NCBI GenBank assembly: GCA_020632035.1
Contig: JACKGG010000001.1
Span: forward strand, 152,985 to 216,984
DNA from: Candidatus Nomurabacteria bacterium
Lineage (GTDB): Bacteria > Patescibacteriota > Minisyncoccia > Phycocordibacterales > UBA918
Reading direction: 5' to 3'
Length of the DNA stretch: 64,000 nucleotides
Shown here: piece by piece, positions 1-64,000 of the stretch
Position numbering within the stretch: the first letter of the stretch is position 1
How the letters are laid out: the number at the start of each line of letters is the position of its first letter
Made by a program: the position numbers and the translations under genes
Notes under the pieces: generated by a model
Seen by the model: the letters and a program-made list of their open reading frames with translations, nothing else
Databases searched by the model: none
Told to the model about the DNA's origin: nothing

Positions 1-471
1 CGGCAATAATTGCGGAAAATTATTTCCCATAAAAACATGGAAATGTTCTTTCAAAGAGTGAGTATGGAGAGCGTGTCCAAGATCATAGCGATGAACCATC
101 AATCCTCCCCTTCTCACATACTTAGCCGACAAAGAAATAAAAGACTGAAGATCCTTAACGTGCTCCAACACACTAAGCGAAAAAACTAAATCAAAAGAAT
201 TTTCTTTTTCTTCCGGCACAGAATCGTAGGCCAACTGAAAATGAACCTTGGCGTTTGGTACACCAGCCAGATTTTCCTTAGCTCTAGTATAAGAATCTTC
301 AATCGGCTCAACTCCAACGTATTCAAAATTTGGACACTGCTCAACTAGAGGCGGAACATAGCTAGCCGTACCACAACCTAGGTCCATGATCCTCGGCGGG
401 CGCCCTGCGGGCGCCCGTTTAATCGCTTCACCAACCACATGGCCAATAAACTGTTCTTTGAGCGATTTCAT
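1..471 (-). CDS. Class I SAM-dependent methyltransferase (5' part lies inside window, 3' truncated by window edge)
   Basis: Reverse-strand translation from ATG (rc of cat 469-471): MKSLKEQFIGHVVGEAIKRAPAGRPPRIMDLGCGTASY...; DLGCG motif I of Rossmann MTases; runs off window start. Confidence 0.6.
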   Translation of the reverse strand, partial: MKSLKEQFIGHVVGEAIKRAPAGRPPRIMDLGCGTASYVPPLVEQCPNFEYVGVEPIEDSYTRAKENLAGVPNAKVHFQLAYDSVPEEKENSFDLVFSLSVLEHVKDLQSFISLSAKYVRRGGLMVHRYDLGHALHTHSLKEHFHVFMGNNFPQLLP

Positions 472-631
472 ATAATCAATACTTTATCATAGTCCCACAG
501 TTCTGCAGGCGCCTATGAGATGTACTATTTTAAACATGACCCATAGTTACCCAAGTCAACTATTACGAAGTGTGGTTTCTCTGGGTGCGATCATAAATTA
601 ATTGTGCTATATTTCGACACATCTAACTAAC

Positions 632-1801
632 ATGAAAAATAAGGAGCTACAGCACCCTATAATAGTATTATTCTCACTCGTTTCTCTGTCTTCTTTCTTA
701 GGGAAAATGCTTATTTCATACTTGCCGCCGTTCCCGGTTATTTCAGACTCTTTAACATATATAGAAATCGCCAATGGTATTAGAGAAGGAGTCTACTTAT
801 CAATTGATGGAGTTTATTATAGCCCTGGTTATCCATTTTTCTTAAGCCAAATTTTCTCATACTTCGGCAGTGACCCATCCACTGTTTACCAGGTGCAGTT
901 CGCTGTGTTGGGCATAGTGGCTTTTATGGCTTTTCAAATAGCCAGGACTTATTTGAAGATTCCTTTCTATTTGTCACTGATGACAGCCCTGATAGTGATA
1001 CTGTGGCCGTACATGATTTTGTACTCTCTACTTATAATGAGTGCCGTTCCTTATACAGTAGTCTCCTTGATGGCGATATTCATTACCATGAAAGCCCTGT
1101 CGGAAAATAAGCTGAGGTGGTTTGCACTGTCAGGAATAGCTTTTGGTATCGCCGCACTGATGCGTCCGGTGGCATTACTACTACCATTCTGGCTCTTTGG
1201 CACAGGAGTGTTGAGCACTTGGTTCTTCAACTACCGTCTACCCCCAATAAAAAACTTAATCACGAGCTTACTTTTCTTCATTATCATCGTTGCTCCTTGG
1301 TTCACTTTTAAAACAATCCAAATGTATAAAGTGGAGAGTACCACGGCTCAATCGTCACATGTATTTGACAAAGCCTTCATCACGCTAGCATATGAAATTG
1401 ATCGTGACCCTGAAGCTTCAGTATATGCTTCAGATGTAGTGATTTCTAAATTCAAAAATATCTTCCGATTTTGGAACCCAGGAGCCGGTGGTTATCAAGC
1501 CGAACTACTGACTGAAAGTAAGCCGGAGGCCAAGTACTTAATCTCAATATATAAATTTGGTTTCTTTACTTTGTTGGCGTTAGCATTTATCTCTATTCTT
1601 ATAATTCCAAACTATATGTTAGTTGTATTATGGTCTTGTATACTATATGTCTGGATGTTGCACACTGTACTTTTCCCCTACCCACGCTACACTTTACCCA
1701 TAATCCCGCTCATGCTTATATCAGCTGGCTTTGCAGTAGCCAATTGGCGTACTATTATTGAAAATATTAAAAAAATGAAGCTACCAGCTAAACCTTCTTA
1801 A
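632..1801 (+). CDS. Integral membrane glycosyltransferase, PMT_2/ArnT-like (GT39/GT83-like)
   Basis: ORF 602..1801 with probable ATG at 632; about 10 predicted TM helices; PMT_2-like N-terminal region (YLPPFP...DSLTYIEIANGI...YYSPGYPFF); sits next to GtrB-like and GtrA-like genes. Confidence 0.5.
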   Translation: MKNKELQHPIIVLFSLVSLSSFLGKMLISYLPPFPVISDSLTYIEIANGIREGVYLSIDGVYYSPGYPFFLSQIFSYFGSDPSTVYQVQFAVLGIVAFMAFQIARTYLKIPFYLSLMTALIVILWPYMILYSLLIMSAVPYTVVSLMAIFITMKALSENKLRWFALSGIAFGIAALMRPVALLLPFWLFGTGVLSTWFFNYRLPPIKNLITSLLFFIIIVAPWFTFKTIQMYKVESTTAQSSHVFDKAFITLAYEIDRDPEASVYASDVVISKFKNIFRFWNPGAGGYQAELLTESKPEAKYLISIYKFGFFTLLALAFISILIIPNYMLVVLWSCILYVWMLHTVLFPYPRYTLPIIPLMLISAGFAVANWRTIIENIKKMKLPAKPS

Positions 1802-1805
1802 TACC

Positions 1806-2762
1806 ATGAACGATAAACTCACTATTCTAGTCTCAATCCCGGCTAAAAATGAAGCCCTAACAGTTTCTGAAGTAGTGAACGGTTGTCGTCAGGTAATTAG
1901 TGATAAATACCAACTAAAAGCTGACATCCTAGTTATAAGCGACGGTTCGACTGATGATACTGCCCACCGAGCAGAAGTAGCTGGGGCGACAGTCATTAGA
2001 CATGATGTCAGTCGTGGTTTGGGTACCATCTTCCAAGAAGCAGTAGATTACGCCATTGAAAAAAAATACGACCTTATGGTGACCATAGATGGAGACCGGC
2101 AATTCGACGAGACCGAGATACCACTTTTGTTGGACCCCATCATAGATGGTCAGGCTGATTTTTGTTCTGGAAATCGCTTCGCCTCCCAAGACGCTATTCC
2201 TAATATGTCTTCAACCAAACGGATTGGTAATAAAATTGTCGCTCGAATGGTCAACTACATTCTCAACGACAACTACACCGACGTCTCGTGTGGCTACCGA
2301 GCCTACAGCCGAGAAGCTCTCCTCCACTTGAATCTTTTTGGTGGTTTCACCTACACTCAAGAAGTATTTCTAAACCTTGGATTTAAAGGGATCAAAATTA
2401 AAGAAATCCCAATTTCTGTTACTTACTTCCCCGAACGAAAATCACGCATAGCCAGAAGTATTTTTAGATACGGCACACAAGTATTAAAGATAATTCTTAG
2501 TTCCCTCATTTTCTACAAGCCAATGAAGTTCTTCGGTACCCTGGCCATACTTTCTTGGATCTTCGCTATTCCTACGTCAATAATCCTCGGTTTGCGCTAT
2601 TTTGAAACTGGTCTCATTAGCCCATACAAAGCTCTTGGCATAAGTGCTTTAGCTGCTTTTGGTATTGGAGTTATCCTCTTAGCGGTCGGTGTTATACTGT
2701 ATTCACTTAGCAGACAACAACTCAGCATCGATAAGCTCCATTATTATGCAAAAAGACGATAG
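1806..2762 (+). CDS. GT2 polyprenyl-phosphate glycosyltransferase (GtrB/ArnC/DPM1-like)
   Basis: GT-A fold motifs ILVISDGSTDDT and TIDGDRQFD (DxD); two C-terminal TM helices typical of GtrB/ArnC. Confidence 0.7.
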   Translation: MNDKLTILVSIPAKNEALTVSEVVNGCRQVISDKYQLKADILVISDGSTDDTAHRAEVAGATVIRHDVSRGLGTIFQEAVDYAIEKKYDLMVTIDGDRQFDETEIPLLLDPIIDGQADFCSGNRFASQDAIPNMSSTKRIGNKIVARMVNYILNDNYTDVSCGYRAYSREALLHLNLFGGFTYTQEVFLNLGFKGIKIKEIPISVTYFPERKSRIARSIFRYGTQVLKIILSSLIFYKPMKFFGTLAILSWIFAIPTSIILGLRYFETGLISPYKALGISALAAFGIGVILLAVGVILYSLSRQQLSIDKLHYYAKRR

Positions 2763-3360
2763 GCCAGAACATGTGAAGGAATTTGTGGGCAAATACGAAG
2801 ACACCAATCCAATCAGTCGACACTTGGTAGATAATTTTTATAAAAGCATTCAAGATCTTTTACCGAAGGAGACTCTCAACATTCTTGAAGTGGGCTGCGG
2901 AGCGGGCTTTTCCGCCGAGCGTATAATCCCAATGTGTCATCAAGGCTCAACTTACGAAGGATCGGATCTTCTAAGCGACCTCACTAACTTAGCTTCTGAG
3001 CGTAACCCAGGTACTGTCTTCACTCCAGAATCAGTCTATGATTTAAGGAGAGATGATAATAGCTTTAATTTAATCATCGGACTTGAGATGCTAGAACACT
3101 TAGAAGACCCAGAAAAGGCCCTCATGGAAATGAGGAGAGTTTCTAGTCAATACCTATTACTTAGCGTACCGCGAGAACCAATTTGGAGAATTTTAAACAT
3201 GACTCGACTTAAATATTTATCTGATCTTGGTAATACCCCAGGACACCTTAACCACTGGTCAACCAGGACTTTCAAGAAATTTGTCTCTCAAGCTGGCAAA
3301 GTAACGGAAGTTCGAACGCCTCTCCCATGGACTATGGTTTTGGTCGAGCTAGAAAAATAA
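2746..3360 (+). CDS. Class I SAM-dependent methyltransferase
   Basis: ILEVGCGAGFSAE motif I; LIIGLEMLEHLEDP motif; ORF track 2689..3360, ATG at 2746 chosen. Confidence 0.6.
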   Translation: MQKDDRPEHVKEFVGKYEDTNPISRHLVDNFYKSIQDLLPKETLNILEVGCGAGFSAERIIPMCHQGSTYEGSDLLSDLTNLASERNPGTVFTPESVYDLRRDDNSFNLIIGLEMLEHLEDPEKALMEMRRVSSQYLLLSVPREPIWRILNMTRLKYLSDLGNTPGHLNHWSTRTFKKFVSQAGKVTEVRTPLPWTMVLVELEK

Positions 3361-3361
3361 T

Positions 3362-3745
3362 ATGATTATCAAACTATTGAGATATGGTACCGTCACTATT
3401 TTAAGTTACGTTATCTTGATCTTTCTCACCTACCTAGCGGTTGACCTACTACATTTCTCACCGACAATTGCCTACCCAATAGTGCTCACGCTTGTGTATG
3501 CTGGAGTGTACGTTGTTTCTTCCACCTTTGTCTTTAAATCTAACGACCACAAGAGGCAGTCTTACCGCTACGTACTTTCAGTAATAGCTTTTTGGTTACT
3601 CAATGTCGGCTTATATACAGCATTGGTAGAAAAACTTGAACTACAATACTTACTCTCAGTAGTCCTAAACATACTCATCTTCGGCCCACTGCGTTACTTT
3701 GTCTACAGTAAGTTTGTTTTCAATAATACAAAACGTGATTTATGA
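3362..3745 (+). CDS. GtrA-like small membrane protein (polysaccharide synthesis, flippase accessory)
   Basis: 127 aa, 4 TM helices, C-terminal RYFVYSKFVF motif typical of GtrA family; adjacent to GtrB-like GT2. Confidence 0.55.
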   Translation: MIIKLLRYGTVTILSYVILIFLTYLAVDLLHFSPTIAYPIVLTLVYAGVYVVSSTFVFKSNDHKRQSYRYVLSVIAFWLLNVGLYTALVEKLELQYLLSVVLNILIFGPLRYFVYSKFVFNNTKRDL

Positions 3746-5001
3746 ATGCCATTCTCAATACGCTAGAAAAATACCTCAAAACAGACCTTCGCTACATTAT
3801 CGGTGGTGGCTTTTGGCTGACAGCAGGTAAGGTTGTGGCCATGTCGATAGCCTTCATATCATCTGTCGCCTTTGCCAACCTACTACCAGAAGAGACCTAC
3901 GGAACATATCGCTACATAATTTCAATCTTAGTGATTTTGGCCCTGCCCACCTTATCAGGTATTGATACATCAGTGACCAGATCTATTGCACGTGGTTTCG
4001 ATGGTTCGTTTAAATCCGGATTAATAACTAAATCAAAATGGGGAGCACTGGGGGGACTTATGTCTGCCATTATTGCTATCTACTATTATTATCAAGGCAA
4101 TACCATCTTTGGCCACATATTTATTATAAGTACCGTACTGATGCCACTATTAAATGTAAGCTATTTATATCTATCAGTATTAAGTGGAAAGAAGGACTTC
4201 AGGTCCATGTCTCTCCATTTAACTGCATCGAGAATATTTGTGGTCATAGTGATGGTGACTACAATATTTAATACTTCAAATCTGTTTTTTATATTCATCG
4301 CCTACTTCTTCTCTTACTCAAGTACACAAATAATATCAAGTTTAATTGTCTGGCGAAACCAAATCAACAATGATAAGACAGAGCCAGGCGTGACATCGTA
4401 CGGCAAACACTTATCAGTGATGCAAGGAGCGACAGTAATAGCAAATAATATTGATAAAATATTATTATTCCAATTCACTGGCCCAGCCATATTAGCAGGA
4501 TATTACTTGGCGTTGGTACCGTTTAAACAAATAAAAAACTTTTTGTCTGCCTTGAATGTTCTGGCTCTACCCAAGCTATCAAGCCAAAAAGTCTCAGACA
4601 TCAAAGTCAATCTCCCGCCCAAACTAATCAAGTCGTACCTACTAATTGTACCGATTGTACTCTCCTACATTATCTTGGCGCCTTTTTTCTTTAAAATCTT
4701 ATTCCCTAATTACGTTGATTTCGTATTTATATCTCAATTATTTTCTCTGATGTTATTGTTTACTCCCACCACACTATTGAACACTGCCTTGACTGCTTTA
4801 GAGTTCAAAAAACAACTATATATAGTGTCTACTTCAACAGCTATTCTTCGGGTGCTTCTCTTATTAATAGCAGTTCCTTTATGGGGTTTAACGGGTGCAG
4901 TTAGTGTGGTCATTATTTCTCAGACTTATACCGCTATTTGTTTAGTATTCTTGTTCTGGAAAATAGAACCGCCTGAACCAACTGGAGCTGTATTACAGTA
5001 A
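3742..5001 (+). CDS. Polysaccharide/oligosaccharide flippase (MOP/Wzx-like)
   Basis: 419 aa polytopic membrane protein (about 12 TM), located in glycan locus; start overlaps GtrA-like stop by 4 nt. Confidence 0.5.
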   Translation: MNAILNTLEKYLKTDLRYIIGGGFWLTAGKVVAMSIAFISSVAFANLLPEETYGTYRYIISILVILALPTLSGIDTSVTRSIARGFDGSFKSGLITKSKWGALGGLMSAIIAIYYYYQGNTIFGHIFIISTVLMPLLNVSYLYLSVLSGKKDFRSMSLHLTASRIFVVIVMVTTIFNTSNLFFIFIAYFFSYSSTQIISSLIVWRNQINNDKTEPGVTSYGKHLSVMQGATVIANNIDKILLFQFTGPAILAGYYLALVPFKQIKNFLSALNVLALPKLSSQKVSDIKVNLPPKLIKSYLLIVPIVLSYIILAPFFFKILFPNYVDFVFISQLFSLMLLFTPTTLLNTALTALEFKKQLYIVSTSTAILRVLLLLIAVPLWGLTGAVSVVIISQTYTAICLVFLFWKIEPPEPTGAVLQ

Positions 5002-5177
5002 CGGACATCCACTTCAGTTAATAACAACGTATCTAAACAATCACTTTACCACAATAGACGACTTTTCCTGGCTCAATATAGTTTAATGATCAGACAGTCA
5101 ATCACATTAGTATTCCCCTTTATTTTATTACCTTTTCTAGTACAATACAGATTATAAACTGCAACTCTTGACTAAAT

Positions 5178-6167
5178 ATGCACCAAAAACAGAAACGAAT
5201 TTTAGTAGTAGACCCAATACATATAGATGCAGTTAACAAACTTGAGGAAAGTGGTTTTTTAGTAGACATAAACCTTTTTCCTAAATTAGAATCCTTACCG
5301 AAGCTGGTCTCTAACTATAACGCTCTGATATGTCGTACAAACACTAAACTCTCTGGTGATTTCTTTAAAAATGCAAATCATCTAGATTGTGTAGCCTTAG
5401 CGTCAACCGGTTATGACCAGATAGATATTGAGAGCGCTAAGAAATACAAAGTACCAATTCTGGGACTTCCGTCTACCAACAAAGATATAGATGTGTATAG
5501 ACACGGTAACTTCATATCAACCGCAGAACATACAATACTTTTGATTTTGGCAGCTCTTGGTAATTTCCATAGCGCCAGCGTTAGTATGAAAGCTGGTAAG
5601 TGGGATAAGCCAAATTTTATAGGCAGCGAAGCGTACGGAAAAACACTAGGCTTTATTGGTTTCGGGAGAATAGCTAAGCTGGTTGCAGTTAGAGCGAGGG
5701 CCTTTGGAATGCAAACAATCGCTTATGATCCCCATGTCTTTAGAGACGAGATGAGTGAACATAATACAGAGAAAATGACTCTGGAAGATTTGTGTAGGCA
5801 GTCAGATATAATTACCATACATGCACCAAAAACACCTGAGACCGTATCATTACTGGATAAGAAGTGCTTCGACTCAATGAAGAAAGGGGTTATATTAATA
5901 AATACAGCTAGAGCAGAGATTATTAACAAAGAAGCGCTAATTGAAGCTCTTGAAAATGAGAAAGTTGCTCGAGTAGCACTCGATGTGTTCGTGAACGAAC
6001 CCTATGACATAGAATGGGATTTGGTTAAGGATGATAGAATAATACCCACCCCTCATATTGGAGGTTCAACTACTGAAGCCATGAGAAGAATATCTTTGAG
6101 TACAGCCGAAAGTATCATTAATTTCTTACAGCACGGAAACGACGTTAATCTAATAAATAAATTCTAA
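5178..6167 (+). CDS. D-isomer-specific 2-hydroxyacid dehydrogenase (glycerate/phosphoglycerate dehydrogenase-like)
   Basis: NAD-binding GFIGFGRIAKLVAVRA, catalytic-domain motifs HAPKTPET...LINTARAEII...PHIGGST. Confidence 0.65.
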   Translation: MHQKQKRILVVDPIHIDAVNKLEESGFLVDINLFPKLESLPKLVSNYNALICRTNTKLSGDFFKNANHLDCVALASTGYDQIDIESAKKYKVPILGLPSTNKDIDVYRHGNFISTAEHTILLILAALGNFHSASVSMKAGKWDKPNFIGSEAYGKTLGFIGFGRIAKLVAVRARAFGMQTIAYDPHVFRDEMSEHNTEKMTLEDLCRQSDIITIHAPKTPETVSLLDKKCFDSMKKGVILINTARAEIINKEALIEALENEKVARVALDVFVNEPYDIEWDLVKDDRIIPTPHIGGSTTEAMRRISLSTAESIINFLQHGNDVNLINKF

Positions 6168-6168
6168 A

Positions 6169-6891
6169 ATGAAAGCAGTAATATTAGCTGGTGGACAAAG
6201 TAAACGTCTGCACCCAATGACAATTAATGAGCCCAAATGTTTACTTGAGTTTGAAGGAAGGACTATGCTTTCTAGATATTTGGACCTATTAGAAGCGGAA
6301 AAAATTGATACAACTTTTGTTGTCACCGGCTTCAATCATGAGGCTGTGAAGACTGAAATTAATTCAGTCAAGCGAGAAATGAATATTGAAACTATCCTTA
6401 ACACAGACTTTGAAAAAGAAGACAATCATCCTATACATGGCTTCTTTTTAACTAAGAATTATTTAGACGATGATTTCCTGCTACTAAACTCTGATATATA
6501 TTTCACCCAAGATACTTTAGATAAACTTATAAAAAATAAAAATAGTTGTGTGGCAGTTGATTCACAATCTTTATTTATACCGGGTGAGATGTTTGTAAAT
6601 TACGATTCCAATATGATTGTAAGCGATATATCCAAATCTCTACAACAGCGCTCTTCTGGACAAGGAAAGAGCGTCCAGGTTGTAAAGATTCTAAAAGAAG
6701 ATAGCGATGCCTTGTTTGAAAGAGTCGAAGAGTTATGTGGCCAGAAAAATGCTTTCTACCCAGCCCAAGCATATGACGTTCTTATTAAAAAAGATAAATT
6801 CTTTGCTTTTGATATAAATGGAGAATTTTCACACGAATTGGATACAGTAGAGGACTATCATTCTCTACGGGAACACTTAGACAATAAATAG
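6169..6891 (+). CDS. Sugar/alcohol-phosphate cytidylyl(nucleotidyl)transferase, LicC/IspD-like
   Basis: N-terminal MKAVILAGGQSKRLHPMT...PKCLL signature of NTP_transferase family (resembles LicC CTP:phosphocholine cytidylyltransferase N-terminus). Confidence 0.55.
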   Translation: MKAVILAGGQSKRLHPMTINEPKCLLEFEGRTMLSRYLDLLEAEKIDTTFVVTGFNHEAVKTEINSVKREMNIETILNTDFEKEDNHPIHGFFLTKNYLDDDFLLLNSDIYFTQDTLDKLIKNKNSCVAVDSQSLFIPGEMFVNYDSNMIVSDISKSLQQRSSGQGKSVQVVKILKEDSDALFERVEELCGQKNAFYPAQAYDVLIKKDKFFAFDINGEFSHELDTVEDYHSLREHLDNK

Positions 6892-6937
6892 GACAATATC
6901 TACCTATCTTAGTTAGTTTTGATAAAATTCAATACTT

Positions 6938-8068
6938 ATGTATAAACTAAGACTAATTTTATTACACACCTTACATAAACTACTATCTGTCTTCCCAAGA
7001 AGTAACAAAACCTGGGCATTTATTGGATGGAACCGCACTCCGGACGGTGAGATATTTACTGACAACACTAAATATCTCTACTTGTACGTTCTGGAACATC
7101 AACTAGAAATAAAGCCCGTATGGCTTGCCAAAAGTAGAGATGATGCTAAAAAAATGCGCTCTATGGGCATGAAATCCTACTACCAATTTTCATTAACAGG
7201 TATCTTCTACGCCTTACACGCAGGAGTAACGATCATAGATGCTAATCTCCATGATTGGAATTTTGTTTATGTTGGACGCAGTAAACTAGTACAATTACTA
7301 CACGGAAAAGGCATGAAGGCCCAAGGCTATAGTAAACCAGGATTGAGAGACCATGACTTGATTTGCTACCCTTCTGCTGGTGTTCAATCTATGATATCTG
7401 GAGCCTTTGCACAAAATGCAATAAAAAAAATAACTGGTTACCCTAGAAGCGATATAGTTATGGGCGAGGAATATCAGTATTCCTCATTTGGAGTTGATGA
7501 TAAAACAAAAGATTTAATCAGTGAACTTAAGCGAAAAGAAACCAAGATCATTTGGTATGCTCCTACTTTCCGTCGAGGTCAACAGTTTTTTGACGTAGAT
7601 AAAATATTGAATCTGTCAAAACTAACCCCTCAGTTAAAACAAAAAAACTATCATCTGCTTATTTCACTCCACCCAAAGTATAGTAGCCAAAATAGTACCA
7701 TTAGTAATTCCAATGTCAGTTTTTTGCCTGCTCAGGATTTCTTTCCACTTTATCAATACATTGATCTACTGATCACTGACTACTCTTCGAGTTTTACGGA
7801 TTTTCTTCTTCTAGACAGACCGATCATATTTTACCCATATGATCTTGATGAGTACTGTAAGAATGAAGGCATTCTGATTGATTACAACTCTGAAACTCCA
7901 GGACCTAAGGCTTATACTCCCGAAGAATTACATACTACTATATCTAACCAACTTACTGACGATACTCATAAAGAAGAAAGACTGTTGGCAAAAAATAAAT
8001 ATCACGACTTTACTGACACCGACAATGCTGAGAGAGTTTTTAATAGTATAACTAAAGAGCTGCTTTAG
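6938..8068 (+). CDS. CDP-alcohol (CDP-glycerol-type) phosphotransferase, TagB/TagF-like
   Basis: Glyphos_transf-like motifs IIWYAPTFR, HPKY, ITDYSS, IFYPYDLDEY. Confidence 0.6.
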   Translation: MYKLRLILLHTLHKLLSVFPRSNKTWAFIGWNRTPDGEIFTDNTKYLYLYVLEHQLEIKPVWLAKSRDDAKKMRSMGMKSYYQFSLTGIFYALHAGVTIIDANLHDWNFVYVGRSKLVQLLHGKGMKAQGYSKPGLRDHDLICYPSAGVQSMISGAFAQNAIKKITGYPRSDIVMGEEYQYSSFGVDDKTKDLISELKRKETKIIWYAPTFRRGQQFFDVDKILNLSKLTPQLKQKNYHLLISLHPKYSSQNSTISNSNVSFLPAQDFFPLYQYIDLLITDYSSSFTDFLLLDRPIIFYPYDLDEYCKNEGILIDYNSETPGPKAYTPEELHTTISNQLTDDTHKEERLLAKNKYHDFTDTDNAERVFNSITKELL

Positions 8069-8077
8069 ATTTATTGT

Positions 8078-9217
8078 CTACAACTCTGTTTTTGAAACAC
8101 TCCTCAAGACAAGATCGGTGAACTTCTCTCCGTATTTATCTACACTGTATTCAAGAGATGTTTTGACTGATGCCTGTTTAAACTTAAGTAATTCTTCTTC
8201 GGATAAACTGACAACCTCGCCCATCTTTTCAGCGAGACTTTCGGGAGTTTTATCAGCAAAATAACCATTTTCTCCATCTATCAAGTACTCAGACACCCCT
8301 GCTACTCGAGTAGATATTAGTGGCGCACCAAAAGCCAAACCTTCCATAGCGGCTATGCAAAAACCTTCATGATCAGATGACAGCAAAGTGAAGTCGCTCA
8401 TTAGGTAATATTTTTTAATGTCAGTGCGGGCAGATAAAAGAATGACTTTATCTTCAATCTTATTCTCAGTGATCACCTTTTCAATGTCAGGCTTAAGGAG
8501 GCCGTCACCAATTATTAATAGCTTGGAATCTGGGTGTTTTTTTAGAAATAGTGCAAAAGCTTTTACCATTCTTACATGGTTTTTTTGTTTTACTAGCCGA
8601 CCTACCGTAAAAAATAAGTTTTCATTTTCTTTTATTCCATATTCCCTTCGATATTTTTCCCTCTCACCGGCATGTGTAATTTTAAATGCCTCGATTGCCT
8701 TAACATCTACGCCGTTATGAATAACTGTAAATCTATCAATCGGAATATTTTCTGTTTTTGACAAATGCTCAGCCACCATATTGGAATCAACAATAGTTGT
8801 GTAAGAGAGTGTATTAAGTGACTTATTTATAAATCTCTGTAATTTACCTTTTCCGTCATTTGTGTTGTGCTCGGCTGTAATAACTTTGAAACCTAAAAAA
8901 GGTTTAAGAACCCTTACGATTGTGTTACTAAGAAACAAAGAAGATTTAACTATATCTGGCTTAAATTCTCTAATAATTGAAATTAGCTGGAGCCAACTCT
9001 TGAAATCTTTAAGACCGTGGAAATTTAATTTCTCCACCCTTACACCCTCTGGTAATAAATCGTAAAAATTATTCTGATCTGACTGAGTCAGCACTATAAG
9101 CAATATTTCGAATTTGTCTTTGTCCAAAGTTTGCACCTGGTCTAGAGCCAATTTCTGAACACCCCCTACGGCAAAGCTATTCTCTACAATGGCCAGTTTA
9201 ATTTTATTCTGGCTCAT
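8078..9217 (-). CDS. Glycosyltransferase family 4
   Basis: GT-B fold; C-terminal EX7E region EGFCIAAMEGLAFGAPLISTRVAGVSE. Confidence 0.7.
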   Translation of the reverse strand: MSQNKIKLAIVENSFAVGGVQKLALDQVQTLDKDKFEILLIVLTQSDQNNFYDLLPEGVRVEKLNFHGLKDFKSWLQLISIIREFKPDIVKSSLFLSNTIVRVLKPFLGFKVITAEHNTNDGKGKLQRFINKSLNTLSYTTIVDSNMVAEHLSKTENIPIDRFTVIHNGVDVKAIEAFKITHAGEREKYRREYGIKENENLFFTVGRLVKQKNHVRMVKAFALFLKKHPDSKLLIIGDGLLKPDIEKVITENKIEDKVILLSARTDIKKYYLMSDFTLLSSDHEGFCIAAMEGLAFGAPLISTRVAGVSEYLIDGENGYFADKTPESLAEKMGEVVSLSEEELLKFKQASVKTSLEYSVDKYGEKFTDLVLRSVSKTEL

Positions 9218-10160
9218 AGCTACTAATGGTATTTTCTAGACCTTCCTCAAAACTAACCTTAGGTGACCAATCCAGCTCATCTTTTATTTTTGAAGTATTC
9301 ATAGAGTATCTAAAATCATGTCCAAGCCTATCTTCGACGTATGATATGCTGGTTTCGTCTTTGTCAAAACTTTTTAGTAACTCTAAGGTTAATTCGTAAT
9401 TTGTCATCTCTAGTCCACCTCCCACATTGTATATTTCACCATTATGACCATTTTCAAACACAGCATTAATGCCACTAATACAGTCTTCCACGTATAACCA
9501 CTCTCTGATTTGCTCACCTTTCCCATACAAGTTAACCTTCTCTCCTTTTTGCAAAAGGCCGATAAATCTTGGAATCAACTTGGAAGCATCTTGATTTGGT
9601 CCAAATGTATTACTAGATCTTGTAATAACTGTGTTTAAGCCAAAAGTCTCATGGTAAGAATTAACCAACATTTCTGCTCCTGCTTTTGAGGCACTATATG
9701 GATTACGTGGATTTAATAAATCTTTTTCTGTAAATGATTCTCCTGTCTTATCTAATGACCCATAGACTTCATCAGTTGATATTTGATGGAATCTTTTCAA
9801 ATCATACTCAATAGAAAAGAACAATAAATTATTTGTACCTAAGATGTTTGTTTCGATGAAGATATTAGGATCTTTCAGACTAAGGTCTACATGACTCTCA
9901 GCAGCAAAATTTATTATTGCATCAGGTTTGAATTCTTCAAAAAGACTTTTGATTTTTGATTTATCTCTTATATCAACTTTACAAAAAAAATAATTGTCTT
10001 CATTAGAGACTCTTACATTATCCAGGTTTCCAGCATATGTCAGAGCATCAATATTCACAAAAAGTGTCTCGGGATTTAGTAAGACATATTTATTAAGATA
10101 ATTACTACCTATAAATCCTGCTCCACCCGTGACAAAGATTGTTTTTTTGTGGTCAATCAT
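9204..10160 (-). CDS. rfbB: dTDP-glucose 4,6-dehydratase
   Basis: FVTGGAGFIGSNY Rossmann motif, HQISTDEVYG and YSASKAGAEML (YxxxK) typical of RmlB. Confidence 0.7.
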   Translation of the reverse strand: MIDHKKTIFVTGGAGFIGSNYLNKYVLLNPETLFVNIDALTYAGNLDNVRVSNEDNYFFCKVDIRDKSKIKSLFEEFKPDAIINFAAESHVDLSLKDPNIFIETNILGTNNLLFFSIEYDLKRFHQISTDEVYGSLDKTGESFTEKDLLNPRNPYSASKAGAEMLVNSYHETFGLNTVITRSSNTFGPNQDASKLIPRFIGLLQKGEKVNLYGKGEQIREWLYVEDCISGINAVFENGHNGEIYNVGGGLEMTNYELTLELLKSFDKDETSISYVEDRLGHDFRYSMNTSKIKDELDWSPKVSFEEGLENTISSYEPE

Positions 10161-10163
10161 ACT

Positions 10164-10928
10164 TTATTTTTTATCTTTTGAATTTTTCAAATTTCGTATA
10201 AATATTGATGCGTCCAAAAGACTATCAAAAGTACCAGTATCAAACCATTCCTTTTCTAAGAAGACTCCTTCTAGAGTTCCTTCTTTAACATACAGGTTAT
10301 TTATTGAAGTTATTTCGTATTCACCTCTGTCAGATTTATGTTGACCGATTGTTTTTTGCACAACAGAGTTGTCATACATATATAAACCAGTGACCGCATA
10401 GTTTGTTTTAGGTTTTTTTGGCTTTTCTTCTATTGAAAGTATTTTCCCTGACTCATTTATTTCGGCTACACCAAAACGTTCTGGATCTTGAACTTCCTTT
10501 AGAAACACTCTCGCCCCACCATTAAATGTGTCGACATAAGGTTTTATATTGTCCATGAAAATATTATCTCCAAGATGAAATAGGCAGGAGTCATTACCAA
10601 TGAAACCTCTAGCCATAGCAAGATTATGTCCAATCCCTAGTGGTTCATTTTGTATCGCGTAGACTATTTGTATTTGATGTCCGGTATTGATAGATATAAA
10701 ATCTTTACCTGAGCCAAGTAGTTTGACGTAATCATTTATATGGTGAGGGTTTGTGACAATGAGTATTTCATCTATACCGGCTTCTACTAAAGTGTGAATT
10801 CCATAATATATAACTGGCTTATCATAAACTGATAAAAGATGCTTGTTCGTGGCTGTTGTTAGTGGAGCAAGTCGTGTCCCTTCCCCGCCGGCTGCTATTA
10901 TTCCTTTCATATAATTGTTTAAAACCAA
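10164..10928 (-). CDS. rfbA: Glucose-1-phosphate thymidylyltransferase-like sugar nucleotidyltransferase
   Basis: MKGIIAAGGEGTRLAPLTTATNKHLL N-terminal nucleotidyltransferase signature; adjacent to rfbB. Confidence 0.6.
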   Translation of the reverse strand: MVLNNYMKGIIAAGGEGTRLAPLTTATNKHLLSVYDKPVIYYGIHTLVEAGIDEILIVTNPHHINDYVKLLGSGKDFISINTGHQIQIVYAIQNEPLGIGHNLAMARGFIGNDSCLFHLGDNIFMDNIKPYVDTFNGGARVFLKEVQDPERFGVAEINESGKILSIEEKPKKPKTNYAVTGLYMYDNSVVQKTIGQHKSDRGEYEITSINNLYVKEGTLEGVFLEKEWFDTGTFDSLLDASIFIRNLKNSKDKK

Positions 10929-10952
10929 TTCTTTTTATAATAAGTTACCTTG

Positions 10953-11576
10953 CTATTTGTTTGCATACACCACATAACCTAGTGGATAAAAATCTTTGGT
11001 ATACATTTCCCCTTTAAAAAGATTTTCTAACAATTTATCCAATAAAAAACCCAGTTTGATTGAAATAAATCTTAAAATTGGAAAGTGTAGAGCGTTAAAT
11101 TTAAGCTGTGACACAGCACCATAGACACCGGTTCCAACTGCTTCCACCCTTACCTCTTCGAAGCCTGCGTCTTTAAAAAGCCTTTCGAGGGTATCTCCAG
11201 TAAACCGCCAGTGATCATTGGGGCTTGGGTGGACTTGTACTAAAAATGGTACGGCAAAAATAGCAGTTCCTCCTGTCTTCAGTATTCTTCTTGTCTCATT
11301 GATAACATTCCTATAATTATAGATGTGCTCAAGCACATTTATACATAACACTCCATCAAAAGTAGAATCTGCAATCGGAAATGGTTTTTCTAGATCAATC
11401 TTAATATCATTTTCATTATCAACTTCTAAGTTGGCCATAACCAAATCAAACTCCCCGACAAAATTTTTTGGGTAGTCAGATTTTCTTGAACCACCTAAGT
11501 CAAGAATCCTTCCATCCAGACTAATCCCAGACAACTCCTCATACAATAATTTTCTCCATGGTGATCTGACTGTCAT
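10953..11576 (-). CDS. Class I SAM-dependent methyltransferase
   Basis: ILDLGGSRKSD motif I, VLCINVLEHIYN, GGTAIF motifs. Confidence 0.55.
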   Translation of the reverse strand: MTVRSPWRKLLYEELSGISLDGRILDLGGSRKSDYPKNFVGEFDLVMANLEVDNENDIKIDLEKPFPIADSTFDGVLCINVLEHIYNYRNVINETRRILKTGGTAIFAVPFLVQVHPSPNDHWRFTGDTLERLFKDAGFEEVRVEAVGTGVYGAVSQLKFNALHFPILRFISIKLGFLLDKLLENLFKGEMYTKDFYPLGYVVYANK

Positions 11577-11580
11577 AATT

Positions 11581-12195
11581 TTATTTATTGATCAAGATAC
11601 TTTGAATATCTAAATCACTAGTCTTAAGGTAATCCACGTTGCTAGATTTTACCACGCCGACTACTCTGCTTAAATTATCGTGCATATTAGTCTTCCAAGA
11701 CTCAAACATGTCCTTTCCTGACTCCATTCTGACATGATCTGGGTTATATCTGTTTTTTAATACTTCAATGTGATCAACATGCACAAGAGCGCTTCCTACC
11801 GGACCCATAGTCAATAATTTTTTTATAGTTTGTTCAGAATGAACATCTGCAGAATATGAGAGAAATCTTTGAACCAGACCTTCGTCTACCACTACATACT
11901 TTTGGGTAGATTTTTTTGCATCATCTATCTTTTTTAGAGATGAAAAAAAGATAGACAGATCATATTTAAAAATTTTCCAATTTTTATTTTTTTGGTAGTT
12001 TTTGAAGATTAATAAAAACCAAGAATAAACCACAAATGGGTATTTTATTGTTAAAGGGAACAATTTGAACTTATTTTGGTCGTGAGGAATAATTTCGAAG
12101 TTGTATTCTTCTTTAAGTTTTTCAGAAAAGGTAGTCTTCCCTACTCCGGGAAGGCCATACAACTCGACGATAACCTTACTTTTTTCTGGCGACAT
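11581..12195 (-). CDS. P-loop NTPase, small-molecule/nucleoside kinase-like
   Basis: Walker A LYGLPGVGKTTFSEKL; ORF track 11581..12219, internal ATG (MSPEKSK) preferred. Confidence 0.4.
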   Translation of the reverse strand: MSPEKSKVIVELYGLPGVGKTTFSEKLKEEYNFEIIPHDQNKFKLFPLTIKYPFVVYSWFLLIFKNYQKNKNWKIFKYDLSIFFSSLKKIDDAKKSTQKYVVVDEGLVQRFLSYSADVHSEQTIKKLLTMGPVGSALVHVDHIEVLKNRYNPDHVRMESGKDMFESWKTNMHDNLSRVVGVVKSSNVDYLKTSDLDIQSILINK

Positions 12196-13579
12196 AGATG
12201 TAGCTTTCGGTAAAAGCATTATTAATAAACGGCAAAGTAATCACCCCATTAGTAGCTACGTGTATATTGTGTAGGAGTTTTGAAACCGTTCGGCCTAAGG
12301 CGTACTTGGTCTTGATTCTAGAGACAGCACTAAGATTAGTCTCTACTTTAAAACCTGTTTGTTTAAGCAGAGAAATCATTTCTTCCTTGCTTATTTGACC
12401 CTTATGCAGGTCTTTCTTCTGAGTTTCTTTGGTTCTAGAATGTTCGGGATTCTTGGTAACAATTACTAATTTACCTCCATCATTAAGTAAGTCATAAAAC
12501 TTTTTTACCACCGCTGGCTTATCCTCAAAGTATTCAAAACATCTGATACCACAAATCAAATCAAATTTTGCGTCACTTGAAAAGCGCTCTATATCGCTAT
12601 GGACATAAGAAATCTTATTGTTTTCTGGGAACCGCTTTTTTGCTCGTTTAAGCATTTCTTCAGATTGATCTAAAAGAGTAATCTTTTCAGTGTGAGGAAT
12701 AATCAAATCTGTCCATACCGCATCGCCAGGACCAATTTCTAGAGTCTGTCTAGCCTGCACCCCCCGCAAGGCTCTCTCAATCACCTTCTTTGTCTGATGA
12801 TAATCAAACTCTCTTGGTTTGCTAGAAAACCAACGTGCAGTCTTGTAGTCTTCTGGATTATTTCTTAGAAAATCATTGTAATACTCTTCAGCAAATTCAT
12901 TCTCCACGTTTGGTTTCTTTTCCAAATCGATAAAATACCGATAGGGATCAAACACGACATGTCGTCTTTTTGTAATGTTGAAAAATTTCGACACCACTCC
13001 CTCTACCACTTTCTTTGTAGTGACGGTATCAATTTCCCAGTAATGTTGCTGTGAAAACTCAAAGCCTAAAAACTTTATTGGTTTTTTAATTATAAAGTGA
13101 ATCCACGGTCTTTTAAGCAGGGTTCTAATATAAGGAAACTTTATTAAAACTTCAAAAGCTACATTTCTGTATGGCAGTGAGATAAACACCTTGCCCTTAC
13201 TAATCCTAGATAACTCTTTTAAAGCAACTGGGAAGTCTTCAAATGGTAGATGCTCCAAAACCTCAAACACTGCCACCGCATCGAAAGATTCGTCCTCACA
13301 GGGCATGTTCCTCACGTCAGCTACTATGTCAGGCTTTAAATCTGGATCAATGTCACAGATAGTCACGTTTATACCCAACACTTCTTTCAAGTAATAAGGG
13401 ACCAATCCGTCTCCAGGACCGACCAAAAGAATGTTTTTAACTCCAGCATCACGTAAAGTTACAATCTGATGTTGATAGGAAATAAAACGTTCTACGGTAG
13501 AATATTTTGGTTGTCGATAGTAATCATGCTTTACCTGAATCTTTGATCGTGTGTCATTTGCGTCTGTCATATCATTCAT
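12176..13579 (-). CDS. Tandem double SAM-dependent methyltransferase (two class I MTase domains)
   Basis: Two separate motif I regions: ILLVGPGDGLVPYYL (N-domain) and TLEIGPGDAVWTDLI (C-domain), each followed by acidic loop/motif II. Confidence 0.55.
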   Translation of the reverse strand: MNDMTDANDTRSKIQVKHDYYRQPKYSTVERFISYQHQIVTLRDAGVKNILLVGPGDGLVPYYLKEVLGINVTICDIDPDLKPDIVADVRNMPCEDESFDAVAVFEVLEHLPFEDFPVALKELSRISKGKVFISLPYRNVAFEVLIKFPYIRTLLKRPWIHFIIKKPIKFLGFEFSQQHYWEIDTVTTKKVVEGVVSKFFNITKRRHVVFDPYRYFIDLEKKPNVENEFAEEYYNDFLRNNPEDYKTARWFSSKPREFDYHQTKKVIERALRGVQARQTLEIGPGDAVWTDLIIPHTEKITLLDQSEEMLKRAKKRFPENNKISYVHSDIERFSSDAKFDLICGIRCFEYFEDKPAVVKKFYDLLNDGGKLVIVTKNPEHSRTKETQKKDLHKGQISKEEMISLLKQTGFKVETNLSAVSRIKTKYALGRTVSKLLHNIHVATNGVITLPFINNAFTESYIYVARKK

Positions 13580-13608
13580 TTATTACTCAAAAAGGCTATC
13601 GAAAGTTG

Positions 13609-14463
13609 TTATTTTTCATCCGGCATTACTTCTAGGCCGTACACCTCTCTGACCAAATCAATATTCTTCTTACTCGCTAATAACAACTCGATATTTTTTG
13701 CTTCTAGTGCTTTTAGTACCGCTAAACCTTCTTCATCCATCTCAAGCAAGGATTCATAATGATGACGAAAGGCTGCCATGTCTTTGATGAAGCAGTTTCC
13801 ACCAGCTCCCCTACCTCCCTTATGTACTGGGTCGTTATAATACGGAGACATCATTACATCACTATCCATCATGTTTTTTATTGGTTCCCAATCAGCTCCC
13901 ACGTGAGTGGCCATTTCGTATAATAAATTCGCTAAAATAATGCGAAAGTAACCTTGTATATTATGTGCGTACTTTTGAATCTCAGCTTGTTCTGCTGTCA
14001 CGACAAAATTATGTTCTGAGTGGGGCAAAACACCCATTACTTTTTCTGCGGCCTTCTTTTGCTCTTCTATATCTTGGGTATAGCCAACCACATTCATGAT
14101 TGGATTAGCAGCATCAAAGACGGCCGTTTTTTCAGCCAAGAATTCTGGAGAAAATAAGATTGTTTTAGTTGGAAATTTTTCTTGTAGTTGGCGGGTTGAG
14201 CCTGGCAAGATAGTGGACTTAATCACTACTACCGCCCTATCGGCTACTAAATCTATAACCGACTCAACTATGCCAATATTAGGCCCGGCTGGACCAGTAG
14301 GAGTTGGTACGGCAATAAAAACAATCTCACAATCAGCAATCTTGGTGGCATTATCTTTGTATTCTGGTTCGAGTGCATAACGTACTACTTCATAGCCACG
14401 ATTTTCAAAATCATCACTCATGTTTTTACCCACAAACCCTTGTCCGATATACCCGATTTTCAT
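13609..14463 (-). CDS. NAD-binding dehydrogenase, UDP-glucose/GDP-mannose dehydrogenase N-domain-like
   Basis: MKIGYIGQGFVGKNM Rossmann fold, EIVFIAVPTP motif; only 284 aa so assignment tentative. Confidence 0.35.
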   Translation of the reverse strand: MKIGYIGQGFVGKNMSDDFENRGYEVVRYALEPEYKDNATKIADCEIVFIAVPTPTGPAGPNIGIVESVIDLVADRAVVVIKSTILPGSTRQLQEKFPTKTILFSPEFLAEKTAVFDAANPIMNVVGYTQDIEEQKKAAEKVMGVLPHSEHNFVVTAEQAEIQKYAHNIQGYFRIILANLLYEMATHVGADWEPIKNMMDSDVMMSPYYNDPVHKGGRGAGGNCFIKDMAAFRHHYESLLEMDEEGLAVLKALEAKNIELLLASKKNIDLVREVYGLEVMPDEK

Positions 14464-14505
14464 AAATATATTGCCTATTACTTTACCATTTTTGCCCGGC
14501 TCTTC

Positions 14506-15525
14506 CTATATCTGCAGTACTTGCTTGACCAATGCACTCAGGGAATGTCTCTCCAGCACTTGGTTACGTAATTTTTCAATCGCTTCTGCTTCATACTTAA
14601 ATTGCTTGAAAAAATCAGTTAAGGTGGTGGTGTCTGCCACTGTGATTGACCTATTGCCCAACAAATCTTTTAAATCCATATTGGTAGTGACAATGTCACA
14701 TCCACACAAAATAGCTTCGCCAATGACTTTATCAAACATACCAGGTGGGCTCATATTAATACATAACTCGTGAGCACTATATATTTCTGGCAAGTCGGCC
14801 CAGGGGGTAGGCCCTGCGAATTTTACTGGCAAAGAATTTGCTGCGGCAAATTCTTTGAGCTCTTTAAGATAGGATTCATCTTCAATTGATGATGGGCCAC
14901 CAACTATGGTCAAAGCTGAAACATTAGCTGAACCTACAGCCTCTTTCAGGGCTGCCAAAATCATGTCGATTCTTTTTGAACGTGAAATCCTCCCTACATA
15001 CAATAAAGACCCAGACGCCCTTTCTGCCTCTTTTGGTTTAAAAAGTAATTCATCAAGACCGATTGGCATCCGCACAGAGTTGCTAAAACGCGCGGTATAG
15101 GAGGATTCTGAAGTGAAGTAGACCTGGTTACACAACCAAGCAGCAATATGAGTTAGGAAGCTGCCCGAATAGTGGTTCCGCCACATACCTAGCTTGATTC
15201 CTCGCAGTCGCCAATACAGCCCAGCCAGTAACACATACTCTTGATTCATATGTACAAAAACTTGATCGTAATCGTGTCGGTGCTGCCAGAGTATTTTATA
15301 AAAACGCCACAAGTAGGTAAGCCTACCCTTTCCTTCCTCCTTTCCGAGCGAAAAGACTCGGACATTATCCGGCAAATCACACTTGCCTTTTTGCAGGCAG
15401 ATCACCGTCACCTGTTCGCAGTGTTGGGAGAATTCTTCTACCGAGCGGTGAAAGAACCCTAGGATAGGGTGATTGCTATCTATGACTTGAGTGATAATTA
15501 GTAGTCTCATACTTAATAAAACCAA
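14506..15525 (-). CDS. Glycosyltransferase (GT4-like)
   Basis: GT-B fold glycosyltransferase features; located among GT4 genes in the glycan locus. Confidence 0.45.
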   Translation of the reverse strand: MVLLSMRLLIITQVIDSNHPILGFFHRSVEEFSQHCEQVTVICLQKGKCDLPDNVRVFSLGKEEGKGRLTYLWRFYKILWQHRHDYDQVFVHMNQEYVLLAGLYWRLRGIKLGMWRNHYSGSFLTHIAAWLCNQVYFTSESSYTARFSNSVRMPIGLDELLFKPKEAERASGSLLYVGRISRSKRIDMILAALKEAVGSANVSALTIVGGPSSIEDESYLKELKEFAAANSLPVKFAGPTPWADLPEIYSAHELCINMSPPGMFDKVIGEAILCGCDIVTTNMDLKDLLGNRSITVADTTTLTDFFKQFKYEAEAIEKLRNQVLERHSLSALVKQVLQI

Positions 15526-15543
15526 CTAGGCTGGTCTTTGGTT

Positions 15544-16416
15544 TTACTTTACTGCGATAACATCATAATGAACAGCAAAGTATGGTTTGAGGCGGGCCGG
15601 AGTGATTTTCTCTAATACTTTATTTATTGGTTTAGCTAGCCCTACTCGCCAGACAATTTCTAGAGGTTTGGGTATAAAAATGAGAGTTTTGGGTAATACG
15701 CTATAACCGACTGGTCGGAGCTCTACTTCTGTGAACCCTTCAAAAAGGCGCATGATTTCCTTACTGCGATAATACCTGACAGGACCATTTTTAAATGGTT
15801 TACCCATAAGATTCAGTAACATCTGGTAAGTATGTCCTTGAAGACCCATAAAGGTAGCCGATCGTGGAAAAGAAGAATACACCAGTACTCGCCCTCCTGG
15901 CTTCACCACGCGCTTTATTTCTAGCATGGCGTTCTCAACTACACTTTTGTGATTGTGAAGAAATACAGCGCAGACAATGGCTACGTCTATCGACGAGTCC
16001 TTGAGAGGAATCGTGTGTATATCAGCATTGAGTAGAAGCAGCGGGGTTTTTTGTTCAGCTTGATTATCTCTATAACGCTTCTTAAAAAGACCAAGCATTT
16101 CGTAAGAACTATCTACTCCAATGTAGCCAGCGAGGTTCATACTAGGAAGCAAATACTTTGCCACCCGACCATAACCAGCTCCACAATCCAAAAGAACGTC
16201 TTCTGGTTTAAGAAAATGTTTTAGGTCATTTATTTGCTCTGATGATTTCTTAAAGGCTTCTTCTTCATTACCAGCAGAAATAACCGCGTGGGTTGGGTTT
16301 TCTACTGCCAGCTTGTCCCAAACTGTCTTATCAGCAATTTCCTTAGCGACGTAAATATCATCTTTCTCGATTGTGCAATTTGGTTTTATTAGGTTAGATA
16401 AGGTTTCAAGACTCAT
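15544..16416 (-). CDS. Class I SAM-dependent methyltransferase
   Basis: VLLDCGAGYGRVAKYL motif I; VAIVCAVFLHN; PGGRVLV. Confidence 0.55.
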   Translation of the reverse strand: MSLETLSNLIKPNCTIEKDDIYVAKEIADKTVWDKLAVENPTHAVISAGNEEEAFKKSSEQINDLKHFLKPEDVLLDCGAGYGRVAKYLLPSMNLAGYIGVDSSYEMLGLFKKRYRDNQAEQKTPLLLLNADIHTIPLKDSSIDVAIVCAVFLHNHKSVVENAMLEIKRVVKPGGRVLVYSSFPRSATFMGLQGHTYQMLLNLMGKPFKNGPVRYYRSKEIMRLFEGFTEVELRPVGYSVLPKTLIFIPKPLEIVWRVGLAKPINKVLEKITPARLKPYFAVHYDVIAVK

Positions 16417-16461
16417 AGTTGCCGACCATCATAACATCCTAGATAATTGAGTGCCAGAATA

Positions 16462-17814
16462 CTATGCTTCCTCTGCTTTAAATTCTTCTTCAGATTCTTC
16501 TATATCGGTAAAGAATGCCTGTTCGATGCTTGTTCTGTAAGCAGACCGGTATTCACTCGGATCACTGTGGAATTTTTCTCGGATAATGTCTTGCGTGTTC
16601 AGGGTGAATTGCCTTCTTAGACCAACGTCGTTCAACAAGTCATTGATTCTCACGGTGAAAGAATCGGTATCAGTTTGCTCGCATAAAAATGCTGATTCGC
16701 CATCGACAAAAGTGTCCTCTCTTTTTTCGGTGCGAGACATTATCATCGGTATCCCAGCGGCTGCACCCTTAAGAACCAACTCTTCACTGTCAGGAGTGGT
16801 GTCACTAACCACCAAGATATTTGCTGACTTCAAATATGGTATCGGGTCCTTTGCTCTGGTCTCAAAAACTACTTGTTTTTCTATACCTAATAATTTTGAC
16901 CGCTCTACAAAGATACCCTTCCTAGGACCATCTCCAAGTACGATGAGTCCTACTCTGGGATTTCTAAGCAACCAATGAGAAGCGTCCATTACTCGGTTCA
17001 ATGAACTTTTATCATCTAACTTTCCAATATACAAAATAAAAAAGATAAGAGGCCTATACTTCTCTTTTAGATCCAGTTCTGTCTTAAGATCAATCAACCC
17101 TTCATAATCTTGATACCGGGGGAGTGTATCTACATCTTTTACAATAAACTTTTTCTGGATCACGGCTTGGATGGTTCCGGTCAAAGTTCTGACACTACTA
17201 AACCTCGGAAGAGTGAAGAAAGGTAGAAATAGACGCCAGAAATTATGCTTACTCCTTTGTACAAACTCAGACGTACTAAAATCCTCAAGTACGTGGAGCT
17301 GGGTTGGTTTTTTATATTTTTTGGCTAATTTTAGAGCCACTACAGCAGACTCAAAAGGGTCTCTCGCTACAATCAAATCTGGACGAAATCCGCTAGCGAA
17401 CTCCAATTGGTTTTTAGCCATTTGTATACCTGAGAATGGTGTTGCCCACCAAGCTTTGGCGGAAGCTGTATATATCCACACATTGTGTGACACTCGCAAG
17501 ACTGGGTTCTTAGGTGGAATACCTTGGCGCAAAATAAGAATGTGCACCTCATCAAATAATTCTGAGATGTCGATGTAGCCATCAAGCGTTTGCTGAGCTG
17601 GGTTAAGCAGCTCTGAGTTTCTAGATATAAAAAGTACCCTGGTCACGTCTCGGTTGGAGACAGTTTTAGCAATCCGTTCTTGCCGCATTGCTACACCAGC
17701 CGCAACAGAAGGAACCACGGGCTCAGCCACTCGTACTTGTCTACGAATAACGTACTCTAGTTCGGATGATGCATTATCAGATGCATCGACCTTAGAAAGA
17801 TCTCTTCTCGCCAT
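16462..17814 (-). CDS. Glycosyltransferase family 4 with acidic C-terminal tail
   Basis: GT4-like core (LIVLGDGPRKG...VVSDTTPDSEELVLKGAAAGIPMIMS), C-terminal EESEEEFKAEEA. Confidence 0.5.
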   Translation of the reverse strand: MARRDLSKVDASDNASSELEYVIRRQVRVAEPVVPSVAAGVAMRQERIAKTVSNRDVTRVLFISRNSELLNPAQQTLDGYIDISELFDEVHILILRQGIPPKNPVLRVSHNVWIYTASAKAWWATPFSGIQMAKNQLEFASGFRPDLIVARDPFESAVVALKLAKKYKKPTQLHVLEDFSTSEFVQRSKHNFWRLFLPFFTLPRFSSVRTLTGTIQAVIQKKFIVKDVDTLPRYQDYEGLIDLKTELDLKEKYRPLIFFILYIGKLDDKSSLNRVMDASHWLLRNPRVGLIVLGDGPRKGIFVERSKLLGIEKQVVFETRAKDPIPYLKSANILVVSDTTPDSEELVLKGAAAGIPMIMSRTEKREDTFVDGESAFLCEQTDTDSFTVRINDLLNDVGLRRQFTLNTQDIIREKFHSDPSEYRSAYRTSIEQAFFTDIEESEEEFKAEEA

Positions 17815-17835
17815 TGTCGTTAGTATAGCAGTCTT

Positions 17836-18975
17836 TTACTGCTCACATGAAGTCCAGGATTCCACTATTTTTTGTACGTACTCATCGTTTGATATAGATG
17901 CTGAAAGAGCCAGTTCGTACGCCTTTCGGCCATGTTGTTTTACTAAGTTTGGGTTCATTAGGTACTGATTCATATTTTTTGCAAAAGAAGATTGATCACT
18001 AGCTACTAAGCCGTGCACTTGATCAATAATAAACTCTCCAACACAACCAACGTCTGTTGTCACCGTGGGCATGCCAGTCGCAGCTGCCTCAAGCAGCACC
18101 ATAGCCCAACCCTCATGGTTTGAAGACAAACAAAAGACATCATGTATCATCATTTCGGCTCCCACATCGTTTAACCAAGGCTTCAACACAACTTTATTTT
18201 CGAGACCAAATTCCGAAATCTTTTTTAAGATAATTTCTTCTGAAGGCCCTTCGCCTACTAGGGTAAGAGATGAGTCTGGAAAATTTTTAACTACTTGTGA
18301 AAATGATTCAATTAATAACTCTAGATTTTTTTCTGGAGAAAACCTACCTACGTATAAAAATGAACAATTGTTTGGATTTTTTTTGTTGTAGACGCGATCC
18401 TTACCTAGGCGTAAAAAACTCTCCAGATCTGCCTGGATTGGGATTACATAAATACTATTGGGGTCGACTCCTAGTGTCACCAATGATCGACTTATTCTTT
18501 TTGAAACAACACGAATACACTTAGTCTTTCTGATAATACTTTTTGCATACAAAACTCTGACACTTTGGAACAATGATCCTTTTGTACTACTCATTCCAAA
18601 CACATCTCCATGAATTTGTATTTGGTGGACAGCCAGATTATTCTTAGTAATCGCTCTAGCCACCACCGCCGTCTCGAAAGGGTCCTGACTAGAGACAACC
18701 CAACCAGACTTTTTATTAGATTTCAATATTTTCTTACCGATATTGATTGCATTGAATATTTTTTGCCAATTGAATCTCGAATTTGTTGCGTACAGATAAA
18801 TATTTCCTTCTTGTTGAAAATCAGGGAAACCTTCATCTTTTTTTGTGAAAACAATAATGTGCAACTCTTTCACTGCAGTTGCATACAGCTTCATGCGCTC
18901 TCTATCTCTGGTGCCACTTTGAAGAGCCTTTTTTGCGTAACCAATCATTACCACGTGTAAGTCTTGCCCTATCAT
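17836..18975 (-). CDS. Glycosyltransferase family 4
   Basis: SLTLVGEGPSEE...EGWAMVLLEAAATGMPTVTTDVGCVGEF EX7E motif. Confidence 0.65.
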   Translation of the reverse strand: MIGQDLHVVMIGYAKKALQSGTRDRERMKLYATAVKELHIIVFTKKDEGFPDFQQEGNIYLYATNSRFNWQKIFNAINIGKKILKSNKKSGWVVSSQDPFETAVVARAITKNNLAVHQIQIHGDVFGMSSTKGSLFQSVRVLYAKSIIRKTKCIRVVSKRISRSLVTLGVDPNSIYVIPIQADLESFLRLGKDRVYNKKNPNNCSFLYVGRFSPEKNLELLIESFSQVVKNFPDSSLTLVGEGPSEEIILKKISEFGLENKVVLKPWLNDVGAEMMIHDVFCLSSNHEGWAMVLLEAAATGMPTVTTDVGCVGEFIIDQVHGLVASDQSSFAKNMNQYLMNPNLVKQHGRKAYELALSASISNDEYVQKIVESWTSCEQ

Positions 18976-20081
18976 TTTTTAGTCTTTGAAATTAGTTCAT
19001 CTAAAGCATCCATGGTTGACTGAATACTAAACTTTTCGGCTTTAGCCTTAGCTGCTTTTGTTCGTCTGGCCCATATATCTCTGTCCATCAGAACGCTTTT
19101 TACTGCACTCTCCATGCCTATTAAGTCGTCACATTCAAACAAGAGACCTTCCTCGCCAGACTGAATCAACTCGGGAATACTGCCAACGTTGGTAGTGATA
19201 ACTGGTTTACCAGAATACATAGCTTCAACAATCTGATAGGAGAAACTCTCAAAATGTGTGTTCAGAATGAACGCGTCACTAGTACGGCACCAGCCAAAAA
19301 CATCTTCTCTGGAGACACTACCCTTTAGATAAACCCTGTGATCAAGAGATAATTCTTTTACCAGATCTATTAGGTTTTGTTTTTCTGGACCATCACCAAG
19401 TATCACCAAGTTCCAGGTTGGCAGTCTTTCCATTAATTTAATCACTGAAGAAAAACCTTTCCAAGGGACAAGTCTACCCGCAGTTACTAAAGTCAAAGAG
19501 GATGGTTTCTCTACAGCAGACGGGCTCATAGACAAATCAACGCCGTTGTAGATTGTGTGTACTTTCCTCCCTGCCACCCCCCAGGTTGTTACCAGTCTAT
19601 TGAAGTAGTCACTAGGAGTCACTACTGCGTCAGCATGCTTGGTGACAAAGGTTTGGATCTTTCTTAAAAACTGCACCCTTAGACCATATTTCTTAGTTTG
19701 AAACTCATCTATGCTGTCGGTTACTCCATAGCGCTGACTGGCTTGTTCCCAGGCATAATCACCGGGCACACGGACAAAAAAAGTCGTACCCGTTAGCTTG
19801 GCTGCCAAAATAGTCGGCAAACCAACCGAGGCAACATCTTGTGCAAAAAAGAGGTCTGAATCCTTGGCCTGCTTTAATATTAAGAAAAAGAAGTGCAGGT
19901 GTCTGAGTATTTTTGGCAAATGTCTAGACCAACTAAACGGTACAACTTCTACCTCATATCCCTTTTTAGGCAACTCTTTTTCTAGTAATACTGTATAGGT
20001 TGCCGGACCACCAATCTCAGGTGGATATAAGCCAGTAGCAATCGTTATCTTCATCCCGTTAGAGACAGGAAGTATGAGCAC
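18972..20081 (-). CDS. Glycosyltransferase family 4
   Basis: LVILGDGPEKQ...ESFSYQIVEAMYSGKPVITTNVGSIPELIQ EX7E motif. Confidence 0.65.
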   Translation of the reverse strand: MLILPVSNGMKITIATGLYPPEIGGPATYTVLLEKELPKKGYEVEVVPFSWSRHLPKILRHLHFFFLILKQAKDSDLFFAQDVASVGLPTILAAKLTGTTFFVRVPGDYAWEQASQRYGVTDSIDEFQTKKYGLRVQFLRKIQTFVTKHADAVVTPSDYFNRLVTTWGVAGRKVHTIYNGVDLSMSPSAVEKPSSLTLVTAGRLVPWKGFSSVIKLMERLPTWNLVILGDGPEKQNLIDLVKELSLDHRVYLKGSVSREDVFGWCRTSDAFILNTHFESFSYQIVEAMYSGKPVITTNVGSIPELIQSGEEGLLFECDDLIGMESAVKSVLMDRDIWARRTKAAKAKAEKFSIQSTMDALDELISKTKK

Positions 20082-20177
20082 TTCCGTCGTTTATTTTTCT
20101 TATAATATTTCGACGCATAACAGAAGGTAAAAGTAGGTTAATTATACACGGTCTAATTCTTTGGTCTCTAACGAGAT

Positions 20178-20708
20178 TCATAATGCTTCTATAATAGCAT
20201 CTACTTCCTTGAGGGAATGAACGATAAAAACATCTTTTAATGGTTCAGCTTCTGGTCTAGCTGAAGAATCACGTACCATCAAACAACAAAAGACATTCGG
20301 GCAGGCTGATTTTACTGATAGGCATTGTTCTATTTTGTCATCTACAAATACTACAGTTTCGTCAGGCGAAAATTGTTGAACAGTCTCCGCCACGCTATTC
20401 CCCTTCAAGCCTTCCATGAAAATAATTTCATTTACAAGTTCATCGAATTTGCCGCTCTGTAACTTTGCTTTTTGATAATCTGAAGCTTGTGATCCGTATC
20501 TTGGCGTACTAGCCGTCAAGATAAATAGATCTTTAATATCCTTAGTATTGAGCCATGATAATACATCTTCATATAAAAAATCTCGAGAATTGTATTTTTC
20601 CCAAACTTCTGGAATAGTGGCAAAACCCCCTATCCTATCCTTATCGATAAATTCATAACAAGTCTTTGTATCAAGAAGTGTCCGGTCAAAATCTAAAATA
20701 TACTTCAT
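20178..20708 (-). CDS. HAD-superfamily hydrolase/phosphatase-like
   Basis: N-terminal DFDRTLLDT (DxD motif I of HAD fold); small 176 aa. Confidence 0.4.
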   Translation of the reverse strand: MKYILDFDRTLLDTKTCYEFIDKDRIGGFATIPEVWEKYNSRDFLYEDVLSWLNTKDIKDLFILTASTPRYGSQASDYQKAKLQSGKFDELVNEIIFMEGLKGNSVAETVQQFSPDETVVFVDDKIEQCLSVKSACPNVFCCLMVRDSSARPEAEPLKDVFIVHSLKEVDAIIEAL

Positions 20709-21700
20709 AAAATTTCCATAAGTTTTTTAGCCAACTTATCTGGATCGTGCCTAATTAGGCTTCTTTTAAGCAAATCTCCTTTTGTAGTTTGGACCGATTC
20801 GGTAGCCAGTAAATCTAGCTGGATCAGCTTACAATCTGCTTTATTTTCACCTAATTTAACAGGAAATTCACTATCTTCTCTATATTTTTTTAGCAAATCT
20901 TCAGGGAGTGCCGTGCAATTCACTAGTGTAAAATCTGGGCAACGTCCTATGTACTTAGATATTTCTACAACGTGATCATCCGCTGTCATTCTGTCGGTCT
21001 GACCCAACTTGGTCATCAAGTTACACACATAAACTACTTTGGCTTTTGCATCTCTGATTGCTTCACTGACTCCATCTACTACGCAGTTAGCTAAGACACT
21101 TGTGTATAAATCACCAGGACCCAACACAATCAAATCGGCTTTAGCTAAAGTCTGACTAGCTGAATCAGTGATCTTTGCTCTTGGAGATAGTGATAATTCA
21201 ATAATCCGACTTTCTGCCCGTGAAGCATCGGGTTCGTCGATGGCGTGTTCTCCGACCAGCTCAACTCCATCTTCGTACTTTGCTACCAAGTCGGCTTTAG
21301 CAATGGTAACCGGTTCCACTTTTCCTTCGATACGGAGAATTTTACCTGCGGCTTTGATGGCCAAGTCTTCAGAGCCAAGGATGTCGGTGAGAGCTACCAG
21401 CAGTAGGTTGCCAAAATTGTGCCCAGACAAACCTTCGCCTTTATTAAAACGATACAAAAATAATTCCCGCATCAGCTCTTCGTTTTTGTCGATATCGCTC
21501 GCTAGAGCAGTGAGAGCCATGCGCACATCCCCGACCGGCAAATAACCAAACTCATCACGGAGGCGACCAGTCGAGCCGCCTGAGTCGGCCATAGTAACGA
21601 CCGCTGAGATATCTATCTGTGCCTGATAGTGTTTGAGTCCCCGTAGTACCGTGTGGGTCCCAGTTCCACCTCCTATTACCACTACTTTCTTTTTATCCAT
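20705..21700 (-). CDS. YvcK/CofD-family protein (UPF0052, gluconeogenesis factor / 2-phospho-L-lactate transferase-like)
   Basis: VVVIGGGTGTHTVLRGLK...VVTMADSGGSTGRLRDEFGYLPVGDVR signature of CofD/YvcK family. Confidence 0.65.
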   Translation of the reverse strand: MDKKKVVVIGGGTGTHTVLRGLKHYQAQIDISAVVTMADSGGSTGRLRDEFGYLPVGDVRMALTALASDIDKNEELMRELFLYRFNKGEGLSGHNFGNLLLVALTDILGSEDLAIKAAGKILRIEGKVEPVTIAKADLVAKYEDGVELVGEHAIDEPDASRAESRIIELSLSPRAKITDSASQTLAKADLIVLGPGDLYTSVLANCVVDGVSEAIRDAKAKVVYVCNLMTKLGQTDRMTADDHVVEISKYIGRCPDFTLVNCTALPEDLLKKYREDSEFPVKLGENKADCKLIQLDLLATESVQTTKGDLLKRSLIRHDPDKLAKKLMEIL

Positions 21701-21733
21701 TATGTAAATATAACTTAAGCAAACAAGGCTTGG

Positions 21734-22921
21734 TTACTTAAATAAAGGCTTAAACACTTCATTATCCATCCTCTTGGCAATTAAGTTCCAGTCGTATTTT
21801 TCGATTGCCATGGCTTTGGCCCGAACTACTACTTCTGTTACTTTTTCTGGTCTATTTATTATATCTTCCACCGCTAATTTTATTTGTTCGGGACTATTGG
21901 CATCAACTGCCCAACCAGTAGTCCCTTTATTTGGATTCCTTTTTTCGTCAAAAAGAAAGTCAGCAATACCGCCCTCTTGAGTAGCGATGACTGGTAGACC
22001 TGCAGCCATAGCTTCAATAAAAGATATCCCCTGTCCCTCAGACCGACTTGGACGAATAAAAATATCAGCTCGATGAAGATATGGTGGTAACTTATCAACT
22101 CCTGGATGGGGAGCTAGTTCAACTCGATCAGAAACTTTTAGTGTTTCTGCCAGAGTATGTAGTTTTTCTTTATCGGGCCCAAAACCATAGTTCACAAACC
22201 TAACATTTTTGGGCAAAAGTGGTAGAGCCATTATAACATCATCTAAAGCGTTTTTATTAACTAACCTAGAAGTACTTACCAACACTACATCATGAGTATT
22301 CTTAATCGACTGCTCAGACAGAGACCTAGAAAAAAGAGTGGTGTCTGTCCCATTTGGAATCAATACTATATCTTTGTTGTATCCCATATTTCTAGCCCAT
22401 CTTGCTAAAAAATTTGATAAAACTTGAATCTTATCAGCTGTGGTAAAAGCTTTTTTAAACCAGTTACCAAAAACTCTCATTTTTTTTTCAATATATTCTG
22501 GAGGATCACCCTCTTGAAGATTGAGCACATATTGTACTGAAGGATAGGCTTGTTTAAATCTAGCTGCAGGTACTCCAGTTGAATGTGCCATCATCGCCCA
22601 AATACCATCGAATCTATAAATCTTATGAAGTTTTTTTGCCTTCCCGAAAGAGGTAAATTGATAAAATAATTTATTTAGATGAAGTGGCCACTTGCTTAAA
22701 TCTCCCATGTCCGGGCTCTTGGTAACCAGCCCTATTCTGTGTACAGTCACATTCCCAACCTTTTCCTCTTTTGGCAAAGTGGAATCAAATCTATTACAAA
22801 CTAAATGAAATTCATACTCTTCAGGAGACAACCTGTCCGTAATTTCTTTGATAGCCACCTCTGCCCCGCCAATATGTTTAGGATAATACGCTAAAGAAAA
22901 AATTAGAATTTTCTTTTTCAT
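21734..22921 (-). CDS. Glycosyltransferase family 4
   Basis: EGQGISFIEAMAAGLPVIATQEGGIADF EX7E motif. Confidence 0.65.
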   Translation of the reverse strand: MKKKILIFSLAYYPKHIGGAEVAIKEITDRLSPEEYEFHLVCNRFDSTLPKEEKVGNVTVHRIGLVTKSPDMGDLSKWPLHLNKLFYQFTSFGKAKKLHKIYRFDGIWAMMAHSTGVPAARFKQAYPSVQYVLNLQEGDPPEYIEKKMRVFGNWFKKAFTTADKIQVLSNFLARWARNMGYNKDIVLIPNGTDTTLFSRSLSEQSIKNTHDVVLVSTSRLVNKNALDDVIMALPLLPKNVRFVNYGFGPDKEKLHTLAETLKVSDRVELAPHPGVDKLPPYLHRADIFIRPSRSEGQGISFIEAMAAGLPVIATQEGGIADFLFDEKRNPNKGTTGWAVDANSPEQIKLAVEDIINRPEKVTEVVVRAKAMAIEKYDWNLIAKRMDNEVFKPLFK

Positions 22922-23778
22922 AAATTAAGCGAGTCAATATAATCTTTAAGTTCACGCTTGGGCTTCCAACCTAATTCCAGAGCGGCTCTACGTATATCGA
23001 CTTCAGAATTCATTCTATTACCAGGACGCTCTTCCAACATTTCTATGTTTCCACCAAACATTTCTGCCAACTCCAGAACTGAGTAGGCTTTAGGATTACC
23101 AAGTCCATACTCATCTCCATCACCTTTTTGCCCCGCCAGTAGCAAGCCTTCCACTATATCGTCGACGTGAGTGAAGTTTCTCTTTTGTGTGCCAGGCTTA
23201 CGCACAGTCAGTGCTTCACCATTTTTTACCTTATCGGCAAAGATAGCTATTACTGTACCTGTGTCTGTGTCACCTCTTTCACGCGGGCCATAGACATTAT
23301 AAAAATAAGTGATCGCATAATTTACTCCGTACCAATCGCCGTACCTCTGTACCAGGTTTGTGTTAGAGGATTTGGTCCAGGCATATGGACTCTGGTCCTT
23401 ACCCAGTCCACCATCGGCAAACTTAGTGGAAGACCCGGCGTAAACAAGTTTAGTCTTCATCTTACGAACAAACTCCAAAACAGCCATCGTACCTAGCACA
23501 TTTGAATCTAAAACTTGTTCTATATTATGGAAACTTTGCTCAGCTCTTGCATACTCTCCCAGGTGAAAAACGAGATCTGGTGTTTCGGTAATTAGCGATG
23601 CTATATCTTTTGTGTGGCCCTCTCGGTATTCTGCTCCTTCTACGTGATTTTCTTTTAACCCTGTTGAGTAATTATCTAGAGAAATAACCCTATAACCCTC
23701 TTTTACTAATCTTTCACACAGATGTGAACCAATAAATCCTGCTCCGCCTGTTACTACCGCTAATTTCTGATCTTGCAT
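22918..23778 (-). CDS. NAD-dependent sugar epimerase/dehydratase (SDR family)
   Basis: VVTGGAGFIGSHLCERL Rossmann motif; YAWTKSSNTNL region with YxxxK. Confidence 0.6.
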   Translation of the reverse strand: MQDQKLAVVTGGAGFIGSHLCERLVKEGYRVISLDNYSTGLKENHVEGAEYREGHTKDIASLITETPDLVFHLGEYARAEQSFHNIEQVLDSNVLGTMAVLEFVRKMKTKLVYAGSSTKFADGGLGKDQSPYAWTKSSNTNLVQRYGDWYGVNYAITYFYNVYGPRERGDTDTGTVIAIFADKVKNGEALTVRKPGTQKRNFTHVDDIVEGLLLAGQKGDGDEYGLGNPKAYSVLELAEMFGGNIEMLEERPGNRMNSEVDIRRAALELGWKPKRELKDYIDSLNL

Positions 23779-23801
23779 AATGTATCCAATAGTACCAAAG
23801 T

Positions 23802-25238
23802 TTATCTCTTTTCGTTACTTTTTGGCTTAACGTAGACAGAAACCGTGCCGAGCAGTAAGACTCCGGCCAAAGCTAGGTATGTCCATCTATCGTCTGTATT
23901 TGTTTTTGCAGAAGCGTTGTTGGCGAGCTGTCCAGCCGGACTTATTTCTTCTCTTACCACTTCGACAACATCATCAACTACTTCACTTCCAGCCACTTCT
24001 TTGGGGCCAAGAGATGCAAAACTAAAATTAGAGTCTGGCTGAATGGCTATAGGCCTAGAGACAGAAATAGCGCTTATCTGCGGGACAGGTTTGGAAGCGG
24101 TTGAAGCGACAGTTGGACTATAGGAAAAACTGGTTGGAGCAATTGAACTAAGTAATATGCCTTCGGTATCATAGAGTGTCACCATAGAATTGGGTTTTTT
24201 ATCTAGTCTTGCTTTGGCGATAGTTATGGTTTGGTTGGGTAATATAATTGAACGGGGTGGAAATTCAAAAACACTTCCTCCACGCAATCGATAGTTAGAA
24301 ATATCAATCTCATAAGGGGAATCATTGTTTACCTGCACGTCTCCATTTTTATTTGTTGTCAGTGAAATCGCTACCGGTAAAATGGTTATTTCGTGCCTGG
24401 TGACTTGTTCCTGGCGTTTAAAGCCTGCGTAAGCGGTAACAACGTAAGTACCTGGGTAACTAAAAATATGAGTTGGTTCTTTTTGGTCTGAGGTTAATCC
24501 GTCTCCAAAGTTCCATTCGTACTGGAGTGAATCGATGAGAGTGTCACCGATTCCACTTGGTTTTACTGAAAACGAAATCGGTTGATTTACATAACCCAAA
24601 CTTTGCGCATCGACCACTAATTTTAAGCTTACATCTGGCAGGATGAGTCTGACTGTTTCCGCTGAAGAAGACTTGGTTTTTCTTGTACTTACGGTTGAGG
24701 TTTTCTTAAGGTCTTCTTGGTTTAAGGTTTCAGTGTCATCATCTTCTGATGTATCTTCTTCGACAGTCCAGTTTAAGCCTGCCCCCGGAGTTGGAGCAGC
24801 CGTCACCCACCCACTGCTTGTGTACTGAGCAGTTTCCTTAGTCGCATTATCTCCACCAATACTTTCCCAATCAGTTCCCCCGCTCACTTGGTCCACCAAA
24901 GAGCCGTCGCTCCTTGTTAATCTCAAGGTTGCCCCGGTATTTACTAGAGCTCCGGTATAAACTAAAAAGGCTGTTCCGGGTGCTGAGTCTTCACTTGTGC
25001 GCTCTAGTACGGCGTATGAATTCTGAGAAATAGTTCCCGTTAGATCAATCGATAAATTTACGCCATCACTCAGAGTCCACCCAGAGACATCTTGTGCCGA
25101 TCCATCGTTGTGTAACTCGATCCATTCATGATTGGCAGAAGCGGAAGAACCCATCCAGGCAACCTCGCTGATCGATACCGCTGCTTGGGCAGAATAAGGT
25201 AATAATAAACTAATTAGACTAAGTAAACACCACTTCAT
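23802..25238 (-). CDS. Secreted, C-terminally membrane-anchored protein with lamin-tail (LTD) and PKD domains
   Basis: Signal peptide MKWCLLSLISLLLPYSAQA; LTD-like WIELHNDGSAQDVSGWTLSDG; PKD-like YEWNFGDGLTSDQKEPTHIFSYPGTYVVTAYA; C-terminal TM helix + KPKSNEKR. Confidence 0.6.
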   Translation of the reverse strand: MKWCLLSLISLLLPYSAQAAVSISEVAWMGSSASANHEWIELHNDGSAQDVSGWTLSDGVNLSIDLTGTISQNSYAVLERTSEDSAPGTAFLVYTGALVNTGATLRLTRSDGSLVDQVSGGTDWESIGGDNATKETAQYTSSGWVTAAPTPGAGLNWTVEEDTSEDDDTETLNQEDLKKTSTVSTRKTKSSSAETVRLILPDVSLKLVVDAQSLGYVNQPISFSVKPSGIGDTLIDSLQYEWNFGDGLTSDQKEPTHIFSYPGTYVVTAYAGFKRQEQVTRHEITILPVAISLTTNKNGDVQVNNDSPYEIDISNYRLRGGSVFEFPPRSIILPNQTITIAKARLDKKPNSMVTLYDTEGILLSSIAPTSFSYSPTVASTASKPVPQISAISVSRPIAIQPDSNFSFASLGPKEVAGSEVVDDVVEVVREEISPAGQLANNASAKTNTDDRWTYLALAGVLLLGTVSVYVKPKSNEKR

Positions 25239-25241
25239 AGA

Positions 25242-27425
25242 TCAATTAAACGGTGACCGGTCACTTTCATTTTGCTTAAGCATTCGCTTTATCTCGGCTG
25301 TATTAAAAGTACCTGAGTTACTACTAGAGTTTTGCTGGTTAGAAGCAGAATCAATTTCCGGAGCAGGATGTTTCTTGCGGTGCTCAATTATAATTTTCTT
25401 AATTTCTGATTTTGAATCAGAAATTTCTTGTGTCTGTTGTGTTAAAACTTCTACTGGTTTAACTGGTTGGTTAGCGGGTAGCTGAGATTCTTTTGGTGAT
25501 TCATTTACTGCTCCTGTAGTTGGAGCTGACTTAGAAGCAGACTCCGACACCGGAGGATTAGACTCTTCGACCTGCTTCAGCACATCTGCCAGAGCTTGCT
25601 TTAGGTCAACTGTCTTAGCCGGAACATCCGCTTCTTTTGGTGATTCATTTTGGGGCCTTGGTTTAAATTCCTGTTTTTCTCTTCTGCCAGGAAAAGTCCT
25701 TTCCCCGTCATTTCTCACTAGTCTATCGCTTTGCTTCTGATAATTTTTTCCTTCAGTTTTTAGACCCCTTTCTTCGAATTTGGGTCTATTTTTATTTTCA
25801 CTATTTTCGTTTTGTCTGTTGTTTGTATCAGAATTCGGGTTCGGGTTTCTTTCAACTGGCTTAGAATAATCTGCCACCGGAACTTTCTTGTTTTGGTTGG
25901 GCTCTGATATCTTCGACAAAATATTCCGGAGGTCCTCAGGGGTTTTTTCTACCGGTTTTGGGCGAGGTGTGGACTCTTTAGGCTGGTTACCCCCTTGCCT
26001 TTGCCTCTCCGAAGATGGCCGTGTGTCATTTTGACCCTGACTCCTAGCTCCATCATAATTATTATGTGGCCTTCTATCTCCTCCTTTATTATCAAAAGAT
26101 TTTTTAGAATTTTGTTTTGGTTCTGGGGGCTGTGGAGTATGAAGCTCATCTACGAGTTTGTTAACTTCTTCACGCCTACCAGCATATAACTTTCTACTAG
26201 ATTCAATCACCATATTCCTACAAGAGACAGACGGGGGTTGTACTGGCGGTAGTGTCTGCGCCGAAAAAGGTTGTGAGCCGATACCGTCAATCATTAGTGT
26301 TAGGTAGATCTGGGCAAAGCCGAGGTTTACTAAATCTGCCGCTAAGAATTTAGGTGTAAAAACTGTTTCCAACACTTCCGCATCAAACGGACCGACTCTA
26401 AATGCGACGGTGGTTCCTACGTTTCCAAACACAGCATCTCGTACTTCTTCTTCCATTTGAGCGATGTACTGGTGAGCAATGATTAGATTGAGGTGATACT
26501 TTCTCGCCTCTGACAAAATATTGGCAAAAGTAGCGTTGGCAAAAGACTGGAATTCATCCACATAAAAATAAAAGTTCGGCATTTGCTTCATCTGCTCGAC
26601 TGGCAAGTCGGCTCTGCTCATAGCTGCCAGATAAATACGAGTGGTAAGCATCGAACCAAGCAAGTTGGCGTTGGTTTCCCCGATCAACCCTTTCGACAGG
26701 TTCATGATAACAATCTTCTTATTGTCCATCAGTTCGCGAAAATCAAAACTAGAGTGCGGCTGGCCGATGATATTTCGAATTAGAGGGTTACCGGTGAACT
26801 GGCCAATCTTATTTTGAATAGCAGGCAAGGCATCGGCTGTAAAGCGGTCGGTGTAGTTGGCAAACTCATCAACCCAGAAAGATTTTACCGCTGGATCTTG
26901 GCAGGCTTCGACTACTTTTTTTCGATAAGCCTTATCTGAAAATAATCTATTAACTGAGAGTAAGGTGCTGTCGGGATATTCGATCAAGACCAAGAGGGCG
27001 TTGGTGAGAATATATTCCATTCTGGCACTCCAGGCATCTACCCAAATTTTCTTAAAGGTGGACATGAGACCAGAGACCACCAAGTGTCGCTTGTCTGGAC
27101 CAACATCTTCCATGACATTAAAAGAAATAGGATTCTCTAGATCAAACGGAGCAAAATAAACAACATCTTTGACCCGGTGCTCGGGAACGTAATCTAGTAG
27201 AGTCTCAGCGGCCGAGCCGTGCGGATCGATAAAGGCCACTCCTTCTCCGTTCATGATGTCCTGAGCGGCCATATTCTCAAGCAAAGTAGACTTACCCATA
27301 CCGGTTTTTCCCACAATATACATGTGGCGCTGTCGGTCTTTAGCCTTGATACCAAAAGAAACCCCCTGACCCCTGGCATCAGTTTTGGCAAAAAATGTGA
27401 TCTTTTCCGGATCGAATGCTGTCAT
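25242..27425 (-). CDS. VirD4/TraG/TrwB-like (FtsK-HerA superfamily) ATPase with long disordered C-terminal tail
   Basis: Walker A IVGKTGMGKST, Walker B FYFYVDEFQSF, IIAHQYIAQM motif; about 290-aa low-complexity tail rich in N/Q/P/K/E/R. Confidence 0.5.
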   Translation of the reverse strand: MTAFDPEKITFFAKTDARGQGVSFGIKAKDRQRHMYIVGKTGMGKSTLLENMAAQDIMNGEGVAFIDPHGSAAETLLDYVPEHRVKDVVYFAPFDLENPISFNVMEDVGPDKRHLVVSGLMSTFKKIWVDAWSARMEYILTNALLVLIEYPDSTLLSVNRLFSDKAYRKKVVEACQDPAVKSFWVDEFANYTDRFTADALPAIQNKIGQFTGNPLIRNIIGQPHSSFDFRELMDNKKIVIMNLSKGLIGETNANLLGSMLTTRIYLAAMSRADLPVEQMKQMPNFYFYVDEFQSFANATFANILSEARKYHLNLIIAHQYIAQMEEEVRDAVFGNVGTTVAFRVGPFDAEVLETVFTPKFLAADLVNLGFAQIYLTLMIDGIGSQPFSAQTLPPVQPPSVSCRNMVIESSRKLYAGRREEVNKLVDELHTPQPPEPKQNSKKSFDNKGGDRRPHNNYDGARSQGQNDTRPSSERQRQGGNQPKESTPRPKPVEKTPEDLRNILSKISEPNQNKKVPVADYSKPVERNPNPNSDTNNRQNENSENKNRPKFEERGLKTEGKNYQKQSDRLVRNDGERTFPGRREKQEFKPRPQNESPKEADVPAKTVDLKQALADVLKQVEESNPPVSESASKSAPTTGAVNESPKESQLPANQPVKPVEVLTQQTQEISDSKSEIKKIIIEHRKKHPAPEIDSASNQQNSSSNSGTFNTAEIKRMLKQNESDRSPFN

Positions 27426-27443
27426 GTATTTTTAGTATACCAC

Positions 27444-28949
27444 TTAGTGACTAAAACGATTTGCCACGTAGGATAGTAGTGTGCCTATGTCTTCAGTACG
27501 GTTTTCAGAACCAAGGAGGATAACTACTAGGGTGCGGTCTTTAGTTTGGAATTGTATTTTATGTAGCGAAATAGAAGTCTGGCCGGCAGCAATTGTCTCA
27601 CCGACCTTACCGCCAATAAAACTATCCATATCTTCTGCTCCGTTAAAATTGACCAAACCATCAAACTCTCCACCTACATATACATTAGAGAGAGTTTCAT
27701 TGGCGGTAATGTCAAAAATGAAACGTTTGTTTTTATAAATGTATTTTGTGAGGGTGTATAAATCTTCTATGGAAGAAACATTCTCAGAACTGAGACCAGA
27801 CGGATCAGCGAAATTAGTATTCATCATCCCTAGCTGCCTGGCTTTGGCGTTCATAGCTTCGAGAAATTCTGCTCGACCCACTTCCCCAGCTATGGTCTCG
27901 GCAGCTTCGTTTGAAGATTCGACCAGTAGAAGTTGAAGTAAGCTGTACACAGAAACACTACTTCGTTCAGCCAAACGAGGAATTAGCGACGTCACAAAGG
28001 TCGGTGAGATGACTCGAACTCGCCCGTCTAAGCTTAATTTCTCGGTGGCTACTACCGCTGTCATGAGTTTTACCAGTGAGGCGACCGGTAGCTGTTCTTC
28101 ATAGCCCTTTGAGGCCAAAACGGTTCCGTTGTCTATGTCGGCGACAAAATAGTGCTTAAGATCAAGCTCAGGGATTTGGGTTTCGTAGATAAATTGGTCT
28201 CGAGTTTCCTTGGTGTCTATATGGACCAATACTGGCATGTCTTTCTTCACGTGCTCAAAGAGTTTTTCAGCTGACTCGTCACTCAAGCGAATACCACCTC
28301 CAGCAAAATCTTCCGCGACCAATTCTCCTCCCGGGTAGGTTGGCCAGCCGTGTATTATATAATTTCCTTGAAAGGTGATCTGCCAAGGTAAGAAAACTTG
28401 CCCAGTAGTGGTAAATAATTTTTCGTCCTTCCTTTCTACTTTATAGAGCCCTGAAGGGACACCCCACCTAGAACCAGGGTCTCCGGTCCGCAGGATTTCT
28501 GCGCTCACCAGCAAAACGCCGTTCTCAAAAAATCGTAGTTGTTTTTTAGATATATCGGCCTCAATGAAAGTTAAACCTTCCTCAATAAAAGCGTCGCGCG
28601 TTTCTATGAACAAATTATTTTTTGATAACGAATCCTGGGGGCCGTACTCAAGTGTCGTAGCATTTTTGGTGTAGGGGTCGATTATGGTTACGGTCGGAGC
28701 TGAGGCCAGGTTGGCTTGCGAAACTACGCCGTACCCCGATGTACCAAGAATGATTAGTGCACACAACCCAAAGAAAGACAGGGCTACTCTCTTCGCGGAG
28801 CGAGTAGAGGAGCTTCGTGCATTCAATGGTGTGAAGGTATGTTTTGGGTGCCAATCTCCTTTTCGTGGAATCAAAATTCCTTTGCCATCGACTGGCTGAT
28901 CATCACTATAAGAAAAAAGCTTAACAGATGAATCTGATTTGTCTGACAT
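27444..28949 (-). CDS. Fusion: L,D-transpeptidase-like (YkuD) domain lacking catalytic Cys + D-Ala-D-Ala carboxypeptidase (peptidase S11/PBP5-like)
   Basis: N-terminal TM; YkuD-like IIHGWPT...FAGGGIRL (Gly where Cys is expected); S11 motifs ASLVKL (SxxK), ESSNEAA (SxN), GGKVGET. Confidence 0.5.
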   Translation of the reverse strand: MSDKSDSSVKLFSYSDDQPVDGKGILIPRKGDWHPKHTFTPLNARSSSTRSAKRVALSFFGLCALIILGTSGYGVVSQANLASAPTVTIIDPYTKNATTLEYGPQDSLSKNNLFIETRDAFIEEGLTFIEADISKKQLRFFENGVLLVSAEILRTGDPGSRWGVPSGLYKVERKDEKLFTTTGQVFLPWQITFQGNYIIHGWPTYPGGELVAEDFAGGGIRLSDESAEKLFEHVKKDMPVLVHIDTKETRDQFIYETQIPELDLKHYFVADIDNGTVLASKGYEEQLPVASLVKLMTAVVATEKLSLDGRVRVISPTFVTSLIPRLAERSSVSVYSLLQLLLVESSNEAAETIAGEVGRAEFLEAMNAKARQLGMMNTNFADPSGLSSENVSSIEDLYTLTKYIYKNKRFIFDITANETLSNVYVGGEFDGLVNFNGAEDMDSFIGGKVGETIAAGQTSISLHKIQFQTKDRTLVVILLGSENRTEDIGTLLSYVANRFSH

Positions 28950-29061
28950 ATTTCAATAATACCCTACATCTTAGACTAAAAAGCCATTAGCTCACACATT
29001 AGAAAAGCCCCAGGATAGGGGCTTTTGGTTTAAGTTGATAAACCTTAAACCGGATGGCTCA

Positions 29062-29289
29062 TCAACCATTTTCACGGATGATGACCTCACCTTTTTTTCT
29101 GCGTTCCAGCTCCTTTCTTGCCAGATTAAGGCGTTCCGCCTGACCAGAAATCGGGCCGTTTCGATTGAGCTGATCTATGAGCAGATTTAAGGCATAATTT
29201 GGTGCTTTTTCAATAGATGTACCCTCCTCAACACCAAAGACTGTCCCCGTTACAACTGAAATTTTAGGTTTGGTATCAATCATCTTCAT
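29062..29289 (-). CDS. Hypothetical small protein (75 aa)
   Basis: ORF with strong RBS aaggagg 6 nt upstream of ATG; followed by intrinsic terminator at 29006-29034. Confidence 0.35.
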   Translation of the reverse strand: MKMIDTKPKISVVTGTVFGVEEGTSIEKAPNYALNLLIDQLNRNGPISGQAERLNLARKELERRKKGEVIIRENG

Positions 29290-29494
29290 CCTCCTTCCTT
29301 TGAAATGAGGTATTATTTATACCATATTTAATCTTATTTGCCTAGACTTAACTCGTATCTATCAATATCTACTAGATCTCTTCATAGTTCCGAAGGTCGG
29401 TCCTTCGGAAAGCGAGAGGAGGTCCAACTTCATGAGAGAGTTTCTGTCCCGAGGTCTGACCTCGGGACATGAGGTGCATTCTTCAAGAAGTGGT

Positions 29495-30844
29495 TTATTG
29501 GACTTCTTGTGTTCCTGGTTCTTTTAGGGCGGCTTTGGTATAGATATTGGATGGTGCCCAAATCATCCAGCTCATTACTCCAGCGTCGTAACTAGCCTGT
29601 ATCTGAGCTCGAACATCTGCCGCGTCATAGTCACCTCCGTAGTCAAAATCTTGAATCCATGTCCGGAATTTATCAGCTGTGTATACCGGCTTGTTATACA
29701 TTCCGGTTTGCGTGACAGTACCACTAGCATTTGTAACGGTTTCTGGTATATGTAAAAATCCTTTCATTGGCGTGGTACTTGAAATCATCCGGTCTACTCC
29801 AGCTTGCATGGCATAATTCACTACCTTGTAGGGATAATCATTTGGATTACCAAGACCAAGGAAACTGTTTGGATAGTGCGACGGGTAAACCATCGGAGCA
29901 ATAAAATCAAAGTATGGGGCTGCTCTATCTTGCACCTGTCCAATAGAAAGATCATCAAAGTTGGTGGTGGTCATACCAAACAAGTCCGCTGAAGTATATG
30001 GTGTGCTCAATGCTCGGCCGGTATTTTCATGTCGGTATCGAGCAAAAAGAGTTTCGTCATCAAGTTTTTCATTTAGGTATTTAAAGAAAGCCTCGAGATT
30101 TGCCTGTTTGTCTTTTCCGTACTGTGAAGCTTCGGCATGAGTAAATGAAATATTATCCATCGGTCCGTCAGACGGATACCTTACATAGTCAAAGTTCAGT
30201 TCATCAAAGCCAATGTTGTATGAGTCGACGGCTAGTGTCACTAGGTGATCCCAATAGGGCGTTGCTCCCACATCGATAAATGATAGACCCTTATTATCCT
30301 TCCAGACTGTCTCTCTATCGGCTTTTTTAACCGCTAGTTCTGGATGGGCTGCAGTATAGAAAGGGTCCTGAAAAACGGTAATTCTACCTATAACAAATAC
30401 TCCCTTGTCGTGAAGCATGGTCACAAACTCTTTCATATCCCTGGCTCCACAGCGCGAATTTTCCCAAGCTGATTGCCATTCACTGCTTTCTGGTTTAAAC
30501 GAAATAGTGCCGGAAAAATCTTTTATATCAATGATAATTGAGTTAACCTCAGTTTCGTTAACCAACGTAACCAACTTATCACGAAAAGATGGCGTACCGA
30601 CAACACAAGAGGTCATGTAGATCGTCTTTACTTGTTCTGGCAATGGCACGTGTGGCACCACCGGCCGATTATCGACTACTGGTATTTCTTTTACTACTTC
30701 CTCACCTTCTTTCTTTACTGTTTCGGTATTATTTACAACTGAATCAACTGTAGTGGACTTAACATCAAAAAATGGCACCGGTGTCAAACTTAACGCCGCG
30801 AATGCTACGGCGGTAAAAACAAGTGGTGTACCTATTTTGTGCAT
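29495..30844 (-). CDS. Secreted putative glycoside hydrolase-like TIM-barrel protein (GHL/DUF4015-like)
   Basis: Signal peptide/TM MHKIGTPLVFTAVAFAALSL; GHL-family-like VFVIGRITVFQDPFYTAAHPE, FDELNFDYVRYP. Confidence 0.4.
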   Translation of the reverse strand: MHKIGTPLVFTAVAFAALSLTPVPFFDVKSTTVDSVVNNTETVKKEGEEVVKEIPVVDNRPVVPHVPLPEQVKTIYMTSCVVGTPSFRDKLVTLVNETEVNSIIIDIKDFSGTISFKPESSEWQSAWENSRCGARDMKEFVTMLHDKGVFVIGRITVFQDPFYTAAHPELAVKKADRETVWKDNKGLSFIDVGATPYWDHLVTLAVDSYNIGFDELNFDYVRYPSDGPMDNISFTHAEASQYGKDKQANLEAFFKYLNEKLDDETLFARYRHENTGRALSTPYTSADLFGMTTTNFDDLSIGQVQDRAAPYFDFIAPMVYPSHYPNSFLGLGNPNDYPYKVVNYAMQAGVDRMISSTTPMKGFLHIPETVTNASGTVTQTGMYNKPVYTADKFRTWIQDFDYGGDYDAADVRAQIQASYDAGVMSWMIWAPSNIYTKAALKEPGTQEVQ

Positions 30845-30940
30845 AAGTTTATTTTAACCTGTCCGTGCAGTAATAACCAAACATTTTTGCAGCTCGCTAC
30901 AGCCAGATTCAGCATAGTCGTAGCTACGCTAGTCGTTGCT

Positions 30941-31171
30941 TCATTCATCAAAAAGTACTTCCGTGGTTTCGACAAAAGTGTCACTACCCCTTTCTCCATT
31001 GCCTTTATCTAGCCTTCTTAAGTAAGCAGCCCGCCTCAACACATAACCGACTAAGATAAGGACGATACCTATAACCATAATAGAGAACTGTCGCCATTCT
31101 TCCGGCACACCGAGAAAAGGTACGATAGTGAGTAAAATTCCAAATACAAATACAATAGTTTCTTTAGACAT
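30941..31171 (-). CDS. Small two-TM membrane protein
   Basis: 76 aa, two hydrophobic helices, basic loop RRAAYLRRLDK. Confidence 0.35.
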   Translation of the reverse strand: MSKETIVFVFGILLTIVPFLGVPEEWRQFSIMVIGIVLILVGYVLRRAAYLRRLDKGNGERGSDTFVETTEVLFDE

Positions 31172-31230
31172 GAGTTGAGTTTCAGTAGTAATAACTCATT
31201 TTAACCTGTCACGATGATAACGCCAAATTA

Positions 31231-31267
31231 ACAAAAAATTAGAGGTCTACACTAACGCATAGACCTC
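31231..31267 (-). terminator. Rho-independent terminator after hypothetical gene 31318..32343
   Basis: Minus-strand hairpin gaggtcta-cactaacgca-tagacctc followed by T-run (taattttttgtt). Confidence 0.55.
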
Positions 31268-31317
31268 CAGTGCTCCTAAATAACGGATATTCTTATACCA
31301 CCACTTACATTGGATGG

Positions 31318-32343
31318 CTACTCCTTACGCCAACGAACAGGATTACGAGAAATGACAGAAGCTAAATTACGAGCCTTAAGTGCATTCAGTATGACCGAAG
31401 AAAGATCCCTTTGATGGTATTGTTCAGACCAGTAATCGATACTGTCCGAAGCTGCACCAGAATATTCAGCTGGTGCAAACATTCGTACGCTAAATTGCAC
31501 TTCTGGATCACAATTGGATTCACGTGAGAATTCCAAAGTAGTGCGACCATCGTACTTAAGTGCTCCTCTACGCCAGGTAACGTCGGTCTCCTTTTTACCG
31601 TCAATCACTTTCATATACACTGGAATATCATGATATAGACCCACCGGCCAACCCTGCCCACCTGTAACATAATCTTCATGCAAGCAAGCGGCTACATCAG
31701 AAGCAGTGCTGATATACCAATTAACATCAGGTATGTAACCGGCCATTATGGTGAGCTGTTCAGCTATATCATCCCTCCAACAGCTAGTAGTTATAAGACG
31801 CTCTTTCACGAATGGCCTCCAACCGTGAAGACCCTGGTCAGACAGCAATCTTTCCATGGTCTCTGTCGCTTTCCTGTGAACCTCTCCATTACTATCAGAG
31901 GTCCTGAAGGCAACAGCCTGGCCAAACTTCTTCAACCTCAAGCCGACATTGATCAGTGGCAACTGCAAACTGGCCTCTTCCCCATTTTGCAGCGTTTCAT
32001 CCAAACTAATTATTTCTTCCTTGAAATTGAATAGTTTTCCATAATCATTGACCATATTGCCCAGTAGAAATTCCAGCGGGTCTGAAAATTCTTTTTTCCC
32101 TCCTTTACAGTTGCGCACATAATCACTGATAAATCTTACGACAACTTTCCCTATATACCTTGTGTCGAGAGAATCATCGCGGAAGTCAATCCCATGCTCA
32201 TATAGAAAAGGATAAAGATGTCTTACTTCAACTAACTTTGGTTCGTTCATTTCGAAGATCTCCTGAGAGAACAATGAGTGCAGTCGCCTGCAAACCGTCC
32301 GATTGCTCGGCCGGATGAAACGAGGGGATCCCATTTCACCCAA
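31318..32343 (-). CDS. Hypothetical cytoplasmic protein (no recognisable family)
   Basis: 341-aa ORF (alternative ATG at 32250, MNEPKLVEV); followed by intrinsic terminator 31231-31267. Confidence 0.4.
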   Translation of the reverse strand: MGEMGSPRFIRPSNRTVCRRLHSLFSQEIFEMNEPKLVEVRHLYPFLYEHGIDFRDDSLDTRYIGKVVVRFISDYVRNCKGGKKEFSDPLEFLLGNMVNDYGKLFNFKEEIISLDETLQNGEEASLQLPLINVGLRLKKFGQAVAFRTSDSNGEVHRKATETMERLLSDQGLHGWRPFVKERLITTSCWRDDIAEQLTIMAGYIPDVNWYISTASDVAACLHEDYVTGGQGWPVGLYHDIPVYMKVIDGKKETDVTWRRGALKYDGRTTLEFSRESNCDPEVQFSVRMFAPAEYSGAASDSIDYWSEQYHQRDLSSVILNALKARNLASVISRNPVRWRKE

Positions 32344-32414
32344 AAAAAAACTTAATGTAAGCAGTATTTTGGGTGAATACGATTTCCGTATTAAATACTT
32401 TTATTTTTACTAAG

Positions 32415-33095
32415 TCAATGAATTTCAACAATAACGACAAACTCGCCTTTCTGTCTGACTGGCTCCCCTTCCAGCACCTTTAGGACTTCTTGAGGGGTTC
32501 CGATTATCATTTCTTCGAACATTTTTGTTAGCTCGCGACCAAGGTAGATTTGAGCATTTGGATAAATTTCCGCTAAACTGGTGAGAGTTTTTATTATTCG
32601 ATGAGTTGATTCGAAGAAGACTGCTGGCTCAGTCTTGGTCGCGAGAGTTTTGAAAAAAGTCTCACGACCTTTCTTGAGAGGAGCAAAACCAAGAAATGTG
32701 AACTTATTGCCAGCAATTCCAGCTAGTGAGACAGCGGTAGTAACAGCCGATGGGCCTGGAATAGCTTCTATGAGCGCGCCCGCTTTGCGGGCGCGCTGTA
32801 CCAAAATCACCCCAGGATCACTAATCCCCGGAGTACCGGCGTCACTTACTAAAGCAAAATGTTTACCTTCCATGAGCTCAGTAATAATACGCTCGTGATC
32901 ACCTTCACTAGCATGAGCATCGTAGCGACGTAAGGGCTTCTTGACTTCATAGTGAGCAAGCAACTTCCCTGTCACTCGAGTATCTTCACATAACACAACA
33001 TCGCACTCTTTAAGAGTCCGCAGAGCACGCAGGGTAATATCCTCCAGATTTCCGATAGGAGTGGCAACTATAGATAATTTTCCATTTTCAGACAT
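32415..33095 (-). CDS. rsmI: 16S rRNA (cytidine1402-2'-O)-methyltransferase
   Basis: LSIVATPIGNLEDITLRALRTLKECDVVLCEDTR N-terminal signature of RsmI tetrapyrrole-methylase fold. Confidence 0.85.
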   Translation of the reverse strand: MSENGKLSIVATPIGNLEDITLRALRTLKECDVVLCEDTRVTGKLLAHYEVKKPLRRYDAHASEGDHERIITELMEGKHFALVSDAGTPGISDPGVILVQRARKAGALIEAIPGPSAVTTAVSLAGIAGNKFTFLGFAPLKKGRETFFKTLATKTEPAVFFESTHRIIKTLTSLAEIYPNAQIYLGRELTKMFEEMIIGTPQEVLKVLEGEPVRQKGEFVVIVEIH

Positions 33096-33146
33096 AACAG
33101 TAAGCTACCATTATATCGATATTAAAAAAAGCCAGGTCAATCCCTT

Positions 33147-33167
33147 GACCTAGGGTAACCCTAGGTC
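33147..33167. repeat. REP-like palindrome (gacctagggtaaccctaggtc), left flank of Y1 transposase
   Basis: Perfect palindrome; second copy at 33864-33900 and third copy inside murD at 39061-39081. Confidence 0.7.
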
Positions 33168-33849
33168 AGCTTTGGTGACCTTTTAAAATATCGGTATTGT
33201 ATGCTAACCACTCAAACAATTCTTTTTTCATATCTATATGACTAGAAAAATAATCTGGGAATGGAGACGAATCTAAAACGGCTTTTTCTGGTCGATTTAA
33301 TCCTAAATGATCAGGCAAACTTGAATACTGATAAGTCGATACGAATTTATACGCAGTTTCTAAATTCTTTATCCCCCTCTCTACCCAATCTGATTGATAC
33401 AACTTAACAGGATTAAGGTGTATATAGGAATATAAATATTTTAAATATTCATCTTCTCCGGCGTGTTTAGCTTTATAATTTCCTTGGAACAAGGTGCCGG
33501 TACGCTCGTTTCTTTTATTAAAATACATTGAGTAACTTGTACATAATTTATTCATAAAAATACCTAGACCATCATCAGTATGTGGTGTGGCTATAATATG
33601 AAAATGATTAGGCATAAGACAGTATGCGCCGATAGAGACAAGTTGTTCCTTCCTATTAAATTCAAATATATTTTTACCCGACCTAGAAATATTACGATAG
33701 TTTACTGATACTGATGAATTACAAAGATATAAAAGATCAATAAATCTTTTATAATCTGCAGTATCAGTAAAGATAATTCTTCTGTCGGTACCTCTATTAT
33801 AAATATGATAAAACTCGCCAGTTGAAAAACTTATACTCCTGGTTGCCAT
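33166..33849 (-). mobile_element. HUH Y1 tyrosine transposase, IS200/RAYT-like (REP-associated)
   Basis: HuH motif CLMPNHFHIIAT and catalytic Tyr region YSYIHLNP; flanked on both sides by the same palindrome. Confidence 0.6.
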
Positions 33850-33863
33850 TTTTGTATACTAAC

Positions 33864-33900
33864 ACAACCTGACCTAGGGTAACCCTAGGTCAGGTTGTGT
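33864..33900. repeat. REP-like palindrome, right flank of Y1 transposase (extended 18-bp stem)
   Basis: acacaacctgacctagggt-a-accctaggtcaggttgtgt. Confidence 0.7.
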
Positions 33901-33922
33901 TATCTGCCGAAAATTTACAATA

Positions 33923-34870
33923 TTACTTCCAGTTAAATCCCCTACCAAAGTGTCCCCAAGCAGCAGTGTCTTTGTAGATCGGAGCTTCAAGTTGGAGGAA
34001 TGACTTTATGCCATTTGGAGTTAGGTCGTAACCTTCCACATCTTCTGGCACGCCATCGACTATCGCAACCGCCATTAGCGCTTCTGGGTGACCTATGGCG
34101 TAGGCTAGTTTTACCAATACCTTTTGTGCCTCTGGGTATTTTTCTAAGTAATCTACAGCGATTCTTCTCGCCATGTAGGCTGCACTTCTGTCCACCTTAC
34201 TTGGGTCTTTTCCAGAAAAAGCTCCCCCACCAACTGCAATCTCAGGACCGTAGTTATCGATAATTATCTTTCTGCCAGTGAGACCCGCGTCGGCATCGAA
34301 GCCTCCTTGATTCCAGTCTCCAGCTGGATTTACGTGGTACGCTCCAGCGCCAGAAATAATACTTTCTACTAATGGTAGCAATTCCGCAGTCGGTGCGTTT
34401 TGGAAACTACAAACTACTGAGTGAATAGTTCCATCTTCGTCTACCGTCACCTGAGTCTTACCATCGTATGGGTATTTTTCGTACACCGCTTGGCAGAGAC
34501 CTCGAGCTAGTTCGTATTCTTTTGGCATGAAGGTATCGGTTTCTCTGGTAGCATAGCCAGTCATGATTCCTTGGTCACCTGCTCCACCAGTATCTACACC
34601 TTGGGCAATTTCTCTACTCTGCTCAACAATATGAATTGTTACATCCTCTACATCTGGCGCAATTGCTTTTACAATTCCAAGCACATCTACATCTTTAGCG
34701 AGAGTGGTGACTTCACCAGTGACAAGTATCTTACCGTGCGAACCAACAGTCTCCACTGCTACTCGACTCTTTGGGTCTTGTTCTAAGTAGGCATCTAATA
34801 CGGCGTCGGATATTCGATCACACATTTTGTCTGGGTGTCCTGGTGATACACATTCGGCTGTCTTTAACAT
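33923..34870 (-). CDS. metK: S-adenosylmethionine synthetase (short form)
   Basis: SPGHPDKMCDRISDAVLDAYLEQDPKSRVAVET, GAGDQGIMTGYA, DxSxVDRSAAY motifs; ATG at 34868-34870 preferred over upstream TTG. Confidence 0.8.
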   Translation of the reverse strand: MLKTAECVSPGHPDKMCDRISDAVLDAYLEQDPKSRVAVETVGSHGKILVTGEVTTLAKDVDVLGIVKAIAPDVEDVTIHIVEQSREIAQGVDTGGAGDQGIMTGYATRETDTFMPKEYELARGLCQAVYEKYPYDGKTQVTVDEDGTIHSVVCSFQNAPTAELLPLVESIISGAGAYHVNPAGDWNQGGFDADAGLTGRKIIIDNYGPEIAVGGGAFSGKDPSKVDRSAAYMARRIAVDYLEKYPEAQKVLVKLAYAIGHPEALMAVAIVDGVPEDVEGYDLTPNGIKSFLQLEAPIYKDTAAWGHFGRGFNWK

Positions 34871-34892
34871 TGTTTTATTTCTTAATTTTATA

Positions 34893-34920
34893 AAACACAA
34901 AATGCGTCATAACATGACGC
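34893..34920 (-). promoter_or_regulatory. Terminator-like hairpin + U-run inside the metK 5' leader (possible attenuator/riboswitch expression platform)
   Basis: Minus strand gcgtcat-gtt-atgacgc followed by ttttgtgtttt, 30 nt upstream of metK ATG; additional perfect 17-bp hairpin at 35013-35056. Confidence 0.4.
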
Positions 34921-35370
34921 ACCAGAGGAGTTACGCATCTACCTCACTTTCGTGAGTTGAAGGTCGCACCGTTTTCTCAAAAAATCTGAAAAATGGTTGC
35001 GGACGGAGTTTCGGTCAGCCGGAGAGTTTCTCTTGAGAAAAACTCTCCGGCTGACCATCGGGTCAATTCCCTATTCCGTTCTCTGGATACTGGTATTTAA
35101 TTGTGTACGTACATTATAACTCAAATTTTATAAAAAAGTTACAAAATGATACTTAATTACTGCATGAATTATGTGCCATAATTCATTGACTATAAGGAGG
35201 TTTCGTGTTATTGTTGTTCCGAAAACAGTTCTGAACCTAATGTTCTGTACATCTAAAACTAACTACATACTACACCTGGAGGTGTTACATGTTTGAATGG
35301 TTGATATTGATAGTGCCAGCAGATACTATCTGGCTGGCAATTCATCACCGGAGCAATTATTTCAACTGGA

Positions 35371-36225
35371 ATGGTTACCCCTGATGCTTTCTTTTGGCAA
35401 TTGGGTGCAATCCCTCTTCTCATGATAATGGCGGGTAAGCGTAATATCCAATTCGGAATTCGTGAGATCGTGCTCCTAACCGGTATGATTGCCTTGTCCC
35501 ACGAAATATACGGCGTCATCGGATTAGGACTTCGTGCTGCCGGAATACTGCTTGGGGCCACTACCTTTGTTGGAATTCTTTCTGTCGTCTCCTACCTGGT
35601 ATTAGGTTTCATCGTCAACGGTAGTGCCGGCGCAGAAGAGGGTGATGTGGAGAGCCAAGTACTCAAACTTCTCTTACTCGGCATTGTCAGTGTCGCCGCT
35701 TTCTTTGGTGCCTACACCGGCATCTCGATTGATGAACTGTTCGCGGTTCTCGCTCGAGTCGAATGGATGACTAGCCAGGGTTGGAGCTACTGGGTCATGG
35801 CGGCCAATATTACCGTCGCGATGACGATATTGTGGGCGATTCTGCTGATCGAAGGCGTGATTATTTACCTCGTAGTTAAAAAAGCAGAAGATACTATGGC
35901 AATGGACTGGCTTGAGAAGCATGAGGGCTGGGTCATGTTCTTTGTCTTCAGTTTCCTGGCCTACTTCACAACTCGTGGTTGGTACCAGAACTACTATGGC
36001 TACAATCCGGTGGAATGGCACATCATGGGTCACAACACTGGTTTTGCCTACTACGTGTACATAGTCGGTGGATTTCTGCCTATGATCATCCTCCGCCTAC
36101 TACTGCTGGTCAAGCCAGTGCGTATACTCTTGCTCTGGCTCTGCAAGCCACAGCAAAAGATGCTTGATTGGCTTGAAGAATTGAGTCAACGTCGAGCAGA
36201 ACGCAAAATGGCAGCGATGAGCTGA
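35371..36225 (+). CDS. Hypothetical polytopic membrane protein
   Basis: 284 aa, about 8 TM helices; followed by two tandem hairpins (36245-36290, 36303-36333). Confidence 0.45.
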   Translation: MVTPDAFFWQLGAIPLLMIMAGKRNIQFGIREIVLLTGMIALSHEIYGVIGLGLRAAGILLGATTFVGILSVVSYLVLGFIVNGSAGAEEGDVESQVLKLLLLGIVSVAAFFGAYTGISIDELFAVLARVEWMTSQGWSYWVMAANITVAMTILWAILLIEGVIIYLVVKKAEDTMAMDWLEKHEGWVMFFVFSFLAYFTTRGWYQNYYGYNPVEWHIMGHNTGFAYYVYIVGGFLPMIILRLLLLVKPVRILLLWLCKPQQKMLDWLEELSQRRAERKMAAMS

Positions 36226-36341
36226 TACTGTTCTACGGAACGCCCAAGGGCGTCCACACAAAACATCGTGTTGGACGCCCTTTCTTATTATTTCTGTTTT
36301 ATTGGCCGGCGCGAAGCGCCGGCATTTTCATTTAAAAATTT

Positions 36342-37646
36342 CTACTTCACCAAACTCCCCGCCAACTCAGTCACATCCCCTGCTCCCATCACTACTACCA
36401 CATCTTCATCTGAGATTTTCTGTCTAAGGAGTTTTTCGGCTGACTCAAAGCTATCGGCATAGGATGAATTGGAAGTAAACTCTAGAGACTTCACCGATAG
36501 TTCCCTACTTGTCACTCCACTTACATTCTCCTCGCGCGCCGAGTAGATAGGTAAAAACAATACAGCATCGGCTAAGCCAACCGCTTTGGCAAATTCGTCA
36601 AACAGTTGCTTGGTGCGGGTGTAGGTGTGTGGCTGAAAGACAATGGTCAACTTTTTATCTGGATAGAGTTCGCGAGCAGCACTAATAGTAGCGCGGATCT
36701 CGGTCGGGTGATGTCCGTAGTCGTCGTAGACTGGAGCACCGTTTAATTCACCTTTGTATTCAAACCGGCGCCAAGTACCGGTAAAGTTCATTAAGGCAGC
36801 TTTGGCTTTTTCTAAATCTAATTTCTCATGCCGAGCGACTGCGCTTGCCGCAGCTGCGTTCAGCCGGTTATGGAAGCCTGGTTGCTTGAGCTCCAGGTCT
36901 AGATCTAAAATATCTAAATAATTAACCACCGGCACCGACAAGTCTTTTAATATCGGTGCTACGTTAGCATCGGAGGTATTGGCAATTACTACCCCACCTT
37001 CATTTACTTGTTCAGCCAATTGTCTAAAAGCAGACTGCACATCAGCCAAGTCTTTGTAGTAGTCGACGTGCTCGTACTCAACATTGGTAATCACCAAGAT
37101 GTCTGGCTTGAGGTGCAAGAAATCTCGTTTGTATTCACAAGCTTCTACAATCGCATACTTACTCTTCCCAGCTCGATAATTGCTCTTGGTCTTAGCTCGG
37201 AGCGAGCCAATGATAGCCGTCGGATCTTTATCTAGAGCTTCAAAAATATCGGTCAGCATGGCAGTAGTGGTGGTCTTGCCGTGAGTACCAGTGATAGCAA
37301 TCAGGTAGTAGGGATTGAAGGCTAAGCCTTCAGCTTCAAAAAGATTAACGGTGGGTATTTTTAGTTCCTTAGCTTTTTTTAGTTCCCGGTATCCTTCAGT
37401 TGTTTTGTTAACCGCTTCAGTGTAAATCACCAGCTCAATGTCCTTTGTTATATTCTCAGCTACTTGCTCGGCAAAAATTTGTACTCCTTCTTTAGCGAGT
37501 TCTTTGGTAATCAGGCTGAGAGTTCGATCCGATCCACTGACTTTTTTCTTTTCAGTTAAAAAATGCCGAGCGAGTGCTGACATTCCGATTCCGCCTATCC
37601 CGATGAAATGTATGCGGGATATCTTATCTATTTTAGGGGTTGACAT
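36342..37646 (-). CDS. murC: UDP-N-acetylmuramate--L-alanine ligase
   Basis: HFIGIGGIGMSALARHF N-terminal signature; Mur ligase central domain GTHGKTTTTAM; C-terminal DDYGHHPTEI. Confidence 0.85.
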   Translation of the reverse strand: MSTPKIDKISRIHFIGIGGIGMSALARHFLTEKKKVSGSDRTLSLITKELAKEGVQIFAEQVAENITKDIELVIYTEAVNKTTEGYRELKKAKELKIPTVNLFEAEGLAFNPYYLIAITGTHGKTTTTAMLTDIFEALDKDPTAIIGSLRAKTKSNYRAGKSKYAIVEACEYKRDFLHLKPDILVITNVEYEHVDYYKDLADVQSAFRQLAEQVNEGGVVIANTSDANVAPILKDLSVPVVNYLDILDLDLELKQPGFHNRLNAAAASAVARHEKLDLEKAKAALMNFTGTWRRFEYKGELNGAPVYDDYGHHPTEIRATISAARELYPDKKLTIVFQPHTYTRTKQLFDEFAKAVGLADAVLFLPIYSAREENVSGVTSRELSVKSLEFTSNSSYADSFESAEKLLRQKISDEDVVVVMGAGDVTELAGSLVK

Positions 37647-37700
37647 ATACTAAGATTATCATAATATCAGCCTCAGCACATCTTTACAGGAGTAAATAGA

Positions 37701-38417
37701 ATGACGAAATCATATGTTCTTCAGAAACCCGAATACACTGTAGCTCTATATGGACCTAGCAAAGAAAGAGTCAGGTCTATACCAGTTAAACATGGAGCAA
37801 ATAAAAATAAGATTTGCTTACTGAAAGCAGCTAGTAATGAAACCCATCGTGGTTTTACGGAAATGTCAGCACCAAAATTTGGTAATTGGTTCAGTAATGA
37901 CTTCGATTTGTTTGCTGACGGTACGACCCTGACTGAATCTCGTTCGTCGGTTGTCGTTCAAACTGCCGGTTGCAACCTGCTTTCACTATACGAACGTACG
38001 ACCCACAGTCTATCTGTAAGTCATGTCGGTAGGCCAGCCTTAACACCAAGGAATAAAATAGGTGAACCAATCATAAATATGGTCACTAAAGCTTACCAAC
38101 AATTGGTATTTGGTGTAAAAAACCCTGAGGTAGAAGCTTACATAACTGGAGGCGTTTGTAGCAAACATTTTCTTCACGATAGACCAGAAGCGAAGCATCT
38201 GATTGAACCCTTTGATCAGTTTGGTGAGCTTGCATTCACTGACCGTGAAACTGGAGCGCTTGATATACAACGCATCATCATTTATCAACTTCTGGAACTC
38301 GGGGTAAAAGAATACAAAATTGAAACCGATGGCTTGTGCACCAAGGAAGAACCTTGGCTAACCAACTATCGAGACGATACTGTATCTCGTAATGTGGTAG
38401 TTTTTGTTCTTCATTAA
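37701..38417 (+). CDS. PgeF/YfiH-like (DUF152, peptidoglycan editing factor/laccase-domain) protein, motifs degenerate
   Basis: VQTAGCNLL (cf TADC), SHVGRPAL (cf HAGWRG), CSKHFLHD; adjacent to murC and murD. Confidence 0.4.
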   Translation: MTKSYVLQKPEYTVALYGPSKERVRSIPVKHGANKNKICLLKAASNETHRGFTEMSAPKFGNWFSNDFDLFADGTTLTESRSSVVVQTAGCNLLSLYERTTHSLSVSHVGRPALTPRNKIGEPIINMVTKAYQQLVFGVKNPEVEAYITGGVCSKHFLHDRPEAKHLIEPFDQFGELAFTDRETGALDIQRIIIYQLLELGVKEYKIETDGLCTKEEPWLTNYRDDTVSRNVVVFVLH

Positions 38418-38438
38418 TTAATCTGAAATCCAGATTAC

Positions 38439-38472
38439 AAAAGGCGCGGTCCAGAGACCGCGCCTTTTTTAT
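38439..38472. terminator. Bidirectional rho-independent terminator between convergent PgeF-like and murD genes
   Basis: aaaaggcgcggtc-cagag-accgcgcctttttt. Confidence 0.7.
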
Positions 38473-39824
38473 TCTTTGATATCAATTTCATTTATACATC
38501 TAACAAACTCGTCGTTTCTCTCATATTCATTTTTGAACATTCCAAATGAGGCGAAACCTGGGCTAAAGAGGAGGACGTCTCCGGGTTGGCCGGAGGCCAA
38601 CCCGGCCGAAACAGCATCAGACAAACTCCCCACCACCTCAGACTCAACCATTTCTTTTAGAACATCTGTACCCGTGCCCTTTAATAAAACAATCTTCTTA
38701 CAGAACTTCTTTGTCTCTTCGGCCAAAGGAGATGGGTCAATATTTTTGTATGCGCCACCGGCAATTAGAATTACATTCTTATCATTAATATTTCCCACAG
38801 CTTGCAAACCTTTTACCGTTGCTTCAGGAATTGTAGAATTATTATCATTATAAATCTTTACCCCATTTTTTTCTCCTAGGTATTCGAGCCGACCAGGTAC
38901 GCCTGGAAAACTAGCCAATCCAGCGAAAATAGACTCTTCATCTAAACTAACTGCCTTCAAGGCTTCGCAAGCAATGGCGGCGTTTAGTCGATTATGTGCT
39001 CCAGGCATGGCCAATAGCGCGTCTTCGGGGATAACTGACTCATCTACCAACTTGACCTCTTGACCTAGGGTTACCCTAGGCAATTGTTTAGCTAGTTCAA
39101 AAACTTCTGGAGTGGTGACGAGGACTCCGCTTTCTTCTTGGTATTCAAATATATTGGCTTTGTCGGCAAAATATAATTTCAAAGCTTCTTCTTTAGTTCT
39201 ACCTCCAGCTTGATAGTAGTTGAGGTGATCTTCCATAAAGTTGGTAAATACAGCAACTTGTGGACTCATCTTTGACCATCCCCAGCCTTGTAACTGCCAA
39301 GAGTCTAACTCCATAACACAGAGTGAATCTTCATTTACTTCATCTAAAAGTTGTAGATTGGAAACACCACGGACATTCCCGCCGAGAAGGACTTTTTCAC
39401 CAGTTACTTCAGTCAAAACATGATGAATCATGTGTGTGACAGTAGACTTCCCCCTAGTACCAGTCACTCCAATAATCGGTACTTTAGAAATTTCGGCAAA
39501 CCAAGCTGCCGATTGTTTGAGTGGCACGCCCGCTTTGCGGGCGTGCTCAAAGACTTCCAAATCCATCGGAGCTCCAGCACCCACCAAGACAAAGTCACAT
39601 TCAGTGAAGTGTTCCTTTTGATATGGACCAAAAGAAAATCTGACATTTGGATAGTCTGCCAATGCATCGACGGATGGTTGCATTACTTCTTCTGAGGCAT
39701 CATCAACCACGTGTACTTCAGCTCCTGCATCAGCTAAAAATTTTGCGTCGCCGACACCTCTACCAAGTAGGCCAATTCTCATTACAGTTATTTTCTTTCC
39801 GTAAAAATATTCTTTAAAATTCAT
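38469..39824 (-). CDS. murD: UDP-N-acetylmuramoylalanine--D-glutamate ligase
   Basis: N-terminal MRIGLLGRGVGDAKFLADAGAEV, IIGVTGTRGKSTVTHMIHHVL P-loop, MPGAHNRLNAAIACEALKA; contains in-frame REP copy (39061-39081) and GC palindrome (39534-39556). Confidence 0.75.
   Translation of the reverse strand: MNFKEYFYGKKITVMRIGLLGRGVGDAKFLADAGAEVHVVDDASEEVMQPSVDALADYPNVRFSFGPYQKEHFTECDFVLVGAGAPMDLEVFEHARKAGVPLKQSAAWFAEISKVPIIGVTGTRGKSTVTHMIHHVLTEVTGEKVLLGGNVRGVSNLQLLDEVNEDSLCVMELDSWQLQGWGWSKMSPQVAVFTNFMEDHLNYYQAGGRTKEEALKLYFADKANIFEYQEESGVLVTTPEVFELAKQLPRVTLGQEVKLVDESVIPEDALLAMPGAHNRLNAAIACEALKAVSLDEESIFAGLASFPGVPGRLEYLGEKNGVKIYNDNNSTIPEATVKGLQAVGNINDKNVILIAGGAYKNIDPSPLAEETKKFCKKIVLLKGTGTDVLKEMVESEVVGSLSDAVSAGLASGQPGDVLLFSPGFASFGMFKNEYERNDEFVRCINEIDIKE
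39061..39081. repeat. REP-like palindrome copy (tgacctagggttaccctaggca) inserted in-frame inside murD
   Basis: Same cctagggt-N-accctagg palindrome as flanks of transposase at 33166-33849; encodes LPRVTLGQE in murD reading frame. Confidence 0.65.
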
Positions 39825-39926
39825 ACCACCATACTAGTAAAAATACCTATAAAAAGCCATAGATGAAGGACCTTTGTCTGATTTATTATACTGGAGTACT
39901 ATAGGTTTAAGATCTATTCATAATCA

Positions 39927-40958
39927 TTGTTATATATGAGAATCGAGGAAGATTTGAAGCTAGACTATAGTGATGTGCTCATTCGACCTAAAAGAAGTGC
40001 TCTATCCAGCCGAAAAGAAGTAAATCTTGAACGCGAATTTAAGTTTAGACATGGAGATAAAAACTGGAAAGGAATTCCTATCATTGCCTCAAACATGGAC
40101 GGAATCGGTACCATATCAATGATGAAATCTCTATCAAAGCAAAAAATGATGGTCGCTTTACATAAGCACTATGAATCAGAGAGATACTCGGAAATTATAG
40201 ATGAGTTTACTTTTCTCACCAGTGGAATAAAAGAAGAAGATTTGGAAAAATTAGAAGCTCTACAAAAAAATAAACCTATAAGATTTATCTGTCTAGACGT
40301 AGCAAATGGATACACTGAAAGATTTGTTTCAGTTGTCAGTCGAGTGAGAGAGATGTGTCCGGACAGTATTATCATGGCCGGAAACGTAGTAACTGGTGAA
40401 ATGACCGAGCAACTCATTCTTTCTGGTGCAGATATTATAAAAATAGGTATTGGACCAGGCTCTGTTTGCACAACTAGAGCCAAAGCTGGAGTCGGATATC
40501 CACAACTCTCTGCTGTAATTGAATGTGCAGATGCAGCTCACGGACTCAATGGTATGGTTTGTGCAGACGGCGGATGTACCAATCCTGGTGATATTGCCAA
40601 AGCTTTCGGAGCTGGTGCTGATTTTGTTATGTTGGGAGGAATGTTAGCTGGACACACTGAATCAGAGCTTGAGCTAATTGAAAAAGATGGACTACAATAT
40701 TGCGAATATTATGGCTCCAGTTCTCAAAAAGCGATGCAAAAACACTCTGGAGGAAAAGCTGAATATAGAGCATCGGAAGGAAAAGAAGTGCTTATTCCGT
40801 TCAAAGGAGATGTGTCTAAAACCCTAGAGGAAATTCTGGGTGGTGTTCGTTCGGCGTGTACATACGCAGGAGCGGAAACGTTAAAACAACTTTCTAAATG
40901 CACCACCTTCGTGAGGGTCAGTAACCAAACTAACAACATATTCGGACTTCCTCAATAA
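39927..40958 (+). CDS. guaC: GMP reductase (IMPDH/GuaC family)
   Basis: DYSDVLIRPKRS, IIASNMDGIGT, KIGIGPGSVCTTR (catalytic Cys loop), 343 aa matches GuaC length. Confidence 0.75.
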   Translation: MLYMRIEEDLKLDYSDVLIRPKRSALSSRKEVNLEREFKFRHGDKNWKGIPIIASNMDGIGTISMMKSLSKQKMMVALHKHYESERYSEIIDEFTFLTSGIKEEDLEKLEALQKNKPIRFICLDVANGYTERFVSVVSRVREMCPDSIIMAGNVVTGEMTEQLILSGADIIKIGIGPGSVCTTRAKAGVGYPQLSAVIECADAAHGLNGMVCADGGCTNPGDIAKAFGAGADFVMLGGMLAGHTESELELIEKDGLQYCEYYGSSSQKAMQKHSGGKAEYRASEGKEVLIPFKGDVSKTLEEILGGVRSACTYAGAETLKQLSKCTTFVRVSNQTNNIFGLPQ

Positions 40959-40978
40959 ATTAGTGCTATTATTCTGTT

Positions 40979-41167
40979 ATGAAAACTAATGGGAATGATA
41001 AATCGTTGGAAGCATACAAAATATTCCCGTACGTAGCCTGGATACTTACAGCATGCTTCGCTTTTTTTGTCTATAAAATCACTACCGACCTGAAGTCAGT
41101 AGTTGCTGACTTACAAGAACAAACCCAACGACTACAGGATAAAGTTGACACTCCATTGAAGACATAG
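40979..41167 (+). CDS. Hypothetical small membrane protein (62 aa)
   Basis: Single TM helix ORF followed by hairpin at 41180-41212. Confidence 0.3.
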   Translation: MKTNGNDKSLEAYKIFPYVAWILTACFAFFVYKITTDLKSVVADLQEQTQRLQDKVDTPLKT

Positions 41168-41470
41168 AAGATTTTGACGCATAATTAAAAACCGCCAGAC
41201 TACTTGGGTCCAGCGGTTTTAAAGCTATTCGCGCTCCAGGGTTCGAACTCTACGAGTTCAGTTCAGGTTGTTGCTATTTTGTAAAATCAAAATAGCTGGC
41301 AACCTCCTAAAACTTACTCCCAGAAAGTTTAGCCTAGGATCTTTTAAATTAAATAACGAGCGAAGCAACTATATCGAAGTATGTAAGAATTTTGCTGGAA
41401 AATAATGAGTTCACGAATATATTTTCTGTATGCAGGCTCAGCTCGCGTGGACACAAAAGTCCCGCTGTCT

Positions 41471-41772
41471 GTCCGCGCTCTAGGGTTCGAACCTAGGACC
41501 TTTCGAGTATCAGTCGAATGCTCTACCAACCCTATTGCCTCGTAAACATCGGCAATTCGCTCCGCGACCGGGAAAAATACTATACGTATTTTTCAGCTCG
41601 CGCGTACAAGTAAAAAACATCGTCCGCGCTCTAGGGTTCGAACCTAGGACCTTTCGAGTATCAGTCGAATGCTCTACCAACCCTATTGCCTCGTAAACAT
41701 CGGCAATTCGCTCCGCGACCGGGAAAAATACTATACGTATTTTTCAGCTCGCGCGTACAAGTAAAAAACATC
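41471..41772 (-). repeat. Perfect 2 x 151-bp tandem repeat, each unit = 3' ~60 nt of tRNA-Ile + 90-nt spacer
   Basis: Units 41471-41621 and 41622-41772 are identical by eye; each begins with tRNA-Ile 3' portion (T-arm, anticodon arm, part of D-arm) and diverges at the D-loop. Confidence 0.85.
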
Positions 41773-41773
41773 G

Positions 41774-41846
41774 TCCGCGCTCTAGGGTTCGAACCTAGGA
41801 CCTTTCGAGTATCAGTCGAATGCTCTACCAACTGAGCTAAGCGCGG
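41774..41846 (-). tRNA. tRNA-Ile (anticodon GAU)
   Basis: Minus-strand 73-nt cloverleaf: acceptor CCGCGCT/AGCGCGG, D-arm GCTC-AGTTGGTA-GAGC, anticodon loop CTGATAC, T-arm CTAGG-TTCGAAC-CCTAG, discriminator A; CCA not encoded. Confidence 0.85.
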
Positions 41847-41962
41847 ACGATGTTTTCTAACAACGTGGCCAAAACTATAGCAGATTTTAACAATATTTGA
41901 AAGGGTAAAAATGAAAACCGACAGGGTTTGGAACCTTGCCGGTTTAGTGTCGCCGCTAACAA

Positions 41963-42226
41963 CTACATATTGTGGATCGTGAGCAAATCCTCAAAAGTTG
42001 CTCTTGGGAAAGTTGTTTCTCTCCGGTACTTCTCTGGTGCATTTTCACACCGCACCAAGACTTCCTCTTGCTCGAAGGCAACGCACTCACCAGTCAGAGG
42101 ATCGTACCTCTCTACTGGTAGATTAACGGTGACTTCAGCTGCGGAAGGGCCTACGACATGAAACATAGACCATGAAGCGAAAGCTAGTACACCTAATGGT
42201 AACAATATTTTTTTCAACAAACTCAT
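41963..42226 (-). CDS. Small secreted protein (87 aa)
   Basis: Alternative start (TTG) with RBS aggggacaATG; signal peptide MSLLKKILLPLGVLAFASWS. Confidence 0.4.
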   Translation of the reverse strand: MSLLKKILLPLGVLAFASWSMFHVVGPSAAEVTVNLPVERYDPLTGECVAFEQEEVLVRCENAPEKYRRETTFPRATFEDLLTIHNM

Positions 42227-42367
42227 TGTCCCCTAACCTCTTTGTTAGAAATTGTTACAAATGAAAACCACGCCGGATGACGCGAGACAGCATTATATAC
42301 GTTTTTTTACAAAAGTCAAACTGTTAAATTCATCCATACTGACTTCGACCTGCGGTATAATATTTAT

Positions 42368-42808
42368 ATGAAAAAAACCACTGCTCTAGCCTCGCTTCTT
42401 CTGTTACCAGTAATAACTCATGCTGAATCACTTCAGACTTTTTTCACTAACTTCATACAATTTCTAAGTAACATAGTCATCCCCTTTTTACTTGGAATAG
42501 CCTTTCTTTTCTTCGTAATCAATGCCTTTAGATTCTTTATATATGGTGGTGACAACGAAGAAGATCAGACAAAGGCTAAAACTTTAGCCATCTATAGTAT
42601 TTCAGCCTTTATATTAATCATTACCTTTTGGGGAATAATTAATTTATTAGTCAGTAGCTTAGGTTTTGGTGGAGTAGATCAACCACCATCTGACTACGTG
42701 TGTCCAGATGGTTTATGTCCAGAAAATCAAGAGCCTGATTGGATTCCTCCAATAGACAACCCTTGTAATGACCCGACCAACCCAGCTTGTAATCCGGGCA
42801 GGGCTTAG
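42368..42808 (+). CDS. Secreted two-TM protein, TrbC/VirB2-like T4SS-pilin candidate with Cys/Pro-rich C-terminus
   Basis: Signal peptide MKKTTALASLLLLPVITHA, two hydrophobic helices, C-terminal CPDGLCPENQEPDWIPPIDNPCNDPTNPACNPG; followed by terminator 42820-42856. Confidence 0.3.
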   Translation: MKKTTALASLLLLPVITHAESLQTFFTNFIQFLSNIVIPFLLGIAFLFFVINAFRFFIYGGDNEEDQTKAKTLAIYSISAFILIITFWGIINLLVSSLGFGGVDQPPSDYVCPDGLCPENQEPDWIPPIDNPCNDPTNPACNPGRA

Positions 42809-42819
42809 ACTTAATAAAC

Positions 42820-42856
42820 AAAAGACGGTGGCCTTTGGGCCACCGTCTTTTGTTTA
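42820..42856 (+). terminator. Rho-independent terminator
   Basis: aaaagacggtggcc-tttg-ggccaccgtcttttgtttatt. Confidence 0.7.
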
Positions 42857-43087
42857 TTAAAACTCTACTTCTGTTCGTAAGGGTTTATTCATAATCATAA
42901 CTCACAGCAGACTTGGAGTGTCACGTACTCTTTTGTCTTATCCTTTAGGCTTGGTCTTTCCCAAGAGTCTAATACCATTTCAGAGAATTGAGTATCATTT
43001 CTCGTTATGTGCTCAATTGAGGCACATAACACCGACCAATTAGTTATCATTGTGCTTTGTTACCAAAACACGACAACGTATCCAATT

Positions 43088-44545
<1,458 letters not shown>

Positions 44546-45229
44546 ACAGGTTTCAAATACCGTAGTATTTTGAATCTGCGTCTTTGAACATAATGCGCGC
44601 ATGTACTTCATGTGCCGCGCGTTCAAAAACAATTTTCCTATAAGGATAAGACAAAAGAATGTATGACCTCGCGGATCGATCTTTTGTCTTGGTTGCTTAC
44701 ATATTCTTGTGGAAAGAATATGTATTATTGCTGTGATGCATGTTCATCATAATCATTAAAATGATTATTTAAAACATACTTCTCAATCACATTATGGGAA
44801 TGTGAAAGAGAGTTATGAAATTGGGCAAACTTAATCACCCAACCCTTACAAACAAATTTTTCCTTAAAATAAAAAATCTTCCGAAGAAAAATTTGTTTGT
44901 AAGAACTGTCAATTTACTCTGTTCCCTCTCGAATATTTACGTCGGAACTTACCCGCACATAAAGCGCCACAAGAGTACTTCCAAATTCATAGTCGTTTTC
45001 ACTCCTTGAATTTTAGGTCGCGCAAAACTGGCACTTTTCAACATCCGATGAACAGTGGCGCTATTATACAGATAAGCAAAAAAAGTGCAAGTACCCTAAC
45101 TGGATATTATTTCTTACAGAACACTAAAACGACATTATCGTCGTCATAAGCACATCTTCTGCTGTCTAAAATCCCGTTTGGGCCCGAAAAATTAAGGGCA
45201 CATAATATATTTAATCACTAAATCTTATC

Positions 45230-45266
45230 GGGCAAAAGAAAAGCCCGCTGTATAAAAATAACGGGC
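45230..45266 (-). terminator. Rho-independent terminator after coiled-coil surface protein gene
   Basis: Minus strand gcccgttatttttatacagcgggc followed by ttttcttttg. Confidence 0.5.
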
Positions 45267-45351
45267 CATCATATCCTCTCAAGATCTTAAGAACAAACTA
45301 AATACGAGAGGAAAATTGTGGCGGTCGAATTGCTCGGCGACCTATTGTGCG

Positions 45352-46629
45352 CTAGGCGGGCAACATTGCCTGCTCTGAACCAATTGTTTCGGACTGACGA
45401 TCTACATCATCCAATACGTTTGATCGTCGGCGCATGAAACGGTTAAGCTTCCATGCTACCCAACATGCAATGAGAATGAGAATGCCGCCTATGAGATATG
45501 TCACATTCACCTCTTCCCAGATCCAACCATAAGACTCCGCCGACGAGGTTTGCACCACTTCGGCCTGAGGTTGAGGTTGATCGAGCTTTTGCAAAGCTTG
45601 CCGTGCAGCCGCGACTTGGCTTTGACGCTGTTGCGTCTCTGCCAACTTTTCGGCCAAACGAGCACTCTCGGCTTCAGCCAAAATCGACTGCACCTCAAGC
45701 AAAATCTCATCCTTAAAGGCTTGACGCACTTCAGGAGAGAATTTGGGTGCCGCCTCAAGGGCAGCAATGGTTGTGTCATACTTCTCGAAACCATTGTCTA
45801 CCTTAGTCTGGAGCTCCGCCCACTTCTCGCCTTGCGCTTGAAGCTGAGCCTGGAAGTTTTTCAGCTGACCGAGTTGCTCGGCCAGCTTGGCGTTGTTCCC
45901 GGCAATTGCTGCCTTGACGGACGCCAAATCCTGGGATTGCTCGAGGATTATTAACTTCATAAACCCTGCTGTGCTGAGCAGTGTTGCCTGCGCAGCAGCA
46001 ACCGAGGCATCACCAGTGGCGTCGACTCCTTTTATAAAGCCTTCCAACTGGTCGAGCTCACCAGCCAGTGTTGCCCTTGCGACAGGATCGTCGCCCGCTG
46101 CTTCCGCTGCTTCGCGGATACTGGTAATACCGCGATCCGCTGAATTAAGCTGTTCAACAGCGCCCCCGACTGCTTTGGCCTTGTCAGCCGCGACTTCGGA
46201 AGATACTGCCAGCGCCGGCGACGTATTCTCCGCTGGTGCAATCGGTACCGGAAGAAGCCATTTGGTCGCGATAAACTCCTCTTTAGTTATAGTCAGTCGG
46301 AGTTCACCGTTTTCATCGAGCAAAGTCGGTGTCTCTCCCATAAATTGGGTTTCGACAAACTGTAGCATATACTTTTCCACTTCTTCAACCGACGCTGTCT
46401 GACTTAAATATCCGTTGTCCTTTGCCAGAGCGACGACCATATGACTGATTCCGTAAAAGGTCAAATTGCCATCACTGTCAATAAACCCTTCCTTTGTCTC
46501 CATGTAGGCAAACACTTCCGCTGGATCATTCCAAGTGGGTTCACCCGCGGGGTTGCCAGCTTGGGAATTGACAGTTGTCAAAAGCAACAGAACTGCCACC
46601 AGTGTACATGTGATACTTTTCATTTTCAT
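45352..46629 (-). CDS. Secreted Ala/Gln/Glu-rich coiled-coil protein with C-terminal TM anchor
   Basis: Signal peptide MKMKSITCTLVAVLLLLTTVNSQA; long alpha-helical heptad-like A/Q/E/L region; C-terminal TM LIGGILILIACWVAW + basic tail; GC-rich codon usage. Confidence 0.5.
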   Translation of the reverse strand: MKMKSITCTLVAVLLLLTTVNSQAGNPAGEPTWNDPAEVFAYMETKEGFIDSDGNLTFYGISHMVVALAKDNGYLSQTASVEEVEKYMLQFVETQFMGETPTLLDENGELRLTITKEEFIATKWLLPVPIAPAENTSPALAVSSEVAADKAKAVGGAVEQLNSADRGITSIREAAEAAGDDPVARATLAGELDQLEGFIKGVDATGDASVAAAQATLLSTAGFMKLIILEQSQDLASVKAAIAGNNAKLAEQLGQLKNFQAQLQAQGEKWAELQTKVDNGFEKYDTTIAALEAAPKFSPEVRQAFKDEILLEVQSILAEAESARLAEKLAETQQRQSQVAAARQALQKLDQPQPQAEVVQTSSAESYGWIWEEVNVTYLIGGILILIACWVAWKLNRFMRRRSNVLDDVDRQSETIGSEQAMLPA

Positions 46630-46707
46630 TGTACTCTCCTAATCTGATGTGGGTTTAAGTGGTTTACCGACGACAGCATAGCTGTCGTCGGTTCACCTCC
46701 GGCGACT

Positions 46708-47310
46708 CTAGTGCGGAACCGAGTTCGCTTCGATTGTGGATTCAGTCGCGACGTTTGTCACGATATGAGAAAAAACCGAAGTCCCTTGTCCACCACCGCA
46801 GTTTTTACACCGCGACAGGTAACCGTTACCAATCGGAGCGATCAGTCTGGTGAACTGGTCGATCAAAAAGCGAGCATCGCCAGCTTGATCCTGAGACTGG
46901 CCCACATAGGCTCTTTCTCCAATCACCATACCAACCTTATCAGTTGGCCTGATGACAACAGCGTTACTATTGAAGCCCATAAGGCCACCGTCGTGTTCCC
47001 ACCATACTGCAACTGACTGAATCGCTGGATTCCATTTGGCGCAGGTTTGGTTGGTCCAGCAAACCGCCTCTCCGGTGAGATAGACCATATAGTTCCAGGT
47101 ATTCACTGCCAAAACTTTCTTGATATGTTCTTCCTTTGCCGTCGCTTGATCAGCTGCTTTCTTGGCGTTGAACTCCTCGAAGTCCGCTTCGGTCAATTTG
47201 ACCTGTCTTGCCGGAGTTGAAGGAGAGGTTATTGAACACCCCGCCAAGATGGCGCAGGTGCAGATGAGCACGGCCAGAAGCCGCGATATTGAAGTTTTCA
47301 TGGTTTTCAC
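46708..47310 (-). CDS. Lipoprotein, hypothetical (200 aa)
   Basis: Lipobox-type signal MKTMKTSISRLLAVLICTCAILAGC; CKNCGGGQG motif; GC-rich. Confidence 0.45.
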   Translation of the reverse strand: MKTMKTSISRLLAVLICTCAILAGCSITSPSTPARQVKLTEADFEEFNAKKAADQATAKEEHIKKVLAVNTWNYMVYLTGEAVCWTNQTCAKWNPAIQSVAVWWEHDGGLMGFNSNAVVIRPTDKVGMVIGERAYVGQSQDQAGDARFLIDQFTRLIAPIGNGYLSRCKNCGGGQGTSVFSHIVTNVATESTIEANSVPH

Positions 47311-47316
47311 CCCTAG

Positions 47317-48054
47317 CTAGTTGAGTTTGACGTTGGTTGGTATGGTCCAGGAATTACTCTTTCCTTTCCCAAGAATATAATCATCGGCGTTGCCGCCGAT
47401 CGTTAATCCGAGCTTTGACTGTCCGTCACAATTACAACAACCGGGAACCCCGGCAATACGCAACGGCTTATTTTTTAACATCTCTTCTGACGAAGTCACC
47501 TGAGTATCCTCGGGTGGTTCGTCTAGAACTAGCACAGGCAGCGGAGGTTCTTTCGGTACTGGTAATACCGGTGTATGAACCGACCAGTTGCTACATGTAT
47601 CCAGGAACAGTACCGCCAATCCATCCTTGTTTCCAGTCGGGCAAGACCAACTTGCCCGCGCTGGGTCATCAGGAAGAATGTCAGTACCGAAATCGATGTA
47701 AAGGTTGGCCGCTTTGTGCGGTTGCCCTGGGCAAGACTGAGTGGTTGTTATCCTCTCACCCTCCTGAACAAAGTGACGAGTACACTGACCCGCTATTTTG
47801 CTGTAAACCCCTATCATCCATTCTGCAAAAGATAGGTTTGGCAGGCGGATTTTTTCTCTTTCCGCCATGATCAGCGGATAAGCTCCCTCGGAGGTCCCTT
47901 TGTATGGGCAAACTCCGACCTTTTTATAAGGTCGAAACTCATCTCCTTTTGGAGCATTATCGTCACCCGTCTCGGCCGAAGCAGAGACCGACAACAACAA
48001 CGCCACAGCTGTTGCCAAAAACAACTTCTGCGCTTTCGCGCTTGCTTTTTTCAT
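47317..48054 (-). CDS. Secreted Cys-containing hypothetical protein (245 aa)
   Basis: Signal peptide MKKASAKAQKLFLATAVALLLSVSASA; GVPGCCNCDGQS motif; GC-rich. Confidence 0.45.
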   Translation of the reverse strand: MKKASAKAQKLFLATAVALLLSVSASAETGDDNAPKGDEFRPYKKVGVCPYKGTSEGAYPLIMAEREKIRLPNLSFAEWMIGVYSKIAGQCTRHFVQEGERITTTQSCPGQPHKAANLYIDFGTDILPDDPARASWSCPTGNKDGLAVLFLDTCSNWSVHTPVLPVPKEPPLPVLVLDEPPEDTQVTSSEEMLKNKPLRIAGVPGCCNCDGQSKLGLTIGGNADDYILGKGKSNSWTIPTNVKLN

Positions 48055-48203
48055 GTTTACTTACCTCTCGTATTTAACTATCAAAATTCCAAGAACCCCT
48101 TACCAGTACACTTTTTATAAAGTGTCAAGGTATAGTCCATAAAAGGATTTATATCATACTTTTGTAAAAAAATCAACCCCGTCATGTTATGAAGATGAAT
48201 ATA

Positions 48204-48242
48204 AAAAACTCCGCGTACCCTTGATGAAGACGGGTAGCGGAG
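48204..48242 (-). terminator. Rho-independent terminator after secreted protein gene 48342..
   Basis: Minus strand ctccgctacccgtcttcatcaagggtacgcggag followed by tttttt. Confidence 0.6.
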
Positions 48243-48341
48243 CTGTATGGGCTCTGCCGCGAAGCAGAGCGATGAACTTAATGTGACAGTCTGACCACAA
48301 CGGCCTGAACTGTCACACGACCTTGGTTACCTGGCGATAGG

Positions 48342-48935
48342 TTAGTGCGACCCACTTCCCTTTTTGCCGCCAAAAGTGGTGACGAAGCCACCACCTTTTA
48401 TACCGGACCAAACACCGGTATTGCCATCCACCCAGAAAGTTTCTCCGGGTTTGAGATGGGCATCGGTTGTCAGAGACTCGATGCCGATGGCATGAGTCTC
48501 AGACCCCATCATCGATAACGATTTGACGTTATCTCCACAGCCCAGGCAACCTTCAGCCTGGTCTTTGGTGACCGTGAAGTCGCCAACCATCTGGCTCACA
48601 CTCTCGTCGAGAGTATAAGCATTGATGAGCGTATCATGGCTGGAAGTCAAATCCCCCCAGCTGCGACCCGAGCCATCGAGTTCCAGCTTCATTGCTCCGG
48701 CAATAGTGTCACCCAAGCTCGGGTGGCGGTCGGGATGATGCGGATTCTCGGGCGGTTGGTGACCACCACAATTTCCATTCTTGCATGGCGACTCGTACCA
48801 GTCATTTGGCGACTGGTTAGGACTGAGCACCAGACTATCCATGACCAGGTTGTCACCACCAGCGAATGCCGGCGGTGACAACCAGGCGGACAGTGCGAGT
48901 GTGATTGCGATTGTTCCGGCTATTTTGCAAATGCG
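48342..48935 (-). CDS. Secreted hypothetical protein
   Basis: ORF track 48342..49037; internal start MRICKIAGTIAITLALSAWLSPPAFA gives a signal peptide; PCKNGNCGGHQ and GCLGCGDN motifs; GC-rich. Confidence 0.4.
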   Translation of the reverse strand, partial: RICKIAGTIAITLALSAWLSPPAFAGGDNLVMDSLVLSPNQSPNDWYESPCKNGNCGGHQPPENPHHPDRHPSLGDTIAGAMKLELDGSGRSWGDLTSSHDTLINAYTLDESVSQMVGDFTVTKDQAEGCLGCGDNVKSLSMMGSETHAIGIESLTTDAHLKPGETFWVDGNTGVWSGIKGGGFVTTFGGKKGSGSH

Positions 48936-49316
48936 CATGCTTTTCTCCATCCTCACGTAGTGAGGTAAAAAGTTGGTATTGCTGCGACGTGCAGCGGCTT
49001 TTGTATCCCAAGAGCGAGATAACGATCTTTGTCTCAAGACGAGACAGATCGTGGATTGGGGACATTTTGATTGAGCCGAAGCTCATCTTTTGTCCCCTCT
49101 CCCGGGCCGGCACGTCTTAAGTAAAGACTTGAGTAAACTAGCACAATATAGAAATTTGTCAACAGCTAAATGTTTACACTTGCCCTTTCTTGCGGGGAAC
49201 TTTATTTAACTCAAAACACCCGAAAGTTCCTTGAAACAAGTTCGCCCAACAAGATTTAAAACTATTTAAACTTATTAGAAATAAAGCTATTTGCAGGTCT
49301 GTCTGATTGCAGTACA

Positions 49317-50021
49317 ATGCACAACAATATGCAAAAACAAGAAACCATTGTCATGTCGGTCGGAGGCTCATTGATTGTTCCCGATCAGATTGATACCGAC
49401 TTTCTGCGAACGTTGAAGAATTTTATAGATGGAGAGACGGCTAATGGCCGTCGTTTTATTATTATTGCTGGCGGGGGTAAGACAGCCCGTCGCTACCAAG
49501 ATGCAGCTGCTGACGTAACAGAACTAACTAGTGACGACCTTGACTGGATGGGCATCCATGCAACCAGGCTAAATGGCCACCTACTTCGGACTATCTTCCG
49601 AGATGTAGCTCACCCAGAGATGATTACCAATCCCGATGATATCCTAGACGTACCAAAAGAAGCCAAAGTTGTGATCGCCTCAGGCTACCGACCCGGCTGC
49701 TCAACTGACTTACGAGCCATCCAGATCGCCGAGCGAGTGGGAGCTAAAAAAATAATCAATCTATCTAATATTGATTATGTTTACACAGCAGACCCTCGGA
49801 CCAACCCTGAGGCTAAGATAATAGAAGATATTTCTTGGGCCGATTTTCGAGCTCTAATACCAAGCGAGTGGGACCCAGGACTCTCTTCCCCATTTGACCC
49901 GATTGCCGCTAAAGAAGCGGATGAAAAAAATATCGAAGTAGCGATAATTAATGGCGACAAACCAGAGGCTCTAGCTAGCTACCTACGTGACGAAGAATTT
50001 GTCGGGACCAAGATTTCTTAA
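49317..50021 (+). CDS. Amino-acid-kinase-family protein, UMP kinase (archaeal-type PyrH)-like
   Basis: VMSVGGSLIV... FIIIAGGGKTARRY; 234 aa; followed by terminator 50047-50076. Confidence 0.5.
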   Translation: MHNNMQKQETIVMSVGGSLIVPDQIDTDFLRTLKNFIDGETANGRRFIIIAGGGKTARRYQDAAADVTELTSDDLDWMGIHATRLNGHLLRTIFRDVAHPEMITNPDDILDVPKEAKVVIASGYRPGCSTDLRAIQIAERVGAKKIINLSNIDYVYTADPRTNPEAKIIEDISWADFRALIPSEWDPGLSSPFDPIAAKEADEKNIEVAIINGDKPEALASYLRDEEFVGTKIS

Positions 50022-50046
50022 AAAATAATTTGTTGATAAGAAAACT

Positions 50047-50076
50047 AAATGTGAGCCATAGGGCTCACATTTTTTA
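50047..50076. terminator. Bidirectional rho-independent terminator
   Basis: aatgtgagcc-atag-ggctcacatttttt between convergent genes. Confidence 0.65.
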
Positions 50077-50079
50077 AAC

Positions 50080-50478
50080 TTAAGTTTGATTGTCTGGCTG
50101 TTTATGCGGTGGTTGGGGCACTGAGACTTCCTGCTTCACTTCCATGTATGGACTTTCTCCATACTCGTTAGAATTTATGTCTCCCTTACGTATTAGTAGA
50201 CCAAGGAAAAGTGCTAAGTTCAAAAGAGGAATAAACATCATTAACATCCACAAGCCCGAACAATCTAAGTCGTGTAGACGGCGTACACCAATAGATAAAC
50301 TTGGTAATAAAATAGCCAACTGATATACCCACACGACTGATTCTTGTCCTACCGAAGCAACAGAAATAACAATCGCGACAATAATACTAATCAAAGTAAA
50401 CATGCCATATTGCCGACGTGTCGCTCTACCGTTAAAATCAGCGTAGTGTTGCGTAACGGGATCCAAAAACCAGTGCAT
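50080..50478 (-). CDS. DUF805-family inner membrane protein
   Basis: HYADFNGRATRRQYGMFTLISIIVAIV... typical DUF805 N-terminus, 3-4 TM helices. Confidence 0.55.
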   Translation of the reverse strand: MHWFLDPVTQHYADFNGRATRRQYGMFTLISIIVAIVISVASVGQESVVWVYQLAILLPSLSIGVRRLHDLDCSGLWMLMMFIPLLNLALFLGLLIRKGDINSNEYGESPYMEVKQEVSVPQPPHKQPDNQT

Positions 50479-50555
50479 AACAAAAATTAACTAATTGATT
50501 CAATCATAACATATGGTATTGATTCACAGCTATGAACTGGTCCAATACAACTGTT

Positions 50556-51284
50556 TTATTTGAGATTCTTAAAAACTTCTTGTTGAGATGAGTGAAACTT
50601 CTCAGCCGCCTCTTTGCAGTACGGGTTATATTTATACACGTCTTCAAAAAGTTTTTGGTCGTTTTTAACACTTTCAACTGCGTCCATCAGGAATTGAAAA
50701 GAAAGTGTGTCTAGTTCTGTCCGATCGAAGCCGGCTTTCATGATTGACTGCCCAATGTAGTGTGTAACAAAAAGAGTTTCAGCTAGGTTTTTGTCGTGCT
50801 CATCAGCGGTCATTTCTATAATATTGAATCCAAAGATAGAAAATTTATCTTTTAACATTTGGTAATCGTCGTTTTTGAGAGTGTAGTCGGTAACAACAAT
50901 TCTGAACCCTTCTACATTGCCTTTGTGCTTCTGGTAGCTGGTTGGGCCAAACATAGGATGAGTAGAAATAAACCGCCGGCCATCACAATATTTGTGACAT
51001 AGATCACTAGTATGCTTCTTTACCGTTGCTACGTCGATGAAGACAGTGTGTGGGAGGGCGTGCTCCAAAACCGCTTTCATTCTTTCTTCATATTCACGAA
51101 TACCAGCACAAAGAAAAACTACGTCAGATTGGGCGGCGGTCTTTAAATCAAAAAATTTTTCGTTGTCTGGTGCACACCGACGTGAGTGGATGCGGTACTC
51201 CAAACCAGGGAAAAACCGCTGCCCTAGCTCGTGGACAAAAGTCCCAAAGTTTCCATACCCAATTATTCCGATAGTGTTAATCAT
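50556..51284 (-). CDS. Prephenate/arogenate dehydrogenase-family protein (TyrA-like, short)
   Basis: Rossmann IGIIGYGNFGTFV; VFIDVATVKK resembling TyrA D-x-x-S/T-V-K motif. Confidence 0.4.
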   Translation of the reverse strand: MINTIGIIGYGNFGTFVHELGQRFFPGLEYRIHSRRCAPDNEKFFDLKTAAQSDVVFLCAGIREYEERMKAVLEHALPHTVFIDVATVKKHTSDLCHKYCDGRRFISTHPMFGPTSYQKHKGNVEGFRIVVTDYTLKNDDYQMLKDKFSIFGFNIIEMTADEHDKNLAETLFVTHYIGQSIMKAGFDRTELDTLSFQFLMDAVESVKNDQKLFEDVYKYNPYCKEAAEKFHSSQQEVFKNLK

Positions 51285-51834
51285 TATTTATAGTTTGCAA
51301 AAATTTATCTACTTCTTTCTTAAGTTCACCCATAGTACCATTATTCAAAATAGTGTAGTCAGCCATACTAATTACTTTGGCTTTTTGCATACCATTTGGG
51401 TCCGGATCGTTCATCTCAAGAGCTTCCTGAGCAATAAATTCTTCAAAAGAAACTTGGTCTGAACCTGATCTCCTGCCTTTAATACGTTTGTATCGAACCT
51501 TCTTATCAGCATCTACCGCCAAGAGAATACCCCCGTTTGCCTTTAGTGTATCTACTTCAGCTGTAGCACGAATTGACTCGATTATAGCCTTTTTGGTTGC
51601 ATCTTTAGACTTTTTTTTCAAAAAAAAGACAACAAGAAAATCATTGCCGTGGGTGGCCCTCAGTTCGTTTGCCACCAGTCTCATGTTAGCCCTATTATTA
51701 TCCATCCCTCTTTTTCGAAATTCTTCCTCCCAAATTGACCGTGCAGAATAATGCACAAAACCACCATGTTCAACCAAATATGAGACAACAGCACCCTTTC
51801 CAGCCCCATCTGTACCTGTGATACCTATTAGCAT
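51277..51834 (-). CDS. P-loop nucleotide/nucleoside kinase-like protein (dephospho-CoA kinase/adenylate kinase-like)
   Basis: MLIGITGTDGAGKGAVVSYL Walker A at N-terminus, 185 aa. Confidence 0.4.
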   Translation of the reverse strand: MLIGITGTDGAGKGAVVSYLVEHGGFVHYSARSIWEEEFRKRGMDNNRANMRLVANELRATHGNDFLVVFFLKKKSKDATKKAIIESIRATAEVDTLKANGGILLAVDADKKVRYKRIKGRRSGSDQVSFEEFIAQEALEMNDPDPNGMQKAKVISMADYTILNNGTMGELKKEVDKFLQTINND

Positions 51835-51842
51835 AGAAAGTA

Positions 51843-52814
51843 TTATACTTTCATTTTAGTAGCTTTCCATTTTGCGTAAGTGACCACCAGTGGACTAGCA
51901 ATACAAATAGAAGAATAGGTTCCAGCTAGAACTCCAGCAAACAGTACTAAAGCAAAGGTTTGAGTAACTGCACCACCAAGGAAATACAGGGCTAGCAAAG
52001 TAACCATAGTGGTAACTGAAGTATTAATAGAGCGAGCAAGTGTTTCTTGTACCGCTGAGCCAACGATTTCTTCATATGGCTTAGTGAGAGTATAAGTTAC
52101 CTCTTCTCTCACCATCCCAGCTTCTGTGTGCTTCTTGCGGTGTTCAGTACGGTTTTGTTTTAGGTTTTCTCGCACGCGATCGAAAACTACGATAGTGTCG
52201 TTAACCGAGTAACCAAGTACAGCCAAGAGAGCCATCACAAACAGCACATCAACTTCAAGCCCGAGGAAGTAGCCCAGTAAACTCATGGTAGCGGTTGGTA
52301 CCAACACATCGTGAATCAAAACCAAAATTGTTATCCCGCCGTAAGTCCAAGAACTGACAGGAGTACCGATGCCGGCAAAGGCAAAAGCGACGTACAAAAC
52401 AATAATAGATACTACACCGAAGATAGCCCAGCCGGCTTTATCTTTAAGTTCTTGTCCGATAACTGGACCGATGGATGTAAACCGAATTACTTCACCTCCT
52501 TCACCTAACTTAGTAACGTTTTCTTCTAAAGTTACTCTTTCACTTTCAGTTAAATCACGAGTTCGGATCAAGTAGGCATTTCGCCCTGCCTCATCGACAG
52601 ATTCACGGACAGAAAAATTACCAGTCATCTGTTCAGTTACCACTTTATCAACTTCTTCTTTAGAAGGAGCATTTACATACGCCACCTCTGTTAAAGATCC
52701 TCCACTGAAATCAATCCCCTCTTTTAAACCTAGAGTAGAAATAATAAACACACTCGACACCGCAATAACCGCAGCTATGATGAGAAGTATTTTTCTGTAA
52801 GTGATTGCAAACAT
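51843..52814 (-). CDS. secF: Protein translocase subunit SecF
   Basis: GIDFSGGSL motif, 6 TM, follows secD; ORF track 51843..52862, internal ATG (MFAITYRK) preferred. Confidence 0.8.
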   Translation of the reverse strand: MFAITYRKILLIIAAVIAVSSVFIISTLGLKEGIDFSGGSLTEVAYVNAPSKEEVDKVVTEQMTGNFSVRESVDEAGRNAYLIRTRDLTESERVTLEENVTKLGEGGEVIRFTSIGPVIGQELKDKAGWAIFGVVSIIVLYVAFAFAGIGTPVSSWTYGGITILVLIHDVLVPTATMSLLGYFLGLEVDVLFVMALLAVLGYSVNDTIVVFDRVRENLKQNRTEHRKKHTEAGMVREEVTYTLTKPYEEIVGSAVQETLARSINTSVTTMVTLLALYFLGGAVTQTFALVLFAGVLAGTYSSICIASPLVVTYAKWKATKMKV

Positions 52815-52827
52815 ATTAAAAGTGAAA

Positions 52828-54306
52828 CTATTCTTGTTTTGAGCGATTAAAATTAAGTCCACTTCCTAACAACTTAGACATGAGTCCATTGCTGGATTTG
52901 TTTACATCTGGCAAAGCAATCAAAAATGTCCGAGTTATTACTAGTGCTGAAAACATTGAAGCGATGATTCCAATTCCAAAAACTAGAGCAAACCCTTTTA
53001 CCATTGAAGTTCCAAACCAGAATAAAATAATCGCGGACAGAAGACTGGTTATGTTACCGTCTCTGATAGCACTCCAAGCTCGAGAAAAACCTACCTCGGC
53101 CGACTTCCGACTACCTGCTCCAGACCGGAACTCTTCTTTCATTCTTTCAAAAACTAGCACGTTGGCGTCTACTGCCATACCGAGAGAAAGAATAAACCCG
53201 GCGAGACCAGCAGCGGTTAAAGTGACCGGAATGAACAGGAATAGCGACAACATGATAGTTATATATGAGAGTAGGGCAACGCCTGCGATCAACCCTGGCA
53301 GTCGGTACCACAAAACCATAAACAACATCACTAGACTTAAACCTAGGAATCCAGCTTTGATACCGTGGTCTAGTACTTCAAAGCCAAGTGATGCACCGAT
53401 TGTTTGGGTGCTTTGTAGCTCGATCGGTAAAGGTAACGCCCCAAAACTTAAGTTCTTGTACAGTGAGCGAGCCTCTTCTAAATCAAAGTTACCAGAAATT
53501 ACGGCTGTCCCACCAGTGATCGGTTCATTAATAACAGGAGAAGAAAGTAATTCTCCGTCGAGGAATATTCCCAATTGTTCTCCTACATGGGCCTTAGTGA
53601 TTTCGCCAAACAAATCTGCTCCTTCTGGGGTAAAGGTTACAGTAACCATAGGTTCGTTTGAAAGTCGGCCACTATTTGCCCCAGCAAATTCTAGATTGGC
53701 AGTTTGTAGATAACGACCGGTTAAGCCAGTGTCTACAAAAGGCAGTTCATCTTCTCCGATAGTAACTTCTTCCCCATTTATTTTTACATTACCAATCACT
53801 ACTTCTGATGAACTGGAAGATTTGGTCAATGAATTTAGGCTCTCTAGAGCTGATTGTTGATCAGCCAGTTCTTGACTGAACAATTTAAATTCTAGAAGTG
53901 GAGTACGGCCAATCTCTGCCACAGCTTCGCTAACATCGGTTACGCCGGGAAGCTCTACTACCAGACGCTCAGTTGGATTGTCAGTTACAAAACTACTATG
54001 TTCTACTTGGACGATCGGTTCTGATACTCCAAAAACATTGACCCGACGCTCAATAACATCACGTAAAACGTTCATGAGTTCTGGGATTTCAGACTGATCC
54101 ACTCCCTTGGTGTCAGCCACATAGACTAAGTGAGAACCACCGGCCAAATCTAGCCCGAGCTTGAAAGGCTTAGTAGCCTCTGGAGATATACTATTTTGGT
54201 AAATCGAATTACCTAACCAAGCAATTAGAACAACTACAACGATAACTCTAAACCAACGTAAAAAAGCTTGAGACTGGTCGGACTGTTGTGACTCGAGTTT
54301 AGACAT
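52828..54306 (-). CDS. secD: Protein translocase subunit SecD
   Basis: GLDLAGGSHLVY motif, periplasmic domain + C-terminal 6-TM RND-like bundle, followed by secF. Confidence 0.85.
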   Translation of the reverse strand: MSKLESQQSDQSQAFLRWFRVIVVVVLIAWLGNSIYQNSISPEATKPFKLGLDLAGGSHLVYVADTKGVDQSEIPELMNVLRDVIERRVNVFGVSEPIVQVEHSSFVTDNPTERLVVELPGVTDVSEAVAEIGRTPLLEFKLFSQELADQQSALESLNSLTKSSSSSEVVIGNVKINGEEVTIGEDELPFVDTGLTGRYLQTANLEFAGANSGRLSNEPMVTVTFTPEGADLFGEITKAHVGEQLGIFLDGELLSSPVINEPITGGTAVISGNFDLEEARSLYKNLSFGALPLPIELQSTQTIGASLGFEVLDHGIKAGFLGLSLVMLFMVLWYRLPGLIAGVALLSYITIMLSLFLFIPVTLTAAGLAGFILSLGMAVDANVLVFERMKEEFRSGAGSRKSAEVGFSRAWSAIRDGNITSLLSAIILFWFGTSMVKGFALVFGIGIIASMFSALVITRTFLIALPDVNKSSNGLMSKLLGSGLNFNRSKQE

Positions 54307-54448
54307 ATGATTTAGGTGAAACTATGGCATCATTTATACCATACTGGAACCTATATTACACTCCACACAACACGTTTATGTTTTATACTTTTAGCCTATT
54401 CTAGCCAAAATATAATTATTTTGTAAGGTTTAAAACAAATTTGTAGTT

Positions 54449-55240
54449 TTACTGGCGGACCAGTAGCACTAAATTCTTTAATAAATAAGCAATGGTGATC
54501 GGACCGATACCGCCAGGAACAGGCGTCAAAAGCTTTGCTTTTGACGCCACTTGAGGAGCCACATCTCCAACCAAGACCCCCCCATCTTCTGAAGTCCCAG
54601 CATCAAAAATAATGACCCCGTCTTTGACCGAGTCAGCTTCAATAAAGTGCGGCTGACCGATACCAGTAATTATAATATCAGCTAACTTTAACACATCTGT
54701 TGAATAGGTTTCTTTGGTTAAAACCTTTACTACTCCACCCTTTTTTTGTGCGTAGTGAGCGGCTGGCATCCCGACCAATCTGCCCTCACCCATAACCACA
54801 ACTGACTTACCTTGCCACTCAATATTATGAAGCTTACTTATTTCATCAATGGCCCCAACTACAGGCGACAAACACGCATCGCTAATTTGGCCGTACTTAA
54901 ATCCATCTGGGTCTTTTCCAGACGGAATTCCTGCCAAGACTTTATCTCGATCGATTTGCACAGGCAGTGGTAACTGAACAATTATTCCGTCAGAGTCTCC
55001 TATCACTTGTTTGATGCAATTCAGAACTTCCTCAGTTGAAATATCAGCTGGTAATTCAATAATATTGAGACCAACTCCAACCGAAGAAGCTTTCTTCTTC
55101 TTCATATCTAAGTATTTTTGAGTCTCGAAATTTGGTGCACAAGTAATAATAGAAAGCCTAAGCGGGCGCCCAATTGAAGAAACATCCTCGGCCACTTGTT
55201 TCAACACTCCTGCAGCAATAGTTTTTCCGTCAACTAACAT
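54449..55240 (-). CDS. folD: Bifunctional methylenetetrahydrofolate dehydrogenase/cyclohydrolase
   Basis: LVDGKTIAAGVLKQVAEDV, YLDMKKKKA, GKSVVVMGEGRLVGMPAA, PVPGGIGPITIAYLL motifs. Confidence 0.75.
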   Translation of the reverse strand: MLVDGKTIAAGVLKQVAEDVSSIGRPLRLSIITCAPNFETQKYLDMKKKKASSVGVGLNIIELPADISTEEVLNCIKQVIGDSDGIIVQLPLPVQIDRDKVLAGIPSGKDPDGFKYGQISDACLSPVVGAIDEISKLHNIEWQGKSVVVMGEGRLVGMPAAHYAQKKGGVVKVLTKETYSTDVLKLADIIITGIGQPHFIEADSVKDGVIIFDAGTSEDGGVLVGDVAPQVASKAKLLTPVPGGIGPITIAYLLKNLVLLVRQ

Positions 55241-55282
55241 GGTTCCGGCAGTATAACAAAGTTTTTTGGGTAGAGTTATGTT

Positions 55283-56176
55283 TTATAAAAGTTCGGCGAT
55301 CCCTGCTTCAAGTGAAATCTCTGGTTCCCACTCTAGTTGTTCAATTGTTTTAGAAATATCAGCTAGTGTGTGGCGAGGTTCGTGTCTCGGCGCTACGTAC
55401 TCAATCTCTCCCCCAATCATTTTGGCAAGATTATTGACACTAGTCTGTTTACCACTACCGATATTGAACACTTCACCATGCCCGACATTTGGATTGACTG
55501 AAGATTTAAATATAGCATTAACAACATCATGTACGTGGATAAAATCTCTAGTCTGTTCACCGTCTCCAGTTATTGTTAGTGGTTCGCCACTTTCTTTCAA
55601 ATTTAAAAATCGTCCGATTACTAAAGCGTAGGGTCCATTAGGATCAAAATATGGACCATAAACATTGAAGAACCTGAGCGAAACAGTCTCTACGTTATAT
55701 AAATTACTCCAAAGTTTCATTAAGCCTTCTCCCATAAATTTTTGTAGGGCGTAAGGACTTTTGGGGTCAACTGGCAGATCAGTCGATAATGGTAAAGTTT
55801 CTTGATCACCGTAGGCTGCGCTCGAGGCAGCAAAAACTACTCTTTTGACTCCAGCGGTTTTTGCTGCCTCGAGTACTGATAGTGTTCCGTTCACATTCAC
55901 ATCATGTGATTCTGTCGGACAATCTATTGAATATTGTACCTTTGGCAAAGCCGCTAAATGAACAATTACGTCAACTCCTTCGGTTGCTTTTTCAAGTAAA
56001 TGCTGGTCTCTCACATCGATTTTGTGAAAAATGACTTCTTTAGGTAATCTGATTTGGTCTCCGGCACTTAGGTCGTCTACCACCACCACCTCTTGACCAC
56101 ACTCTACCAAAAAATTGGTGAGGTTAGTTCCAATGAACCCGGCTCCTCCAGTAATTAGAAATTTCTTTATTATCAT
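55283..56176 (-). CDS. NAD-dependent nucleotide-sugar epimerase (GalE/WbpP-like SDR)
   Basis: ITGGAGFIGTNL Rossmann motif; YALQKFMGE (YxxxK). Confidence 0.65.
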   Translation of the reverse strand: MIIKKFLITGGAGFIGTNLTNFLVECGQEVVVVDDLSAGDQIRLPKEVIFHKIDVRDQHLLEKATEGVDVIVHLAALPKVQYSIDCPTESHDVNVNGTLSVLEAAKTAGVKRVVFAASSAAYGDQETLPLSTDLPVDPKSPYALQKFMGEGLMKLWSNLYNVETVSLRFFNVYGPYFDPNGPYALVIGRFLNLKESGEPLTITGDGEQTRDFIHVHDVVNAIFKSSVNPNVGHGEVFNIGSGKQTSVNNLAKMIGGEIEYVAPRHEPRHTLADISKTIEQLEWEPEISLEAGIAELL

Positions 56177-56346
56177 AATATTTAAGTATAACTTAACTTA
56201 GTATATTTGGGTTACTAATTAAGTCATTTATTACTCCATATAGTCTACTGAAAATATAGTCGACTATGTGTTGTTTTCTAGCAATATGCTAGAGCCTATA
56301 TAAATTATGAATAGTCGCACACTTTCTGCGCTCACTACTCCATTTA

Positions 56347-57699
56347 TTAAGTTCCAGTTCGCATCAATATAGTCGCAATTGTTTTAAAGGCGATCTGCAG
56401 ATCTAGCAATAACGAACGACGTTCTAGGTAAAACAAATCGTATGAAAGTTTGGCGACCGTCCGCTCTACATCAACTCCCCCTCGTGGGACGTCGTAATTA
56501 TTAATCTGAGCCCAACCAGACAAACCTGGCTTTAAAAAGTGTCTGGTGTTGTAATAAGGAATTTCTTTAGCGTAGACTTCTGCCAAGGCGGGCATTTCTG
56601 GCCTAGGTCCAATAAACGAAAGGTCTCCTCTTAAGACATTATATAGTTGTGGCAACTCGTCTATTCTGGTTTTGCGCAAAAACAAACCAACTCTTGTATC
56701 TTTCAACTCGCTACTAAGCGCAGCCTTACCAGCATCAGCGCCATTTTTGGTCCGAAACTTAAAAATCGTAATGAGTTTATTGAACTGCCCCACCCTGGTG
56801 GTGGTGTAAAAAAGAGCACCTCTATCTTCAATTTTAATTGCCAAGGCAACAAAGGGAAAAATTAGGCAAGCAGGTATTATCAAAGCCAGCGATCCAAAAA
56901 TATCAATTGATCTTTTTATGACGTCATAAATAGCGGTTTTTGATTGGGAAATATTAGTAATAAACCATTCATACTGCAACATAGAAACTGGCACTCGATC
57001 AAAAGTGTCTTCATAAAGGCGATTAAAATCTAAAAAGGTGAAAGCAAAGTGTAAGAAAGATAAATTAAACAAAACAGGCAAAAAAGATTTGATTGCTTCT
57101 CCCCGAGGATCAACAACAACTAGTTCAATACCATCGCGTTCCATTAGGGCCAAAATCTTTCTCTCAAAATCTTCTGTACCGGTGAGGGTTTGCTCGTCAA
57201 TAATTCGACTGAAGTAATAATTGTAACGGTCATTATTATTGATTTCGTCTGCCAGCTCAACGGCTTCTTTACCGTCTGCAATCAAAACAGCCTTATGTCG
57301 CTGCTTGGGTGAAAGAAGTGGTATCAAGCGAAGTCTCCAAACGCTCAAGAGTACGGTAGAGATAACCAAATACAAAATTAGATTTGTTTTCGGTGTAATA
57401 CCAAAAGGAATGATAAAAAAAAGTATACCGGCGACAAATACATTTATAGCTTGGGCATACAAGATACGATTAACCAACAATTTCTTAAGTAAAGTTGTAT
57501 GTTTGTCGTAAAGACCGAGAATAAAAAAAATAAAAAGCCAAACGCCAGTGAATACAAAAAAAGGTGGTAGGTGTGTTGCTAACCGATCCATGCTTGGCAA
57601 CTCAAAATATCGCACCAGCAGAGTCAGCCAAAGTGATAGGTTGAAAACTATTATGTCTCCAACTACTAATATAAATAATTCTCTAGTACGTTCTCCCAT
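56347..57699 (-). CDS. Undecaprenyl-phosphate sugar phosphotransferase (WbaP/bacterial sugar transferase family), priming enzyme
   Basis: N-terminal 4-5 TM; C-terminal KRSIDIFGSLALI...KFRT...DELPQLYNVLRGDLSFIGPRP (PF02397 signature). Confidence 0.8.
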   Translation of the reverse strand: MGERTRELFILVVGDIIVFNLSLWLTLLVRYFELPSMDRLATHLPPFFVFTGVWLFIFFILGLYDKHTTLLKKLLVNRILYAQAINVFVAGILFFIIPFGITPKTNLILYLVISTVLLSVWRLRLIPLLSPKQRHKAVLIADGKEAVELADEINNNDRYNYYFSRIIDEQTLTGTEDFERKILALMERDGIELVVVDPRGEAIKSFLPVLFNLSFLHFAFTFLDFNRLYEDTFDRVPVSMLQYEWFITNISQSKTAIYDVIKRSIDIFGSLALIIPACLIFPFVALAIKIEDRGALFYTTTRVGQFNKLITIFKFRTKNGADAGKAALSSELKDTRVGLFLRKTRIDELPQLYNVLRGDLSFIGPRPEMPALAEVYAKEIPYYNTRHFLKPGLSGWAQINNYDVPRGGVDVERTVAKLSYDLFYLERRSLLLDLQIAFKTIATILMRTGT

Positions 57700-57902
57700 A
57701 TCAGATAATAGTGCCTAAATCCTACCTAAGTTTCATGGAATAGCAAGCAAACTGTTTTGCTTTTGCTCCGGTTCTGACGAAAGTCAGAAATCGACGAAGG
57801 ATACGAGTCGACAGGTGTGGCCCGACCCTCCTATGGCACTTCTGCCTCTAGTAGAAACCACCATAATAACCATCAAGCCTGATACTTTGTTACAATAGCC
57901 AC

Positions 57903-59057
57903 ATGCCCATAAATCAAAAAATACTCTATCTGGTCACCAAAAGTAATTATGGAGGCGGGCAAAAATATGTCCTCGAGTTAGCGGAAGCTGCGAAAAAATC
58001 TGGGTATTTTGTGACGGTTGCTTGTGGTGGCACCGGCAAAGCCGGTGCCGGGACAGGCGTCTTGGTAGAAAAATTAAATAAAAAAAGTATACCAGTTGTA
58101 AAAGTAGAAAATTTCATGAGGGACATGTCTTTTCTAAGTGACCTGCTCGCCTTTTTTGAAGTCTGGAAAATAATTAGAAACCAAAAGCCAGACATCCTCC
58201 ACGTAAACAGCTCCAAAGCCGGGGGTATTGGAGCTTTGGCCGGACGCTTGGCTGGAACAAAAAATATCATCTTCACTTCTCACGGCCTCACTATCGATGA
58301 AGTCTGGCGACCACGTTGGCAGAGAATCCTAATCTACATCGGAACCTGGCTGACCATAAAACTGGCTCATAAAAGCATCATGATTTCGATCGAAACTTAT
58401 GAAAGAGCTAAAAATATGCCAGGACTTGCTGATAAGATTTTCTTAGTGAAAAACGGCATCGCTCCAATAGATTTTTTAGACAAACCTAAAGCAAGAAAAA
58501 GTTTATCTGAAGCTATACCACCAAAAGGGTTCTGGGTCGGAGGGATTGGTGAACTCCACCCTAATAAAAATTGGTCTGCTGCGATTGAAGCCATGGCTAC
58601 CCTTCCCGTAAAAATCCACTTGATTATTATTGGCGAAGGTGAAGAAAGGGCTAATCTGGAAAAACTTATTCAATCAAAAAACCTGCAAAATAGGGTTCAT
58701 TTACTGGGTTTTATTGACAATGCATCCAGTTATCTAAGAGCCTTTGATGCCTTCATTTTAGTATCAAAAAAAGAGGGTCTCCCCTACGTGTTACTAGAAG
58801 CTGGGCTAGCTTCCCTCCCGACCATCGCTAGTGACCTACCCGGCAACCACGACATTATTGAAACCGGGAAAAATGGTTTCTTGATTGAACCTACTCCTAA
58901 GATGATTTCTACCACTGTCGAAATGCTTTTCCGAGATGAGGGTATGCGCCGAACTTTGGGCCAAAGTTTACATGAAACTATCCAAAAAGATTTCTCGATA
59001 GACAACATGTCTTCACAGACATTCTCTGTCTATGATTCTAGTAGATCTGAAGCCTGA
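57903..59057 (+). CDS. Glycosyltransferase family 4
   Basis: LIIIGEGEERANL...EGLPYVLLEAGLASLPTIASDLPGNHDIIE EX7E motif. Confidence 0.65.
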   Translation: MPINQKILYLVTKSNYGGGQKYVLELAEAAKKSGYFVTVACGGTGKAGAGTGVLVEKLNKKSIPVVKVENFMRDMSFLSDLLAFFEVWKIIRNQKPDILHVNSSKAGGIGALAGRLAGTKNIIFTSHGLTIDEVWRPRWQRILIYIGTWLTIKLAHKSIMISIETYERAKNMPGLADKIFLVKNGIAPIDFLDKPKARKSLSEAIPPKGFWVGGIGELHPNKNWSAAIEAMATLPVKIHLIIIGEGEERANLEKLIQSKNLQNRVHLLGFIDNASSYLRAFDAFILVSKKEGLPYVLLEAGLASLPTIASDLPGNHDIIETGKNGFLIEPTPKMISTTVEMLFRDEGMRRTLGQSLHETIQKDFSIDNMSSQTFSVYDSSRSEA

Positions 59058-60148
59058 TAACGTACCGGTGCGTAGCGACGCATACCCATCACCATACCAA
59101 CCGCTAAAAACTCTGTCATTAAATGAGAACCACCATAACTCAAAAAAGGAATGGTCGTACCAGTCACGGGAAGCAAACCAATATTCATTCCAATGTGAAC
59201 AAAAAAGTGTGCTACTAAAAGCATACAAACTCCGGACGCAAATAATCTTTCGAAGTTGGTATCGCCAACAACAGCGTGTCTCAAAAGTCTCCACACCACA
59301 ATAAAGAATAAAGTGAACATAAGCCCCACCCCGACTAGTCCCCATTCTTCTGCAAAGGCTGCAAAAATGAAGTCGGTTTCATACTCGGGAAGGAAAAGCA
59401 GTTTGGACTGAGTACCATAGCCAATCCCTTTTCCAAATAATTCACCCGACCCAATTGCGACGGTAGACTGGTAAGCGTTGTAGCCAGCACCCTGAATGTC
59501 TGACAAAGGATCTAAGAAAGTCATAATTCTTTCCTTCTGATAATCCTGAAAAGCAAATTGCCACATCAACCCAAGGGCAACAACGCCTAGCAAAAATACC
59601 GATAGTAAATGCCGAACCTTGATACCAGACACTAAGACCATACCCAACCAGACAAAAAACAAAATTATAGCGGAACCAAAATCGGGTTGAATAAAAACTA
59701 ACCCAAAAATCGACACGGCGTAAAAGCCCGAGACAAGAATGTGCTTGAAGTCGCCAATCATTTCGTGTCGTTTAGCAAAATACTTAGCGAGCACTATAAT
59801 CAAAACTAACTTGGCTGGGTCAGAAGGTTGTAATGAAAAAAAGCCAAGGTCGAACCGGCTTTGTGCACCAAGGGTAATTTCACCAATAAATAAAACCAAG
59901 ATCAATAGTGAGACAGTCGCCACATAGAGATAAAAAGCCATATTACCACTTCTTAGAAAGCGGTAATCAGGAATAATCGCCAAAAACATCACAACTGAAG
60001 CTATGCCGATCCATAAAATCTGCCGATTAAAAAAAGAATTATCTCCCACGTGCGAGTACATAGTGACCAAACCCATAAGCGTCAGGCCAAGCATGCTAAA
60101 AAAAAGCACTGCATCAAAACCACCAAATAATATCCGGAGCTGTCCCAT
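59030..60148 (-). CDS. SEDS-family peptidoglycan glycosyltransferase (RodA/FtsW)
   Basis: 10-TM protein; conserved C-terminal PFLSYGGSHLMT (SYGGSS motif); GIGYGTQSK. Confidence 0.8.
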   Translation of the reverse strand: MGQLRILFGGFDAVLFFSMLGLTLMGLVTMYSHVGDNSFFNRQILWIGIASVVMFLAIIPDYRFLRSGNMAFYLYVATVSLLILVLFIGEITLGAQSRFDLGFFSLQPSDPAKLVLIIVLAKYFAKRHEMIGDFKHILVSGFYAVSIFGLVFIQPDFGSAIILFFVWLGMVLVSGIKVRHLLSVFLLGVVALGLMWQFAFQDYQKERIMTFLDPLSDIQGAGYNAYQSTVAIGSGELFGKGIGYGTQSKLLFLPEYETDFIFAAFAEEWGLVGVGLMFTLFFIVVWRLLRHAVVGDTNFERLFASGVCMLLVAHFFVHIGMNIGLLPVTGTTIPFLSYGGSHLMTEFLAVGMVMGMRRYAPVRYQASDLLES

Positions 60149-60192
60149 ATCGTTATTGTACGCTAATTAAAATCCTACGTAACTTGTCGATA

Positions 60193-61611
60193 CTATTGAA
60201 GTGGCGCAAAATTAGTCTTAGTTTTAGCTATTATGTCTATCTTGGTTGGCCCCACTTCGCAAAGTGAAGAAGTTATTTGGGTATAGATACGGCTTAACTC
60301 AGTCCCGGTCGGAGCGAAGTAGGCGTTGTCAGTGTACGATGCGATATTTCTGATGAACTGTTGATCAACATTATTCCCCAATCCGATGGAATAAATTTCA
60401 ATTCCACTTTCGTTTAGTGATTTGGATAATTCTTCGGCTTCTTTAACTACATCTGCATTTCCGGAAATTGTCGGTAGTCCGTCAGTCAATAGTACTAATA
60501 CTCGCCTGGCATTCTCGTTGTGCCGGTCGGATCCAAGTTCTGCTTGAGCTAATTTAAGAGCATCTACTGTATTGGTGAAGCCAGTTTCTTCGCCTGGATC
60601 GATTTTTAACTTTCTTGTAGTGTCGGCTATTGTATTATGCTGGTTGGTTAAGCCGGTGACTAAGTTTGCTTTAGAATCAAAGGTAACAACAGAAACTTGA
60701 TCATTATTCCGTAAATTATCAATAAATGTGCCGGCTGCTTCAAGGGCTTTGGTGATTGGTTGCGGAGGATTAGATCCATCGTTATTCATACTCCCAGATA
60801 AGTCAATCGCAACTGTAACATCAGTTGGTATGACACAATTCTTGATAGTTTTAGCAATTGGATTCGGCCAGGTAAAGACAATTCCTTCAGTTGACCTCGG
60901 TTCGATGTTGTCTATAAAGGTCTGTGAGGCAGTGACCGGGTCGCCTTTTTCGTTAAAGACTGTGGCCACTACTTCGATGTTATCAGCTGGAAGTAGGGTG
61001 GTGTTCTCTATATCTACATATAATTGAGGCCGACTGTCAGCACTGATCAGGTTGATATCAGTTGAGCGGAACTGGTCTCGGCCGACGGTTGACGGTAGCC
61101 AGAGTTCGGATTGTTCTAATATAACTTTAGTTTCAGTAACCGGCTCTGCGCCATCGACAAATACTCTCCCCTCAAAGATTGGGTAGATACTGTCGGGAGG
61201 AAGCACGGTTTGACCCTCCCTTTCTCCTACCATCTCTCCATTACTAAATAACTGGAAGGTGTAGTTTAGAACTGGAGCGCCAGCCTCTTTATTGGCATTC
61301 TCTACATAAGCAACGACGTTGTATTGACCTTTGGTTATTTCAAAACTTTCTGTCCAGACTACTCTTGGTGGTACTACGTCGGCCTGACAAATCTGAACAC
61401 AACCTCCCCCACAATCAACCCCAGTCTCATCACCATTGGCTGTCCGATCAAAACAATTCGGTGGTACGTAGAAATTAGTAAAAAATATCAAAACACCCAC
61501 TACTCCAAGTGACAGAAAAAGCCCAACTAGGTATTGAACACGTCGCCAAATTGCCCACGGACGAATAAAGCTCATGTAATTATTGTACCAGATTGAGTCA
61601 CCAAAATTCAT
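60193..61611 (-). CDS. Membrane-anchored von Willebrand factor type A (vWA) domain protein
   Basis: N-terminal TM; MIDAS motif VAIDLSGSMNNDGS... VLLTDGLPT. Confidence 0.65.
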   Translation of the reverse strand: MNFGDSIWYNNYMSFIRPWAIWRRVQYLVGLFLSLGVVGVLIFFTNFYVPPNCFDRTANGDETGVDCGGGCVQICQADVVPPRVVWTESFEITKGQYNVVAYVENANKEAGAPVLNYTFQLFSNGEMVGEREGQTVLPPDSIYPIFEGRVFVDGAEPVTETKVILEQSELWLPSTVGRDQFRSTDINLISADSRPQLYVDIENTTLLPADNIEVVATVFNEKGDPVTASQTFIDNIEPRSTEGIVFTWPNPIAKTIKNCVIPTDVTVAIDLSGSMNNDGSNPPQPITKALEAAGTFIDNLRNNDQVSVVTFDSKANLVTGLTNQHNTIADTTRKLKIDPGEETGFTNTVDALKLAQAELGSDRHNENARRVLVLLTDGLPTISGNADVVKEAEELSKSLNESGIEIYSIGLGNNVDQQFIRNIASYTDNAYFAPTGTELSRIYTQITSSLCEVGPTKIDIIAKTKTNFAPLQ

Positions 61612-61661
61612 CCAGGTTTTAACTTCTATTGTTCAACAAATAATTTATAAATACCCCCTAT

Positions 61662-61684
61662 TGTCCAGCACCGAGTGCTGGACA
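61662..61684. repeat. REP-like palindrome 2 (tgtccagcaccgagtgctggaca), left flank of second Y1 transposase
   Basis: Identical 23-mer also at 62393-62415. Confidence 0.7.
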
Positions 61685-61714
61685 GATTGTTTGGTAATAG
61701 TTAAAAACCACATT

Positions 61715-62386
61715 CTATATCTCAAAATCTTCTTTTGCGCCTGAATTTTCAACAAACTCCTGGTATTCTTCAAAAGACCCAAAAGTGCTAGTAATAACCT
61801 CCCCTACTAACAATTTTTTCCATCTGTTGCTGAGATAATCTTGGTAACTAGACCACGGATAAGAAATTGTATTATTTTTCCACCGTCTCAGTTCATTAGG
61901 ATTGCGATGTATATACGCTGACAGATAGGTCAATTGTTCATCACTTTCCACTAACTTTACTTTATAAGCACCTTGAAACACATGTCCTGACTTCTCATAC
62001 CGCTTATTGAAATATTGGGAATAGGCGTTGCTTAGTTTATGCATATACCTAGACAAGCCATCATCACTTAAAGTCCTCACTGTTAAATGAAAGTGGTTTG
62101 GCATTATGCAAAAATTTATTATCTCGACAAACCTCTCACTTACAATATTATCTAGATCTTTATTTTTAACCAAAAAGTCCTCTTTCTTTAGGTAATTTTT
62201 AACAAAACGATTTGTTTGAGGTAGGGAAACGGGAGACTGCATATGCATAGCAAGGAATAGAAAACGAACATAATCAGAACGGTCATAAAAAAGCGTCTGC
62301 TTTAAATTTCCTCTATTGTATACGTGGTAATAATTATCCTCAATAATTTTCAAAGATCTCATATCAACAGCATACCAGTATAGCAA
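61715..62386 (-). mobile_element. HUH Y1 tyrosine transposase, IS200/RAYT-like (paralog of 33166-33849)
   Basis: HuH motif CIMPNHFHLTVRT, Tyr region SAYIHRNP; YYHVYNRGN N-terminus like the other copy; flanked by identical 23-bp palindromes. Confidence 0.6.
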
Positions 62387-62392
62387 ACACAG

Positions 62393-62415
62393 TGTCCAGC
62401 ACCGAGTGCTGGACA
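62393..62415. repeat. REP-like palindrome 2, right flank
   Basis: tgtccagcaccgagtgctggaca. Confidence 0.7.
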
Positions 62416-62583
62416 GTACGGGTGCTTCTTACAGAAGATGTGCACCTTTTGGATAGTTTGGTTCACTAGTTCCTAAAATATTTCAAAAGGTCTTGCGCGA
62501 CATTATTTGATTTATCAAATAAGAAGTGCCCTTGTGGTGAAAATCTCCCAGACTCCCTTACCCCTTACCCCTTACCCCAAAGT

Positions 62584-62611
62584 AAAAAACCACTCGAAAT
62601 GAGTGGTTTTT
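62584..62611. terminator. Bidirectional rho-independent terminator downstream of 5S rRNA cluster
   Basis: aaaaaccactc-gaaa-tgagtggttttt. Confidence 0.65.
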
Positions 62612-62633
62612 ATATGGAGTATTTAAAAGCTCT

Positions 62634-62791
62634 AAGTTGGCGCCTACCTACTCTTCCCCTTGCGGAGTACCATCGGTGGTAGAAGACTTTGGCTTTCAAA
62701 CGAGCGAGAGAAACGAAAGTGGACCGCAGTCAATTTTCATTTACGAGCAAGTAAAAAAGTGACCGTGCCGTGTTCGGAATGAGAACGGGTG
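62634..62791 (-). pseudogene. Interrupted/variant 5S rRNA copy (3' half + about 75-nt insertion + 5S core motif, divergent 5' end)
   Basis: Shares aagttggcgcctacctactcttccccttgcggagtaccatcggtggtagaagacttt with the intact 5S, then unrelated insert, then ccgtgttcggaatgagaacgggtg. Confidence 0.5.
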
Positions 62792-62916
62792 AGCTAGTCT
62801 GGGAGACTAGCGCAAGACTCGCCCAGCAATTTTGTGAGTTTCGAGACAAAATAGCGAGCGAGTGGACAGCCGCTGTAAGAGGGACCCCTTTCGCAAATCA
62901 CCCAAAGCAAAACAAA

Positions 62917-62938
62917 AAGTCACCTTGCGGTGACTTTT
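62917..62938. terminator. Rho-independent terminator hairpin between 5S copies
   Basis: aaagtcacc-ttgc-ggtgacttt with flanking A/T runs. Confidence 0.5.
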
Positions 62939-62957
62939 CAGGAGAATTAAATGCTTA

Positions 62958-63032
62958 AAGTTGGCGCCTACCTACTCTTCCCCTTGCGGAGTACCATCGG
63001 TGGTAGAAGACTTTACTGCCGTGTTCGGAATG
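62958..63032 (-). pseudogene. Truncated 5S rRNA copy (3' about 75 nt)
   Basis: Identical to 3' two-thirds of intact 5S through ccgtgttcggaatg, then diverges. Confidence 0.55.
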
Positions 63033-63121
63033 CTCAATGTTTGTTCAAGAGCTTGCGATTGAACACAAACATTAGTCCTTTAGGGCGAACGGTCTAAAAG
63101 TTTTTAAAAATCAAGCTCTTC

Positions 63122-63233
63122 AAGTTGGCGCCTACCTACTCTTCCCCTTGCGGAGTACCATCGGTGGTAGAAGACTTTACTGCCGTGTTCGGAATGAGAA
63201 CGGGTGTACCCCTTCCCCCAAAGCACCAACTTG
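63122..63233 (-). rRNA. rrf: 5S ribosomal RNA
   Basis: Minus strand AAGTTGGTGC...CACCCGTTCTCATTCCGAACACGGCAG...GATGGTACTCC...GAGTAGGTAGGCGCCAACTT; helix I pairing of ends; matches bacterial 5S consensus (CCGAACACGG, GATGGTA). Confidence 0.8.
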
Positions 63234-63415
63234 AAAGGCTCGATTTTGATTTTAAAAAACTTTTAGTTGTGTACCCTTGAAATTGTCTCCCAGACAATTT
63301 CAATCCCTCAGCACCAACTTTAAGAATTTAATTCGTTATTTAACTTGCTTCAATCGCGTGAAATGGTGATATGTTGTCGTGAGTCCTTATACTCTGATTA
63401 GTAACATCTCGTAAA

Positions 63416-63524
63416 TGGTAGGGGTAGCAGGAATTGAACCCACCGCCTTTGCTTGATCGCACTCGTAGCGAGCTCAGGCCCTTCGCGAGAACCAGTATTC
63501 TTTGTCCATCCAAGTGGTACCCCT
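63416..63524 (-). ncRNA. tRNA-like structured element (acceptor-like stem + T-arm-like GGTTCAATTCC + encoded CCA) in 23S-5S spacer, flanked by 17-bp inverted repeats
   Basis: Minus strand AGGGGTA...GTGGGTTCAATTCCTGCTACCCCTACCA; inverted repeats caatcgcgtgaaatggt at 63351-63368 and 63562-63578; could not be folded into a canonical cloverleaf. Confidence 0.25.
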
Positions 63525-63789
63525 TGAATAAACTACTGACACTCTATACCCCCGTGAAATTACCATTTCACGCGATTGAAAATTCACATATTCAAGAGAC
63601 TCTTCGAACTCGACCTTTCAGCCGAGCATTAGGTAACACTTCACTCATCAAATTACACAGTTCAAAATCTTACAAATTGCCTGCATTTCTAGGCGCGCCA
63701 GAAAGATTTTTGGAACGGGGCTTGTGCCCAGTGACAAAAATCTTTTGCCAGCGCAACACCGAAATGCTGCAATTTTAAGGTTTTGATGT

Positions 63790-64000
<211 letters not shown>

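Follow-up and report, generated by a model that had tools for sequence, protein, structure and literature searches.

A probable REPtron-like unit formed by a RAYT-type HUH/Y1 gene and two identical hairpins, resident beside a 5S rRNA gene in a Patescibacteria genome

Introduction

To our knowledge, the function of RAYTs and the way in which REPs spread are open questions that have been studied almost only in Proteobacteria. Patescibacteria have genomes of roughly 1 Mb and are strongly streamlined.

The TnpA-Y1 proteins of class 2 are characterized by the signature Y---NP, and for RAYTs the association of one RAYT with one REP family, with several such pairs in a genome, is documented (PMC6006769). 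Subclass 2.1 of Quentin et al. (2018), which corresponds to the group 1 RAYTs of Bertels and includes the TIRYTs, has the motifs NH[YF]H, FQ and Y[IV]HLNP, an SS tail and a length of about 238 aa (PMC6006769). Quentin et al. reported no REP-like flanking structures for subclass 2.1, the TIRYTs having GGGG[AT][CG]A[CG] inverted repeats, and their survey of complete genomes did not name Patescibacteria for any of the subclasses (PMC6006769). The present analysis concerns a Y1 gene, Y1b, and its flanking hairpins within a window of 64 kb, the whole stretch of DNA that was analyzed.

Results

The Y1b gene and its product

Y1b is located directly downstream of a 5S rRNA gene in a small Patescibacteria genome (Table 1). 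The open frame (61715-62386, minus strand) begins with TTG and encodes 223 aa, but translation most likely begins at the ATG at 62362 and yields a product of 215 aa (MRSLKI...), since the alignment of homologues and the 215-aa GenBank protein MCB9815146.1 agree on this position. The Pfam search matched the product to Y1_Tnp alone (E = 1.5e-12), with no C-terminal DnaA_C/HTH domain detected. In alignment numbering, the HUH motif is H91-F-H93, the tyrosine is Tyr151 within YIHRNP, and the tail carries the motif WSSY. Among 122 homologous sequences, His91, His93, Tyr151, His153 and Asn155 were invariant and Pro156 was present in at least 90%. The invariance of the HUH motif and the tyrosine argues that nuclease chemistry has probably been retained.

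The AlphaFold model of Y1b had a pLDDT of 94.9. With this model, the top PDB match in Foldseek was 4ER8, the E. coli TnpA-REP with a REP hairpin (E = 5e-5; TM 0.64, normalised to target); ISDra2 and IS608 TnpA ranked below it, both being significant fold and profile matches. The sequence-profile search of the PDB gave weak matches to ISDra2 (2XM3, 1e-3) and TnpA-REP (4ER8, 2e-3) that do not discriminate, and searching the PDB with the single sequence gave nothing relevant. No known RNA family was found in the region by the Rfam scan, and zero matches were obtained with PHROGs and PADLOC, leaving a phage or defence origin without support. As far as sequence and predicted structure can tell, Y1b corresponds to a class 2 TnpA-REP/RAYT and not to IS200 in its fold, its catalytic motifs and its hairpin-gene-hairpin layout. 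The RAYT-like assignment of the first-pass annotation is thus supported by the Y---NP signature, the best structural match and the layout.

Table 1. Positions of the Y1 genes, their hairpins and related palindromes in the window
Feature	Position	Strand	Remarks
Third-type solo palindrome, TGTCCCGAGGTC-T-GACCTCGGGACA	29445..29469	.	Intergenic; same TGTCC...GGACA foot
Palindrome 1 (TGACCTAGGGTAACCCTAGGTCA) downstream of Y1a	33146..33168	.	Overlaps the Y1a stop codon
Y1a, paralogous Y1 gene	33166..33849	-	227 aa; shares 38% identity with Y1b
Palindrome 1 upstream of Y1a	33860..33902	.	Stem lengthened to 20 bp around the core at 33870-33892
Near-copy of palindrome 1 inside murD	39061..39083	-	20 contiguous identical nt, in frame, codes LPRVTLGQ
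Downstream (3') hairpin of Y1b	61662..61684	-	Identical to the upstream copy; 30 nt past the stop codon
Y1b, gene for a predicted RAYT-like HUH/Y1 single-strand DNA nuclease/transposase	61715..62362	-	215 aa
Promoter-like site of Y1b	62369..62398	-	-35 TGGACA, 18-nt spacer, extended -10 TGgTATGCT
Upstream (5') hairpin of the Y1b unit	62393..62415	-	Exact 23-mer, DNA fold, promoter scan; orthologues share the geometry

The hairpins flanking Y1b and the promoter-like site

The 23-mer TGTCCAGCACCGAGTGCTGGACA occurs exactly twice in the window, once on each side of Y1b, confirming the identical flanking sequences noted previously. Both copies lie on the plus strand with the same CGA loop and are therefore direct repeats; in the sense of the gene, the upstream hairpin reads TGTCCAGCAC-TCG-GTGCTGGACA. 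With the start codon placed at the ATG, the distance between the coding sequence and each hairpin is exactly 30 nt. The chance expectation for matches to the 23-mer was 0, even when 3 mismatches were allowed. Folded as ssDNA, each copy has 10 bp of stem closed by a loop of 3 nt, with a dG of about -10.7 kcal/mol and z-scores of -4.0 and -7.5; both copies score terminator-like. Two observations were counted against a REPtron: solo copies of the 23-mer were absent from the window, and the foot of the hairpin, TGTCC...GGACA, has no adjacent GT[AG]G guide tetranucleotide. Isolated 9- or 10-nt arms were likewise absent from the rest of the window.

The last 6 nt of the upstream hairpin, TGGACA (62398-62393), constitute a -35-like box, and the promoter-like site to which it belongs ends 6 nt ahead of the Y1b ATG. 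The same geometry, with the -35 in the arm, a -10, and 6 to 8 nt to the start codon, was observed in lineages L021, L107, L110, L112, L119 and L121 and is hence common to all seven lineages of the clade. At the downstream hairpin, an outward TGGACA and an AATTAT form a promoter-like site facing the VWA gene.

The paralogue Y1a and other palindromes in the window

The paralogy of the two Y1 frames proposed in the first-pass annotation was borne out by pairwise alignment (38% identity over 201 aa, E = 1e-36). The motifs it quoted, YYHVYNRGN, CIMPNHFHL, YSQYFNKR and AYIHRNP, are all present in Y1b, while the Y1a versions are similar, not identical; Y1a has NHFH, FQG, YIHLNP and YSS. That each gene has a distinct palindrome also held, palindrome 1 of Y1a differing in sequence from the Y1b hairpin within the same architecture. 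The closest relatives in other genomes were 73% identical for Y1b and 68% identical for Y1a. With only 38% identity between the paralogues and much closer relatives elsewhere, these appear to be old lineages and not the result of a recent split within the genome, so that the description of the system as actively diversifying is not supported. The near-copy of palindrome 1 inside murD was considered as an in-frame REP insertion and rejected, as homologues carry a conserved segment of the same length.

Residence at the 5S site and dispersal of the stem in relatives

The order 5S-terminator-hairpin-Y1-hairpin is kept in five orthologous lineages with 60 to 73% amino acid identity (L021, L107, L110, L112 and L119), in which the 5S gene is directly upstream, an aminotransferase gene is downstream, immediately or one gene further, and the stem bases have changed in compensatory pairs. 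This conservation marks the post-5S position as ancestral, contrary to the earlier view that the gene had been inserted beside the 5S cluster, and on such comparative sequence data the Y1b unit is a long-term resident rather than a fresh insertion. No second genomic context was returned for the orthologous proteins P0001 and P0018 (eight contigs each), P0002 or P0008. Among the orthologue proteins looked up, the sole second context was that of P0020 on contig L111, where the Y1 unit is identical to that of L110 and the left flanks differ, breaking about 4 nt outside the hairpin. Since L111 is a short-read contig and may be mis-joined through the repeat, these two contexts were treated as ambiguous.

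A scan of GTDB representatives showed the exact stem to be dispersed in three Patescibacteria MAGs, with 10 copies on 9 contigs of KR13_N2.mb.36 (KR13) and further occurrences in UBA3527 (6 contigs) and GL28_UP_metabat_94 (2 contigs). Almost all of these are intergenic, and an adjacent Y1 gene was present only in L012. The number of intergenic copies, 2 to 10 per MAG, is far smaller than for classical REPs and was also counted against a REPtron. In KR13, the stem is embedded in a longer repeat of ~100 nt, the ends of which are sharp. The orthologous site of UBA3527 has the order VWA - solo hairpin - 5S - 23S, with the hairpin inverted relative to the window copies; a Y1 remnant was sought beside it, and none was found. 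Genomes with flanking VWA proteins of just 48% identity have one and the same 20-nt stem. Lineage-specific gene indels sit exactly at the downstream hairpin, and half-arm duplications were found beside hairpins.

Family-wide layout and stem covariation

In Patescibacteria, the size of the family exceeds 6,500 proteins at a threshold of E <= 1e-30. Matching perfect hairpins at both flanks were detected at 38 of 90 related Patescibacteria loci compared with 5 of 363 control ORFs; the hairpin sequence differs from locus to locus, and it is the layout that recurs. Among the hairpin-bracketed relatives, 18 had loops in direct orientation and 14 in inverted orientation, with 6 unclear. In a comparison of 17 hairpins, all 23 nt long, pairing was found in 99.4% of cells and both sides had changed in 8 of the 10 pairs, a covariation score reached by none of 500 shuffles. 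A dimer recognizing dsDNA would also produce symmetric changes in a palindrome, so the covariation alone is no proof of hairpin formation.

Co-divergence of protein and hairpin was visible only within the Y1b clade (stems TGTCCAGCAC, TGTCCAACAC, TGGCTAACAC, TGGTCAACAC and TGTTCAACAC). Over the family, a Mantel-type correlation of protein with the inner 7 stem bases at 37 loci did not reach significance (rho = 0.07, p about 0.1). In KR13, the same stem lies beside a Y1 protein only 34% identical to Y1b, and a simple rule of one protein to one hairpin therefore fails.

Discussion

Proposed explanation and alternatives

We consider the locus to be a REPtron-like unit, that is, a resident and probably domesticated class 2 HUH/Y1 gene of the TnpA-REP/RAYT type between two copies of its cognate hairpin, and assign this reading a probability of roughly 60%. 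By analogy with E. coli TnpA-REP, the Y1b enzyme would bind the hairpin once it is extruded in single-stranded DNA. Cleavage and rejoining beside the hairpin could then occasionally, at low frequency, seed or homogenise copies in genomes of this small size. The final hexamer of the upstream hairpin, in its 3' arm, probably doubles as the -35 box of the promoter of a leaderless Y1b mRNA, in which case extrusion or enzyme binding would feed back on Y1b expression. The Y1a unit at 33 kb probably represents a separate, old lineage whose hairpin specificity is its own.

It is also conceivable, if unlikely, that the palindromes are purely regulatory, serving as promoter, operator or terminator of a fully domesticated gene, with nothing mobile now in this genome. 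The Y1 protein may simply bind the hairpins, either in ssDNA or, acting as a dimer, in dsDNA, and so control its own transcription and that of its neighbours. The promoter geometry shared by all seven clade lineages speaks for such a role, and the promoter-like site towards the VWA gene, the terminator-like scores of both copies, the stable synteny and a window free of solo copies are in keeping with it. It accounts poorly for the invariant catalytic HUH and Tyr residues, for a stem scattered over many unrelated intergenic positions of three MAGs and lying within the sharp-ended KR13 repeat, and for the identity of that stem in genomes with such divergent VWA neighbours.

A mobile cassette bounded by hairpins is a doubtful proposition. 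Here, the Y1 gene with one hairpin would move in and out of solo hairpins by Y1-catalysed single-strand exchange, in a logic analogous to that of integron attC cassettes. The same 5S-VWA site holds hairpin-Y1-hairpin in the window and in L021 and a solo hairpin in UBA3527, a polymorphism explained equally well by deletion between two 23-bp direct repeats, and the UBA3527 hairpin is inverted. The indels at the downstream hairpin and the half-arm duplications would fit an exchange, as would the flanks of L110 and L111, were it not for the possible mis-join; however, the five examined orthologues of at least 60% identity are all at the 5S site. In a broader version of this idea, to which we give little credence, the hairpins would be recombination-competent module boundaries with outward -35 boxes, between which Y1 exchanges DNA. 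If such exchange takes place, a gene-plus-hairpin cassette could enter or leave solo hairpin sites, and the process would be the source of the half-arm duplications, the hairpin-abutting gene indels and possibly the adjacent 5S segmental duplications; the hairpin copies would act as small, mobile pieces of promoter within a streamlined CPR genome. The inserts of 5S-like copy A showed no similarity to the sequences compared.

That the hairpins are the ends of an autonomous minimal IS200-like insertion sequence of 754 bp, recently inserted by the 5S gene, is very improbable. IS200, IS608 and ISDra2 (IS200/IS605 family, TnpA subclass 1.1) share the Y1 HUH fold with Y1b and, like the Y1b unit, have subterminal hairpins of the same orientation at both ends of about 0.7 kb (here about 0.75 kb), and the significant matches to ISDra2 and IS608 TnpA are in line with this. 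However, TnpA of the IS200/IS605 family has Y---Q, a core of about 150 aa and multiple near-identical copies, often with tnpB, whereas Y1b has Y---NP, 215 aa, no identical copy in the window, where the paralogue is only distantly similar, and no tnpB nearby. Also opposed to it are the conserved post-5S position, the sole and perhaps mis-joined second context, and the gene-less solo hairpins in relatives, as precise excision of the IS608 type would have left none at the UBA3527 site. Chance or artefact as the source of the unit was rejected, with 0 chance matches expected and the same strain recovered in independent metagenome contigs at 99.96 to 100% identity. Samples SRR12358675/6 and ERZ28655710 contain this strain.

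The REPtron-like unit would extend the REP/RAYT system to the phylum Patescibacteria. From its sequence, it appears simple to read, with perfect 23-nt palindromes close to the gene and a putative promoter embedded in the hairpin, and it could offer a compact model for in vitro study of hairpin recognition, autoregulation and REP seeding. The low copy numbers make individual events traceable, with gene-present and solo-hairpin alleles existing at one site. For annotation, such Y1 genes should not be counted as evidence of recent transposition.

Comparison with known systems

Y1b carries the class 2 signature, with PNHFH and YIHRNP providing the HUH motif and a single Tyr. In common with the REPtron of E. 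coli TnpA-REP (RayT/YafM), it has the HUH/Y1 fold, a single Tyr in Y---NP and a gene that is bracketed by cognate hairpins, low in copy number and apparently inherited vertically. Compared with E. coli REPs, the Y1b hairpins have perfect 10-bp stems, 3-nt loops and the TGTCC foot without the GTAG guide, and copies number tens at most in relatives rather than hundreds. The flanking copies are direct, not inverted, and only 30 nt from the gene; Y1b is also 50 aa longer than E. coli TnpA-REP and has additional helices that separate beta1 from the HUH strand. Against the NCBIfam equivalog REP_Tyr_transpos (NF047646), Y1b scored 40.4 bits, the cut-off being 80, which makes it a relative, and not an equivalog, of the proteobacterial RAYTs.

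The REPIN/RAYT systems of Pseudomonas (Bertels and Rainey) are alike in having one single-copy, vertically inherited RAYT per repeat family and coexisting pairs. REPINs are inverted REP doublets in tens to hundreds of copies, whereas the relatives of the Y1b unit have solo hairpins or, in KR13, the one-hairpin element of ~100 nt, in 2 to 10 copies. The TnpA-Y1 proteins of subclass 2.6 and class 3, with "atypical secondary structures", occur in Bacteroidetes, Planctomycetes and Acidobacteria and share with the Y1b family flanking hairpins without GT[AG]G and further copies elsewhere in the genome. Subclass 2.6 has the motifs WQ and YIH[QN]NP and class 3 has Y----Q, all unlike those of Y1b, and the structures of both are described as weaker, whereas the stems of the Y1b family are perfect.

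Low copy number, divergent paralogues (two in the window) and a stable position next to 5S are as expected of a RAYT. By eye rather than by HMM, Y1b fits the motifs of subclass 2.1 (NHFH, FQG, YIHRNP and WSSY), which it also resembles in length (about 215 to 238 aa), low copy number and divergent paralogues. It differs from this subclass in having no Pfam match to the DnaA_C/HTH C-terminal domain and in belonging to a family in which hairpins are the rule, and as such would show that a subclass reported to be without REPs can possess cognate hairpins.

Organization of the Y1b unit and its surroundings

The minus-strand HUH/Y1 gene Y1b is bounded by the only two copies in the window of the 23-mer TGTCCAGCACCGAGTGCTGGACA, for which no match was expected by chance even at 3 mismatches; no isolated single arm was found elsewhere within the 64 kb. 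When folded computationally as single-stranded DNA, each copy gives a stem of 10 bp closed by a 3-nt loop (about -10.7 kcal/mol). The true start was placed at ATG 62362 by alignment with homologues and by the 215-aa GenBank protein MCB9815146.1, so that the distance from hairpin to coding sequence is exactly 30 nt on each side, and the whole unit measures 754 bp. The finding is real, and its earlier recognition as a Y1/palindrome pair was correct: the flanking 23-mers match exactly, the proposed paralogue at 33166-33849 (Y1a) aligns with Y1b at 38% identity (E = 1e-36), and Y1a is flanked, as claimed, by a different palindrome (palindrome 1).

Features of the window that bear on the Y1 genes and their hairpins
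Feature	Position	Strand	Remark
Palindrome TGTCCCGAGGTC-T-GACCTCGGGACA	29445-29469		Intergenic, solo
Palindrome 1, TGACCTAGGGTAACCCTAGGTCA	33146-33168; 33870-33892		Flanks Y1a; same architecture as Y1b hairpin
murD	38469-39824	minus	Holds palindrome 1 near-copy in frame, coding PRVTLGQ
Near-copy of palindrome 1, CCTAGGGTAACCCTAGGTCA	39061-39083		20 contiguous identical bases
16S gene	43085-44544		
VWA-domain gene	60193-61611	minus	472 aa; downstream of downstream hairpin
Y1b hairpins, TGTCCAGCACCGAGTGCTGGACA	61662-61684; 62393-62415	plus	Identical CGA loop
Y1b ORF	61715-62386	minus	Between both hairpin copies
Terminator-like hairpin	about 62586-62612		Between 5S derivatives and upstream Y1b hairpin
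5S derivative copy A	62637 to about 62915	minus	All 5S segments at 100% identity
5S derivative copy B	62964-63036	minus	3' 73 nt of 5S
Intact 5S	63123-63230	minus	
tRNA-like gene	about 63345-63575	minus	23S-5S spacer; also in L011, L021, L110
23S 3' end	63800-64000	minus	

The host is a Patescibacteria (CPR) genome whose rRNA genes are unlinked, since 19 kb separate the 16S gene from the 23S and 5S genes. The order on the minus strand is 23S 3' end, tRNA-like gene, intact 5S, 5S fragments, terminator-like hairpin, hairpin, Y1b, hairpin, and VWA gene. The tRNA-like gene has acceptor, D, and T arms, a CCA end, and an internal insert of ~60 nt, and is enclosed by an inverted repeat of 18 nt (TCAATCGCGTGAAATGGT/ACCATTTCACGCGATTGA) resembling a processing stem; ARAGORN called no tRNA in the window and "tRNA-???" in the relative's contig L110. 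The 5S cluster (62637-63230, minus) comprises one intact gene and two derivatives. Copy A has a divergent 5' end and is broken up by inserts of ~90 and 73 nt, which matched none of the fetched sequences; six relatives have one 5S only, just 70 to 80 nt from the hairpin. The spacer that separates the terminator-like hairpin from the Y1 unit holds three tandem CCCTTAC-type heptamers (~62555-62579). At the relatives' loci L011 and L021, a LAGLIDADG ORF adjoins the 3' region of 23S, suggestive of an intron in the 23S gene of these relatives.

Recurrence of the hairpin-gene-hairpin layout

Eighty metagenomic loci of relatives 32 to 49% identical were fetched together with loci of closer homologues, and those with a complete gene and sufficient flank (90 loci) were searched for one perfect palindrome (stem ≥7 bp), specific to the locus, that recurs before the start codon and after the stop codon. 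Paired palindromes of this kind are characteristic of the family: they were present at 38 of 90 loci, compared with 5 of 363 other ORFs (≥150 aa) from these sequences. Typically the upstream copy is located 10 to 45 nt ahead of the start; the downstream copy lies at most about 30 nt past the stop and at times overlaps it. Hairpin sequences are almost wholly different from locus to locus. From the loop, the relative orientation of the copies was scored as direct at 18 loci, inverted at 14, and unclear at 6; direct copies, as in the window, are thus not diagnostic. One hairpin arm was often repeated right beside the hairpin, for example as hairpin-AAA-GTGCTGGACA (L001, L007, L009, L017, and L019); an arm repeat also adjoins the downstream hairpin of L119, and both arms are doubled in L041. 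Such repeats may be traces left by processing or by slippage at the hairpins.

A promoter-like site within the hairpin

In a consensus scan of the minus strand, the final six bases of the upstream hairpin (62398-62393) read as a -35-like TGGACA, followed by an 18-nt spacer and TGgTATGCT, which ends 6 nt ahead of the ATG. In six further lineages (L021, L107, L110, L112, L119, and L121) the 3' arm likewise includes a -35-like hexamer, with a spacer of 16 to 18 nt, a TAnnnT box, and 6 to 8 nt to the start codon. Judging from these sequences, the Y1b mRNA is probably leaderless and transcribed from a promoter inside the hairpin. Because this promoter would overlap the presumed enzyme-binding site, it would offer an obvious route to autoregulation. 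The element is palindromic, and so every copy has outward -35-like boxes on both strands; at the downstream hairpin, the scan found a promoter-like site directed at the VWA gene. That the palindromes are purely regulatory, mobility having gone from the source genome, would fit the lack of solo copies in the window but is rather unlikely.

Age of the site

Orthologues with 73% (P0001), 71% (P0002), 63% (P0018), 62% (P0008), and 60% (P0020) identity to Y1b were examined. In all five lineages a same-strand 5S gene lies directly upstream, followed by a terminator-like hairpin, hairpin, Y1 gene, and hairpin, with an aminotransferase gene after the downstream hairpin, directly or one gene on; a 56% homologue (P0031) is found at a different location. 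The first-pass annotation had taken the unit as inserted beside the 5S cluster. Since the synteny is shared with five orthologous lineages at 60 to 73% identity, it is not a fresh insertion.

Within the syntenic clade the foot of the stem, TGTCC/GGACA, is constant except in L119 (TGGCT), and the inner stem shows compensatory paired changes (5' arm/3' arm): AGCAC/GTGCT in the window and L021, AAAGC/GCTTT in L112, AACGC/GCGTT upstream and TAAGC/GCTTA downstream in L107, and AACAC/GTGTT in L110. Among 17 hairpins of 23 nt, picked as already palindromic, 99.4% of cells were paired and two-sided change occurred in 8 of 10 pairs; no shuffle or slid register came near these values. A dimer reading double-stranded DNA would equally give symmetric stem changes.

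In relatives, the downstream hairpin is separated from the VWA gene by an aminotransferase gene and a gene of ~1,285 to 1,400 aa (L021, 2788-8170). Both are missing from the window (61612-61661) and from the locus of the MAG UBA3527, a lineage-specific indel abutting the hairpin. The two P0020 contigs, L110 and L111, share one identical Y1 unit (100% over 1,625 nt) with two left flanks that part ways ~4 nt outside the extended hairpin. This is either a second genuine context or the product of short-read mis-joining across the repeat.

Dispersed copies in relatives

One genome per species was scanned (596 Gb) for the exact Y1b stem with any loop, and 20 loci were returned. Three were within ORFs of high-GC Actinobacteria, about as many as chance would give for 20 fixed bases in a search space of this size. 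The other 17 belong to three MAGs of Patescibacteria, namely KR13_N2.mb.36 (10 copies, 9 contigs), UBA3527 (6 copies), and GL28_UP_metabat_94 (2 copies). Nearly all are intergenic, and only at L012, in KR13, does a copy adjoin a Y1 gene. There the Y1 gene flanked by the 20-nt stem shares just 34% identity with Y1b, and one hairpin is thus tied to a very divergent enzyme. Six KR13 copies form the end of a ~100-nt repeat whose sharp left boundary coincides with the 3' flank of the L012 Y1 gene. The KR13 element (L003, L004, L007, L014, and L020) has the form TGAAGCTATCAT...GCAAGTGGATAACTCAAAA-second hairpin-AAAACGnACA-hairpin. GL28 encodes P0020; its gene-flanking hairpins are the AACAC variant and its solo copies the AGCAC variant.

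UBA3527 has the neighborhood of the window, in the order VWA orthologue (48% amino acid identity), hairpin, 5S, tRNA-like gene, and 23S; the VWA-5S site holds just one hairpin and shows no trace of Y1. The 20-nt stem is identical to that of the window, though the 5S genes are just 77% identical. The difference could reflect deletion between the 23-bp repeats or arrival of the gene at a pre-existing hairpin; the solo hairpin is inverted relative to the window, and the history is therefore not simple. That the unit is a hairpin-bounded cassette moving between solo hairpins is quite improbable.

The paralogue and other palindromes

The nearest relatives are 60 to 73% identical to Y1b and 60 to 68% identical to Y1a, versus 38% between the two. 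On these identities Y1a and Y1b belong to separate old clades, long-separated lineages in coexistence, and coexisting divergent RAYT lineages have been documented (PMC6006769). The proposal of an actively diversifying system was thus not upheld; the lineages are old and stand side by side, with no evidence of ongoing diversification of the Y1b unit. A 65% homologue of Y1a lies in another context and keeps the inner core CCTAGGG-TTA-CCCTAGG with a different foot.

The palindrome 1 near-copy inside murD is not an insertion, as MurD homologues share the conserved segment; the same palindrome is present in the murD of L115 (76% identical at the DNA level). The match would arise by chance with a probability of ~5e-7, and therefore some link exists. 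The solo palindrome at 29445-29469 has the foot of the Y1b hairpin, TGTCC/GGACA, and a different stem, with a second small hairpin just upstream (~29389-29408).

Class and mode of action of Y1b

Y1b matched Pfam Y1_Tnp (E = 1.5e-12), and His91 and His93 of the HUH motif, Tyr151, His153, and Asn155 were invariant among 122 aligned sequences. The AlphaFold model built from this alignment was confident (pLDDT 94.9, pTM 0.91). Its top match among solved structures was 4ER8 (E = 5e-5, TM 0.64 on target), the E. coli REP-associated tyrosine transposase with REP hairpin bound, and ISDra2 TnpA and IS608 TnpA ranked after it. By sequence profile, ISDra2 (1e-3) and 4ER8 (2e-3) were near-equal matches, and on the NCBIfam RAYT equivalog model Y1b scored 40 bits, below the cut-off of 80.

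Motifs of both proteins were set against the classification of Quentin et al. 2018, in which class 2 (the TnpA-REP side) has Y---NP and IS200 has Y---Q (PMC6006769). By their Y---NP motif, Y1a and Y1b belong in class 2 and not with IS200. An autonomous IS200-like element is very improbable, being opposed by this motif, the protein size, the synteny with five orthologous lineages, the lack of identical copies, and the occurrence of solo hairpins.

The reading preferred here, at a probability of roughly 0.6, is a REPtron-like unit. A resident class 2 Y1 enzyme would recognize, and probably bind and cleave, the hairpins on either side of its gene in their single-stranded DNA form, would now and then copy or homogenize them, and would steer its own promoter through the upstream hairpin. 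Solo hairpins may have been seeded by such an enzyme.

Comparison with known RAYT/REP systems

The unit is best regarded as a further RAYT/REP system of known type, from a phylum and a subclass without earlier description. Patescibacteria are unnamed among the taxa of every subclass in the complete-genome survey of Quentin et al. 2018 (PMC6006769), and a literature search for RAYT/REP systems in CPR bacteria found no paper describing one. NHFH, FQG, YIH(R/L)NP, and a conserved SS tail correspond to the second motif set of subclass 2.1, which is Bertels group 1 (PMC6006769). That subclass was reported without flanking REP-like structures (PMC6006769), whereas Y1b, matched to it by motif, has flanking hairpins. 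Compared with known RAYT/REP systems, these hairpins are atypical in being perfect, gene-proximal, low-copy, and, by prediction, promoter-bearing.

Follow-up and report, generated by a model that had tools for sequence, protein, structure and literature searches.

The DNA analysed here (the window, meaning the whole stretch of 64 kb) is gene-dense, and its rRNA genes are unlinked: the 16S rRNA gene lies at 43085-44544, tRNA-Ile at 41774-41846 and the 3' end of the 23S rRNA gene at 63800-64000, all on the minus strand. Distal to the 23S rRNA gene, the same strand carries, in order, an intact 5S rRNA gene (the inner 5S), a 3' part of another 5S (copy B), an intrinsic terminator (62913-62940), a 5'-truncated 5S (copy C), a terminator-like hairpin (62585-62611) and a short 5S-derived stub (stub D). 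Beyond these lie the gene of an IS200-like Y1 transposase (61715-62386, minus strand; Pfam Y1_Tnp, 48 bits) and a VWA-domain protein gene (60193-61611). The VWA protein has 100% identity to one recorded at NCBI for a Candidatus Nomurabacteria bacterium (Patescibacteria/CPR), and seven samples contain this identical protein. The Y1 gene, about 160 nt from the last 5S relic, lies between two copies of a 24-nt palindrome (61662-61685 and 62393-62416), so that gene and palindromes together span 61662-62416.

The inner 5S rRNA gene and the segments around it

The intact 5S rRNA gene that a sequence-only reading had proposed was recovered in its place, at 63124-63230 on the minus strand. With Rfam RF00001 it scores 70 bits (cut-off 38) over model positions 1-120, which makes it a complete 5S, and with a clade model (R2), built from six 5S genes (that of the window and those of five relatives) and run over all 64 kb without filters, it scores 131 bits (E 3e-31). 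All of its 34 modelled pairs are standard, and its three-way junction with helices I-V can be formed. The gene is 107 nt long and uninterrupted, which fits the 105-110 nt typical of Parcubacteria 5S rRNA (PMC9297842). No insertion was found in it, it is the only intact copy within 64 kb, and presumably it is the sole functional 5S copy at this locus. Rfam calls a single 5S at the curated cut-off, and the sole addition at a permissive threshold is copy C's 25-nt loop C core (19 bits). A covariance scan of each copy, as the sequence-only reading had suggested, places the intact gene above the Rfam cut-off and gives the other copies at most a partial match of 19 bits, whereas the clade model finds copy B and two pieces of copy C to be significantly 5S-derived. 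Since these copies do align formally, the alternative that they are unrelated to 5S falls away. The rest of the 64 kb holds no further credible 5S by the clade model.

The inner 5S is bounded by a long stem of the processing type, formed by its 5' flank (63231-63266, minus strand) and its 3' flank (63094-63123, minus strand); the sequences of these inner flanks include AAAATCGAGCCTTTCAA and TTGAAGAGCTTGATTTT. In two inverted repeats (I3 and I6), 63094-63131 and 63223-63266 are complementary at 84-95%, and in the 17-nt flank part of I3 we read two of the three differences as G-U wobbles at the RNA level. The minimum free energy fold is also predicted to close this stem. Gene and flanks together make up a 173-nt cassette with its own flanking stem of about 30 bp (63094-63266, minus strand). 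Neither the flank of copy B nor that of copy C is detectably similar to the inner 3' flank (z 0.4-1.1). Among the flanks of the clade, none is a clear relative of the inner ones, the best being a weak match to the related locus L141 (z about 3.3-3.7). Target-site duplications are absent at the cassette junctions, and no donor of the cassette flanks was found within the 64-kb window or in related loci.

On both sides of the cassette lie further 5S segments. Upstream, following the spacer stem, is a 5' half (63269-63334, minus strand; supported by an inverted repeat) that consists of a flank (63319-63334), GTTGGTGCT (63310-63318), GAGGG, a 28-nt hairpin insert (63277-63304) and GGGTACAC (63269-63276). 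The 5' fragment with an internal hairpin noted earlier at this place is real: AAGTTGGTGCT at 63310-63320 matches the 5' end of 5S in 11/11 positions, and the hairpin that follows it, ahead of GGGTACAC, is perfect over its 28 nt. Downstream of the cassette, the minus strand continues (63033-63093) with A and CCGTTC (63087-63093) and a 54-nt insert in loop C (63033-63086) that contains a hairpin predicted in the RNA fold. Copy B (62960-63032, minus strand) comes next and corresponds to 5S positions 35-107. It was likewise correctly placed in the sequence-only reading as a truncated 3' copy, being identical to the intact copy in 73/73 positions and, with two bases past the 5S 3' end, in 75/75 (62958-63032 versus 63122-63196); the clade model gives its region 52 bits (E 5e-11; match 62960-63070). 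A flank (62944-62959) and the intrinsic terminator called by the terminator scan (62913-62940) complete this unit at 62913-62959 on the minus strand.

Read along the minus strand, the order is therefore GTTGGTGCT, GAGGG, the 28-nt perfect hairpin, GGGTACAC, AA, the 173-nt cassette, A, CCGTTC, the 54-nt insert and CATTCCG through to the 3' end, and CCGTTC stands in its correct order between GGGTACAC and CATTCCG. The flanks of these outer pieces pair mutually (62944-62967 with 63311-63334, 24 nt at 92%, inverted repeats I2/I9), 16 nt of the pairing lying outside the 5S. An RNA fold of 62940-63340 yields nested stems that match both flank pairs, at -144.7 kcal/mol (z -7.8). Moreover, the flank and terminator of copy B align with those of the single 5S of the related locus L124 (z 7.3), compared to z 4.1 for copy C and z 0.4-0.6 for the inner copy, and the outer 5' piece adjoins the conserved spacer stem directly, as the 5S does in L123, L124 and L141. 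Judged from these sequence relations, the 5' fragment and copy B are the halves of one older, almost complete 5S gene, so that the intact 5S is nested inside it. This replaces the earlier layout of an intact gene followed by 3' fragments. Because of the flank and terminator match to L124 and the adjoining spacer stem, the outer gene is placed at the ancestral position with the ancestral flanks, with the live gene inside.

The outer gene carries insertions of 28, 173 and 54 nt, located at or close to loop B, helix III and loop C. By our alignment its loop A residues (5S positions 10-15) are deleted; its helix III and loop C are interrupted, and the clade model aligns it with real identity only from loop C onward. 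Neither a junction with helices I-V paired nor the core pairing of an expanded 5S was found in it. In functional expanded 5S rRNAs the core is intact and the molecule works; here, in contrast, the outer gene lacks loop A and has a 173-nt interruption, and an uninterrupted 5S is present. The long helix that bounds rRNA intervening sequences is present here too, in the inverted repeats and the predicted fold. Function of the outer halves as fragments after excision seems unlikely, given the deletion of loop A.

Copy C, stub D and the assembly

Copy C (62636-62910, minus strand) was delimited by long-gap alignment and starts right after the T-run of the terminator. Its 5S pieces lie at 62901-62910 (9/10), 62884-62892 (8/9), 62766-62792 (26/27) and 62636-62690 (55/55), with about 8 nt, 91 nt (62793-62883) and 75 nt (62691-62765) of inserted sequence between successive pieces. 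The last piece equals 5S positions 53-107 (57/57 when two bases past the 3' end are included), and the clade model gives this 3' part 35.6 bits (E 8e-7; match 62636-62701) and the core at 62766-62791, identical in 26/26 positions, 20.6 bits (E 0.005; match 62766-62790). Thus the interrupted copy of the sequence-only reading, with its 3' half and core set apart by the 75-nt insert, holds up, although the 5' end is not simply replaced, as had been thought: the collinear pieces at 62901-62910 and 62884-62892 survive, and copy C is therefore near full-length rather than a 3' fragment. It runs from about position 5-7, the first 4-6 nt of the 5S being missing, and as the 5' strand of helix I is missing, the pairing of helices I-V is incomplete. 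Its 3' flank with a terminator-like hairpin, AAAAACCACTCATTTCGAGTGGTTTTTT, occupies 62585-62635 (minus strand); the palindrome at 62585-62611 was read by eye, since the rule-based terminator scan did not call it. Compared with all clade 5S flanks, the copy C flank is similar only at the level seen between species (z about 4-5).

After this hairpin comes stub D (62544-62582, minus strand), a fourth 5S-derived unit that had been overlooked in the earlier list. It contains CTTTGGGGTAAGGGGTA at 62566-62582, corresponding to 5S positions 9-25 (16/17; self-comparison E 0.007), and extends as (GGGGTAA)x3, which arose by slippage, and then GTCTGGGAGA. Both copy C and stub D begin near 5S position 7-9 directly after T-runs (TTTTG/CTTTGGG and TTTTTTA/CTTTGGGG, with the slash at the junction), and their retained pieces are 89-100% identical to 5S.

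In the 91-nt insert of copy C there is an exact 25-mer common to the related loci L121 and L125 (E 1e-8), in opposite orientation. For most inserts a donor was found neither in the 64-kb window nor in related loci, and an Rfam scan against intron families gave no match for the inserts. Templating of the inserts from nearby sequence was rejected, as the 64-kb window holds no source. The hairpin motif GTCTCCCAGAC occurs three times in the window versus 0.56 expected, and all 3 of the 3 occurrences are in the 5S locus.

Hairpins also bring the neighbouring transposase into consideration. It could be proposed that this Y1 enzyme (HUH, IS200/RAYT-like) carried single-stranded DNA with hairpins at its borders, the 5S cassette and the small hairpins among it, into the 5S copies. 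Its palindrome-flanked gene is indeed about 160 nt from the last relic and occurs only in this lineage, most inserts include a hairpin or fold into one, the cassette has a long inverted repeat at its borders, and the absence of target duplication agrees with IS200/IS605 transposition, which leaves none. However, of the REP/RAYT features, the Y1 gene and its flanking palindromes are present within the 64 kb but the palindrome TGTCCAGCACCGAGTGCTGGACA is found neither in nor beside any 5S insert, and the inserts lack a common end or target motif. A second Y1 gene (33166-33849) has no RNA-gene fragments nearby, and no Y1 gene adjoins the tRNA-Ile array described below. Movement by the Y1 transposase as the cause of the array is therefore given a slim chance.

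The source appears to be a metagenome-assembled genome, and it is conceivable that an assembler stacked variants of one 5S gene, or of mixed strains. Two Logan assemblies from other read sets, SRR12358675 and SRR12358676, agree with the window at 100% identity and end at 62662 and 62659, at most about 29 nt inside the 5S segment of copy C, where a repeat would break a k=31 graph. These independent assemblies confirm the outer junction of copy C and the repeat. They reach that junction only, and a look-up through the small ORFs that span the array gave no independent contig for the internal junctions. On the other hand, a typical read is longer than the repeats (57-75 nt), and the sequence at each junction is unique. 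Both read sets break exactly where the repeat predicts, and a chimera would hardly yield flanks that pair in so orderly a nested way. On these grounds we regard an assembly artefact as very unlikely.

Related loci, the tRNA-Ile array and the origin of the relics

A metagenome scan with a 29-mer of the 5S 3' domain yielded ten related loci, and a look-up of the VWA protein added four more, three of them with a 5S. Every locus with a 5S has just a single one. Eight related loci contain exactly one 5S each and no fragments (clade model, 63 kb). Their common order is 23S, a conserved stem holding one or two tRNAs or tRNA-like elements as spacers, 5S and terminator, and their single 5S genes have complementary flanks that are species-specific. 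In L127 the VWA gene follows the 5S terminator almost directly, and the closest VWA relatives (73% and 70% identity) are on short contigs that do not contain a 5S. The 23S rRNA gene of L121 carries a group I intron. In the syntenic loci L121, L126, L127 and L128 the Y1 gene is absent from the same intergenic position. As far as these comparisons of sequence go, the 5S array and the adjacent Y1 transposase gene are specific to this lineage. A loose pattern (a short helix IV flanked by CCGATGGTACT and GGAAGAGTAGGT) matched 120 loci in species-representative genomes, mostly in unrelated Alphaproteobacteria and Bacteroidota, and its single Parcubacteria match ends at a 23S terminus.

The tRNA-Ile locus had been described as sharing the architecture of the 5S locus, but it proved to be a clean tandem repeat and not a nesting with insertions. 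The repeat unit is 151 nt, present in 2.4 copies that are 100% identical including the spacer, with an older tRNA-Ile stub at 41225-41248; the sequence past the last fragment resembles the spacer over 16 nt only (p about 0.005). What the two loci have in common is that the pieces match the live gene without a difference as far as roughly the 3' end of the RNA and that the downstream flanks differ. It is possible that one kind of event lies behind both.

Identity anchored at the 3' end with a variable 5' limit is the classic appearance of tRNA attachment sites. Integrase elements might thus have entered the 3' parts of 5S and tRNA-Ile repeatedly, each bringing a replacement 3' part, with later deletions leaving the displaced fragments. 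The identical segments anchored at the RNA 3' end, their variable 5' truncation and the differing downstream flanks would agree with such scars, and identical 3'-anchored pieces beside an intact gene are also what links this locus to the tRNA 3'-fragment arrays left by islands and prophages. Unlike those arrays, it has no integrase or element body: Pfam scans of the neighbouring ORFs reveal no integrase near either the 5S or the tRNA-Ile locus, the neighbours being housekeeping genes and the Y1 transposase, and the spacers are only about 90-250 nt. Further features that fit integration scars poorly are the 5' fragment upstream of the intact gene, the nesting, the fragments interrupted by inserts and the 5' half retained in copy C. 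In addition, the 5S 29-mer and a tRNA-Ile 31-mer had no match in 2.9 million viral contigs, and a literature search found no relevant paper on integration into 5S genes. Repeated integration is accordingly a very unlikely source of the fragments.

Against the live gene, 0/128 positions differ in the long 5S segments and 5/91 in the short islands (Fisher p 0.012), and the flanks beside the identical segments are unalignable or only distantly related. Long identical segments next to short drifting ones are the pattern expected if conversion requires a minimum tract length, and from only five mismatches we infer that gene conversion may have acted on the long segments. It should be considered that 5S positions 67-107 are invariant across the clade and that the sample was chosen by a 29-mer from the same region, so that part of the identity of the 3' segments is uninformative; after import from an L123- or L124-like donor only 1-2 differences would be expected in the 3' segment.

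The same identity beside unalignable flanks could instead reflect selection, if the extra segments served as extended processing stems, as decoy sites for 5S-binding ribosomal proteins or as pieces of a fragmented 5S. The outer stem, 92% complementary, does enclose the live gene, and copy B does lie within the transcription unit, before the first terminator. Such segments, however, occur in 0/8 related loci, and the relic segments are not conserved, since 8 of the 8 related loci lack them. Moreover, loop A is missing from the outer gene, whose helix III and loop C are both interrupted; terminators precede copy C and stub D; and the short islands do drift. We thus regard maintenance by selection as highly improbable.

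Simple duplication was also examined and rejected. Tandem duplication of the 5S 3' part with its flank and terminator fails as the whole story because the copy B flank is much closer to that of L124 than to those of copy C or the inner 5S, and further because local flank similarity is limited to the junction. Two nested duplications, one on the 5' side and one on the 3' side, do not account for outer flanks that pair mutually and yet differ from the inner pair. Since the copy B flank is nearer to the flank of another species, a recent local duplication including flanks is excluded for copy C and the cassette.

Our preferred explanation, which we consider probable though far from certain, is that the locus holds one functional 5S amid non-functional relics, products of illegitimate recombination that gene conversion has partly kept identical. 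The extra copies would have arisen by illegitimate recombination or template switching at the structured, heavily transcribed end of the operon, where the junctions have microhomology between GGTGCTTTGG at the 5S 5' end and GGTGACTTTTTG in the terminator. Small hairpin elements would later have entered the dead copies. The long 3' segments would stay identical because the live gene converts them, and drift would affect the islands that fall below the length needed to recombine. In the transcript, the inner 5S would be cut out at the stem that bounds it, with the outer halves discarded. At least the cassette and copy C would have arrived with flanks not recently copied from the resident flank, which leads either to import from diverged relatives or to old paralogs lost in every sampled relative.

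A bolder version of these events is rather unlikely but deserves mention. The intact 5S may be an independent cassette, delimited by its stem, that invaded the resident 5S gene and took over its function, with copy C as a second arrival that brought a flank and a terminator of its own. The highly conserved 5S and tRNA-Ile sequence might then serve as a recombination anchor at which alleles of diverged relatives are stacked in naturally DNA-importing bacteria, or a hairpin-recognising Y1 enzyme might move RNA-gene cassettes. If this were true, rRNA genes would here turn over by insertion instead of point mutation.

Comparison with known 5S remnants

E. coli rrnD ends in two tandem 5S genes, both of which are intact and functional; the locus described here resembles it in having several 5S-derived units at the distal end, with the difference that only one copy is intact and functional. 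The closest parallel is in Stepanov & Fox 2021, where 5S-like remnants lacking one or both ends and carrying large core insertions are reported downstream of normal 5S genes at operon ends. [quoted passage not shown] The inserts at the present locus are in or next to that zone, and copy C and stub D match the remnants point for point in end loss, core inserts, distal position and preceding terminator. The present case differs in phylum (Patescibacteria/CPR). Some, though not all, of the remnants share inserts with a functional expanded 5S of the same genome, and no such sharing was found here within the 64-kb window. The word 'nested' does not occur in the main text of Stepanov & Fox, and the other passages compared here contain no description of a live 5S within a dead one.

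Insertions in rRNA genes of the same bacterial group have been reported by Tsurumaki et al. 2024 (PMC11270868), who describe them in CPR 16S and 23S genes and find an insertion of at least 100 bp in 0/645 CPR 5S genes. The inserts described here are in dead 5S copies and not in the working gene. Taken together, the locus is lineage-specific gene debris of a kind described in other bacteria, and no new molecular system.

These results have consequences for annotation: of the 5S-like stretches at this locus one is a gene, and partial model matches should be marked as pseudogene fragments. Firmicutes and Pseudoalteromonas are known to have 5S relics with insertions; the locus adds the Candidate Phyla Radiation to this list and is a clean example of a dead 5S gene that encloses its live successor. 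With its identical long segments, drifting islands and unrelated flanks, the locus is a small natural test bed for the tract limits of gene conversion, and it is also one for lateral rRNA gene replacement in reduced genomes.

A two-hairpin element inside a 5S relic

The downstream 5S relic that bears three insertions (copy C, minus strand) contains a two-hairpin element at 62793-62883 on the plus strand, in which a hairpin, GCAAGAC, a second hairpin and GGACAGCCGCTGTAAG follow one another. In two related metagenomic loci, L121 (3796-4140) and L125 (4390-4733), three copies of the element lie downstream of the 5S gene, in the opposite orientation relative to it; an exact 25-mer is common to these and the element in copy C. 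The CGCAAGACC motif is also found again, in partial form, at ~62487-62495. This element may be a mobile element or a small RNA.

Y1 transposase genes and their palindromes

Two IS200-like Y1 transposase genes, at 33166-33849 and 61715-62386, are each flanked by a different perfect palindrome (TGACCTAGGGTAACCCTAGGTCA and TGTCCAGCACCGAGTGCTGGACA, respectively), and together with these palindromes they form units spanning 33146-33892 and 61662-62416 that look like REP/RAYT-type units. The palindrome of the first gene is also present as a solo copy at 39061-39080. For the second gene, independent assemblies of five other samples carry an identical copy of the neighbouring VWA gene (60193-61611) and stop within the transposase gene (at 62222, 62057 and 61936), which suggests that this gene either has further copies in the genome or varies among strains.

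tRNA-related sequences near the rRNA genes

Within the 23S-5S spacer (region 63349-63580), a tRNA-like element of ~139 nt was found at 63424-63562 on the minus strand. It has its CCA encoded, shows both an acceptor stem and a T arm, and is enclosed by a 22-nt stem with 95% complementarity. Neither ARAGORN nor Rfam made a call for it, and its predicted fold is strongly structured (z -7.2). The corresponding slot is occupied by ordinary tRNAs in two related loci, L123 and L124, by a degenerate tRNA-like element in a third (L141), and in L121 by what looks like a tRNA with an insertion of ~75 nt in the anticodon loop.

The tRNA-Ile array lies on the minus strand at 41225-41846. Here, a perfect tandem repeat with a 151-nt unit comes after tRNA-Ile; its 2.4 copies are a number to be read with caution, as short-read assemblies can err on repeats this long and exact. 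Each repeat unit comprises tRNA positions ~15-74 and a 90-nt spacer, and a degenerate, older 3' stub is found at 41225-41248.

Arrangement of the rRNA genes

The 16S gene and tRNA-Ile are separated by ~1.2 kb (41850-43085), and the 23S-5S pair is located 19 kb away. Within the gap, an ORF on the opposite strand (42368-42808) encodes a type IV secretion pilin domain, and a 23-bp palindrome without mismatches is found at 42811-42860. [quoted passage not shown]

Follow-up and report, generated by a model that had tools for sequence, protein, structure and literature searches.

In canonical bacterial rRNA operons, tRNAs located between 16S and 23S (tRNA-Ile and tRNA-Ala) or distally, after 5S, lie between two rRNA processing stems on one transcript, and the action of RNase P and of 3' processing on spacer tRNAs helps to separate the rRNA precursors. 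tRNAs between 23S and 5S are unusual. The element described here lies in the 23S-5S spacer of a Candidatus Nomurabacteria bacterium and would share with the canonical spacer tRNAs a setting between two processing stems of a single transcript. At this very site a relative, L058, keeps a tRNA-Gly and a tRNA-Pro, whereas the copy in our window (the whole 64-kb stretch of DNA analysed) lacks an anticodon arm and is rejected by every tRNA model. For some CPR genomes, Lui et al. (PMC8172020) mention that tRNAs or genes lie between 23S and 5S.

In the archaeon Haloferax volcanii, a tRNA-like element reportedly adjoins the 5' end of 5S, and tRNase Z is said to create that end. Like the window element, it is tRNA-like, non-decoding and located in the 23S-5S spacer, and it shares the proposed role of recruiting a tRNA-end-processing enzyme for rRNA maturation. 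The window element differs in being bacterial, in encoding CCA, in lying 185 nt upstream of 5S and in being enclosed by a 19-22-bp helix of its own, and its cleavage is putative. An encoded CCA generally disfavours RNase Z. Maturation of the 5S 5' end by the Haloferax enzyme is attributed, in the account given in PMC7714728, to Hoelzle 2008 (RNA 14:928). The t-elements of plant mitochondria, substrates of RNase P and RNase Z (Forner et al. 2007, PMC1920247; also Hanic-Joyce 1990), are degenerate tRNA-derived sequences that keep a T-arm and an acceptor-like stem, sit in longer transcripts and act as RNase P/RNase Z signals, as is proposed here for the window element; once excised, such an element can carry CCA. 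They are, however, organellar, they flank mRNAs and their C or CCA is added rather than encoded, whereas the window element is bacterial, belongs to an rRNA spacer, encodes its CCA and has the extra helix.

Mimicry of an acceptor and T-arm without an anticodon is also seen in the tRNA-like domain of tmRNA, in the bacterial Y RNA YrlA and in the mascRNA of MALAT1, the last of which owes its release to RNase P and RNase Z and acquires CCA. None of them is related to the window element by descent. A search for tmRNA (ARAGORN -m at a 70% threshold) returned none, and there is no Rfam match, no tag frame and no G3-U70; for YrlA there is no Rfam match at E<=10, and, as we read its layout, the window element has its free ends on the acceptor side, not on the opposite side. 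We found no description of this spacer element in the literature.

The minus-strand spacer between the Rfam-defined ends of 23S (63800) and 5S (63230-63123) measures 570 nt and holds the whole of 63351-63578, as the first-pass annotation had placed it (Table 1). The window's 23S-5S operon is not linked to the 16S gene. Between 23S and 5S the rRNA strand shows neither promoter-like nor terminator-like sites, the first terminator-like hairpin being at 62940-62913. Neither end of the tRNA-like module shares a boundary with a mature rRNA: 246 nt separate the 23S end from its 5' end (63553), and its CCA end (63416) precedes the 5S start by 185 nt. A 114-aa open reading frame in the spacer is spurious, with no match in an exact look-up or a protein search. 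The genuine tRNA-Ile(GAU) of the window has no encoded CCA.

Table 1. Features of the 23S-5S spacer and its borders, in 5' to 3' order of the rRNA strand (window coordinates)
Feature	Coordinates	Strand	Remarks
23S rRNA gene, 3' end	63800..64000	-	Runs past the window edge; Rfam LSU_rRNA_bacteria, 167.6 bits, model 2711-2925 of 2925
Conserved spacer segment UCUUGAAUAUGUGAA	63583..63597	-	Just 5' of the P1 helix
P1 helix, 5' arm (UUCAAUCGCGUGAAAUGGU)	63562..63580	-	Perfect 19-nt inverted repeat with 63349-63367
Linker AAUUUCAC	63554..63561	-	Between P1 and acceptor stem; matches UUUCA (L040), UUGCA (L036), UCAAA (L047)
Acceptor stem, 5' strand GGGGGUA	63547..63553	-	G1-U72 wobble; placed by homology and fold energy
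Interior, 103 nt	63444..63546	-	D-arm-like GAGU/AUUC (63544-63526), D-loop-like CUUGGAU, remnant ACUGGU of the anticodon-stem 5' strand
Internal AGGGGUA (acceptor 5' strand of the first-pass annotation)	63518..63524	-	7/7 complementary to UACCCCU; no counterpart in relatives
T-arm GUGGG / UUCAAUU / CCUGC	63427..63443	-	Canonical T-loop
Acceptor stem, 3' strand UACCCCU	63420..63426	-	Contiguous with the T-arm, tRNA-like
Discriminator A and encoded CCA (ACCA)	63416..63419	-	Present in 6/7 elements
3' hairpin GAGAUGUUAC...GAGU-AUAAGG-ACUC...CAACAUAUC	63368..63410	-	Conserved in L040 and L036
P1 helix, 3' arm (ACCAUUUCACGCGAUUGAA)	63349..63367	-	Pairs with 63562-63580
5S rRNA gene, complete, with its own flanking stem	63123..63230	-	Rfam 5S_rRNA, 70 bits, model 1-120; flanking inverted repeats I2, I5

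The outermost part of the element is a helix, P1, formed by an inverted repeat that had been recorded as 17 bp and is real but slightly longer, with 19 perfect base pairs, or 22 nt when one mismatch is allowed. When the 19-nt arm was searched for with up to 3 mismatches, its 2 matches in the window were the two arms themselves, against 0 expected. The components of a tRNA-like end that the first-pass annotation had listed within the repeat (T-arm, TACCCCT, ACCA and a complementary AGGGGTA) were each confirmed on the minus strand, and its view of the element as tRNA-related and carried on the rRNA strand is borne out. We defined a composite motif as a 5-bp stem with a 7-nt loop (U1, A5), followed directly by a 7-nt strand with a 7/7 upstream partner and then by NCCA. 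It occurs once on the two strands of the 64-kb window, where 0.055 occurrences are expected by chance per 64 kb; at least one arose in 11 of 200 dinucleotide shuffles. The interior sequence has no second copy in the window or in any locus examined.

The same annotation had taken the internal AGGGGUA for the 5' strand of the acceptor stem and had thereby arrived at an element of 109 nt (63416-63524). In the preferred fold this strand is part of a long hairpin within the enlarged D region. The upstream GGGGGUA (63553-63547) comes after the linker UUUCAC exactly as in relatives, at the position of CGGGGTG in L040, CGATGAG in L036, CGGAGTG in L056 and CGTGGTG in the tRNA-Pro of L058. With P1 and the T-arm enforced, folding reaches -81.1 kcal/mol with the upstream strand versus -71.1 kcal/mol with the internal one. 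Because the upstream strand matches the position seen in relatives and gives the better constrained fold, a module of ~138 nt (63553-63416) is more likely than one of 109 nt, whose 5' boundary is probably wrong, given the homology and the 10 kcal/mol in favour of 63553-63547. The unconstrained fold (-86.0 kcal/mol) also uses the upstream acceptor strand together with the outer helix; the T-arm is absent from this minimum-free-energy fold, and other pairing replaces it. As in a tRNA, the 7-bp acceptor stem directly adjoins a T-arm with a 5-bp stem and a 7-nt loop, and ACCA follows. The interior (63444-63546) comprises two lineage-specific insertions and a variable-loop remnant, without an anticodon loop. 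In the D region a GAGU/AUUC stem is possible, and CUUGGAU aligns with the D-loop GG of the near-tRNA in L053, an insertion of ~21-27 nt lying between.

A tRNA was accepted if it reached 29 bits, the gathering score of Rfam RF00005, or was called by ARAGORN at default settings. Two of the sequence checks proposed at first pass, an Rfam scan and ARAGORN in intron mode, came back empty: across 62700-64000 Rfam gave no tRNA match for the element at E<=10 and no other family matching the module, and ARAGORN at default settings, with or without introns, made no tRNA call at the element. Only when its threshold was lowered to 80% did ARAGORN force a 'Leu(gag)', with a 15-nt intron at 32/33, a mismatched anticodon stem and no class II variable arm; this model is not credible. 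No anticodon arm with a 5-bp stem and 7-nt loop can be drawn in the element, in agreement with the earlier failure to fold one.

Relatives were reached through the conserved gene order 23S-5S-(x)-VWA-FtsW, in which the VWA-domain protein encoded 1.7 kb downstream of the element has homologues at 56-67% identity. That protein is 100% identical to one listed at NCBI under Candidatus Nomurabacteria, and the identical gene occurs in sequencing runs such as SRR12358675, SRR12358676, SRR776449, SRR7638766 and SRR6747738. Used as a query, the VWA protein of the window itself yielded short contigs only, breaking in 5S repeats. A contig scan anchored on the 3' end of 23S returned only distant CPR and other taxa, at most 85% identical there and with no spacer homology, and a metagenome scan with the T-arm/acceptor/CCA pattern found genuine tRNAs only. 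Four candidates were set aside, namely the distant VWA homologues P0055 and P0108, which have a large CARDB gene upstream, L044, with no rRNA within 7 kb, and L048, with a different inverted repeat and no recognisable tRNA-like module. A relaxed motif scan of all loci proved too unspecific for use; besides the elements already identified, it turned up an additional one in L036, a stem-enclosed tRNA-like module with CCA upstream of 23S.

In L036, L040, L047, L051, L053 and L056 the spacer has, at the corresponding place, the P1 arm motif CGCGTGAAATGG together with its complement, either unchanged or slightly altered. A covarying version is present in L058, which brings the helix to seven other species in all. 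Among the 59 loci, the arm motif was found at the orthologous spacer site only. What the helix encloses ranges widely. In the marine L058/L059 it holds a canonical tRNA-Gly(GCC) and tRNA-Pro(CGG), both with encoded CCA; in L058 ARAGORN calls both, and Rfam scores them at 67.8 bits (Gly) and 59.8 bits (Pro). L053 has a near-tRNA (Rfam 45.5 bits) whose anticodon loop lacks 2 nt and whose acceptor stem is bulged; it has no CCA and is miscalled by ARAGORN as Leu(aag). Relics of 71 nt (L040), 84 nt (L036) and 76 nt (L056) keep a 7-bp acceptor stem starting with C1-G72, a T-arm and ACCA, a hairpin with a 4-nt loop replaces the anticodon arm, and none has an Rfam tRNA match. The 78-nt relic of L047 retains the acceptor stem and ACCA without a recognisable T-arm. 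In L051 the helix encloses a 29-nt loop only, and in L052 there is only a 7-bp mini-hairpin, although L052 is the sister of L058 (88% VWA identity), which has two full tRNAs. The relic state occurs on all deep branches of a species tree that is built from one protein only.

The surroundings of P1 can be read with the help of L040. Its homologue of the conserved segment UCUUGAAUAUGUGAA, the 15-nt TTCTTGAATATGCAA (8032-8046), is 100% complementary to 3724-3738, 430 nt upstream of 23S, and this outer 23S stem stops 1 nt before P1. A second long-range pair directly flanks 23S, and 5S has its own stem. Given this layout in L040, the P1 module has the 23S stems on one side and the 5S stem on the other, as a classical spacer tRNA would. 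By extension from L040, UCUUGAAUAUGUGAA probably forms the 3' strand of an outer long-range 23S processing stem in the window as well, where the 23S leader falls beyond position 64000. In the conserved 3' hairpin, the inner stem of L040 and L036 has GGGU/ACCC in place of GAGU/ACUC; in L047, L053 and L056 the hairpin found here is a different one.

Covariation was assessed in an alignment in which the modules are contiguous in every species and which was built by hand around the proposed structure, so that its figures are biased towards that structure. Over seven species, 94.9% of the cells are paired and double changes occur in 17/31 pairs; for the six degenerate elements, without the functional tRNA of L058, the values are 94.1% and 11/31. 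None of 500 shuffles reached the observed pairing or double changes in either set, and slid controls were 31-45% paired for the seven species and 31-47% over both sets. Double changes affect 5 of the 7 acceptor pairs, as in CGGGGTG/CACCCCG vs CGATGAG/CTCATCG, and, of the 5 T-stem pairs, 3 to 4 depending on the set; the six degenerate elements have them in 5/7 acceptor pairs, 3/5 T-stem pairs and 3/19 pairs of P1. Between species the interiors range from 36 to 103 nt and are unalignable, yet the acceptor stem stays paired; since the stretches between the stems defy alignment, plain conservation of sequence does not account for the complementarity that is kept. All six species with a T-arm keep U1 and A5 of the T-loop, positions 2 and 3 drifting. 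In L056 the P1 arm has changed from GGU/ACC to GAU/AUC with ACCA unchanged, and ACCA is thus not kept merely for its pairing with P1. P1 itself is the most strongly conserved part, with 12/19 pairs invariant in the six degenerate elements, 98% of cells paired across species and double changes in 3 to 8 of its 19 pairs. A conserved duplex of ~20 bp or more around an RNA within an rRNA precursor is what an RNase III-type stem looks like, and the suggestion made at first pass of an RNase III-like processing stem fits this helix with its compensatory changes, the cleavage being putative.

Descent of the element from a tRNA appears highly probable to us. C1-G72 together with A73 is characteristic of bacterial tRNA-Pro, and the relics keep this combination, as does the tRNA-Pro of L058; the acceptor of the window element starts with G1-U72 instead. 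Aligned with the near-tRNA of L053, the window element matches in the acceptor stem, the start of the D-stem, the D-loop GG, the 5' strand of the anticodon stem, the variable loop and the T-arm, with ~21-27 extra nt in the D-loop and ~32 in the anticodon loop. Because of the C1-G72/A73 relics and this alignment, the element is, as judged from sequence, a decayed and heavily remodelled spacer tRNA-Pro, homologous to the tRNA-Pro(CGG) that is still canonical in L058. It has lost its anticodon arm, has gained insertions in the D-loop and anticodon loop, and has kept the acceptor stem stacked on the T-stem, the T-loop, A73 and CCA. As in a t-element, acceptor and T-arm are retained, decoding capacity is gone and the module is predicted to be embedded in a longer transcript.

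We propose that this tRNA-Pro-derived "t-element" is kept as an RNase III/RNase P processing module, a reading that, taken as a whole, we consider on balance probable; for its mechanistic part, the action as a processing signal, we would put the chance at just short of even. The module would be transcribed within the 23S-5S precursor, where it would have the outer 23S processing stem before it and the 5S stem after it, in the place of a classical spacer tRNA. With 19-22 bp, P1 would be long enough to serve as an RNase III target. Bacterial RNase P recognises the 12-bp stack of acceptor and T-stem, the T-loop and an RCCA end. Since these determinants recur in the acceptor/T minihelix with its ACCA, which may offer the enzyme what it needs, a cut by RNase P is predicted on the 5' side, near 63553, and trimming from the 3' side would halt at CCA. 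Cleavage of this kind would part pre-23S from pre-5S and dispose of the spacer, and the decoding parts may have decayed because selection was left on the processing determinants only. The released RNA of ~138 nt is probably a by-product. Some observations run against this proposal. The module is dispensable in some lineages, as the helix with a 29-nt loop in L051 and the mini-hairpin of L052 indicate; L047 lacks the T-arm and L053 the CCA. The 185-nt distance means that the CCA end cannot directly define the 5' end of 5S as in Haloferax, and in the window the T-arm lies outside the minimum-free-energy fold and the acceptor begins with G1-U72 rather than C1-G72.

The main rival is that a spacer tRNA-Pro is decaying neutrally inside a functional helix, so that only P1 matters for processing and the acceptor stem, T-arm and CCA are leftovers without a role. 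This would accommodate the loss of the module in L051 and L052, of the T-arm in L047 and of CCA in L053, as well as interiors so different in length (36 to 103 nt) and sequence, a window T-arm missing from the minimum-free-energy fold and the position of P1 as the most conserved part, with its 12/19 invariant pairs. Neutral decay is harder to reconcile with double changes in 5/7 acceptor pairs and in 3-4/5 T-stem pairs around unalignable sequence, with U1/A5 kept in 6/6 T-arms and with ACCA kept in 6/7 elements, including where it is unable to pair with P1; on the single-gene tree, moreover, the relic state on all deep branches implies long persistence. We consider this pseudogene explanation unlikely, though one to be taken seriously. 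Alternatively, the module could become, after its release, a stable small RNA made in rRNA amounts and acting in trans, as a structural RNA associated with the ribosome, as a decoy or substrate for tRNA-binding enzymes, or as a regulator. Being presumably co-transcribed with 23S and 5S, such an RNA would be abundant; its minihelix and ACCA are conserved and tolerate lineage-specific expansions, and L036 has a second stem-enclosed CCA module upstream of 23S. Its absence from L051 and L052, an interior without a conserved recognition surface and the failure to see G3-U70 or any other identity element for anticodon-independent charging nevertheless make this distinctly improbable. In mammalian mitoribosomes, mitochondrial tRNA-Val or tRNA-Phe replaces 5S. 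That the excised, CCA-ended RNA is here a stable product at rRNA stoichiometry with an independent role, such as that of an additional structural RNA in a reduced CPR ribosome, strikes us as very improbable.

The first-pass annotation had itself named three possibilities. An intron-containing or otherwise non-canonical decoding tRNA would explain the 7-bp acceptor stem, canonical T-loop, A73 and CCA, and is what ARAGORN proposes at its 80% threshold as Leu(gag) with a 15-nt intron. The idea is already largely refuted and now hardly conceivable, given the missing Rfam match at E<=10, the silence of ARAGORN at default and in intron mode, the absence of an anticodon stem-loop, the defects of the forced model (mismatched anticodon stem, intron at 32/33, no class II variable arm) and the 4-nt loops that relatives' relics have at the place of the anticodon loop; to our knowledge, bacteria also lack the splicing endonuclease that a short tRNA intron would need. 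Insertion of a tRNA-like MITE or other mobile element was suggested by perfect terminal inverted repeats of 19-22 nt around a tRNA-like cargo, and an IS200/Y1-transposase-like open reading frame lies ~1 kb away, with presence and absence differing between the sisters L052 and L058. The element is, however, single-copy in the 64 kb, with a unique interior. Its arm sequence has no match in viral contigs and among 59 loci occurs at the orthologous spacer site only, no target-site duplication or direct repeat flanks the arms, and the arms covary as an RNA helix; we regard mobility as exceedingly improbable. Of the third suggestion, a novel small RNA co-transcribed with rRNA, the co-transcription agrees with the lack of promoter-like or terminator-like sites between the element and 23S or 5S, but the RNA is not an unrelated novelty, being homologous to the spacer tRNA-Pro of L058. 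The earlier interpretation thus survives in its tRNA relationship, its strand and a helix that fits a processing stem, and falls as to an intron or functional tRNA, a MITE, an unrelated small RNA and the 109-nt boundary.

If the processing-module reading is true, the element would be a bacterial counterpart of the archaeal and organellar tRNA-like processing signals. The series from working spacer tRNAs to relics consisting of an acceptor/T minihelix and CCA would then show which tRNA features are needed for processing without decoding, and would make rRNA maturation accessible to testing in CPR bacteria, with their small set of RNases and unusual rRNA operons. There is also a warning for annotation in that tRNA-derived spacer modules are missed by standard finders or miscalled, as in the 'tRNA-Leu(aag)' of L053. 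The clade has, in addition, a shortened 5S with strange nested 5S-like copies adjoining it.

Stem enclosure seems to be a habit of the rRNA-linked tRNAs in the clade of the window. The tRNA-Ile(GAU) downstream of the 16S gene (41762-41857, minus strand) is a genuine tRNA without an encoded CCA. Base pairing between its leader of 10 nt, AAAACAUCGU, and the segment made up of discriminator and trailer, ACGAUGUUUU, lengthens the acceptor stem into a continuous helix of 17 bp. A similar enclosure surrounds the tRNA-Gly of L058, a relative with canonical tRNA-Gly and tRNA-Pro genes in its 23S-5S spacer.

L048, a locus more distantly related to the window than those bearing the P1 helix, which encloses the tRNA-Pro-derived relic of the window, has a different inverted repeat of 16 nt or more at the corresponding spacer position (~2097-2295; TTGTGTTTTGTGAGGA / TCCTCACAAAACACAA), and no tRNA-like module was recognisable in the ~165 nt that it encloses. 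In L015, a Saccharibacteria MAG, a tRNA lies between 23S and 5S (6599-6673, minus strand; Rfam 58.9 bits); its CCA is encoded, its anticodon loop has 6 nt, and ARAGORN labels it 'tRNA-???'. Defects in tRNAs of the 23S-5S spacer may occur more widely in CPR.

The 5S region of the window (62640-63334, minus strand) contains several 5S-like copies that are nested and fragmented, and the complete 5S gene (63230-63123), together with its own long flanking stem, is enclosed by an outer 5S-like shell. Similar outer shells were found in L048 and in L052, the sister species of L058. Because Tsurumaki et al. (2024; PMC11270868) found no insertion of at least 100 bp among CPR 5S genes, this nested arrangement looks undescribed. 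The next feature immediately downstream of these 5S repeats is an IS200-like Y1 transposase ORF. In relatives, the position of this ORF is occupied instead by an aminotransferase, by hypothetical genes or by a large CARDB-like protein, and the interval between 5S and the gene for the VWA-domain protein has no called gene in L058, L052 and another compared locus, L056.

The rRNA genes of the window are unlinked, with 16S and tRNA-Ile at 41773-44544 whereas the 23S-5S unit occupies 63123-64000. The former pair lies ~18.6 kb downstream of the latter, with protein genes intervening, and such unlinked rRNA genes are known from many CPR genomes (PMC8172020).

Features of the window and of compared loci of other genomes
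Feature	Locus	Position	Strand	Details
IS200-like Y1 transposase ORF	window	61715-62386	minus	Pfam PF01797, E 1.5e-12
Outer 5S-like shell, 5' piece	window	63323-63273	minus	contains hairpin insert
Outer 5S-like shell, 3' piece	window	63032-62958	minus	identical to 3' two-thirds of 5S
Third 5S-like copy, fragmented	window	62791-62766 + 62692-62640	minus	
Terminator-like hairpins	window	62940-62913; ~62606-62580		one after each 5S-like unit
16S	window	44544-43085	same as 23S-5S unit	
Leader module, inverted repeat	L036			21 nt, TGTTGTGAGCTCCAAGGATGA / TCATCCTTGGAGCTCGCAACA
Leader module, acceptor stem	L036			GGAGGGA/TCCCTCC, inside the inverted repeat
Leader module, T-arm	L036			GTCAG-TGTAAAT-CTGGC, then G + CCA
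Group I intron in 23S	L040	7035-7369		Rfam 93 bits
Group I intron in 23S	L016	5133-5395		Rfam 72 bits

L036 has another tRNA-like module enclosed by a stem (2670-2839), located in the leader 5' to its 23S gene, and no tRNA finder made a call there; the corresponding place in L040 holds only an empty hairpin, and in the window the 23S leader falls past position 64000. Group I introns, a known feature of CPR 23S genes, interrupt the 23S genes of the relatives L040 and L016.
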